Below, one piece after another: positions 1 to 64,000 of a stretch of 64,000 nucleotides of DNA. Each line of letters begins with the position of its first letter. Positions within the stretch are counted from its first letter, which is position 1. Under the pieces are notes generated by a model, which worked only from the letters and a program-made list of their open reading frames with translations, did not search any database and was not told the DNA's origin. Made by a program: the position numbers and the translations under genes. Origin of the DNA: Octopus vulgaris (lineage: Eukaryota); contig OX597820.1 in NCBI GenBank assembly GCA_951406725.2, positions 41,354,001 through 41,418,000 of the forward strand, given 5' to 3'.

Positions 1-16
1 TAAAAGGAAGTAAAGG

Positions 17-47
<31 letters not shown>

Positions 48-254
48 TGTATGTATGTTTGTATGTATATATGTACATATGTATGCATATATGTATGGCT
101 GTGTGTGTATGTATATACATATATGTGCGTGCGTGTGTGTGCATACATACATATATGCATCCATGCATACGCATATATATACGCACACAAACACACACAC
201 ACACACACATATATATACACACATAAACAAAAATAGAAATGATAAGGAATATAA

Positions 255-305
<51 letters not shown>

Positions 306-1095
306 TACGTATACATAAAAATCTATATACATAAACACGTATATACAAAGATGCGTACATACACAAGCACGCACACGAGACCCATACAGACACACGCACG
401 CACACGAGACCCATACAGACACACGCACACATACACATATGGAAGAGAGATAGAGAGAGGGAAAGAGAAAATGAGAGAGTGAGATAGGGGTGTAGAAGTG
501 AGAACAGACGTGAAGGAAAAGAAGGAAGAATTAACTTTCAGAAGAGAAAGAGAGAATAAGAAAACAAGATCTAAACAATAAAAAAAATAAACAGAAAATA
601 AAACAAAATAGTAAACAAGGTAACACAAGCAAACAAGATAGCCATGCTAGAAAGAAAAGAAGGAAGGAAGGAAGGAAGGAAGAAAGAATGAAAGAAAAGA
701 CGAAAGAAAGAAAGAAAGAAAGAGGCAAAGAATAAAAAAAATGGTAAAGAACTAAAACAGGTTTTATCTGCGAATCTGTGAAAGACAGAGGGATCAAGAA
801 AGTTAGAGCAAAATAGAGCAAAAACTGAAGGATGTATTTTCCAGAGAATATCTGAGTCGGTGGAACATCCGTCAAAGTCGCTGACTGGGCTCAGATGGGA
901 TTGGGGATAAAGACAAGTAATGTGCAGGGAGTTAAGGTTTTGAGTCTGCATTACGCAGAGCACATACATTCTCATACAGATACATACATACATACATAAA
1001 TATAAACACACACACACACATATATATATATAAACATATATATATAAAAATTATATATATATATATATATACATATAAGCATATATATATTATAT

Positions 1096-1186
<91 letters not shown>

Positions 1187-1332
1187 TATACATATATGTA
1201 TGTATGTATTTGTGTATGTTTTTATGTATGCATATAAACTTATACATATATTTGTGTGTGCATTTGATGAATATAAATGTATATACATACACATAGATAC
1301 ACAGGCAAACACACACACACACACACACACAC

Positions 1333-1382
<50 letters not shown>

Positions 1383-1597
1383 ATGTATGTATGTATATAT
1401 ATTTATTTATATATATGCATACATATGGAGAGTAATATATGGGCTGGTGATGATGTCGGACTGTGAAATAAGATAGAAGAGGACGGCATCGGCTGCTCAT
1501 TTTGAATTCAAAGACCTGAGGTGAATTTCGTGCATAGGTTATAAGCTTCAACTTGTCTCTTGATGAGAAAGCAATGTTTACTTCAATACGTGTGTGT

Positions 1598-1654
<57 letters not shown>

Positions 1655-1813
1655 GAAACGGGGTTTTAGCTTGTGTGTGTGTGTTTGTGAGATACGAGGT
1701 TTTAGTCGTATAATATATGTGTATATGTCGATATATTGCTGTGTGTAAGAGAGATAGATAAATGAAGAGAGAATGAAGGGGAGGAGAGAGAAAGAAAATA
1801 AAGGGCAAGAAAC

Positions 1814-1858
<45 letters not shown>

Positions 1859-2083
1859 AAGAGTCAGAGAAACTGTTTGTCAGTAAGCAATGTGCATCTG
1901 ACAGGAATGGATTTAGCACATATGCATATTCATGTTTATATATGTCTGCCAGTCTGCCTGTATGTGTGCATACATGTATATATCCGTGTATTTATAAATG
2001 TGTGTGTGTGTGTGTGTGTGTTTGTATGTATGGATATGCATGCGTGCGTTTGCGTGTGTGTGTATGTGTGTGTGTGCGTGCGT

Positions 2084-2122
<39 letters not shown>

Positions 2123-4302
2123 CGTGCACGGATGCATGTATGTGTGTGTGTGTATAGTCACACAGGAATATATGGTATGCGTCAGTGTATGTGTATGAAT
2201 GTATTTATGTACACTTAACAATTTTCCCTTTGCTTACTACTGCTTCTGCGAACACACACACACACACATACACACACATACACACACGCGTGCACGCACT
2301 CATACGTACACACACACACATGCACAGTACTTACATACGCAAACACATGTAAACACAAGCACACACGTGCACCCATACACGTACACACAGGGACATGTAT
2401 GTGCACGTATGTGCGTACACGCGCTGAATATACTCACAGAAATGCATATTTAACAACTATTGAGTTCTCTAAATTCAGGCTCATTCACACACACACACAC
2501 GCACACATACACACAGCCCAATTATCCCGACTGCCTGTAGCACAAACAACACTGGTATGATGACGAAGACGAGACAACTACGACGACGACGACGATGTTG
2601 ATGACGATGATGATGATTTGCCGGTATAGATTCATTTAGAGAAAACGTACGTATGAATGCTGTTATTATTGTTGTTGTTACTGTTCAAAGACAGTTCAAC
2701 CATGACCAGGCTAACTTTTTAAGCGTATCCATGTTTACCATTCCCCTAACATATCTTACTGCTTTTTTTTTTAATCGTATGTCATTCGAAGGAAATCTCT
2801 AACTGATCGTGTGGCCAAGAAAAGGTTCCCATTTTATGAATAACGATTTTATAAAGCAGAGTCATTTCATTTGTATTTGTTGTATTTATTTTCCCCACTC
2901 TTTTATCAGTTCACCTCCCTGATTTCCCTGATATATGAAAAGAAAAAATGCACTTGTATCATTTTGTTGTTTGGTTTTTTCTTTTAATTTTTCAGCCAGG
3001 AAGTAAGAAAGAACCAGGGAATCCATTTACAGGGATATCAAAATAGGTGAGAGGTGGGTAAGGTATCTTGAAATCGAAGAGTTCAATCGAATGCAACAGA
3101 ATGAACTCCACTAAAAGATCTCAAAGTTCCGGGTAGCGTTGTTAAATCGGGTGAGGGATTAAATTTGCCTTATAGTCTTATATTTAGCATCCTTAAAAAC
3201 CAACATTTAACAAATAAATTTTATAAAACGTGCGAATGAAAAAAAAAAGAATTTTTCAACCTCAAAAAATAATTACCCACTGGAATCCTGATAATTCTCC
3301 CGTGAGGGAAATTTCTTTTCGGTAAAGAATTGTTGTTCTAGACGTTTTACGGTTCTGAAGATATATATATAACTTGAGCAAAATGTCTAGTGGAATTTCG
3401 GTGAAGAAGCACAATAACGATGGCAAAGCGGAATTTTGCTAGTTGGTGTTAGACTCGGATTGTTAGTTCATACTAACCAAAGCTGCCGTGTTAATGATTG
3501 AGGAAAGTGACTTATGAAAAGGCACGGTTTGTGTACATGTTGGAGTTGTGTGTAAAGACTTATACACCAGGCAGTTCTTTTTAATGTGCTGTAGAATATT
3601 TGTATGTGCAACAGTCGCTGTGACTCAGATATGCGGACCGTTGTCTAGTGTTGAACACAAACTTGCCTCTTGAATAGGTCAATTGTTATTAAGATCTCAT
3701 GTCATTAGTTTCTAATACAGAGGACTTCGATCAGTTCGAAATTTCAACTATGTTAAAATAGGGGTCGTTATGTTGAGACATGCAGCGTGGACAGTTTTAG
3801 ACTATGCAGTTATGTCTACAATGAAACATGTGGTTGCCGACAGAAGTCCCCAGGGATTATAAAGCCTTGCATTATGAAATCCGTTCGATAATTTTCAGCT
3901 TTCTGATGTCCATGAATAGTGACTAAGTGGCTATGATACTAGTTGTCTTTATACTTATAGTGACTGTGTTTAGGTTGCTGCACCAGAAACCAGCTTGTCA
4001 CTTCTGCTTTGAGGGTGTTATAAACGTTTCTCTTTCGTTCTTTCTCTCTTTCTCTCTTTCGTTCTTTCTCTCTTTCTCTCTTTCTCTCTTTCTCTCTTTC
4101 TTTCTTTCTTTCTTTCTTTCATTCTTTCTTTCTTTCTTTCTTTCGTTTGTACAAGAAAGCAATAGTGCTGGTGTTACGTGACGATGAGCAACAATAATGG
4201 CCGAGTTCGAAAGGTTATGAGGCAAGGATACACACACACTCACACACACACACATACATTCTTCATACATAAGCACACGAATATATATGTGGTGTGTAAA
4301 CA

Positions 4303-4345
<43 letters not shown>

Positions 4346-4499
4346 TATACACACGCACAGATACACTCATATGTATGTGAATAAGCTAACGATAGGCAAG
4401 ACATGAAGTCCTAGTTAATTTGAACTTTACCAAAAATTTGATTCTATGCTAACTAGAGATACACTATTGGTCAATATCCAGCTGCTCTCCTTAAAGGCG

Positions 4500-5251
4500 C
4501 TTTAACATAATTTTAACCTCTCTGTAGCACAGATTGGACTTGGACTCTGTAGTGCATGCGCACTAAATTTTACCATTCAAGATCATTTCCGCTGTTTACA
4601 GCAGTGGTTGGGATTAACCCGTGTAGCGTGTGTTCGTCGCATTGACCATGACAGAGGAAGCTGAGCGGAGAATCTGCATCAAATTTTGCCAAAGGCTTAG
4701 CGATACCTGCTCAAAGGCCTATACAAAGGTTTCGAAAAGTTTTCATCGTTTTCGACCCAAACAAGATTTTGTGCAACTGAATCCCGAGTGTCTCTTTCAT
4801 CAGCTGTAACTAATCTGCACATCTTCTGATGACTCACGGATGGTGATTCGATGATTTCCCCTCACGGCTGCACGCACATCTGCAATGTTTTTCGCAGTTC
4901 TGCTGGTTGCAGGTCTCCCAGAACCATCGTCCCTATCGACATTTTTCACTCATCTTGGAAATGACTGAACCACTGGAATACTTGTGTGCGGTTTGTACAC
5001 TTTCTGCAGTTTTGTGTAGGCCTCTGAGCAGGTATCACCATGACAACATTCTCTGTCATCATCAATGCGATGATCACACGTTGTACACATTACTTCGAAG
5101 CACTGCTGTAAACAGCGGAAGAGAGCTACATTAAAACTTAGTGTACATGCACAGCAGAGACCAAGGTATAAACTGTGTCAAGTGGCTTACCCCTGCGTGC
5201 TTTAGCTTCGTTACTATGACAACAGTCCGGATACTTATTGATTAGACCTCG
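4500..5251. mobile_element. Mariner relic made of two inverted 5' halves
   Basis: Plus strand MTEEAERRICIKFC...DTCSKAYTK (~4648-4735). Minus strand DTCSEAYTKLQKVY..RTQVFQWFSHF...SGRPATSRT...RITIRE (~5040-4800). TIR-like cagtccggatacttattgattagacctcg followed by TA at 5252-5253. Confidence 0.7.
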
Positions 5252-5265
5252 TATATGCGTATATG

Positions 5266-5555
5266 TGGAGGCGCAATGGCCCAGTGGTTAGGGCAGCGGA
5301 CTCGCGGTTTCGATTCCCAGACCAGGCGTTGTGAGTGTTTATTGAGCGAAAACACCTAAAGCTCCACGAGGCTCCGGCAGGGGATGGTGGTGATCCCTGC
5401 TGTACTCTTTCGCTACAACTTTCTCTCACTCTTTCTTCTGTTGGCCTGCTCGCTTAGCCAGCGGGTCGGCGTCATTTGAAGGTTAGTGCGAAGCGCATGT
5501 GACCAGCGATGTATAGCAACATCTGATAGCCTGGTCGATCACGGTGATCACGGTG
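5266..5555 (+). mobile_element. tRNA-derived SINE family C
   Basis: A box tggcccagtgg and B box ggtttcgattccc, followed by a non-tRNA body and a (gatcacggt) repeat tail. Confidence 0.75.
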
Positions 5556-5779
5556 ATATGCGTATATGTGTGTGTTTGTATGAATACACACATGCACACA
5601 CGCGCGCACGCACACACACGCTCACACACACACACACACGCAGACAGACACACACACACGTACAAACACACGCATATATGAGACGGAGAGGATATGCAGG
5701 ACGTACTGCATACTGCAATAAAATGTTTTTAAAATGGCGACACAGAATAACACAGGCTTCGCAGTTTATATTCTAATCT

Positions 5780-7260
5780 CAAGCGAACCTTACACTGAAA
5801 GGAAGTTCATTGCAACCGTGTTAGATCGGAATGCAAAGCGTTAAATTAAGAGGGAAAACTCTCTTATTCATAATGTATGATGCTAAGGATTTGATTGTTG
5901 TATAGAATATCTTGGATTCAGCTACATTCTGTTTATTCAGTTTTTGACTGAAGTTCCTGTAAATATCTGCAACATTTGTTCCACAACAGTTTAAAACCTA
6001 CTGAAATCAAGATCAAATATCAGGTTATTGAAGCATGTTGATTCTATATATAAATACTCAAGCATATCATAGCAATGTCTTATGTATATCTGAATAAGGT
6101 TCTTGTCAAAAAGAATTCCCTAGCACGTAGTTTAAGTAAACAGATATATACCTTTCCTTAGAAAAACTGTTATATGTCCCTCCTCCGTAAATAGTTGACA
6201 ATATATTTCAAAGTATAAACAACACTCGAAATCAAACAGATGATCAAAACATTCAAGTTCCGTATTGAACAAAACAGACGTTCGTGTGTCTGTATGTGTT
6301 TGTGTGTGAATGTGTGTGTGTACACACATACACACACACACACACACCTACACACACTTATATATATAGAGAGAGTGAGAGAGTAGATATAGATATTCAT
6401 ACGTACTTACATACAAACGTACATATTACATATATACATACATACACACTCATACATACATGCATATATACAGACATACATGCATGCATACACAAATGCA
6501 TGCATGTATCATTTATGAATCAGGTCTAATATAGAGACGGAGTCTCTTCATGCAAATGCTCTCAGTCCATGGTTTGCAATTAGTGCACTGTGGCGGAAAT
6601 ACCACAGATGTACCAAACGGCCAAAGTCAATAATTCAAGCTGTTGTAATTCACTACTGTAACAATGGTTTGTGCTGTAATCAATGAAATCTCCACTGGTA
6701 ACAGTTTCTCTCTCTTGGTGTGTCAGCCTATAGCAACAGCAGAGTTGTCTCCCGTGTAGGATGCTTATCCATGCACGAAAAGTTTTTAGTCTTTGATCAA
6801 GTATATAAGCGTCTTCCAGTTTCTTTCCTTTCGTTTTACAGTTAATTATCATATATCATTGTCAAGTCGTTCAAAATAATTCATTATTGATCTATCACGT
6901 GCATGTATAATTTTAGCTTTTATCAGCCTTAAAGTGTTAGATTTTCAGTTAGGAAGGGATGTGCTACATGATTGTTTCCTTCATACATATCTCGAATGTA
7001 AATGTTTTCTTAAAGTATGGTTGTAACGTGCAAAATCATGGCTGTTTTTCGCCATACAGTTCTCTTCTCTTCCATTCCTTGTGTCAATGTTGCCGCTTAT
7101 CTCCAACTCAGCATTCTAGATGTGACAATCCAGTCTTTCCAGACATATACTATAGGATTCAATGTACACTTTATTCTTCTAATCAATCTCGGAGAAATTT
7201 CACTGCTATTTCTAGCAGTCGAGTGACCTAGTATTTCGATCTAACAAATATTTCGAGCGT
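5780..7260 (-). mobile_element. Highly decayed LINE reverse-transcriptase relic
   Basis: Minus-strand remnants resembling QCGFR (~6600) and LRYADDIAL (LFRYT*DIAMI, ~6080), in the expected order. Interrupted by microsatellite. Confidence 0.4.
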
Positions 7261-7266
7261 TATTAG

Positions 7267-7475
<209 letters not shown>

Positions 7476-7563
7476 ATATTTATACTGTGAAATTTGATTT
7501 AATCCTAAATCTAATTTTTTCCTATAAGTTTGGATATGCTCCCTAATATTATATATATATTTA

Positions 7564-7775
7564 AGGCGACAAGCTGGCAGAAATAGATAGCACTCCGGAC
7601 AAAATACTTAACGACATTTCATCTGTCTTTGTGTTCTGATTTCAAAAGCCGCCGGTGTTGACTCTGCCTTTCATCCTTTCGGGGTGGTTGAGATAGGTAC
7701 CAGTTGAGCACTGCGGTCTCAAAGTAATCCACGAATCCCTTTCCCCCAAAATTTGAGGCGTTATGCCTATAGGAT
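7564..7775 (+). mobile_element. SINE family A, older copy
   Basis: aagctggcagaaatagatagcac...gcctttcatcctttcgggg...gtaccagttgagcactg. Confidence 0.75.
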
Positions 7776-8091
7776 TAACAATTATATTTTGTAAGAATTA
7801 AGGCTCCCCATTTTGATGAGAGTCACACAAGCTCCTGTTGTGTTTGTATCTTTCTTAAGCGCCTATTAACAATATAAAGGATTCTATAATCACTTTAATG
7901 AAGACCGGCTCAACGGCTCCTGGTCTTACGGTAATTTCACTGAGTCTAGACATACACGTGTGTATGTGTGTGTGCGTTTGTATGTTAACCTACATGTGTT
8001 TATTTGTCTCCTTCTAACTTCATCTTGTATTCATATAAATACTTCATCACTCTCTCTACTTACTCCCACTTATTCCATAATCTTTTTTCCT

Positions 8092-8129
<38 letters not shown>

Positions 8130-8177
8130 GTCTCTGTCTATTTCTCCCTGACTCATTCATAGTTTCTCACTTTCTGT

Positions 8178-8223
<46 letters not shown>

Positions 8224-8248
8224 GTTGCTGCTGCTGCTGCTGCTGCTG

Positions 8249-8298
<50 letters not shown>

Positions 8299-9072
8299 GC
8301 TACCACTTCTTTTATTGCTCTTCTCTCTTCTCGACTACGTGTATTTTTTACATTTTCTCATTTATCGTCAAACACAGAGACTTACATTCATACACACATA
8401 CACGCACATATATACACATACATACATACATACATACATACATACATAAATACATACATACATACATACATACATACATACATACATACATACATACATA
8501 CATACACACTGCTACACTCTTCTTCTTCTCTTCTCTTCTCTCTCTCTCTGCCACCTCCTCTCCCGCCTTCTGGCTATCGTAGACAACACCCACTTCTCGT
8601 CTGTTTTCCACAGTTTCCAACACATCACTGACTAGAAAGAAAACTTTCCCATTTTCCTGTCAAGTTAAATTCTCATTCTTTTGTTGTCATTTTTCTTTTT
8701 GCAAAATTTTTCTTTTTATTTTCCCCTTTCTCTTGCATCAAAGGTGCATTTGATGTTGATATTGTTATTGCTGTTACCGGCTCGAGGTGCATTTGTAGGG
8801 TGTCATTGGTGACTCCAGTAGATATCGGCAGTGTGTAAGGTGGAGGGGGGGGGAAGAGTTTTCATTTGGTGGCAGTGAGAGTGTAGACGTAGCTGGTAAG
8901 ACGAAGGGGACGACGGCGGCGGCGGCGGCGGCGGTAGCGGTGGTGGTAGTGGTATTGATGGATGGAGATAGTGTCATTGGCAGTGGTGTTTTGTGATGTT
9001 CCTTACTGACTATGATGAAGATGATGCTGAAGATGTCGATAGAGATAATGATGGAGATGATGATGGAGATAA

Positions 9073-9109
<37 letters not shown>

Positions 9110-9750
9110 AGTGGCAATGATGGCAGTATCGGTGGTGGTGGTGGTGGTGGTGGTGGTGGTGGTGGTGGTGGTGGTGGTGTTGGTGGTGGTGAAAGTGGTG
9201 CGGTGGCAATGTTAGTGGGGGGTTTGTTGGTTGCGTTGTTGCGGTGATAGTATTAGAGTAGTCGCTATTGTTTGTGGTAGCAGTAACAATGGTGATGGCA
9301 ATGCTTTTGTTTTTGTTGTTGTTGTTGGTGGCGGTGGTGGCGGTGGTGGTGGGGGGTGTATTGATGGGTGCAAGATGAGGTGATGGTGCTTGTGATTTGG
9401 ATAACGTTGATAAAATTGATCACGATGAGAATGACAATGACGATGATAACAACGACGACGACGATGATGTTGATGATAATGATGTTGCTAAGGACTTCTG
9501 CGACGATCAAGCTAATGGTAATACTGATAAATGTGGTGTTAGCGACGGTGCTCTTGATAGTATTGCTATTGTTGTTGTTGTTATTGTTGATAGTGGTGGT
9601 GGTGGTGGTGTTGGTGATAGTGGTGGGTGTCGCAGAGGTGTGATGATAATCTAGGTGAAGTTGATAAGAGGAAACTGACTGACACCTTTGCTTTGTCTTT
9701 TGTACAGTACGCAGTTACCTCCTTCCACTGAACTTAAGGAGAAACAAACA

Positions 9751-9823
<73 letters not shown>

Positions 9824-10357
9824 ATACACACACTCATGCACGCGCGCACGAACGTACAGATCCACATACGAAACACATACACACAACAAAACGCCAAACC
9901 ATAACTCGCCACACACACACACACACACACACATACACACACACATACACACACACATACACACACACAAACTGAACACATAGGCACGCGAGTAAACAAA
10001 CCATACAACACGAATAAAACCATCAACGTTAGCCCGCCTCGTTCCCCCACCACTACAACTATAACTACTACTGCTGCTGCTACTATGGCTGCTGCTGCTG
10101 CTGCTACACCCATTTGGAAAATTAACGAAGACATTTAGGGAAGGGAAATTCGTAAAGAATTATTTCATTATTGCATTTATCTAATTAATTACATTGTTCT
10201 TGCACTAGAATATATTTGGAGAATCATTGTTGTTGTTGCTTTTGTTTTTATTGCCGTTCTTATGTTGTTGTTGTTGTTGTTGTTATTGTTGCTTTTAATG
10301 ATGGTGATAAATATTGCTTTCCATCGTCATCATCATCCTCAAAGCAGCAGCAGTAGC

Positions 10358-10418
<61 letters not shown>

Positions 10419-10422
10419 ATAA

Positions 10423-10459
<37 letters not shown>

Positions 10460-10469
10460 TTTCCTACTA

Positions 10470-11180
10470 TAGTCAAAAGGCCTGAAATTTTTCGGAGCAG
10501 GGTCTTAGACGATTGCATCGACTCCGAAAGGATGAAAAGGAAAATCGTCCTCGGCCGAATGTGAACTCAAAAATGCTAAGGCATTCTTGTCTGGTGTGCT
10601 AACGATTCAGCCAGCACGTTGCTTTTGCAAGGTCAGCGCTAATAATAGCAATTTATACGCGACAAGAACCTAAAACGTTGAGATGACTGTAAGTGCGTAA
10701 GACAAAAGTGAACAACGAACTAGAAACAACAACGAATTCATATTGATTAAAAGGTCAATTAATATTGATTAATATGAACATTAGAGACGTTAATGAATAA
10801 TAACAATGATATTGGCTTCAAAGTTTGGCCCAAGACCAGTAAGTTTGCAGGGTAAGGTATGTCGATTACATCGATCCTAGTATGTAACTAGTACTTATTT
10901 TATCGACTCCGAAAAGATGAAGAAAAAAATTCGACTTTGCCAGAATTTGAACTCAGAACGTAAAGAAGGAGGGAATGTCGCTAAGCATTTTGTCCGGCGT
11001 TCTAATGAGTCTGCCAGCACGCCATCTTAAATAGCAACAATAAAATTGATTTCAAATTTTGGTACAAGGCCAGCAATTTCGGGAGATGGAGTAAGTTGAA
11101 TATATCGACCCTAGTTCGCAACTAGTAATTATATTATCGATCTCGGAAGGGTGAAAGGTAAAGCCGGCCCCGGCGCAATA
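10470..11180 (-). mobile_element. Cluster of three diverged family A SINEs
   Basis: Core remnants (atcgactccgaaaggatgaaa) near 10520, 10905 and 11140. Confidence 0.7.
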
Positions 11181-11299
11181 ACAATAATATTGAACAGTAT
11201 GATCTCAGGAAAGGATCATCAAAACAAGGGCAGGGGTCGAACACAGAGTGTTCCCATTCCCAATCTCGATTTATCCTGACACGCAAAATGGAAGTACCT

Positions 11300-12500
11300 T
11301 CTTATATTTCATGCTGCAAGCGTTGTCACAGTGTTAGTGCAGCCTTATTTAACCACAGCACTATTACCATTTCATCCACCTTTCATAAAACTTTATTTGA
11401 GAGCAGCACTGCCAACTCAACTGTCACTCATTGTTCAAGTAGTAATTAAAAAATGAAAAAGATGAAAATTGATGTGAGCTTGTCATGTGAGGAAAGGCTC
11501 TGTTCTCTGACCGTTCGACTGCGTCCATTGCACAACTACATTTGCCATAGCTTCCAGATAGGGAGAGAATATAAGTTCTTCGTTGCCGAAAGAAGACATT
11601 GGTCGATCATCACGACAGATTCGGTTGAAAGCCAAATCAAGTCCACAAGTGATAATATCTCTTCGACTTAAATCTAAGACCAGCAATGCACAGACACTAA
11701 CTGAGTGCGTAACGGACGATTTTGAAATATTGCACGTATCTCAGAAAAATTCAGTTGATGACAACGCTATTATGATTACGCGCATAGCGATTATTCCGAA
11801 CATACAAAAACCGTCTGTAGCACTTCTAGGCCAGGAGCTTCAAAATTGCCCCAAATCTCCGATTCGGAAAGTTCTCTTGAAGAGACTACTCAAACTTTTC
11901 TTTCACACAACCACTTTCAGATTAATATCAAAGCAACCATCTGCAGTAAGATCATGTAAACGGAGTCCATATATTTTTTCTCTATCATTGTCGAACTCAG
12001 CGAGTGTCAAGGTGTCATGAACCACAGCACGCGTAGATCTGTTTGGTGTGGACGTTAGAAGTAGATCGACATTATGACAAAACATGAAACGGAAAAACTC
12101 TTTTCTGGTCGTATATTTCATGTTACAAGAATTACAAAGAGGATATAGTACACTACTGAGAAGATGTAAACGTTTCCACCTGATGTTTCTGCCCATTTTT
12201 TAGAGAAAGAGTCGCCACCAGGCAAGTGGCATCTCTAGTTTTCACCCATCTGGAGGTCTTGCACCTCAAACAGATCTTCGATGCAACAGACCTTCAACCA
12301 GACCTTCACCGTGTCTCATGGAATTGCCCGTCGAAATCCCAAATTGTGAGCCCACCGACGTGTACCAGTCGATAAACGCTCTTGTTCCACTTGGTAGTTG
12401 TCCAGGATGCTGCCAGTCACTCCGATTTGCAAAGTGAATGTCTCTTTGACATTGTTATTGTATTCGCTTGCAGACATAGCTTTACTATGTAGTTCCAGTG
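11300..12500 (-). mobile_element. Highly decayed LINE RT relic (weak)
   Basis: Minus-strand LLSSVLYPLCNSC...FDNDREKI...PRSATDGF...NISKS resembles the LINE RT N-terminal motif order (LFN.C / NYRGI / PGRSTTD / D.SKAFD). Confidence 0.35.
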
Positions 12501-12531
12501 GGAAGAGTCACAACATCCCAAAGCTCTACAA

Positions 12532-12858
12532 CATAGGTTTTCAAAGTGGGTGCTACTGCCCTCCCGGTGGGCGTTGAGACGGTCCATGTGGGTGCTGGTA
12601 CCTAAGGGTGTGGTGGGGACAGGTAGAGAAAAAGGAGGCATTGGGAGGAAGGCAGTGGATTGGGAGACGCTATGAATTTATCATAATATTATTATAGTTT
12701 TGTGTACAAATTATATTATATAAATATTGAATGATTCATAATATATATAAATTAGTGAAATATCAAATATTTATTTACACATAATAATAGGGATGGAGGC
12801 GCTGAGACAATTATGTGGCCATGAGGGGGCGGTGGCCCAAAATGTTTGAGGACCTCTG
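12532..12858. mobile_element. hAT-type MITE, 327 bp
   Basis: Perfect 8-bp TSD ctctacaa (12524-12531, 12859-12866). Imperfect 14-bp TIRs cataggttttcaaa / tttgaggacctctg (11/14). Confidence 0.85.
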
Positions 12859-13049
12859 CTCTACAACAATGGGCCCAGCATCAAAACTGCAAAAGTATGA
12901 AGAAATAGCCATCTTTGACGGATCTAGCGCGCACTGCGAGACACTTGCGATTAATTTCCAGCGTCTTAAAACTTTAAGAGTCACAATAAACATTGCAAGA
13001 CGCTCTAGATATTCCACCAATGGACCATCCTAAAAATGAGATTGTGCTT

Positions 13050-13350
13050 CAAATTTTAGGAGTGGAGATAGTCGATTACATCGACCTCAGTACTCAAGTG
13101 GTACTGTATATTATCGACCCCGAAAAGATGAAAGGTAATGTCGTCCTTGGTAGGGATTGAACTTAGATTGTAAACAATCAGAGAAAATACTGCAAAGCAT
13201 TTTCCTGAAGCTCTAACGATTTTACCACCACGCCAATAATAATCTTAATGGTTTCAAATTTTGACACAAGGCCAGCAATTTGTGGGGATGGGCTTAGTTG
13301 ATTATATCGACCCAAGTTTCAGACGGATACTTTATGTTATCAACTCTTCA
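13050..13350 (-). mobile_element. Two diverged family A SINE pieces
   Basis: gtcgattacatcgacctcagtactc...ttatcgaccccgaaaagatgaaagg. Confidence 0.7.
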
Positions 13351-13430
13351 AAGATGAGAAGCAGCAACTCCTTTACCAACATCACACACACACCTCCTCC
13401 TCCTCCTCCTCCTCCTCCTCCTCCTCCTCC

Positions 13431-13488
<58 letters not shown>

Positions 13489-14711
13489 GTTTGTCATTAA
13501 CGTCCATAGTTTTCAAAGATTTGTGCAAGATTCATTTCTTTAGAAATCCGCCATATTTATCGTGTTTTTTTCTCCCCACCTCCGCTACTTATATTCGTTA
13601 TATTCTCATAGGTGTTACTATCGTTGTTCCTTTTTTTTTTCTATTGATGTTCTCGTTGCCATTGTTGTCGTAGTTCTTGTTGATGATGCTTCTATTGATA
13701 TTGTTGTTGTTGTTGGTGGTGCCGTTTCTCTTCATGTTGATAAGGCTGCTTCTTTTGATGTTGTTGTTGCTATGATTGATGTTATTGTGGCTATGATTGC
13801 TGTTGTTATTGTTTTTTTTTTCGCTACTTCTATATTGTTGGTGATATTTTTGTAGCCCCAGGCCAACCCTGATTGAGCAGGCCTAAGATCAAACGCATTC
13901 CAGCAATGACCATACCGTTGTTATTGCTAGGTTTGAAGAACTCAAGAATGTATTATCCAACCTGTCCTTTAAAAAAAAATCCAAACCATAAGACAAAAGG
14001 AAAAGATGTTTGGAGGCGTTTGAAAGAGATTTGGCTGCTAATTTTAGCATCTCTAGCGGCCGCCCAGAAGTTCCTTTGTTGGCTCATTGCTACTTTTATT
14101 CATGTTGGAGTTGTTGTAATAATAGTTGTTTTTGATGTTGCTATTGCAATTATTATTGCTGATTATAATTCTTGGCATTGCAAGTTGTTTACATGTATTG
14201 TTTCTGTAGATGGTAGCAATAGAAGTAGCTGAAATAGCAGTAATAACAACAATAGTAGTAGTGGTAGTGGTTGTTTTTGTTGATGTTGTTATTGGTATTG
14301 AAGCCGTTGTTGTTGTTGTTGTTGTTATTAGTAGTAGCGCTCTTGTTGTTCTTCTTCTTTTTCTTCTAAGCTGAGAATTCTAATGGAAGAATTTCAATTC
14401 TAAAATACATCAAAGCTATTTTTGAATTTTTATTTTGTCATATTTAGCAAAAATTGATTCCCCCCGCCACATTTCACCGCCCAAAAATTATTATCCCTCT
14501 ATCTGTGTTTCTCTGACTATATGTATCTCTGTCTTTCTTTTCCACTCTTTCATCTCTCTCTCTCTCTCTCTCTCTCGGTCTCTTTATCTTCATCTTTTGT
14601 GTATATTTCTTTTTATTAAATTACATTTTCCACCATTTAGTTAATATATTCAAATACATCCCCCCCTCTCTCTCTCTATATATATATATACACACACACT
14701 CACACACACAC

Positions 14712-14745
<34 letters not shown>

Positions 14746-15455
14746 GTATGTCTGTCTGTCTGTTTGTCTGTCTCTGTCTCTCTCTCTCTTTCTCTCTCTC
14801 TGCCCATCTGTCTGTTTACGTGTTCATCTGTCTGGTTGCCGCTTGTAGTCCGTCGCTTTCTCTTTCATTCTAATTATACATCTATGAAAATGTGTGTGTA
14901 TGTGTGTATGCGCGCACGCGCGTGTCCATCTGACTGCATTTCTTCCTGTTTTACTGTCCCCTTCACTACTCCTCACTTTCAAGATTTACTTTTTCTTATC
15001 AATTTCAAATGAGCAACCTTTTCTCTATGAACTTCTTTCATTTAAACAACCAGAGCTCATCTGCGCACAGTTTGTTTCCTGCTTTAAGAGTAACCCCACC
15101 ACCCCACCCAATTTGATAAGTGTTACTGAGATAATTAGCCAGGTTCAATATTTTAGAATGTTCAAAACATCGGAGATAACCAGGCCTATCTTAAGGTATG
15201 TAATGGTTTCCTTATTACGAGGATCATACTTCTTGATTTATAGAAGGGTTATGTGGCGGTAAACCATTCATATAAAAAAGTTTTATAATATAAAGGGGGG
15301 TAATTATCGAAATCAAATCATTAATATATTTACTAAACGTAGAACTATGAAAACCTTGTTTTCCGTTATTCTTACAATACACTGGGAAGCAAGAGGGCTA
15401 AAACGCAATATATAACTGATCAAGCTTAGATTGTTAAACGAAGCATTGCAATTTA

Positions 15456-15620
15456 GGCGCAGGAGTGGCTGTGTGGTAAGTAGCTTGTTTACCAACCACA
15501 TGGTTCCGAGTTCAGTCCCACTGCGTGGCACCTTGGGCAAGTATCTTCTACTATAGCCTCGGGCCGACCAAAGCCTTGTGAGTGGATTTGGTAGACGGAA
15601 ACTGAAAGAAGCCCGTCGTA

Positions 15621-15660
<40 letters not shown>

Positions 15661-15895
15661 TGTGTGTGTTTGTGTGTCTGTATTTGTCCCCCTAGCATTG
15701 CTTGACAACCGATGCTGGTGTGTTTATGTCCCCGTTATTTAGTGGTTCGGCAAAAGAGACCGATAGAATAAGTACTGGGCTTACAAAAGTATAAGTCCCG
15801 GGTTCGAGTTGCTCGATTAAAGGCGGTGCTCCAGCATGGCCGCAGTCAAATGACTGAAACAAGTAAAAGAGTAAACGAGTAAAAGAGTAAAGAGT
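15456..15895 (+). mobile_element. tRNA-derived CORE-like SINE family B with internal (TA)/(TG) microsatellite
   Basis: Head ggcgcaggagtggctgtgtggtaag...gagttcagtccc; CORE-like ccttgggcaagtatcttctactatagcctc; (gtaaaaga)n tail; 6-bp TSD aattta. Nearly identical to 51949-52364. Confidence 0.9.
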
Positions 15896-16312
15896 AATTT
15901 AAATACAAATTTATGTACCGCAAAGTTACTCAGCCCCATTCTACCACTTACAATAAATAGACACATGTCTACGTGATTGCTCGACTCGCAAGAAACTGCG
16001 GCCGAATCTTCCTCAGAACACACAAAGCTTTCATAAAAGCTGAAGGTGATGTAGTCTTAGATATCAAACAGGCAGTTAGATTAGGATTTTGATCCATAGA
16101 TCTACTCAGTCAACGCTAAAGTGATGCAAAACGAGACGAAGGCAACGGCAACAGTAGGGGTAACAAGAACAACAACAAAAACGCAGCAGTAGCAGCAGCA
16201 GCAACAATAACAGCAACAATAACTACTACTGCTACTACTACTACTACTACTACTACTACTCTCTGTCTGTCTGTCTGTTTGTATGACTACCTGTCTATCA
16301 ATCAATCAATCA

Positions 16313-16364
<52 letters not shown>

Positions 16365-16404
16365 GTCTGTCTGTCTGTCTGTCTGTTTGTATGCCGACCT
16401 GTCT

Positions 16405-16482
<78 letters not shown>

Positions 16483-17581
16483 ATATCTATCTATCTATCT
16501 ATCTATACCTTATTTAATTAGCTGCATATATCTGTGCCGATCTCTTCCCCCAGTTGACCGACAAAGCTGAAGAAATATGGCTTACTAAGCATTGTCTGAG
16601 ACGCTCAACCACATCCTCATCTGATTTACTGTTAAATTTCTACTGCATCATTTTTAGAAACCAGCCAATAGTCCTTTCCCTTCTGTCATTTGAGGGTTGG
16701 AACTGAAAAATCTTGATGTAAATATTTGTGAAATTTCAATTCCCATTAAAATATAACATTTTCTTATATATATTTCTCTGTGTGTATTTCTTTATATGTA
16801 TCTTAGTAGGAATATATGTAGTTACATAGATCTATGTGTGTAAGTATTTATCACTGCATACCATCGTATGTGCACATGTGTTCAAGGGCATAAACCTGAA
16901 AATGTATGTATGCAAGCGTATATGCATATGTGAGTGTATGCGTAGGTGTGTGTATGTGTGCGTATGTGTGTGTTTGTTATACATATGTACGGGATTGGAT
17001 ATACGTTAACCACGCAGAACCTTATATATGGTTCTTACTTTAATCTGTATTTTTATATATCACTTATGTTCCATATATTTCACTCTACATTTTTGCACTC
17101 GTAACTTCATACACACAATTCTGTTTCGTTCCATTTTATTTCACCCTCTCTCTATGTCTTTCTCCTTGCTGCTTATACACTCAGCAATCCGAATATCAAA
17201 TAGTAAAGAGCTCCAATAGAGGAACAATGAGAAAAATCATGCTTAAGTCTAATTAAAAACTCGTCTATTTTATGCTTTTTGTTTTTGTCCCCCATATTGT
17301 TTTAAAAGCCGATTCCACCATACTCTAAATGTAGTCAGTAGGTCTGCCTCGATATCCTCCGGTGATGTGATCATGTGACCTACGCTTAATGGCCTGTACA
17401 CACACAAATACAGACATGCATATATATATACATATATACATACTCTTACTCTCAAGCACAGACGCACACAAACATACATATATACATAAACAGATATATG
17501 ACATATATAAGCATATATATATGTATATTAATATATGTAATATAAATGTATCATATACATATATATACATACATACATACG

Positions 17582-17642
<61 letters not shown>

Positions 17643-17782
17643 CGCTCATATATAAAATATATACATGTTTAGAAATATACGTATATGTATATATATGTGT
17701 GTGTGTGTGTGTGTATGTGTATATATTTACATATATATGCATATACATAAAACAATATGTAAACATGTATGCATATATGATC

Positions 17783-17853
<71 letters not shown>

Positions 17854-17971
17854 CTCTATATATTTATATATATATATGTATGTACATATATATGTATATA
17901 TATGTGTCTATGTATATGTGTGTGTGTGTGTAAATGTGTAATTGTAAATGTGTGTTTGTATACACACACGA

Positions 17972-18002
<31 letters not shown>

Positions 18003-18241
18003 TGCTTATATATATATATATATATATCTATATGGATATATACACATACCCATATACATAGGCATATATCTATATCTGTGTGTGTGTGTCTGAGTGTGTA
18101 TATCGAATAAAGCCAAAAAGGGGAACGAAGCGACTGAAAAGATATCTGACAGTTTTAATCTAAAAGCAGTTACAAAATGTAAGGGAAGAAACATTATATA
18201 TAATAAAATAAAATCATAATAGAACTTTCACGAGAAAGAAG

Positions 18242-18275
<34 letters not shown>

Positions 18276-20269
18276 ATGGGTAGGAGAATAAGTTTCTCAA
18301 ATCAAATTTTTTTAATCCCCCTATCAAACATGTTTTTGTGAGTGGTACTATTATCTAAACCAAAGTGGTTGGGATAAGAATTTGGCATGATTGAACATCC
18401 TTATCTTATTCAAATACAACATACGTCACACAATGTCTGACTTTCTCCATCAAGGAAGGCAGCAGCTATCGATTTTCCTTCTGATTTATTTCTTTTTTTT
18501 TATTTCCTCTTTTCTTTTATTCATTTATTTTTTATGGCTATATAGAGCGGAGTCTTTAGACAAATAGGTCACAGCGCTTAAATATCGGCCAAGTAATCAC
18601 GGCTTGTTGATGCCGACTACAATAAGCCATCGACTTTAGATGTCGGTTGAACAGGACTTGCTTCAAGATTTTAGATATCATTTGAATTTAGCGCATCTCC
18701 TCGATATTAGCTAACGAGAATGAATTTTATAGATATTATCCTGTGTAAGCACAGCTAGCCAGGGAAGATGAAAATATGAGTGTAATGAAAGTTTCTACAG
18801 TGATACAGATCTAGAAAAGAAGGAAGGATTCAAAGAAATATTTAGGCTAGGGAACGAAGGCCAGGAGAAATTTGAATCGAGAAAATGATTAATTGTACCG
18901 AATTGATCTAGTGTAAGTATTGCCATGTTCGAAGGTGTGAAGACAGTCATATTACTAGTGTTTGAGAACATACGAACACACTTAGCTAGAATGTTGTATC
19001 ATGTTTGTTAATGAGATTTTGGCAACTGAGTGAAGACAGTTTGTAACGTATGTATATGTGATGAAAGGCTAGTTGCAAGTAGGACTGTTCACATCAAAAA
19101 CATTTTCAGCTCTGATGAAGCAGGCCTTAATCATGGCTTTCAAATGCGTTCCAGATGTGACCATCCTTACTTTTATTAACATAGCTTTCCCTTTTTTTTA
19201 AGATGGTAGGGTGTAATTTGACGGAAATGTCTTGCTTGCTAGAGTGAACATAAACTGTGTAGGTAGATTGCAATAGTTTACGGATAAGATATATCTTAAA
19301 TTTAGTACGTAAATATAAATAGACATTCGGGCTTTTTATTGTGCTCTTAGGTATGTTGTATTCGTACAAGTTCAAAGGTAATCAACCTGTCAGTTAAGAG
19401 GACAATACAAAGTGAATATATTAGTTAGACAGGAAGGTGCAATGCCATGATCATTGATATCTTCAGTGTTTGTGCGTATTTATGCATGAAACTAGGCAGT
19501 TGTGAATCTATTGGAGGATAACTTCGTTATTGTTGGAAAACCTAAAAGAGACAATGCCTAATAAGTTGATGTGTTAAGCTTGCATATAAATATCAAGGCG
19601 CCCATTCTGTGTGAAATATTATTGCAAAAATGGGATTAATATCATGTTTCATAAATTTTTATTAATTAAAATTTTTAGATTGCCTCCTTTGCTTTAACCA
19701 GAATTATCATTAAGCTAACTATTGTTACTCTTTACCACTCGTTTAAGATTAATTAAATGAAAAAATATTGGCTCACTAAGTTCCCTATGCTGTTATTGGC
19801 CTTATAATTTTCATATAGATAGGCAACTATGTGCATAATTTGGGATTTTGAGTTAGTGTTATAATTTACTTAAGAATGTATGGGTATATAAATATATTAT
19901 ATATATACTTGTGTGAATGAGTGTGTGTTGTGTGTGTGTGTGTGTTGTGTATGTGAATGTGCGTGTGTTTGTATGACTAAGTTTTAAGTTACTGAGAGAG
20001 TGTCAGTGATGTTTAGAAGCGGAAGAGACAATGAAATAATCTAATCTTGAAATATAACTCAAATATGACAGAACTTTATTGAGCTGCGTTGAAAAGATGG
20101 AACAGTGTTGTAGGAAACTCCCGATCTTGGAGATGGAACGTGAACGTTGCTAGAAGATAACTGGCAACAGGGTTGTCTAAACTCTTCTTGGCCTTGAGGC
20201 AGCAACCATGCTTTCGGTGAAATTCTTTTCGAATCCCCTCTCTGGTGTTTTTTCGGATTTATTTATTTA

Positions 20270-20340
<71 letters not shown>

Positions 20341-20360
20341 TATCATCATCATCATCATCA

Positions 20361-20412
<52 letters not shown>

Positions 20413-20437
20413 CATTATTTTTATTATTATTATTATG

Positions 20438-20494
<57 letters not shown>

Positions 20495-22239
20495 GTTATT
20501 ATTATTATTTTTAATTCACTTATTTTTTATTTGAGATAACATGTATTCGATATATATTATAAAATGAAGGGGATCAGCCAGTGATATATAAATATTGATA
20601 GGTGTAGAAAAAGACAGAGGCAAATTTTGAAGCGTTCTGACTAAAAATGATTTATGCAGTGCCGTTTTAAATCACCAAGTTATTCGTATTAACCGAACAA
20701 ATTTCTGCACCGAAGTTCATACCATTATTTAAAAACTACATCTTGTTGAATCCATCCTGGATGTGGCCAATCAGCCTAATATTTCGCAAATCTCTCTAGC
20801 CTAACTGACCATCACCAGGCACTTAGGTAAAAATAACCGTAACGTGCATTGAACCGATAATTCACCTATTGGGGAACAACTCTACTCCAATGCAACATAT
20901 CTGCCTTATTTTCCTTTTTCATTTATAAAATATTTTTCTATCATAGTTTCCGCTTAACATATTCATTGGCAGAATCGTTAGTGCTGGACAAAATGCCTTG
21001 TGGTACTTAATCCCCTCCATATATGTTCTAAATCCCAAGTTGGTCAACTTTACCTTTCATTATTACGGACGATACATTCCCACAGAATGAATTTGTAATA
21101 CTGGGCTTGAGCCAATGTTAGAAATCAATATTATTAGCAGTTAGATTGATGAACACATCTCGGATGAACTTGTGTAACATATCTGACAATTCTGTCTATT
21201 AATTCCTCCCAAATCTCTTGACTCACAGAGTAAAATGAATGGAGTTTTTTCAGGCTACATGAAGAATCCAATGCAAGTAAAACGTATGAATTTTTCAATT
21301 AATCGAATTCCCTGACCAGTTAATACAATTTTTGAAAATTAAATTAAACTATAAATCAATCCTTAATTAAGTGATTCAATTAAATAAATTTCGTATTAAT
21401 TAGACGATTTACCAAGCAAAACAATTGCTCCTGAACAACCTGTTTAATAGCTAAATTGTTAGGGAATTAAATCAAATTGCTAACCAATTCGATAATTGAA
21501 GTAACATGGTACGTAAATAATCAACCATCATACTAATTAAGTAATCGGCTAAATTTGAAAAAGTAATTAACTAAGTAAATACGTATATTTAAACATACAA
21601 ATTCGGCAATATGAACCATATATATAAATATATGTCTATGTATAAAATATACACATATATGCATATACGTGTGTGTGTTTGGGGGGGGATTTGGGTACAT
21701 ACACACACACACGCATTACTTTCTGGTATAATCGATAACACAGTCGCCTGGAATGCTATCTGTGTTAGGTTCGATACCCATTGAGAGGTTTCTTCCGTTA
21801 TCATAGACGCAGACATGTCCATGTGTTGAAGAAACTTACTTCGCTATCATGTATTTCTTTGTTCAATAGTACTCTATCATATATATATATAACTGTGTAA
21901 TAAATGAATGAAAATTTAAATTTTCCCATCGCTAATCAAGCTCGCTACAGAAACGGATGTCAACTAACATTTCTTGACAAAAATGATTGCTTTGATACAT
22001 CAAATTAAATTACAGCCTGTGATTGATAGGTTTAATATTCTACTCCCTGCAACCAAGAAGAGGTTGGAACCTAGGAAGTTATATATATATGATTTCTTGG
22101 AAGTGCGTGTACCTAAATTTCCCATTTGAATCCTTATAAATTCATGAATTTTGTGCAACTGGTTTCGGTTGGATGCCCATACAGTTCCCCTGCAAAAATA
22201 TTTGATATGGAAATAGTTTCGGCTTCCCATATCTACACA

Positions 22240-22500
22240 ATGAAAGCAATTATTTACAAAGTAATTTTATATTGGTATCAAATAAGGTCAATTTAAAAAC
22301 AATGGTTTTAGCAATATATCAGCATCCTGAATCTAGAAAAAGAGGAATACTACAATCTTATCCAGAAATACTTGGCATTTAAATGATGCGGCGACCATTT
22401 TGATACAACGATACATTACATAAAATGGGCAAAGCATTGGAAACCAAATATTGCATGTTAAAACAAAATCTACAGCATATAATGACAATGCAAATACATA
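22240..22500 (+). mobile_element. Penelope-like GIY-YIG relic (weak)
   Basis: Frameshifted AIIYK..YIGI..FK...KRNTT.LSR..WHL pattern. Confidence 0.35.
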
Positions 22501-24249
22501 TTTTAAATGCAAATATGGAGATAATGCCAAAATATGATCAAGAAAATAAATTCTGTTTGGTAAATTTCCATAGAGAAATATAAATCAGACGAAAGTGAGA
22601 CGACCGATCAGAAATTTACAAAATGTTGCCTTGTAACACTATATACGAACAATAATTTTGTTCGTATTTAAAACACTTCTGCGTTAATATTCTTTCTGAC
22701 CATGACTATCCGACCAGAAACGTAAATAATTAGTAAAATAGTCAACTTTGAAAATGATATAATTTAACGTATACTACATTTATAGTATGCCATATATATA
22801 AATATTTTTTTTGCGTAAAAGGAGCGAAAGGAAATGCATCAACACTGTCAAATATTTGGATTCGGATAATTAATTTTAAAAGGGATGGGTTGATTACTGT
22901 GCACAATGAATCTTAACTTTGGAATATGCATTTAATATGAAGAAAACAAAAACTTAGTGATAAGAGTATACGATACTAAAAAATTGAGAGAAAATTTGGA
23001 ACAGCTAGCACTAAATTTTCTAATTAATTTTCGTATGCGAGGAAAACAGTCTAAGATAGTGGTTGTCAACCATTATTTACCTGTGGATACCTTTGGTTCC
23101 AATTTTACTTAGGTGGTCCCTCATAGCCATTTGATGTTTAAAAAATCCTATTATATTTTTCGTAATTCAATATTATTAGAGATTTGTATAAAAAATTGTT
23201 AACGTATTTTCTATATTGACAAGAGTCACGGGTCAAAGTTCTATTTGGAGACAAAGATCAGCTACAGATAACTATGGACACACGTTACGGTTTGCATGAA
23301 ATCGTCAGCATCGTATAGTTAATTCAATCCTGCTGAGATGTGCAAAGGCTTTTACACGAGGAAAACGATTACTTGTATGCTTTGGTCAAGAATGATTCGA
23401 ATAATTAAAAATAAATTGGGTCTAAGGAAAATATTTCAAAATTTCTAATGAATTTATGTTTATTGTGGAGGACTTCAGTTCAACATCTTTTAAATTAGTT
23501 TTCAAAATTTAAGCCATATCTAGAGGCTCTACGCAGAATTGTCAAAATAATATAATCTGTTGATTTTGAAAAAAAGCTACTTGAATGTTGGTGCTACAAT
23601 TGTTTGCAAGAATGAACATCTTTCGTACATATATACACATACAAATATACACACATATATATTCACATGTATGTATACATGTATGTAATTGCAAATGAGG
23701 AGGAGAAAGGAAGGAGGCAAGAGATTAGGTGAGAAAGACTAGTTTTCAGGAAATACGCACATACCTTATATGCATTGTCACACGCACGTACATATATATA
23801 TATACACAGATATGTACATACGTAAAAAATATAAATATCAACACCAAAACATGTTCCTACTTACATATGCATGCACACATTTCAATCGCCCAGAAATACA
23901 CATGCGCATGCGCTGGTGACATTTGTAACGAACAAATACATATGCAAATGAGAGCTAGATCAATAAACAATTTAGCACAAGTGCATAAATAAAAGTAAAT
24001 AAAAGTAAATAAAAGTAAATAAAAGTAAATAACAACAAAATCTTCTACAAGAGAGACCACACTCAGTGAAACTAAATACAAAGCAAATAACAGAATTTAA
24101 AAAAACAAAAAGGAATAAGTAGAAATTTGAAGTGACTCTACTACCTACCCGCCCTACTTCATTTCCATCCGTTCTTGGAAAATGCATTGAGAAAGGTCCT
24201 GCGACAACTTCTTATTTTGTTTTAAAACAAAAATATAAGGTAACGATAG

Positions 24250-28520
<4,271 letters not shown>

Positions 28521-29384
28521 AGGTATTAGAGTCTACATGTTTGGAGGTATATGTGTGAGGAGGCGGACTTCGAATTTGTGTAGGCAAGCAGAATTGTAAT
28601 TAAATATTTAAATGCATGTGCCTCTATAGAGATGCAGTGATTCTGTGTTTTAATACCAATACGGAGATGTTCCGCGGAAACCTGTGTATGTAGCAGACAT
28701 GATAAGAGTGCGAGGGAGAAGGAGCGAGTGAGGGAGAGTGTATACAAGTCTTTATGCATATGCACTTTGTTTTTAATAGGGTGTTATCTGTAGAATAGAG
28801 AAAACGTACCTAAATTTCAATTTCAAATAGTACCCATTTTGTTCGTTACAATTGTAAAGAGAAATTCATGACCATTACAATATAAAATTAAGCAAAACAA
28901 TGTTAGATTTGTTGCTCTATAAGTATTGTTAGCAGCAGATATTTCACCCATAGAACGGTGCAGGCGTTTCAGTTATCATGTATGTTTGCGTATGTATAGA
29001 AATATATGAACGCACAACCATATGTGTGCAATACCTGTACGATATTCGAAATATTTTATACTATTATACTGAATTTTTCTAATAGACTGAATATCTTTTT
29101 TTCAAGATACTGCAACCGAAGTGTGTTTTATACTGCGTTAGATGTCTCAGGACCCCATTAGGTTCGGTAGATACTTAATTGCATAATAGATGTTTCTACC
29201 AATGACGTTGATTTCACCAAGTGTCTGTCCTCTACTATGAGGACACAACATGCTCCGAGATATACATCTCATATGGCTAAGGCTTCAACAAGAAAGCAGT
29301 GGTCAGCTAAATCTACCCTGCGCATGGGCAATTATAGTGGAGATGGGTGAAATATATTCATAAATTTTCTTTCTGGACTTTTTG

Positions 29385-29775
29385 TATGTGTGCTAAGAAG
29401 ATTGCTTCCCAACTACGTGGTATCGAGTTCAGTCCTGCTGCGAGACACCCTGGGCATGTGTCTTTTATTATTGCCTCTGGCAATAAGTCATGTGAGAAAC
29501 TGGAAAGAAGCCCGTCTTGTATATATATATATATATATATACACGTGTATTTTGTGTTAGTGTTTGTCCCACATCGCCGCTTGACAATCGGTGTTGGTGT
29601 GTTTACTCCTACGTAACTTAACGGTTCGGCAAAATAATTGATAGAATAAGTACCAGGCTTTAAAAAAACAAAATAAGTACTGGGATCGGTTCGTTCGTCT
29701 AAGACTCATCAAGGTGGTACCCCAGCATGGCCGCAGTCTAATGACTCAAAGAAGTGAAAGGTAAAAAATGTAAAA
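29385..29775 (+). mobile_element. SINE family B, diverged
   Basis: ccctgggcatgtgtcttttattattgcctc...cggttcggcaaaa...ccagcatggccgcagtctaatgact. Confidence 0.75.
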
Positions 29776-29919
29776 GGTGTGCCATAAGATATTTTGAGAA
29801 TTCATTCGAAATATGATGTATACACGATCAAGATGGTTCTTCTTCATTGTCCAGGTTTCATGATAAATAAATATATTAAGTGATGATTTACAGAATGTAT
29901 ACAATACCGACATGTACGC

Positions 29920-30100
29920 TATGTATTGGTAGAATATGTAAAATGTCGATTGATAGAAATTATACCACTCTAATTGCCAGAATTTATAAGATGCTAACTC
30001 TTAGGATATATAGATTGCTTATAAGAATATATGAAACGCTTATTGATAGAGCTTTCAGTATACCGACATGTAGAATGTACGGAACACTGGTAAAATATGC
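29920..30100. repeat. Degenerate 24-bp minisatellite
   Basis: attggtagaatatgtaaaatgtcg / attgatagaaattataccactcta / attgccagaatttataagatgcta / attgatagagctttcagtataccg. Confidence 0.6.
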
Positions 30101-30282
30101 AGAATAAGGGTTGGTAAAATCTATAAATATACTAAATGGTTAAATATATAGATTGGTAATGTAAAAGCTAATCTATCATTAAAACACTTTTATAGACATG
30201 CAACAGTTATAGATTGCTGATCGACTTACATATATTCGTACACCCAGACACATATAAGTATATATATATATATGTATGTATG

Positions 30283-30359
<77 letters not shown>

Positions 30360-30362
30360 ATA

Positions 30363-30395
<33 letters not shown>

Positions 30396-30920
30396 ATATA
30401 TACATATATATAAACACACATATATATGTATGTATTATGTATGTATATATGTATATATATATAGACGTTTTAATGCATGTGTGTGTATACGCAGACATTT
30501 ATTACATTCTCATATACATATGTAGACATGCGTAAATATCTGATTAAACGAGTTAATAACGTTCAGTTTGTCTCCCACAAACACACACACACAAACACAA
30601 ACGTGCACATTTTCACCGACTTATTGATTGCTTCAATCTATAAGATGCAAATAATTTTTTTATACTTTATTATCTGCTTGTATTTTTCGTACATAAATAC
30701 ATATGTACCTGAGAGATTAATCTGCGTGAAGTTTGTGTGTATATATGTTAGTGTGTTACAGAATAGATGTATAACATGCACTGCAGAGTCCTATGATTGC
30801 ATGTCTGTAGAAGTATTGCGTTTATTGGTATGGAGATGGCGAGTCTCTAAAATTCCTGTGATGCAGGTGGAACAGCATGAAATATTTGTTTTTCCATTGT
30901 GAATATAGAGCAAGCTCAAT

Positions 30921-30951
<31 letters not shown>

Positions 30952-31669
30952 TTGTGTGTGTTTGTGTGTGTGTGCATGCATGTGTGCGTGTGTATGTGTG
31001 CATGTGTGTGTGTGTGTGGCTGCATGTTTGTGCATGTATGCGTGTGGTGGTAACTGTGTGTGCACGGCGCTATGGGACTGTCTTACTCGGGAATTGCTAA
31101 ACCAATTTATAGTAATACCGACCTTGGTTTAATTAGCTTAATGAAACACATGCCAGTTTTCCTCGCATTAATTTGGAATCTCAGCTTCTGATGGGGTTGT
31201 AGGGACCCCGTCATGTCATACGCCGTGTCTTGAGGATTATAAAACCTGGCAAAGCCTTTCTAAGTCTGGCGATAATCAATTTTCCCAGAGAGAAATCCAG
31301 AGCGATAGAAAAGTGAAAAAGAAAGTCCTACAGAATAAAAAGACTCAACCCTTTACTAAACTGGTACTTAATTTATCACTACCCGAACGGATGGAAGGAA
31401 AGTTGACATTGGTAGTATTTGAAGACATGGCGTAGAGTCCGAAAGTAAATTATTCCATTCGATGCTCTAATTCTACGATAATTTTACCGCCATATTTTAC
31501 AGTGTTACAGTCAGCTTTAAAAGTATCACTTACAATTGGACCATAAAAAGATAACTGACCAATTTTTAATTACATAGTGCCGCCATCTTTTTAAATTAGA
31601 TGAACTGATCTATTTCAAAGTTGTGGCTCAGGTTGGAGCAGTTCGTTATACTATAAAGACAGACAATAA

Positions 31670-31900
31670 GGCGGCGAGCTGGCAGAACCGTTAGCACGCC
31701 GGGCGAAATGCGTAGCCGTATTTCGTCTGCCGTTACGTTCTGAGTTCAAATTCCACCGAGGTCGACTTTGCTTTTCATCCTTTCGGGGTCGATAAATTAA
31801 GTACCAGTTAAGCACTGGGGTCAATGTAATCGTCTTAATCCGTTTGTCTGTCCTTGTTTGTCCCCTCTAAGTTTAGCCCCTTGTGGGTAAAAAAGAAACA
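31670..31900 (+). mobile_element. SINE family A, monomer
   Basis: ggcggcgagctggcagaaccgttagc...gagttcaaattcc...core...gccccttgtgggtaaaaaagaaaca. Confidence 0.9.
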
Positions 31901-32197
31901 TATAAAGAAAAAACATTTTTGGTGTGGGATTGGTGGGTAGAGGTAATAGTATAGAAGTCTGCTGAATTAGCAAGCTGTAAATCTAAATATAGTTTGATAT
32001 GTATTTAAATGAAAATGAAATCTTTTGTAAAATAAAGATATTTTTTAAAGGAATACGGAAAGAAAGCGGAAATTCACTCTTCTAATTTTTAAGCTGCTAG
32101 ACACTGTGGAAAAAGAACTGAAGCAGTATTCGTTCCAGAAATCATACCAATCAAATAACCTTTGCGACTGTAATCAACAACGTGCAAATAATTCTAC

Positions 32198-32239
<42 letters not shown>

Positions 32240-32240
<1 letters not shown>

Positions 32241-32430
32241 TTCAAATTTACAGGAAACAAAAGACGAAGAAAAGTGTAGGAACAACAAGCAGGAGTATTA
32301 ATTTAACCATTGGGAAGAATGAAAAAGTTTTTTATGTTTCGAGCTTATGCTCTTCGACAGAAAGGATTAAGAGGTAAAAAAAAAAAGGGAGAGAGAAAAA
32401 TATGTGTAGGGACTAACGGGTCAAGATGAT
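32240..32430 (-). mobile_element. Penelope-like terminal fragment, same family as 59395-59600
   Basis: Shares aaacaaaagacgaag ... gtttcgagc(c/t)ta(c/t)gctcttcgacagaaag ... gagaaaaa..tg(c/t)gtagg. Abuts a (TA)n tract. Confidence 0.6.
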
Positions 32431-32754
32431 AAAATAGGCTGAAGAAAAAAATATATCTGTAATAGATAATGAATAACCTACACATACATATACCTGTATC
32501 GTCTATAACAGCCATCACTCGAAAGCGAGTACGATTTGGTAGCATATTCTAATATGTCACGTGTTGTTTTTTGCCCTCCGTAGCTGTGAGCTGACATATA
32601 CAAAATCACAGAATTCCTGGTTTTAACTCAATGGAACACTCTGGATTTATCAACTGAAGGAAGCAAAAGCTGCTCAAGAAGTGAATTGGTAGTTATGTTC
32701 CGCAGAGTAGTCTGTGTCAACGTGAAATACAGAGGTTTTCTGAAGAAAACATTC

Positions 32755-32830
32755 TATCCCATAGTCTAGGACTCGAACTGAGCGTCCTTTGATTGAAAGC
32801 CCTACACTCTAACCAATAGGCCACATAGTT
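32755..32830 (-). mobile_element. tRNA-like Pol III SINE head
   Basis: Minus strand tggcctattggttagagtg...gttcgagtcct; A and B boxes present, acceptor stem not formed. Confidence 0.5.
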
Positions 32831-33495
32831 ATATGTGCGGTTACATACAGAGTTTTTGGAGTTTATATAATTGCCTCATACTTATGACCATGGAGTGAAG
32901 AATTGATCTATCTTCTCCATTCACTGATATCTAATTGCTGGACTGATAATAATTTGGAAGTGCTTTTAATGCGGACAGAATTGTTTATACGAACAGTGAT
33001 ACGAGATCAGTGACCCTTTCTGTACTCACAGCGACTTTTGTCTCTTCAGTGAATTGATATTGGCAGGAAGAAGGTGAAAGTGAAAGTAGCCAAGTTAAAA
33101 TTAAACTTCAACAATGCAACTCCCGAGAGCAGCATTTTATACATTTGAAGGCAGACAATTTCCTGATTATATAAAGACATTGATGAAGGGAGAGAGTGTG
33201 TGACAATTGCGACATTGGGGATTTGAACAAACCCACTGTATTCAGTAAATATTGCATTTCAGCAAAAGAACATAAATATTAATATGGGGAAGTTACAAGT
33301 ATATGTTACATGAATTGATGTGTCTGTATATCACTTCTGAATGCGTGTGCGTTTGTGTGTATGTGTATGTATGTGCGTGCGTGTGTGTGTGTGTATGTGT
33401 GTGCGTGTGCATGCGCGTTCATATGCGTGCGAATGGGTGTATGCATGTGTATGTATGTCTACACGTAGATAGTGCAGAGGAAATTTTATACGACA

Positions 33496-33531
<36 letters not shown>

Positions 33532-34591
33532 CATACATTAATCTGCATATATACATATTCGCATACATTAATCTGCATATATATATATATATATATAGGT
33601 ATGGAGATATGATTATATGTGCCAGCAGGCCTACTCCAGTATACGCCCAATTGTTACTTTCACAATAACTACTATTGATCTCAAGCATCGATGAGGACTT
33701 TTGAAAAACTATTGACTTAGCCAAGTACATATTAGCTAGCTACTTACCCGAAGCATAATTTTCAAACCATTGCTGGTTCCGACGTTGGGGGTGTTTACGC
33801 ACATGCGCACACGCATATACTAACATATACATACACTGACATTCATTGAAACACACACACATACACATGTACACAGACACATAAATACACAGATACATAT
33901 GCATATGTATGTTGATAGGCATTTATACATAGATATGTGTGCATATGTATTATGTATTTAAGCACACACATACACAAAGATACACACACACAAACGCACA
34001 CACACATACATGTATACATATCTACGTATGTATACATAGTTTCTGTGTGTACCTGGGTATTATAAAGTGCGTCTATGTATGTATATGTGTATATGTATAT
34101 TAATATACAGTTATATATTTATGTCTATAGATACATATGTACATGCATAATTACAGATATATACACACGTATTGTAAATGCATATAATCTATGAATAGTG
34201 AATGGATAAAGAAACAATGCACGAATAAAATGTAATATTTATTACAAATTTATTCACAGTAACTTTTAAGTTTTACCAGTCGCGGGTTATTTAAATTGCC
34301 TGAAGAGGCCCTTACTCGCGAAACGTCGAAGAGCACGCAGACACACACACACACACACACACACGTACCCGCGCACACACACGTACACACGTACACACAC
34401 ACACACACACATACACACACACACACGCACACACACACACGCTCTTTCTTTCTCTCATTTCTTCTTTCCTTCCCTCTATCATTCTCTCTCCCTCTCTACA
34501 CATACCTACAAACACATTTACATAAAAATTACGCTTATATATATATATAAATATATATATATAAATATATATATATAAATATATATATATA

Positions 34592-34649
<58 letters not shown>

Positions 34650-35059
34650 TATATTAAATTAGAGATAAAACCACTATTAGGTAAATCAAACAATGAAAAA
34701 CTTAAGTCAATACATAAAATTAATTAATTTATATTATTTTAAATATATATCAAAATTATTAAAAGTTTAATAAAAGATAATATATATATATATATATATA
34801 TATATACTTACATGCATACGTGCATACATATATATATGTATATATGTTTTATATATACACACTTCTATTTATATTTATACATGCATATATACGTATATAC
34901 ATATATGTGTGTATGTGGGTGTGCACACACACAACACACACACATATATATACGTTTATTTATATATGCGTATTATGTATATACATAGATAGTTACACAT
35001 AGGCATATATATGTGGGGAGGGGGCATACATGCACGTAGCAGAAGAATAAGAATAAGAA

Positions 35060-35090
<31 letters not shown>

Positions 35091-35881
35091 AAGAAGAAGA
35101 AGAAGAAGAAGAAGAAGAAGAAGAAGAAGAAGAAGAAGAAGAAGAAGAAGAAGATGGTTGATGATGATGATGATGATGAGGAGGAGGAGGAGTTGATTTG
35201 ATTATACTATAAAAAATACAGCGTAATTTCTTGCGAAGTGGCTTCTATTGGAAGACTGGCTTTGATTAGAGGTCAATATGTCGCCTTCTAAGATAAGAAC
35301 AGCAAGTATAAAGAGGTGTGTTGGCAAAGAAAGAGAAGGCAATAGTACTAATACGATAGTAAACATAGCAATAATGGCAATAAATGTAAGAAACAAACAA
35401 AAAAAGAAAAGAAGACTAATGTGTTATGAATTAATGAAGATAAAGAATTTTTGTATTCGGTATTGTTATTGTAATAGTAATAATGATACCAAACAGGTAT
35501 GAAGAATATTAGATACTTCTGAAAATGTGAATTTTGGAAATTGCGTGATGTGAATGAAGCAGAACTGGAGATAGATGTCGGATGAATTGTTGGCGGATGA
35601 GGAGATATAGAATCCCCTTTCATTTGTACACAGTTACTTGAATTATAAATACATACGCCTAAGCGCCTGTATATCATTAGCTACAGTGATATAATACATA
35701 TATATACAATGTGTCATACAATACCTTCATAATTTGAAAAATTCGGAAAAAAAAAAATGTAACTCAGCAGAATTTATTGGAAAACTTAGGCAAACAAATA
35801 AAGTTTTATTAGACACATTAGAACACTTTCTCGCAGCACTTCTGGACGATAAATTTTAGAGAATAAACCTTTATATATTCT

Positions 35882-36248
35882 TTTCTACTCCAGGCACAAA
35901 ACCCGAAATTTTGGGGGAGGGGGCCAGTCGATTAGATCGAGTCCAGTACTCAACTGGTACATATTCAATCGACCCCGAAAGGATGAAAAGCAAAGTCGAC
36001 CTCGGCGGAATTTGAACTCAGAAGGTAAAAACAGGCGAAATACATATTTCTTTATTACCCACAAGGAGCTAAACATAGAGGGGACAAACAAGGACTGACA
36101 AAGTGCGTAACTGGTACTTAATTTATCGACCCCGAAAGGATGAAAGGCAAAGTCGACCTCGGCGGAATTTGAACTCAGACGTAGCGGCAGACGAAATACC
36201 GCTAAGCATTTCGCCCGGCGTACTAACGATTCTGCCAGCTCTCTGCCT
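35882..36248 (-). mobile_element. SINE family A, dimer
   Basis: Two cores with two different tails. Confidence 0.85.
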
Positions 36249-37004
36249 TTAAAATGTTGTAAATTAACTGATCACATACATATATATTTGTATATTTACT
36301 CATATAGTCGAATGTATATACATACAATCATTCATACACTCATAAATAAGGACATGTATAAGTAGCTTGACCTATAAGTGCAACGGTACTAAAACATATA
36401 CAGACACTACAGGTGCATCAAAATAGTACAACCAGGCGTCGATAATTTCAGTGGAAGATATGAGTGAAACATATGGACAAGATATATTTAAACAGTAAAG
36501 TCTCCAATCTTAGGTAGTTTTATCAGAGACCCTAATTTGTTATCTAGTTCTAGTTAGATCGTTATGACCATCCAATGATGTAAATATGTTTAGACATTTA
36601 GGGTTACCTATGCAGGTAAGTAAGTGGTATGCATTATCTGAATTATTTCAGAATTTGGTGTATGCATGTTGTAGTTCTCTCAGAGTGTTTGTTGAATGTT
36701 GGAATCTTAGTGTAAGGCATTTGAATGCTTTGTGATGTACAAAGGTTGAATCGCTTGATATGTTCTGAGTAAAGGTACACCTTTCACATTGTATTTCATC
36801 CTAGGTGGTGTTTATAACATAGATTTTCGATTCCCAGCTGTAGCTAGATATTGTCGAATCACGCGTCAGGTGTCAAAGTGATGGCAGAGCAACGTGAGAT
36901 GAATTCCTTTGCTCAAGATGATGCACCAACCGGTCTAGGAATTGAAAACACGATTGCTACAGCAATACCCTAGCCACTAAGCCATACACCCTCACACATA
37001 TATG

Positions 37005-37046
<42 letters not shown>

Positions 37047-37219
37047 AGATTGATTAATCAAAATATACCTGCGTTAAATAACAGCTCATAGTGTTAGAAG
37101 TGTATATTTGATTACCTTTGATTCTTTTTGAAAATTATATACCGTTATATATTGACGAGATCTTACTAATTTTAAGAGCAATTTTCTAATCTCGATAAAG
37201 ACCATGAAAGACCATGCAA

Positions 37220-37410
37220 GATGGTGAGCTGGCAGAATTGTTAGCACACCGGGCATTTCATCCGTCTTTACGATCTGCGTTCAAATTGTACCGGAGTCGA
37301 CTTTGCTTTTCATCATATCAATGTCGATAAAATAAGTACCAGTCGAGCACTGGGATCGATGTAATCGACGTACTCTTCCCCCAGATTACTGGCTTTATGC
37401 CAAAATCCGA
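37220..37410 (+). mobile_element. SINE family A, older copy
   Basis: ggtgagctggcagaattgttagcac...gtcgactttgcttttcatc...gtcgataaaataagtaccag. Confidence 0.8.
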
Positions 37411-37689
37411 AAGCTGTATAGCTGACTGGTGTTTCTGCACTACTCTAAGACATTTGCGAAAGTAAAAACAAAACAGTCCCACCTTACGTAAATGCATTTT
37501 TTTCTTTAAAATTATCGTTTCTGTTTTGTATATATACGGTAGTTTTAATACATGCATGAATGCTTGATGGTTGTCTCTCGTAGTCTGAGAAAGACTGTTC
37601 TGCAATTTCTTGCTGAACAAACTGCGCAAATAATTTTTTTCTTATAGTGATCAAAGGTATCCATCAAATCAACTTTGCACAGTGTACCA

Positions 37690-37835
37690 CACGTCAGGTG
37701 TCCAAGTGAGCACAGAACAACGTGTGAGATGATGTATTTTCCTCAAGAACACAACGTACCACACGGTCCAGGAATTGAAACCACGACCTGGCGATCATGA
37801 GTGCAATTCAATAAACACTGGGCCATGCAGCCTCA
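37690..37835 (-). mobile_element. Old tRNA-derived SINE head (further copies at ~36870-36995 and ~51000-51125)
   Basis: Minus strand tggcccagtg...ggtttcaattcctggacc...gttgtgttcttgagga; three diverged copies in the window. Confidence 0.6.
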
Positions 37836-38329
37836 CACACACACACACATACACACAGAACTATTGAGAAATTTATAGTTACTCTGTCATCCTGATTACG
37901 CGTTCAGGTAATTATTGAGGCACTAATATATGTAACATATTGCCTAATCTTGAGAAATTAGGCTTCTCAAAATCAGACAGGAGAAAGCTGACTTGGAGAC
38001 TACAGATCCAAACCACCACTGGAACTGTAAAAATTTGTAGAAGTTACCAGTAGTTTATGATTTAAGTATATATGCGCATGTCTTGACATGCAACTATATG
38101 CTTGAGAAAACACCCATAAAACAAAAAATACAAATCTGCACACATGCACTAACTGAAAATACTGCACATATACACATACATGCAAAAATACCCAGTTGAC
38201 ATTATTGAAATTTCAATGAAGGAACCTTGGCTCTAGATTAGAAACTGATTCTTTTTTCTATTGGCAAGAAATCTTGACACAAAACTGAACGACATACATA
38301 TATACATAATATTACGAGCAAATAAGTGC

Positions 38330-38665
38330 AGCCGTGGATGTATGGAAAGAAGCTTGCTTCAAAACCACATGGTTCCGAGTTCGCTCCCACTGCGTGGCAC
38401 CTTCGGCAAGTACCTTCTAGTATAGCCTCAGAACATCGAAAGCCTAGTAACTTGGTAGAGGGAGACTGAAACAAGTCCGTCGTGTGTGTGTGTGTGTGTC
38501 CGTAATTTAGCGATTCGGCAAAAGAGACCGATAGGATAGGTACTAGCCTTAAGGGGAAAAAATAGATAAATAAATACTGGGGTTAATTCGTTCGACTAAA
38601 ACTTTTCAAGGCGGTGTCTCACCATGGCTGCAGTCTAATGATTGAAACACGTACAAGATAAAAGA
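38330..38665 (+). mobile_element. SINE family B, diverged, ~120 bp from the NOL4 exon donor
   Basis: accacatggttccgagttcgctcccactgcgtggcacc...ttcggcaaaagagaccgatag. Confidence 0.8.
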
Positions 38666-38786
38666 TGCATACATACATACATACATACATACATACATAC
38701 ATGCATGCATATATACATATATACATGTGAGCAAATAAACATGTCCAGTATCGAAGTTAATGGAAAAGAGGATGAGTTCAACTTAC

Positions 38787-39260
38787 GTCGTCATGGTAAT
38801 AGTACCCTTTATTTCTCATGTGGTTTAGATATGTCTGGGTTATAGGCACGCTGAAGTCAATGATAGGTGGATCATCAGTGACCCGGATGTTCTTCATTTG
38901 TCCACTGTTGCCATTGCCGCCCACACCGGCCGTATTGGTTCCGATACTGCCGCCAATGCCTCCTCCAGCGACACCTCCGCCCCCGACGGAACCGGCAATA
39001 CTTCCTACACCAATTCCAGCATTGCCCACACCTCCAATTCCACCGACACCGGTAAAGTTGTAGGTGTTGCTGTTGTTGTTGCTACTGATGTTGGTGTTGT
39101 TAGTGTTGTTGCTGCTGCTGTTGTTATTGTTGTTGTTACTGCTGCTGCTGCTGTTGGTGTTATTTTCCCCAGTCAGATGCATTCGTTTTTGGCAATCAGA
39201 ACAGGACATAAGAAATCTGGTGACGGCTTCTCGCGGTAGGAATGCATACGTTTCTGCGAT
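38787..39260 (-). CDS. NOL4: Internal coding exon of a nucleolar protein 4 (NOL4/NOL4L)-like gene, 158 codons, phase 0/0
   Basis: Minus strand: polypyrimidine tract and acceptor ttttcttttcgttttatctatgaacag|ATC (exon starts 39260); donor GAC|gtaagt (exon ends 38787). Translation: IAETYAFLPREAVTRFLMSCSDCQKRMHL...IDFSVPITQTYLNHMRNKGYYYHDD. This matches the recalled vertebrate NOL4 blocks YAFLPREAVTRFLMSCSECQKRMHL and IDYNMPITMAYMKHMK. Confidence 0.93.
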
Positions 39261-40175
39261 CTGTTCATAGATAAAACGAAAAGAAAAAATTTAATATGGT
39301 TTTATAATAAATATAGAAATTTTAACCTACACGTCTTCAAGAAGGCAATAAAAATCTAATAAATTTGCAGTCATTTTTTGATTTTAGAAGCAAATACTAT
39401 AAAATACATCACCTTTTTAAAGTATATTTCTGAAAGTAAGAACAAAATGGGTTTTTTTGTTTTTTAAACTATCAACATAGCAAATTACGCAGACAGAGAA
39501 CTTTAAAATACGTCTTCCTTGCGCAAAACATGCATGTTATTTCCAGGGAAATACAATAATTGAAACTATAAAGCACCAACTGGAAATTGAAGCAAGATTT
39601 CAGAATTATTTGAGCAAGAAAATATCTTCCTTTCCAACAATCTCTGTCCCCCTTTTCTTCTCCCTTTCCTTATGTTAATATTCTTCGCTCTTTATTACCT
39701 TTTTATTCTCACTCCTGTGTTATTTCATATCTCATTTGGTTTCTCTCTTCTAATTCATACATTTATATCTTTCCTACTCTTGAACTGACTCTACCACTAT
39801 TTCTCCCGCCCGTTTTCACTATCTCCCCTCCAATACTCGTTCGTCTTTATCAACGCTTTCTCTCAAACTGTCTCCTTTTTTCATTTTAAATTTTTCTTCG
39901 TTTCTTATTCATTTTCAATTCCCCTCTCCGTGAAGCTTCTGCACAGTATGCCACTAAAAACCATTTTTGTTTTTTCGCTTTTTCCTTTTCCATTTCATCC
40001 TTGTACTTTGGAATTAATTAAACTACACTCTCGCCATAGCTTTTCTCCCAATACTCTCCCTCACTCTCCCTCTCTATAATGCTAATCTACCCTGTCACTT
40101 CCCACATCTCTACTTCATTGTTTTGTTCTTCCCTCCCTCACCATCTCTAGTTGTCGCAGTTCCTTTTCCTCCTCC

Positions 40176-40266
<91 letters not shown>

Positions 40267-40279
40267 CTCCGTCTAACTG

Positions 40280-40346
<67 letters not shown>

Positions 40347-40353
40347 GTCTGTA

Positions 40354-40439
<86 letters not shown>

Positions 40440-40980
40440 ACTGTCTGTCTGACTCTTAACACTCTTATTCTACCTTTTCTCTGCCAATACACCATGTTTT
40501 TTTCACACACACGTAGAGATATATTCATTCTCTTTAAACTTCAAAGGATTGCCTATCAACCTGGATTAGCTTAATCCTCTTTCAGGCCACAAAGAATGAA
40601 TGAGATTCTTGTTTAGTTAGCAAGACTCCCTACAAATAATATGATCCATATCTAACCCCTAAAACCATCTCTACACCCTACACATACATTTAGCAAATGA
40701 CCTTATCCTACTTCCGTCCTCTTTTACCATTGTTTTCCTATTTGGAACCATGTTTGTTTGGATTTACATTATTTTGTTTTTGTTGCCTGTCAGAGCGAAC
40801 GATGAGAAACAGCATGACAGAATGACTTGCAGACAATGACAAACACCCTCCCCCACGCACATTTGTACACACACGCTTGTATACGAGCGCATATACCGAT
40901 ATAGAAATATAGAGATATATACATAAATGCACAAAAATACATTTACACAAACACATGTACATTCATATACATATATACCT

Positions 40981-41210
40981 ATTTCTTTACTACCCACAAG
41001 GGGCTAAACACAGAGGTAACAAACAAGGACAGACAAACAGATTAAGTCGATTACATCAACCCCAGTGCGTAACTGGTACTTAATTTATCGACCCCGAAAG
41101 GATGAAAGGCAAAGTCGACCTCGGCGGAATTTGAACTCAGAACGTAGCGATAGACGAAATACGGCTACGCATTTCGCAAGGCGTGCTAACGTTTCTGCCA
41201 GCCCACCGCC
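40981..41210 (-). mobile_element. SINE family A, monomer
   Basis: Full-length reverse complement of the 31670-31900 copy. Confidence 0.9.
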
Positions 41211-41410
41211 TATATATACATATATATATATACCTAATCAGCAATACCTCGAATAGCGAAGTTAATGAGTTCCACTAATTTTTTTTTTCACGTTGCTACT
41301 GGAAACTAGTGTAGGTAATACAAAGGGTTTTTTTGGGGGGTTTTATTATCTACATAACTTCATTGAATTATTTCAGTCTTTTGCTATCGGTTCGCAAGAT
41401 TCTTGATGTG

Positions 41411-41871
41411 AATTCATGTGGAAACAATGTTGTGCCTTGGGAGCGTCATTACGCCAATGACAATAACACACGCACACAGGTTCAATTCCACTTCTTTATT
41501 GTTAGTGAAATGGTTGAATAGCTAACCAACATCGATTGTTTGTTTAACGTGTCGGTTAAACAATCAATTGGTTATTTGTTTATCCGTCAAAGTTCTTTCG
41601 TTGCTATTTGTAACCGTTTTAGTGACCCGTGATTCCCTACTCGCTCCTAGCACTGAAAATGCTACGAACAGCAAAGAAAGAACTTTGACGGACAAACAAC
41701 CGATTGATTGCTTAACCAACACGTTAAACAAATGATCAATTAGTTGGTTGGTTACATGTTTAACTAAATGTCTAATAACAAAGAAATGGAATTAAACCTA
41801 TGGGTGTGATATTATAATTATTGGCGGAACAACTCTCCCAAGACAACAAAATTTGCTTCATTATTAGAATT
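41411..41871. mobile_element. Foldback/MITE-like long imperfect palindrome
   Basis: Arms pair throughout, e.g. ccgtcaaagttctttc/gaaagaactttgacgg, tgtttaacgtgtcggttaa/ttaaccaacacgttaaaca, aattccacttctttattgttag/ctaataacaaagaaatggaatt, cttgggag/ctcccaag. Centre ~41630. Confidence 0.8.
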
Positions 41872-42099
41872 ATACACCTATTTAAACAGTTGTAAGCTTA
41901 AAATGATCCTGCCTATATATCATATATAAAAAAAAGTTATTTGAACAAAATTATATATAATTCAAATCAAGAAAATACACATCATTTTGCACTTTGCAAC
42001 AAGTCAAAAAAATACTAATTAATGTCAAAAATAAATCAGGTACTATTGATTCTATTAGATTGTAAGTTTTATGAAGAAGGCTTCAAATATTCTTTTTCT

Positions 42100-42465
42100 T
42101 TCCTACTGTATGCACCAGGCCCGAAATTTTGGGGGAGGGAGTCACACGATCAGATCCACCCCAATATGCAATTGGTACTTAATTTATCGATCCCGAAAGG
42201 ATGAAAGGCAAAGTCGACCTCGGCGGAATTTGAACTTAGAACGTAAAGACTGTCGAAATACCACTAAGCATTTCGCCCGGGGTGCTAACGTTTCTTGTTT
42301 CTTTATTGCCCACAAGGGACTAAACATAGAGGGGACAAACAAGGACAAACAAGGGAATTAAGTCGATTACATCGACCCCAGTGCGTAACTGGTACTTAAT
42401 TTATCGACCACGGAAGGATGAAAGGCAAAGTCGACCTCAGCGGAATTTGAACTCGGAACGTAAGA
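42100..42465 (-). mobile_element. SINE family A, dimer
   Basis: Two copies of ttatcga..c.gaa.ggatgaaaggcaaagtcgacctc.gcggaatttgaact. Confidence 0.85.
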
Positions 42466-42612
42466 GAGACATACATACTATCTTTATATATGTATATGTA
42501 TATGCATAAATACATACGGTCTCGCACACAGACGCATATATATGGAGATACACATGCATCTGTGTGTGTGTAAGTATGTATTTACACGTATATACATACA
42601 CACACAAGCACA

Positions 42613-42651
<39 letters not shown>

Positions 42652-43854
42652 ATTCACACACATATATATGGAGATACACATGCATCTCTGTGTGTAAGTA
42701 TGTATTTATACATATATACATACACACACACACAGAGGCACGCACGTACGCACACACTTATATATATGCAACACACAGTAAAATGTTAGTCTTACTCCCC
42801 ACCCCACAAAAAACACCCGAAACGTGACAGTCTTTTGTTAAGCCTAGGTAACAGTTGAAGTGGGGTTGAAAATCAATAACAAACAAGAATCTAGTCGAAT
42901 CTAGTGCCCTTGCGTGTGTGACGCTAAATGATAGAAAACGTTAATGAATTTATTTATTTATGCACGATAAGGCATAATATGAAAACGAAAAGTGAATGCA
43001 GTTTTCCTTAGAATTATCAATATCGCTGTCGTTGCAAATAGTGTGTTTTATATTGTATGCTTTACCTAACTCTCTGAACTATGTAAACATGAATTGCAAT
43101 TTTCAAGGGAGAGAACTTCTGTTTAGTTTATGAACGTTTATCTCCCTGGAAATATTTGTTAGTTGCATATTTAGGCTGGAATACAGGTTCTTGGTGTGCA
43201 TCTGAACTTCTTATATTCCTGGCAAATCTTGCTTAGTGGTCATATATATATATATGTTTTCTTTTATTCTTTGTTCTTGCCATATGCATATATAAGTGCT
43301 AAATATTTTTCCAATTGTTTGTTATACGAAAGTTTGTGTTGCAGAAACTAAGTAGAGACCCATCATGCAATTGTTTGCGACTGAATTAACTTTATTGCGA
43401 AACCGACAATATGCCTCACGTGTTTCCAAATCTAAAACTTATGGGGATTTGTCACACTATGTTACGTAATGAACGTTAATAACTGAACACTGAGAGATTC
43501 CGGGATGTAGTGGCTTACCTCTACGTCAAACCAGATCAAGTGAAAGTATATGAACAAAGGTTGATGACCGACCAGTAATTTGGGAAATATTTTGCAACTC
43601 ATTTTAGCAGTTCAAGCGAACAGGTAATGGAAACCGTAGTAAATTCAGTTGTCTCAACTGCATGCCAGCATTGGGAGTCTGAGAGTAGTCAAAGCAGTTT
43701 TAACAAAAACCATATCTTTATAATATTGAATCTTAAATCTATCATCTAGCTTTCCATCAGTCTCTTCCCTCTCTCTCCCATTCTCTCTCTCTCTCTATTT
43801 CTCTCTCTCTCTCTCTTTCTCTTCTCTCTTTCTCTTTCTCTCTCTCTTTCTCTT

Positions 43855-43935
<81 letters not shown>

Positions 43936-43950
43936 ATAAATAGATAGATA

Positions 43951-44380
43951 TGTTTCTTTATTAGCCACACAGGGCTGCACACAGACAGGACAAATTACAA
44001 GGTAGAGCTTTTCTTTTGGGGGTAAAAAAGGGGGTTTGGTTTTCGATCAAAAGGGATCGTAAAGGGAAAGAAAGAGGACAAAAAAGGGGGGAATAAAATA
44101 TTAAAAAAAGGGGGAAAGGAAAAAAAATTGATCAATAGGGATCGTTATCACAGAAATGTCAATATGAAGTGTAAAGGGGAGGACAGGTGAGGTTTACCCG
44201 TGGTAAGAAAAGCCTACGGAAAAGACCACGGTAACCTCGGTCAATGAAGTCACATGTTATATTTCTTTTTTTTTTTTTTGCAAATAAGCAACTCTCTGTA
44301 TTAATTTTTACGGTTCATAGAATCATAGTCAAGGTGGCTTCGTCATTCATACGTGCCATCCTTGCTACATTCACCCATCT
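43951..44380 (-). mobile_element. 5'-truncated Tx1-like LINE 3' end inserted in a (TATC)n/(GATA)n tract
   Basis: Minus-strand ORF remnant RWVNVARMARMNDEATLTMIL* (44380-44315), then a pyrimidine-rich 3' UTR ending gccctgtgtggctaataaagaaaca. (TAGA)n on both sides. The Tx1 assignment rests on a short C-terminal remnant. Confidence 0.6.
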
Positions 44381-44486
<106 letters not shown>

Positions 44487-45377
44487 TAGGTACAGATATA
44501 TATGACACGTATGTATGTATGTGAGAATATGAAAGGTTTTGACCAGAGCCGTAAGAAGGCATAAATTTCATATCAAATTATTTTTAGAATTAAAGATTAT
44601 TAATTACATTTTTGGGCATGTTTCTTTTGTTCACTAACTATGGCATAAGAAATTGTGTAGTGGACGAGGTCGAAAAGCGCATGAACGGCAATTTCCTCTT
44701 CGGACAAACACTCATTGACTTCTTTAATTTATCCTTGGAAAGAAAGTGTAATTGTGAAGAGACATTAGTTCTCCTCCAGTGAATTTTAGTGGTGGTGGTA
44801 GTGGTGGTGGTAGTGGTGGTGGTAGTGGTAGGGGAGGTGGTGTAAGTGGTGTAGGAGGAGGCAGTTGAGGAGATGGAAGAGTAGTAGTAGTAGTAGTATT
44901 AGTAGGAAGAGGAGGGTTTCTTGCAGTGAAACAAGAATCCGCTTATTGATGTGGGGAAGGAATAGTTGTTGATTAAATTAATTCAGGTTCTATTTTTCCC
45001 GATACCAGAAGAATAGGCCATCCAAACTTGGAGAGATTGAATCAGTTGATACCCAATTAAAAAAATTGAAAATTCACGCGTTACGGACAAACGTGTAAAT
45101 GAATATCTATGAAGAGAGAAACAAAAATACAGAGATAGAGTAAAGTGAAGCTTGTGATTGCGCAACTCCCTACGACATGACTTTAGTCTGTATATTGCTT
45201 ATATATGCATACCCCCAGTTATATATATATATATACTCTAAGTTATAGATATATTATTTAACTTAATTAATCATAGTTTGATCCTAAATTATGTATATTC
45301 TTAAATGCATATACAACGCACTTACAACTTTGCATACATGCATGCATGCATACATACATACATATATTTATACGTAT

Positions 45378-45409
<32 letters not shown>

Positions 45410-45552
45410 GGGAGCAGACGTGACTGCCTGGTAAGTTGCCTCTTAAACACCCGATTCCTGATTCAGTCTCACAATATAGCAACTTGAGCAAGTTATCGGG
45501 TCGACCAAAGCTTTGCGGGTGGAGGGGGTAAGCTGAAACTGAACGACACCCG

Positions 45553-45631
<79 letters not shown>

Positions 45632-45920
45632 TGAACGTGTGTGTGTGTATGTGTGTATGTGTGTGTACTTTTTCCCCAAAAGCCCTGCATGGCCAATAAA
45701 GAAATCTATATGTGTGTGTACTTGTGTCTCTCTTTATCCCTCATTACCGCCTGATATTCGCTGTTGGTCTGTTTATGTTCCCGTAACTTAGCGGTTTAGC
45801 AATACAGACTGATAGGATTAAAGAAAAACCAACAATAATTACTGAGGTCGATACGTTTGACCAAAATTCCTGAAAGCGGTGCCCCATTATGGCCACAGTT
45901 TAATGAAAAATTACAAGATA
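45410..45920 (+). mobile_element. SINE family B, diverged
   Basis: Head remnant, (TA)n/(TG)n, 3' domain cccgtaacttagcggtttagc. Contains a short LINE-tail-like piece gccctgcatggccaataaagaaa near 45680. Confidence 0.7.
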
Positions 45921-45922
45921 AA

Positions 45923-45959
<37 letters not shown>

Positions 45960-46367
45960 ATCCAAAGCTTAGAGGAACAGGTATCCCAGCTTTTCGAGGC
46001 CGTCTTCCATTGGTGAGATTGATGTGCTTGATGCCTGGTGGATGGAGAAGTAACAAAGGTCTAAATCTAATCCTTGCAATAAAGCAGACTCGAGTAAACA
46101 GCTAATAACTAGAGAAGGAATATTTGTAGGAGAAATAAAGGAAGAAATAAAAGAAGGCAGAAAATATTTAGTTATATATATTTCTGTGTCAGAAGAGAAT
46201 ACACTTCCTTGAATTGATATGACACGAGGGACAAACTAAGCGAACCCGGGCAAGTTTTAAACTTAATGTATAGGGCGACAAAAGTAGATAAGTAATTTGT
46301 TATTGATCACGTTTATTTCCATACATCTCACAATTAACAGAAAAATATAAGGAAAATAGATGAATGA

Positions 46368-46756
46368 TTTCAACTTTTTTCCACAAAGGCAATTACATCG
46401 ACCGCAGGGCGTAACTGGTACTTATTTAATCGACTGCAAAAGGATGAAAGGCAGAGTCGAAAGCATGGAAGGCAAATTCCTCAGCGGAATTTTAACTCAG
46501 AACATAAAGACAGACGAAATACCTATTTATTTACTACCCACAAGGGACTAAACACAGAGAGGACAAACAAGGACAGACAAACGGACTAAGTCGATTATAT
46601 CGACTCCAGTGCGTAACTGGTACTTATTTAATCGACCCCGATAGGATGAAAGGCAAACTCGACCCCGGCGGAATTTGAACTCAGTACGTAACGGCAGACG
46701 AAATGCCGCAAAGCATTTCGCCCGGCGTGCTAACGTTTCTGCCAGCTCGCAGCCTC
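46368..46756 (-). mobile_element. SINE family A, dimer
   Basis: Two reverse-complement cores. ~21-bp TSD ataaggaaaatagatgaatga 46347-46367 / ataacgaaaataaatcaatga 46757-46777. Confidence 0.85.
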
Positions 46757-47583
46757 ATAACGAAAATAAATCAATGAAAATATACTTGTTTTATGATACA
46801 GACTGCATAATACCACTTAAGGGAAATAACTCTTAGTAGGTAGCTCGAACTAAGGGAAGCAATTTACTTTCATGTCATAACATTTATTTCCCTTGAAACT
46901 ATTTCAACTACAGTTAAGAGGAATTCGATTTTACTAGTCTAATCTTATCGTTCTGCGATTAATCGTGATGAACTAAATAATAACAAAACAATTCTCGGTT
47001 AAATGGTTATATGTATTTCAGTTATATGTTATTCATCTCTTAATAGGGGAGAATTTTGTTATTAAATTGTCACTAAATCTTTATCACTAGACAACAGACT
47101 GTATTTTAGTGGTACGATACCACAAAATAATTCGTCTGCTGTATAAATTAATAGAAGTCTATCTTTTTATTTTTTTGCGTAACATACAACAATTTCTGCT
47201 TTAAAATTGTCAGTAAAAAAACCTTAACATAGCATGCCCCAGTTACACAGTTCCTTTAACTGAGGACTGCTCTACTCTACACAATATTTTTAGAGGAACA
47301 CCATATCCAGTTCGATCAGGTGTGTAAAGCGTATATAAAATAAGACACCTAACACATACATTGATACTTCTGTTCTCACTGTTCTGTTCTTACTAGCAGT
47401 CTTGAAAGTTTCTATTGGACTGGCTCTATGACAGGCGTCTGAGTCTGACTAATATATTTACCCAAGAGATATCTTATAAATAAATTATCACACTTTGATC
47501 TATTTCATAAATGATATTAGGTCTGCACTTTATCATGATTGTTTTGAAGCATAACATCCCAAAATATTGTGTGCGTGTGTGTA

Positions 47584-47622
<39 letters not shown>

Positions 47623-47949
47623 AAGTATGTATATGTATGTGTGTGTACATATACATATATATACATATATCTTTTAGCTTTACTTGTTTCAGTCATTAAA
47701 CCAAGGCCATGACGGGGCACTTGCATTGGATTTTAGTCGAACGTATCGAGGCCAGTGAATATTTTCAGTTTTCGTCTACCAAATTCATACAAATCTTTGA
47801 TCGGTCTGAGGTTATAGGAAAAGACTTGCTCAAGAAGACACGCAGTACGACTGAACTGGTTACGTCATCGCCAAACCTGCACTTCCACATGTTTATGTGT
47901 ACATAAACACACACACACACGGATAGACATACCTGTTCCACGATACAAC

Positions 47950-48250
47950 TACATACGCTCCTAAACGCAAATGAGACGTCAGAAGTGTCGTTGTGAGTGC
48001 ATATCCCAAATCAGATAATACGATAACGATATGAGGATAACAATGTGATCAGCGAATACCGAAAGCATACCGAATACCAGGAATGTCGCAAGGCTAATAG
48101 AGAACAGAGAGATCCGTGGAGTTTTCGAGTGGTGTCCAAGAAGGGGGAATATATATAAAAAAAAGTCGAGCGCAAATGGAGGAAATGGGCACCATGAAAG
48201 GAACGAAAATAAGTGCATTCTAACCAAACTTATATGAGAACATCTACATA
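47950..48250 (+). mobile_element. RTE-like LINE C-terminal relic
   Basis: NVARLIENR...VFEWCPRRG resembles the RTE GHVAR...W.P..G.R..GRP motif. Confidence 0.4.
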
Positions 48251-48275
48251 ATTTGGTCGGAAGAACGATACATGC

Positions 48276-48334
<59 letters not shown>

Positions 48335-48372
48335 TGCATAGATCCCTACCTACTTACATACATACATACGTT

Positions 48373-48449
<77 letters not shown>

Positions 48450-48453
<4 letters not shown>

Positions 48454-49560
48454 CATTCCATAAATAATGCTTTTTTTATACTTTTATTTTTTTAAATTAA
48501 GGAAAACAAAGTTCTTTTTTTTTTCTAATATATACTCTCCTTCATTTTCTACAATGCTCTTCCATCTATCTGGTAGAATTGCAAGGCCCCTCTTCCGTAA
48601 TTCACATGACCATAACGAAAAATACTCCTCCAGCACTGTTCAGACCTAATCTACAGAATTCATATTTTTTCCGTCCAAATCATTTTGATGCGGAATAAAT
48701 GATAATCAGACGGGGCAATGTCCGGCAAATATGGTGGGGGATTGTTTGCCATTCAAACTGCTCCAGCCTTTGGAATGTCATCCTCACTGTATGTGGTCGA
48801 GTATTATCCTGATGGAAGAACACTTTTCGCCTTGAAACCAAAGATGGTCGTTTTCCTTCTAGCTACTCAAGCTGTTTACAGTAAATCTCCTTTGTTACCG
48901 TTTGGTTTGAGTTTAAATGTTCAAAGTGGACTAAACTTTTCATATCCCACCAAACAGACCTACTTTACTTGTGTGAAACCTGGGGTGCCGGTGTTTCTCC
49001 TTTCTCTACCCACTGTCTTCGGCGCCTGACATTTTTATAGAGAACAAGTTTCCCGTCGCCAGTCATTATTCGGTCCAAAAAAAAGGTTCTTAGTCGTGGC
49101 AGCAAAGGAGAGCACACATTCACTCTTCTGCGCGAGATTTCGGAAAGTTGGTGGGGAACCCATTGATCCAATTTGCTGACTTTTCCGGTGGCACGCAAGT
49201 GTCGATGAATGGTTGAATGACTAAATTCAAGCATCTCTGCTAGTTCCTCAACAGTTCCGATGGGCTTTTGTTCCAACAGGGTTTGCAGGACGCCCTCGTC
49301 GAGCTCTGCAGATCTTTCAGGTCGACACTCGTCTTCTAGGCTGTAGATTCCGGCTCGGAATTTCTGGAATCATCTTTGATACTGGCTTATGCTTATTGTC
49401 CGATCCCCATATACTGCATTAATATTCCTTGCACTTGCTGTTGCATTGTTATCTTTATTGAACTCATAAATCAAAATATGCCGAATATTCTCCTACTATA
49501 GCTTCGAAAAAAAAAAACTGTTAAAATCGAACTGCATTCTTCAAAATTTGCATTGAGAAT
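48450..49560 (-). mobile_element. Mariner DNA transposon relic with a pseudogenised transposase
   Basis: Minus-strand HILIYEFNK..ATASARNINAVYG, WVPHQLSE, FLDRIMTGD and PPYLPDIAPSDYHLF motifs, with stops, frameshifts and an internal deletion. A TIR-like end gggtcattccataaataatgc follows TA at 48448-48449. Confidence 0.9.
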
Positions 49561-49802
49561 AATTTCATTTCCTTTATGCTTTTTGTCATATATCTTTTGT
49601 GGTTCTTTATGAATTTGCAATGGTATCTAGGTCTGAACGCTTGCCAAATCCTGTGCAGTACGCTATACAAGGCTTTCCGCTTACAGTGCTTTACAACCAC
49701 AAGACTTGAAGTAGCTCACTTAAAACTCCTGTATTCATTAAGGGATATTCCTCTTTATTTGACAAGAGCGCTTTTTTATTGATCCTCTTATCAAGTGAAG
49801 AG

Positions 49803-49904
<102 letters not shown>

Positions 49905-50210
49905 CATGCATGTATGTGTAAGTGTATGTAAATATGCATGCACGTATACCTTTTCATCAGATGTCGAATGAAGTTCCGCAGGTTCAAGTATTAACAGAAA
50001 AGATGATGACAACATACATACATACATACATACATACACACACATACATAGACACACATGCATGCATACATACACACACGTGCATATATGCATACACATA
50101 CATATATTCATGCATACATATATGCCTGCGTAGATACAGGCACACATACATACATACGTGCATACATACATACATACATACATACATACATACATACATA
50201 CATACATACA

Positions 50211-50242
<32 letters not shown>

Positions 50243-50559
50243 AATTATTTGATACAAGATCATAAATTTGAAGAGGGAAGAAAATTATGTTTTAACGTTC
50301 AGTATTAATTTGCAGCATATAAACAGAAATATGACGCTGAGTTGTTCAACTAATATGGAAAGATATTATCAGCTGGATCTAAAATCGCATTAAATGTTGT
50401 AAACTCAGTAATATGTACTGGGCAATGCATCAACAACATATAATGCAACTTTGAATATGAGCGTGGCTAGAAATGTTCTACGCTGATAAACAAATATTTA
50501 TACACCACTCGGACTTACCGCAAGCTATAAACGTGCCAACATAGATAGCTGAACGGAGT

Positions 50560-50740
50560 CATTCGATCAGCTAGAAATAGCAGTCAACCCCCCACCCCCT
50601 TAAATCACACGCTGCTACCTTGGAAAGAACATGATGGAAACCATAGTCCTGGTTTCCCTGTGCATTAGGAATGATCATGGCTGGCGTGCATTTAACCATG
50701 TCTGTTCAGTCAGGGTTGACCTGCAATCTAGTTAACAAAA
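50560..50740 (+). repeat. Old dispersed ~200-bp repeat (copies at ~13850-14060 -, ~19100-19250 -, ~51520-51700, ~51820-51940, ~57000-57140, ~60760-60930)
   Basis: Shared gctagaaatagcagccaaatct.cctcaaatcacac...ggtca.ggctggaatgc.tt.gatcataggcctgctc motif; some copies end in (CAA)n-like tails. Confidence 0.6.
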
Positions 50741-51948
50741 GACTGCACAGGTAACAATGCTGTCAGCAAGATAGGTGAAACTATAGATGCAATTATAAAC
50801 TAAACTTCCCGCATTTGAATGTAACTGTAGCCATGGTTGCAGCAGTATTTAGCGACAATGCACGTCTTTCAATCTAAATGAACAACCACTTCACAGCACT
50901 ATTTATCCTTTCGTTCGCTGAACACTAAACATGGGCTACTAGACCCCCGATCGGAAGATTTCCCTCAGTCACCATCTCACCCTTGTACACCATTTACAGC
51001 TGAGAGAGCTGGAACAACGTGAAATGAAGTATTTTGCTGATGAACATAACGCACAGCCAGTCTGGGAATCGAAGCCATGATCTCGCGATTGGTGAGTTCA
51101 ATACCCTAATCACTAGGCCACTTGACTACAGTACTGAGCAAAGTTTTCATCATTGTAGATGATCGTGAGAAAAATTGAAAATATCCTCAAGAGTAGGCAT
51201 ACTAAGGAAAACAAAACAAACATTTTTATTCAGATTCAGAGGAAAGAAATTACCCTCAATAGTTTCTTTTTTTTCTTTTGTGAATCAATACCACAACACA
51301 GTGATCAAAACAGAAGTCCTCCATCAACCTATGAAGACAAATAAATAAAAATGAAGCTTGCTCTTCTTGAGAATAAAATATATTATCCTCTTGTAGCCTT
51401 TTGAAATACGTAAACATACCAATAAAATAACTGTATTTTAGATGTTCAAAATCATACAGCCTTTAATACTTGTGTATGTCTCGCACTGACCAACAATTCT
51501 TTATCAGTCTTGTAAAGGCGCTTGATCAACTAAAAATCGCTATGAAATTTCCCTCAAATTACACCAGCCATCTTAATAACAGTTGCATGGTGTCCTGGTC
51601 ACATTATCCTGAAAACCTCTGGGAATTGTTATAATTGTAAAATGCTTCATCACGGAACTGCTAGGTCAGGTTCAACATGGGACTCAACAGTAACAACAGT
51701 ATCGACTTTCCACCCACCACAAACTGTTAGTGAATGAGATCCCATGTACTATTAAATTAGATTAGTAATAGGAGAAGTTGAACGTAGTAATTTTCACTAA
51801 ACTGTCTCGTCCACTTAATTGACTGATGACAAATTGTGGTAGAAACAGCAGCCAATTCACACTCAAATCACGTCCTACAGTTGAATGAAGATGGTTACAC
51901 TGGGTTGTGTAATTATAGACACATTATGTCAGAAAAGATAAGATATTA

Positions 51949-52364
51949 GGCGCAGGAGTGGCTGTGTGGTAAGTAGCTTGTTTACCAACCACATGGTTCC
52001 GGGTTCAGTCCCACTGCGTGGCACCTTGCGCAAGTGTCTTCTACTATAGCCTCGGGCCGACCAAAGCCTTGTGAGTGGATTTGGTAGACGGAAACTGAAA
52101 GAAGTCCGTCGTATATATGTATATATATATGTATATGTGTGTGTGCGTGTATGTTTGTGTTTGTCCCCCTAGCATTGCTTGACAACCGATGCAGGTGTGT
52201 TTATGTCTCCGTTACTTAGTGGTTCGGCAAAAGAGACCGATAAAATAAGTACTGGGCTTACAAAAAGAATAAGTCCCGGGGTCGAGTTGCTCGATTAAAG
52301 GCGGTGCTCCAGCATGGCTGCAGTCAAATGACTGAAACAAGTAAAAGAGTAAAAGAGTAAAGAG
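51949..52364 (+). mobile_element. SINE family B
   Basis: Nearly identical to 15456-15895; 5-bp TSD tatta. Confidence 0.9.
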
Positions 52365-52624
52365 TATTATTGTCACATCATTTTGTTGAACACAATATAA
52401 ACATACTGGACCCGATCTGACACGAGCGAACTACAACAGCAGTAACCAATGGCGAACGAAAACATGTGAAGACAACTATTATTTTCTAACAGTCACATTC
52501 TAGCGCGTGTATGACCGTGTGTGTGTGTGTGTGTGTGTGCATGTGGTGCAGGTGTTTGTGTGTTTATGTAGGTACGTGTGAAAATGAAATATGTCTTAAA
52601 TTAGTATATATATATATTGTCTCA

Positions 52625-53025
52625 AGGCAGCAAGCTGGCAGAATCGTTAGCACGCTGGGCGAAATGCGTAGCCGTATTTCGTCTGCCGTTACGTTCTAAG
52701 TTCAAATTCCGCCGAGGTCGACTTTGCCTTTCATCCTTTAGGGGTCGATAAATAAAGTACCAGTTACGCACTGGGGTCGATGTAATCGACTTGATCCGTT
52801 TGTCTGTCCTTGTTTGTCCCCTCTATGTTTAGCCCCTTGTGGGTAATAAAGAAACAGATATTTCACTTGTCTTTACGTTCTGAGTTCAAATTCCGCCGGA
52901 GTTGACTTTGCCTGTCATCACCTTTAAGGGTAAAAAAAAAAAAATGAGTAGCATGTAAGCACTGGGGCCGATGTAATCGACTCAGCCTCTCTCAGAAATT
53001 GCTGACCTTGTACCAAAATTTAAAA
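52625..53025 (+). mobile_element. SINE family A, dimer
   Basis: Full head, core and tail, then a second headless unit with the alternative tail. Confidence 0.85.
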
Positions 53026-53264
53026 TCACTATATATATTCAGATTTGCGGTGAAATTACAATATGTTGTCAAACCTCTGAACATTCAACCGAAGAGTGTT
53101 CAGCTGGTTTCGTATTCCTGAAACTCATCTGGGATCACTTTCTGCTTCTCTCAACAATAGTTTACTTAGTTTTCCCATAGGAAGATACACACTTTTTAAC
53201 TTGAACAGCATGATGTAAGAAACCCTTTGTATTTTGAGTATGAGATTAATTATGCTGTTAAGAA

Positions 53265-53851
53265 GGCGGCGAGCTGGCAGAAACGTTAGCACGCCGGGCG
53301 AAATGCTTAGAGGTATTTCGTCTGCGTTACGTTGTGAGTTCAAATTCCGCCGAGGTCGACTTTGCATTTCATCCTTTCGGGGTCGATAAATCAAGTACCA
53401 GTTACGAACTAGGGTCGATGTAATCGACTTAATACCTATGTCTGTCCTTGTTTGTTGCCTCTGTGTTTAGCCCCTTGTGGGTAATAAAGAAATAGAAATA
53501 GGTATTTCGTATGCCGTTACGTTCTGAGTTCAAATTCCGCCGAAGTCGACTTTGACTTTCATCCTTTCGGGGTCGATTAAATAAGTGCCAGTTACGCATT
53601 GGGGTCGATATAATCGACTTAATCCGTTTGTCTGTCCTTGTTTGTCCTCTCTGTGTTTAGCCCCTTGTGTGCAATGAAGAAATAGGTATTTCGTCTTTCT
53701 CTACGTTCTGAGTTCAAATTCCGCCGAGGTCGACTTTGCCTTTCATCTTTTCGGGGTCGATAAATTAAGTACCATTCGCGTACTGGGGTCGATCTAATGG
53801 ACTATCAAACCCATCCCACCAAAATTTCGGGCCTTGTGCCAAAAGTAGAAA
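53265..53851 (+). mobile_element. tRNA-derived SINE family A (Meta/MESC-like core), head-to-tail trimer
   Basis: Pol III A box (agctggcagaaacg) and B box (gagttcaaattcc). Core gcctttcatcctttcggggtcgataaattaagtaccag repeated three times. ~22-bp TSD at 53243-53264 / 53852-53873 (3 mismatches). Confidence 0.9.
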
Positions 53852-54737
53852 AGATTAACTATGCTATTAATAAGCATACATAATTCTCATATATATGTTT
53901 TTCTACTGTAAGCAGAAGGCCTGAAATTTTAAGATAGGGGTTGACTACTCGATTACATCGTTCCCGGTGCTCAACTGGTATTTATTTTATCCCGAAAGGA
54001 CGAATCGCAACGTTTATATCGACGGAATTTGTATGAATTCTATACATACTTTCATGCAAAGCCACTTCTGTAATGTTGTTTGTTTGTTTCTGAGGTGGAG
54101 GAATATGCCTGTGCGTGTGAGTATGCGTGCGTGTGTGCATATGTGTGCGTGTGTGTGCATGTGTGTGCGTGAGTGTGCGTGCATGCGTATGTGTGAGAGA
54201 AAGAGAGAGGGGTTTGGGGAGATAGAGTGCGCGTGCGTGTGTGTATTGCTCGGACTAAATGTCAGATATAATCTAATTTTGTTCTTTGTTCCGGGTTCAG
54301 ATTCTTGTCAAATCGACTGTACAGACAGCCATCTTTCCATTATTTTTATTTTCTATTTAATTTTTTTTTTTTTTTGAGCATTAAAATAAATTACAATAAA
54401 TTAAATCCACTGAACCCATTCTCTTCTAACTGCTTCGCTAAAATAGAATTTTTCATTAACCACGCTGTCTTCTTTTTTTTTTTTTTTGTCTGAATTGGAA
54501 ATGGCCCTAGAATTGTTAAATTGTTATTCTTGAACATAAGGCATAAACATCGAAATCAACAGTTCTTTATGGTGATTCTTACATTTATTACCATCGCCAC
54601 CTATTCTGTTTACTGTCTTGAAAAACTACAAAAGACCTTGCCACGTTTCTTAATCCACATTTGTCAGATACCCTAGAGTTTATACTAACCTTGTATTTGT
54701 TAAACGGAATATAACAAAATATGATATATATACATAG

Positions 54738-54896
54738 ACGCAGGCGTGACTGCTTGGTAAGAAGCTTGTTCCCAACCACATTGTTCTGGGTTCAGTTGCA
54801 CAGCGTGGCACCTTGAGCAAGTGTCTTCTATTATAGCCACAGGCCGACCAAAGTCTTGTGAGCGGACTTGATAGAAGAAAGCTGAAAGAAGCTCCT

Positions 54897-54962
<66 letters not shown>

Positions 54963-55132
54963 GGTCCCGGGTTGAGTCGGGGTTAACCACAGTAAATAAG
55001 GTACTCAATACATGGCAGAGTAAATTAATTTATTTTATAGAAGGATCTTCTACAGGACTAGAACTGTTTCATTCCTGATGATTTCATTTGAATGAAACAG
55101 TTCTAGTCCTGTAAACTCCTTCTATAAAATAA

Positions 55133-55184
<52 letters not shown>

Positions 55185-55408
55185 TTGTGTGCGTGTGTTT
55201 TTGTGTCAATGTTTGTCCATCCGCCCACCGCTTGGCAACCGATGTTGGTGTGTTTACGTCCCCGTAACTTTGCAGTTTGCCAAAAGAGACCGGGAGGGTA
55301 AGTACTAGGCTTACAATGAATAAATCCTCGATTATTTGGACTAAAAATACCCCTTTAAGGTGGTGCTCCAACATGACCGCAGTCAGATGACTGAAACAAG
55401 TAAAAGAA
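54738..55408 (+). mobile_element. SINE family B with a nested hairpin insertion in its microsatellite
   Basis: Head/CORE at 54738-54900 and 3' domain at ~55200-55408, separated by (TA)n, an insertion and (TG)n. Confidence 0.85.
55028..55134. repeat. Near-perfect hairpin (24-bp inner and 18-bp outer stem)
   Basis: tacaggactagaactgtttcattc 55051-55074 / gaatgaaacagttctagtcctgta 55090-55113; atttattttatagaagga 55028-55045 / tccttctataaaataaat 55117-55134. Confidence 0.95.
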
Positions 55409-55634
55409 TATTTAAGACATTTTTTGATACCTTCTTATTATAGATAATTTCGTTTTTGATTGTTGATGTAAATTTTTTGCAAAGCATCAAATATATTAGA
55501 ATGAAAGGAAATTGTATTTGGGCCCTCAAAGTGAAGGAAAGGTATCCTGCCAAATAATGTTGTAGCAGGAGAAAATAAATGACAGCATAGAGACACACGG
55601 AAACATACAAACACACACTTAGACAAATACTTAA

Positions 55635-55770
55635 GCACACACATGCGTACACACACGTGTACACACACACACATGCGTACACACACACACATGCGTACAC
55701 ACACACACATGCGTACACACACACACATGCGTACACACACACATGCGTACACACACACACACATGTGTAC
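55635..55770. repeat. 18-bp minisatellite (ACATGCGTACACACACAC)n
   Basis: Direct tandem copies visible; gives YACVCV repeats in the ORF track. Confidence 0.9.
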
Positions 55771-55898
55771 ACACGCACATACATATGAATGAAACAATGC
55801 TTAGTTTAGGTCACAAGAGTTGCTATGGACAACAGTGCATCGACTGAATATGACATAATGGGCTTGTTTGCTAGCTATTATTTAAGTTGATTTGCGCT

Positions 55899-55956
<58 letters not shown>

Positions 55957-56483
55957 ACACGCACACACACACATGCGCGCGCACATACACACAAGTATGT
56001 ACATGTATGTATATGTGTGTGTGTGTGTGTTTGTTTTCACTCGTGAATGAACTACCGACTATGGCTATCAATCAGTTGTCATGCGCGCAAAGCATCTACT
56101 CCAAGCAGTCCTGTTTATGGATAGCTGCCCTCCTGGTCGTGGTATTAATGTTTTTCCTGCTCATCATTCATTTTATTGTGTCTTTGAAACGATGTCAAGG
56201 CTTCCCACGGAGATGTTTTCCATTTGAAAGTAGAAAGAACTACAGTTGCCGACGTAAAATCATGTGGCTCATTCGTCGTAAATACATGGCCCAGCGGAAA
56301 TTTCGTTGGATTTAAATATATACCATGCTGGGAAATCCAGCTTTTTCTTGTATTATTTTTTTGGTTTTTTAATCAGCAAAATGACCTTCGGGATGTTTCG
56401 AGTTTTCTTACACACTTGAACACAAGCTTTTACAATATATTCATACACAGTTGCTGACATTCAATCTCTGTGTTTACTCCTCC

Positions 56484-56522
<39 letters not shown>

Positions 56523-57232
56523 CACACGCATGCACAATCATCTATAGACCCCACATACACACGCACATAATCGTATACTTAAAGGCTAAATAAACACGAC
56601 TATGAAAGAAAAAACAGTCATAAACGCTTGACTTTTATGATAAAAATTGTTTTTCGTTGGAAGCTTCAGTCCTATTGACTTGTATGTTTGGAAGAAATGG
56701 AAGTTGTGATGCCCCTTAGTTTCTTAAAACCAAAAGAAGCAAAAAAAACAAAAACAGTCGAAAATTTATTTTACCAAGAGATTTTTTTTTCATCTGACAA
56801 TATTTTGTTTTAAAATACTTACGAAGTAGAGTAATATAGAAAAATCGATTGGCATCCATTTTGTTGACGAAAATCTAGGACTGTAATAGATTCTGTAATT
56901 CGATTTCGTACACATGACGTTTTAGCTCAAACTCCACCAAAGATAACTTTCTCTAACGAATGCTTTTAGGTGGGTACAAGAAAAAACGACTAAATTTCCT
57001 ATAAATTACACCCTATCCTTTTGCAAAGGGAATCATACATTGGTTTAGATACACCATAAAGAAGTACTGGGTGGTCACTGCCGGAATGCCTTAGATCATA
57101 GGCCTGCTCTGTCTGGACTGTCTTGGGGCAAAGCAGCAATAATAACAACAATACGTCTGAAAATGGGATGAATTGATTTAATGTAACACACAAACACACA
57201 CACATACACGCATGCACACACACACATATTAC

Positions 57233-57619
57233 GAGTAGAGGCGAGCTGCTATCATCTCTAGCAGACGAGGTGTCTAGTACTGAGGAGTGGCAGAAATAGC
57301 CCGAATTGGCATGCTGGTCCCGTCGCTAGAAGACGGTAAGGTTCACTTCCCTGCTCGCAATTCTACCGGATACAGCAGTGCATCGTTAACCAGCTAGAGG
57401 AGATGTCTTCTTGGGCTTCAAACATCGCAGTGGTGTCTGCTCGAACGGACAGCCATGTTAAAGTGGCTACAAATATTACTTGTTAATACAACTACTGCGT
57501 TGATCTCTTAGAGGAATTTTAGAAATAGCGATTTTGCTTGTTGCAAAATCAGCGACTGTGTGTTCGCTTAAAATATATATGTTGCAAGCGGAGGCGAGCT
57601 GCTATCATCGCTAGCAGAC
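57233..57619 (+). mobile_element. Retrozyme-like tandem repeat: unit 1 (~353 bp) plus the start of unit 2
   Basis: gaggcgagctgctatcatc(t/g)ctagcagac occurs at 57238 and 57591 (period 353). Unit 1 holds a degenerate hammerhead at 57257-57330 (CTGAGGA at 57280; stem III partly deleted). Confidence 0.75.
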
Positions 57620-57871
57620 TCGTGTCAGGCTTTTTTGGTTGTCGCTTATTTGAGTTCGTGAGTTCAAATTTGTTATATATTTAATGTTTTGTTGTTATTG
57701 CTGTATTTGTTGGAATTGAACTGTTGTTTATTTGTTAATTTCTATTTTTGCCCTTCCGGGCAGAAAAGTCTTAAATTCTGAAATATTGTTGTGAAAGTGA
57801 CAACTGTGATTTGTCTAATTTTATTCCTTTTTGAAGGAATTTGTTTACTGTGAAAAATTTTTCTTCACGTC

Positions 57872-58980
57872 ATGGATTACAATTTGCTTTTGTATAAAGA
57901 TTTCCCGGAGATGGAAAAAGCTAACAATAATGAAAATTTAACGCAAGTGCAAAAGGAAAAGCAAAGTTTTTCAGCCGCAGTGGGCGGCAACATGGTAACA
58001 ATGGAAGTTACAATGGCAGAACATTTTAAATATAGGAACCTTGTCAAAAAAGCAGGTAGTGATACAAAACTACTCTCTCCTAAAGAGGTTTTACAGAATA
58101 TTGCGGTAAAAACTGTAGTGTACAAAACGTACAGTATAAAAGAAAAGAGAACAACGACATGTAAAAGTGAGGCAATAGAAAAATGTTTGTCGCCAATCTG
58201 GGACAGAATAATTTACGTCAGCCGTGGGTCGAAGCTCAATTCGCCGATGAAGAAACGGCAAAGGATTTATCGACAATGACCTTCAAAAATGAAGAGGTAT
58301 ATTACTGCCGACGTAATTGGGCAGACGAACCGCTAAAATTAAAGTGGAAGAAATTCCGGCAGGTTTCGACGTTATATGGAAAGCGGCGGCCATTACATAT
58401 GACCTGGAAGAGGAAATGAGCATTCTGCGAATGCAAAAACAAAAAAGGAAGCAGAGAATTGAAAAGGTCAGTCCCTCGAGATGGTCGTACAGGTCAAACC
58501 TGATATCCTTGAGGGACTGCCCGATAGAGTAGTTATAGGTGAGGGGCTAAGCGTAAGGGTCGGAGTAGAAGGCCGCGTTGCTTTAAATGCGGTGAGAAGG
58601 GTCACGTTCGCTTAGACTGTAAAGCAAAGAAGCACGAAGCCCCTCCACGACAAGAACCACAAAACGCGAAGCAGACAAAAGAACAACCAGTAAAACAAGC
58701 AAAAGTTACACAAGAACCCAAGGAAGATCGGAAAAAAACCCATAGAGACAACGATACAAACCAACCACAGAAGGTGACAAAATGGAGATTACCACAGTTA
58801 AATCCCGAAAAAAGAAAAAAATTCCCCAGCCCCAGACTCCCCACCCATAGGAATAAAACATCCAAAGCAAATGCAGACACATACGAAACCCCGCAGACCA
58901 CTCCCTCGTTAAAACCCATTTCCCATTCCCACCCCAAGACGCAGAACAAAATATTTTCTTTTATTGACAATAATAAGGTG
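57872..58980 (+). pseudogene. LINE ORF1 (gag-like zinc-knuckle protein), frameshifted
   Basis: Broken overlapping ORFs (57872-58279, 58183-58419, 58317-58532). VGVEGR precedes the CX2CX4HX4C knuckle, followed by a K/Q/E/P-rich tail. The 3' limit is approximate. Confidence 0.75.
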
Positions 58981-59394
58981 CTTGGCTCAGTAATCCGAGC
59001 TCACTATAAAGCTCAAGTGTATAAAACTAGAAAAGACATTCCACCTCACATTAGAATTGTTAGAATGGAGGCCCATAACTCTACTTAATGTAGAGTTAAA
59101 GATTTTGGCCAAGGTGCTAGCGAAGAGGTTGGCGCGTGTTGCGGAGAAACTTGTTGAGAGGGCCCAGACATGAGTCATCCCAGGCAGGTCGATCCAAGAA
59201 ATCTCCATCTCGTGCGCTACACATTAGAGAGGGTAGGTAAGTTATCCAGTAAAGGTGGGGTACTGGTCCATTTAGGGCTGGAGAAAAGACGCCTGTCGCG
59301 AAGTGTATACGAGAAAAGATGGAAGGATGTGGATAGAAAGTTGGGGTTGGAACGACCCGGCTTAATCTCAACCATAGTAAGGTAGTACGGTGTA

Positions 59395-59600
59395 AAGGGA
59401 AAGTTTACGAAAATAAACAAAAGACGAAGGCAGGTGGAGTACAAACAAATGTATTAGTATAGCGCTCAGGAATAGAAATAGAAAAAGTCTTTTACGTTTC
59501 GAGCCTACGCTCTTCGACAGAAAGATACACAGAAAAAACAAGGAGAGAAACAAGGGGAGAAAAAAATGCGTGTAGGAGGTAACGATCTATCATGGCGTGA
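59395..59600 (-). mobile_element. Penelope-like terminal-repeat fragment with a minimal hammerhead, nested in the LINE 3' UTR
   Basis: Perfect 9-bp TSD tacggtgta (59386-59394, 59601-59609). Minus strand 59525-59488 reads tcttt-CTGTCGA-A-gagc-gtag-gctc-GAAA-cg-TA-aaaga. A homologous copy lies at ~32240-32430. Confidence 0.7.
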
Positions 59601-59782
59601 TACGGTGTAGCCGGTGGACTTCACGGGTAAGGTTTAAAATTGTTTAATTAGATTTAAATACATCATCATATTTTTAAAATTCATTTATGAACCCATGAAC
59701 ACTTTTTGTTTGTGATGTCCTATATTGTCTTCCCTATTTCCGATAAATATTATAATATATATAATATCAAATATTATAATAT

Positions 59783-60015
59783 ATCTCTAGTAGACGAGGT
59801 GTCCAGTACTGAGGAGTGGCAGACGCAGCCCGAAAGCAGGATTGGTATGCTGGTCCCGTTGCTAGAAGCTTGTAGGGGTTCGCTCCTCTGCTCGCAATTT
59901 TATCGATGCAACTGTACATCGTTAACCAGCTAGAGGCGATGTCTTCTTGGGGTTAAAAAATCGCAGTAGAGTCCGCTCGAACGGACAGGCATGTTAAGGT
60001 GGCTACGATTATTAC
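59783..60015 (+). mobile_element. Retrozyme-like tandem repeat: remainder of unit 2 after the LINE insertion
   Basis: Colinear with ~57254-57479 (roughly 75-80% identity by eye). Ends in a (CA)n tract. Confidence 0.75.
59786..59866 (+). ncRNA. Type I hammerhead ribozyme (near-intact)
   Basis: Stem I ccagta/tgctgg, extended by gacg/cgtt and tctagt/gctaga. Core CTGAGGA 59809-59815. Stem II g(t)ggc/gccc. GAAA 59832-59835. Stem III has one G-G mismatch. Cleavage triplet GTA 59845-59847. Confidence 0.75.
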
Positions 60016-60079
<64 letters not shown>

Positions 60080-61760
60080 CATTGTCCTTTCACACGCACC
60101 TACAAAAAAAATAATAATAAGCTGGTTTGTGCTTAGTCAAAACGAGTTGCAAGAACATAGGTGATCTATCAACTTTCAACAGAATTAAATCTAATGTCAA
60201 TTTTGTAGAGATTTGAACGAAGCCCAGTAACCATTTTCTAACAGCACAAAATAGATATTGCTTAACAACCCACCGGGTTATCGGGACTTTGTCAATGTAA
60301 GGCCCGAGTGGGAGAAGCGGTAGTAAGCTGCAGGGGGTATACAACTGTCTTCTCTAAGGAAGCATTCCACAGTTGCTTACACTGGAAAACTATAATTCTT
60401 GTGAGTTAGACAGAGTTGGCGACAGTAGAGCCACTAAAAACTGCATATTTGTTATTCTTAATAGCGTAGTCACAGGTCACAGATGCTAAGGTAATACTAC
60501 CGGTACACACGGTAACTGGTGTATTAGTCGACCTCTAAACATTTCACTAAAAGTGCTAAATTTATGCTACACTCACCATATAAAACCAAACCAAAACAAA
60601 ACATGTGTCCTACATATTGTTAAGAACGATTTACTGACTACAACTACTTTCATATAAGGGGGGTGGTATTTTATAATTTCTTTTTATAAAACTTGAACGA
60701 TGCTTTCCCCCCAAATTAATACTATTGATAATATTGTTTATCATGTTTATACCATTTTTCGTGAGCAACTAGAAGTAGAAGCCATATGTCTCTCAAATTA
60801 CACACAGCCTGAAGTCACCTAAAATTATTGGAGAATGTAACCATTGATATACAACATGGTAGCATGCTCATGACCGGATTACCATTGGTTATAGGATTGC
60901 TCACTCAGGTTAGCTTATTGATCAGGTATTAAACAAGGCAAAGAGTAGAAAACATTTCTTATACATACATATTTGTAGACAAATTATAAAGCATATCAAT
61001 ATATGGATATGTGATGGACGATTTCTTGATTATATTTTCTGCCGCTGAATTTAAACAGCCAGATCTCTTTAAAATCATACACTAACGCCTTTAAAAAGAT
61101 ATGTTAAATGTTTTCGAGTTGGATATGCGAAACTATGGGTTGGTCACGGCTAGAACATCATCAAGTTTAATCAGTGTTGTAGTAGTACCCAATCAACAAC
61201 AATAGGTTAGTATTTTAAATCTGGCGTAAAAAAGAATATGCCATTTATCATTGTATATTGCTTTAGATATCGTCTTATTTACCGACAAATACGTTAAACA
61301 ATTTTAAGAGAATAACACAGCACTCGTGTGGGGATACGAACTGTCTATACTTCAGCCAACATTCGACACTATGTCGACTCGGTCATCTGAGAAACTCTTA
61401 ATGAAATAAGAAAACATAATGAAAACAAGAACGTGTTCATATTCAAAGAATAATGCTTTTATTTCCCTCTTTTTAACTGTCATCTAATTTAGTTCGATTT
61501 ATTGACACCAGATCAATATCAGGTATATATTTACATCCGTTTTGATATAAAGAATATATATGTATATTAATATATATATGCGTGTGTGTGTGTGTGAGTA
61601 TGTGTGTGTGTATGTGTGTTTAAGTGTGTGTCTGCATGCATATACATGTATGTGTAAGTGTATATATACATATGTATATACATTATATACATATACATTC
61701 ATATATATTTGCATATACACATAAATACATTTTTATACACACATATATAAATATACATTC

Positions 61761-61812
<52 letters not shown>

Positions 61813-62398
61813 TTATACATATACAGATACATTTGTTTAGAATATATATATACATATGTTTACACACACACAGCCACACACATACACACACATACACAAA
61901 TATATAAATGGGGAAAATATAGACATCATTTCTTTAAGCTAGAGTGTGAAATACTTTCTTTTATTATTTTTTCAAATCAAATTAAAAGAGGATTGAATAA
62001 AAATTTGCTTAAAAGAAATTTTTAAAATTTACCAAAAATATTAATAAAAATAAAATATATCTTTCGTTTCAAAGCGAAGTTTTACAAATATAAATCTGTA
62101 TTAGACGACTATGTAAACATAAATATAAGGTGTGAAAATAAATTATTTACAGCACAATTGAAGAATGACATGGTGATTGAAAGTCCTAATTTTAGGATGA
62201 GAAAATAACAAAAATAGAAAATAAATCGATTGTTTGTTTAATGTTAGCAAGGGAAGAATTATATCCTACATAAATTTCTATATTTTCAAATATCGAAATC
62301 GAAGTGTGACTACATATTTGAATAGCGAGGTTGTTATTATTGCTTGTGTTATTTATTAAGTATGTTTTTATTTTCTGAGCAAAGGAAAATATAACGTG

Positions 62399-62431
<33 letters not shown>

Positions 62432-62442
62432 GTATATTTACA

Positions 62443-62485
<43 letters not shown>

Positions 62486-62849
62486 ACACACATATATACG
62501 TATACGTGTATATGCATATATACATGTACGTAGATAATGATATGGATATACACATATATATGTTCATTTATATGTACAGGTCTTTAAAATGTTTATATAT
62601 ATGTATAAATATATATACTTATATATGTGCATATATACAGACAGACACATACAAACACACACTATAGTGTATATATATATATTTATATATTATGTGTATG
62701 TATCTGTATGTGTGTTTGCGTGTGAGTACGTACAAGGTTGCAAACTTACTAGAAATATATATCCCTACCTCATGTATTGATTAATATTTCTCTCTTTTGC
62801 TAAATAATAACACACACGCATATATTTATGTATATACTTTAGGTTTCTT

Positions 62850-63320
62850 GTTTCCGATCTCCGGACGGACTGTACCATTTGACTGTTTAACGGTATATCA
62901 TAAAAAGCGCTTATAACCTAAAGGAAATAAAATGTACAGTTTAAATGCTTGCCTTTATTTGAAAAATAGCGAGTTTCCGGTTAGGATATGGATCATAAGT
63001 TTATTTAAAAGGATATATAATATCAACAAAAAGTGATTGAATTACCTACTAATATCCCACCACACAATAAGAGTATACCAGATTTAGATGGGTTATCTGA
63101 GAATGAATTCAAGACTAGTTTCTACCAATATTTTCATTCATTCTTGAACCAGATAAAATATTTACAAACCTCTAGAAGTACAACTGGTTTTTAAAAGACA
63201 CAATCCAACATCATTTAAAATCCAATAGCCTAAACTTGAACATACTTTCCCATAACAATATGATAACTGCTTTTGTTGGGATTTATGTTGTCAATTATTA
63301 CTCCGTAAAACGTTATTCAA
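62850..63320 (+). mobile_element. Penelope-like GIY-YIG endonuclease relic
   Basis: GLSENEFKTSFYQYFHSF near 63090-63145 resembles the YIG.....FK.R...H..SF block of Penelope GIY-YIG domains. Confidence 0.5.
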
Positions 63321-63929
63321 TTTATTTCTAGACATTTACAGCTTAACCGACATTTAAGATTGTTGTAGACAAGCTTGAAAATACTTTAAAACTATGTATC
63401 CCCGAACGCATGACTTCAGAATTCTGAACATTAACAACTATATGGATCTTATCACTATGTTCTTTAAAAAAGTTGATTTATGGTTTTAAGGATGTTTCAA
63501 ATTTTTTGATAGTTTTCTTACACAATTAAAGTTTTTTTTCACACACCAATTTTTGTCTATATTTTCGCAAATATATAGGCGTATCTCATTCCTTTTTATA
63601 TTTTTCACATATATATCTACATTGTTTGGCATAACCTTATCTTATCTCCTGTAACTGCCATTTGAATTTTTTACACACATGCATTAGTAACATTTTATAT
63701 ATATTTTTATTTTATATTACTTATTATTTCTTGCATTTTCCCACGCACACGTTTTTCATAACATTTTATGTTTGTTCATATAAATATTTATGTCGTTTTT
63801 ATAACATCATCTCTCTTCTAACAGGTAACCCTTTCCCTATTTTTTGAAATGATGATTAAATTATCAATCAATAGGATCCTTCTGTTTCATTTTATCCATT
63901 CCGCACTTATTATGGTATTTAAACACATC

Positions 63930-63977
<48 letters not shown>

Positions 63978-64000
63978 GAGGAAGTTTATTCTTGCTAAGC

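Follow-up and report, generated by a model that had tools for sequence, protein, structure and literature searches.

Tx1-like LINEs of Octopus vulgaris at a fixed site in hammerhead retrozyme units, a predicted transcription start

The window is a stretch of 64,000 nucleotides of the Octopus vulgaris genome (contig OX597820.1, positions 41,354,001 to 41,418,000 of the forward strand). Close to its end, a LINE interrupts the second of two retrozyme units. The features are given below in positions of the window. ORF2 remnants are numbered as in the ORF2 of an intact relative, and the predicted +1 of the retrozyme transcript is taken from the motif spacing in U1 and U2 genes.

57236-57588, + strand: retrozyme family A unit 1, 353 bp
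57254-57332, + strand: hammerhead of unit 1, part of stem III lost (about 7 nt)
57548-57554, + strand: motif like the snRNA-type proximal element, 59 nt ahead of the duplication start, as in U1/U2
57574-57580, + strand: TATA-like box, 33 nt ahead of the duplication start
57607-57619, + strand: target-site duplication, 5' copy; predicted +1 to +13 of the retrozyme transcript
57620-59782, + strand: Tx1-like LINE (family A), decayed and internally deleted
57863-58653, + strand: ORF1 remnant, frameshifted, with a CCHC knuckle near 58576-58623
59063-59361, + strand: ORF2 remnants, the start of the RT (aa 520-594) fused by a deletion to the C-terminus (aa 1108-1137)
59395-59600, - strand: secondary insert of 206 bp, a piece of a Penelope-type terminal repeat that includes a mutated minimal hammerhead; 9-bp repeats flank it at 59386 and 59601
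59610-59782, + strand: LINE 3' UTR, poly(A) absent
59783-59795, + strand: target-site duplication, 3' copy, equal to the 5' strand of distal stem I
59783-59868, + strand: type I hammerhead downstream of the LINE (core 59809-59815, GAAA 59832-59835)
59783-60015, + strand: rest of retrozyme unit 2, with a microsatellite at its end

The second unit runs for 31 bp up to 57619, is broken by a 2163-bp insert and resumes at 59783; from there to 60015 it is 83% identical to unit 1. The two 13-mers (57607-57619 and 59783-59795) differ at 2 positions. Re-comparison of the window thereby agrees with the preliminary description, in which the LINE lies within unit 2 between the copies of a 13-bp duplication with 2 mismatches. 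Family A units are found in many copies, both dispersed and tandem (1505 candidates). Elsewhere in the window (52624-53803), an abundant SINE-like repeat exists in several copies, partly tandem, with a 190-bp period.

The zinc knuckle of ORF1 matches PF00098 (E 2e-4). Together with the ORF2 piece of aa 520-594, this bears out the first reading of the insert as a CCHC ORF1 followed by an RT remnant. The element is frameshifted and lacks the endonuclease and most of the RT; judged by its sequence, this copy is dead. The closest named RT is from Argonauta (58%). In other copies the 3' UTR ends 3-9 nt past AATAAAGA. The 206-bp insert resembles repeats located 3' of GIY-YIG-like ORFs at two other loci (L347 and L357), and a further Penelope-type terminal-repeat fragment with a minimal hammerhead is present at 32255-32418 of the window.

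The hammerhead behind the LINE is left whole because the duplication restores it, and its cut is predicted after 59847. The claim that this ribozyme is complete holds for its length, but the window copy has a mismatch in stem III (G.G at 15.2-16.2, beside the core) and an altered loop II; its cleavage is predicted to be impaired. Rfam detects no hammerhead in the window, nor in 8 further loci; the identification rests on the motif and on covariation. Of 30 loci, 16 have C-G and 12 have U-A as pair 3-8, and the switch from C3-G8 to U3-A8 is a functional compensation. Two-sided changes are found in 5 of 18 consensus pairs. Stem I has all 6 of its 6 pairs in 23 of the 30 loci, with the cut site picked to maximise pairing.

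The targeted retrozymes are tandem, non-coding units of 353 bp in family A and, in arrays, 362 bp in family B, within the span of about 170-400 bp that marks non-LTR retrozymes. Retrozyme B (L240-L269) is 99-100% identical among copies (1067 candidates), has the U3-A8 core variant and inserts in (TA)n. At 16 retrozyme B loci, most arrays end near unit position 221 or 284 and pass into (TA)n-type repeats, the 5' part is mostly inverted, and none of the 16 has LINE sequence. We take (TA)n ends with inverted 5' parts to be the Penelope insertion pattern. One Penelope family was sampled at 30 loci with a GIY-YIG-like query; its minimal-hammerhead repeat matches the 206-bp insert of the window. The retrozymes have no homology to the terminal repeat of this one family, and the search of these 30 loci did not yield an autonomous partner of the retrozymes.

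The flanks of other family A copies show where this LINE goes. The best 30 of 40 matches to its 3' end were examined; 28 are LINE 3' ends, the window included, and 2 are copies of the secondary insert. Among these listed matches, 18 of the 27 other LINE 3' ends join retrozyme A at the identical base (19 of 28 with the window). The remaining ends among the 28 are followed by the duplication alone and then another LINE in tandem (3), lie inside a sister retrozyme (2), are followed by the 12-mer only (1) or lie in unrelated sequence (3). Tabulating the flanks had been proposed as a check on a chance insertion; with unrelated flanks in just 3 of the 28 listed, chance does not account for the window locus. 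On the 5' side, all 14 distinct junctions, read by eye, carry a version of the 13-mer, 8 after unit sequence and 6 after the 3' end of another LINE. The junctions of L034 and L046 were also read by eye instead of being called automatically. Genome-wide, the pattern of a LINE 3' end followed by a hammerhead core has 111 matches, compared with 3 in a reversed control. Truncated copies with target sequence on both sides are L039 (clear) and L028 (weak), among 22. LINE-free units are common, since the LINE touches only 2 of the 29 other best unit A loci. Targeting of retrozymes by the LINE family, rather than chance, is almost certain, and what was first suggested for one family extends to the whole clade. 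At several loci (L005, L009, L010, L016 and L019), the 5' copy of the duplication often shows a C at a position that is G in free units. Of 11 free units scored there, 9 have G and none has C, hinting that the C belongs to a leader carried by the element.

An RT search gave 150 scored relatives at 68-75% identity. ORF2 is open in many of them (1134-1148 aa), and some form tandem arrays with a period of about 5.3 kb. Intact young relatives are about 5.3 kb long and have an APE-RT-zf layout. ORF1 of the clade has a CCHC knuckle, and ORF2 encodes an N-terminal APE endonuclease, the RT and a C-terminal Cys motif. PF03372, PF00078 and PF13966 are matched in ORF2 of the intact relatives and in family A pieces, and the best PDB match is L1 ORF2p. 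The set of young copies comprises 120 loci, of which the 109 with a locatable 3' end were kept and the other 11 dropped. Poly(A) is found at none of the 109 LINE 3' junctions. Duplications are 13-21 bp at 47 sites, mostly 17 or 14, and where LINE copies stand in tandem, only the duplication lies between them.

Outside clade C, 48 of 56 young copies are in retrozymes (45 by the strict pattern, 3 by eye); 4 others are tandem, 2 are in U2 and 2 elsewhere. The intact relatives use several diverged retrozyme families, which are distant homologs with 68-81% identity in patches. In clade C, a hammerhead is downstream in 0 of 53 copies, though the LINE ends are unchanged. This clade is nested within the retrozyme-targeting lineages (100/99 in the DNA tree; 89/93 within 82/81 in the protein tree, rooted with unnamed or hypothetical proteins as outgroups). 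U2-inserted copies are placed among retrozyme D copies with near-zero branch length. From these trees, retrozyme targeting is reconstructed as ancestral in the sampled clade.

At the U2-inserted loci L183 and L198, the sequence behind the LINE 3' end is a full-length U2, and the duplication covers -3 to +14. At L412, the LINE 3' end is joined to a full-length U1 at +1. Only 2 of 30 U2 loci have a LINE, and none of the 19 distinct U1 upstream regions listed has one. In the U1 cluster of contig C18 (L411 and L412), LINE 5' and 3' junctions with U1 are about 41 kb apart, possibly as the ends of one tandem array.

The insertion site has a constant position relative to promoter-like signals. The motif ATCA[GA][TC][GC] is located at -57 to -61 in 46 of 50 U1/U2 loci. 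Among retrozymes other than B, 23 of 24 sites have it 55-59 nt ahead of where the duplication starts, these sites coming from few homologous families; in the window it is at -59. This suggests that snRNA-type promoters may drive these retrozymes. The strict motif is missing in retrozyme B, which has a variant only (0 of 10), and clade C sites lack the motif at this distance (0 of 16), so that one common factor is not shown. U6 matches mostly have no upstream motif and look like pseudogenes, and they gave no calibration of the polymerase type. Retrozyme units at L139, L150, L152 and L190, and the window at 57548-57580, share both the U1/U2 upstream motif and its spacing.

Of 20 target types, 16 have a TATA-like box at -35 to -26, where 2.6 would be expected; for the 13 non-retrozyme types alone the count is 10, against an expected 1.8. 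This interval was set after inspection of the data, and several of the target types are homologous. With the test set beforehand and applied to held-out loci, the box was found in 10 of 21 (3.7 expected), and in only 2 of 5 when new target types alone are counted. Among the misses, 7 are from one family and one locus is actually tandem. Because the motif and TATA counts differ between these groups, a predicted start site is strongly supported in the case of retrozymes and snRNA genes and moderately in that of clade C.

The LINE inserts at one fixed site of the unit likely because that site is the transcription start of the unit, a point absent from the preliminary description. Since near-identical relatives sit at the first bases of U1 and U2, the aim of the LINE is likely start sites, with borrowing of the promoter, and not the ribozyme. 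The probable mechanism, in our judgement, is that the LINE captures promoters at start sites and that flanking RNA assists in the choice of target. Retrozyme units would carry snRNA-type Pol II promoters. The nicks of the endonuclease, one at about -3 to +1 and the other at about +14 to +17, would fall within or close to the promoter complex. RNA of the LINE would begin at the host +1, carrying the duplication as a 5' leader, and would extend a few bases into the 3' flank. These flanks may pair with a new site and hold each lineage to its target family, with occasional switches. The hammerhead would be a by-stander, and the unit would lose its own promoter to the LINE. Against promoter capture stand the small share of U1 and U2 loci with a LINE, the variant or missing motif in retrozyme B and clade C, the held-out TATA count for new target types and the three family A ends in unrelated sequence.

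Some copies carry at the 5' end a leader that is foreign to their site. The U2-inserted copies have a retrozyme-G leader, and L163 has a leader from C6, another clade C target. L318, which is 95% identical to lineage B, has a U1 leader from +1; its site is not U1, and the first bases there are the same as the U1 start. In clade C, micro-lineages keep distinct junction starts of 3-5 nt across unrelated targets, and some of their endonucleases differ by 4-6 of 238 aa. Such relic leaders and kept junction starts fit transcription from the host promoter and a short RNA-DNA pairing at priming.

Classical Tx1 targeting would explain the sites differently. The endonuclease of each lineage would read primary sequence, and the link to start sites would reflect selection for landing behind an active multicopy promoter. 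The major lineages, whose endonucleases are 28-57 aa apart, do each have their own preferred target, and ATCG with a downstream GG is common to the U2, retrozyme G and retrozyme D/E sites. It is reported that the endonuclease mainly sets target choice in the elements treated in PMC4494074. But the clade C micro-lineages use unrelated sequences despite their few endonuclease differences, promoter-motif spacing is common to the targets more than sequence is, and even dead-end single insertions of clade C are often behind a TATA-like box. We consider this explanation unlikely. Changes in the endonuclease alone might also account for the target shifts.

The ribozyme itself might be the signal, if the LINE recognised the inverted repeat of stem I or used RNA ends made by self-cleavage upstream or downstream. 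The ancestral state of retrozyme targeting is in keeping with this, as are the position of the insertion site at the 5' base of the extended stem I (24-32 nt ahead of the core), the intact and covarying hammerheads beside young copies, and the lack of poly(A) at the 109 junctions. However, no LINE ends at the ribozyme cut site in 30 junction loci, the target running past it in all 30; this and the absence of hammerheads in clade C speak against the earlier proposal that flanking hammerheads process the ends of the LINE transcript. The U1 and U2 targets have no hammerhead, and the ribozyme is absent from internal tandem LINE copies. Clade C left the retrozymes yet keeps the same ends and tandem arrays, and therefore the ribozyme is dispensable for LINE insertion. 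A role for it as the signal is improbable.

Hitch-hiking, by which one insertion per family was amplified with its flanking units by Penelope machinery or by duplication, is largely refuted and very improbable. Both the LINE and retrozyme B are very young, and the upstream arrays contain inverted pieces, as such a history would allow. But near-identical LINEs are present in retrozyme D, retrozyme G and U2, locus-private variants occur in both duplication copies (L143, L153, L154 and L039), and L039, which is 5'-truncated, has target sequence on both sides; these indicate independent insertions. Finally, that the LINE supplies the RT mobilising the retrozyme is hardly credible and was suggested by physical association only, because the retrozyme B arrays terminate in (TA)n, mostly with the 5' part inverted, and carry no LINE tail at any of the 16 loci, no retrozyme insertions flanked by 14-17 bp duplications were seen at start sites, and bioRxiv 10.64898/2026.07.22.740005 ties animal retrozymes to Penelope-like elements.

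Promoter capture can be put in a bolder form, which is offered tentatively and with real doubt. The LINE clade would be active and integrate at Pol II start sites by position, and its memory of the target would reside in its own RNA flanks, not in the endonuclease. Retrozymes with snRNA-type promoters would be its ancestral safe harbour, and a few swapped flank bases would redirect it to another promoter.

Fixed positions relative to a transcription complex are found in yeast Ty3 and Dictyostelium TRE5, which insert at Pol III genes. R1 and R2 use flanking rRNA sequence, and co-transcribed flanks aid junction formation. The octopus units differ from these cases in their resemblance to Pol II promoters of the snRNA and TATA types, and a tether protein was not identified.

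Tx1 families are described in PMC4494074 as targeting transposons, microsatellites and small RNA genes: Tx1 in Tx1D, Keno in U2, Kibi and Koshi in microsatellites, and Tx1-Mar in Mariner. A target preference is assigned there when more than 20% of flanks are of one kind. For family A, 18 of 27 ends are of one kind, and duplications are present. The octopus LINEs resemble the Tx1-clade LINEs of that paper in their APE-type ORF2, CCHC ORF1 and multicopy targets that include other transposons. Unlike those LINEs, they target a hammerhead retrozyme, which is absent from the list in PMC4494074, at a predicted transcription start, and a single clade of them has changed its target between retrozymes, U1, U2 and TATA promoters. 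The same paper reports tandem SINEU-3 copies that sandwich one duplication and discusses transcription from flanks. The element behaves like a target-specific Tx1, and "Tx1-like" fits its anatomy; no match or cluster in the searches is named Tx1.

Keno and Utopia insert in U2, at times in tandem, and the downstream U2 starts at nt 39 (PMC4640811). Here, the downstream U2 or U1 starts from -3/+1, and a complete coding region is left behind the LINE. Identity with Keno was considered and rejected on this junction.

Metazoan non-LTR retrozymes with a type I hammerhead and Penelope-like insertion anatomy are described in PMC7229834 and bioRxiv 10.64898/2026.07.22.740005. The units here agree in both characters and in their tandem arrangement (350-365 bp). 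They differ from those descriptions in having a U1/U2-like upstream motif and in serving as a landing pad for a LINE. In the main texts, "TATA" does not occur in PMC7229834, nor "promoter" or "Tx1" in the bioRxiv paper. In an annotation of octopus repeats, 13 families of L1-Tx1 are given as recently active (PMC13282606), and hammerhead, ribozyme and target do not occur in the part of it covered here. A literature search, with Repbase, subscription journals and supplements outside its scope, turned up no description of a LINE that targets retrozymes or start sites.

Ribozyme retroelements are thus an added target class for site-specific LINEs, in a parasite-of-a-parasite relation. A U1/U2-type promoter in each unit would explain, in a way that can be tested, how animal retrozymes come to be transcribed. 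The many intact, near-identical copies with different targets form a natural experiment on the shares of endonuclease, promoter complex and RNA flanks in LINE specificity, which also matters for programmable gene insertion. Clade C insertions at the start sites of host genes could reshape cephalopod gene expression.

The targets of clade C are varied. One multicopy target, C2, hosts many copies (L134, L147 and L302-L313) and has a short hairpin, a T-run, a splice-donor-like site and a weak TATA. Other copies (L165, L167, L169, L171 and L330-L333, mostly on contig C27) are in the apparent first exon of a clustered gene family, a type of target with a TATA, initiator-like bases and a splice donor further on. 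One micro-lineage targets tandem repeats that are related to one another, measure about 500-700 bp and have a clear TATA box (L145, L164, L186 and L187). At L322, a target of about 80 nt directly past the LINE 3' end terminates in a strong hairpin; it has no Rfam match and could be an unannotated small nuclear RNA. In the protein cluster P0138, a limpet relative is represented by 11 near-consecutive gene models on one contig, which suggests that a related LINE forms tandem arrays in another mollusc.
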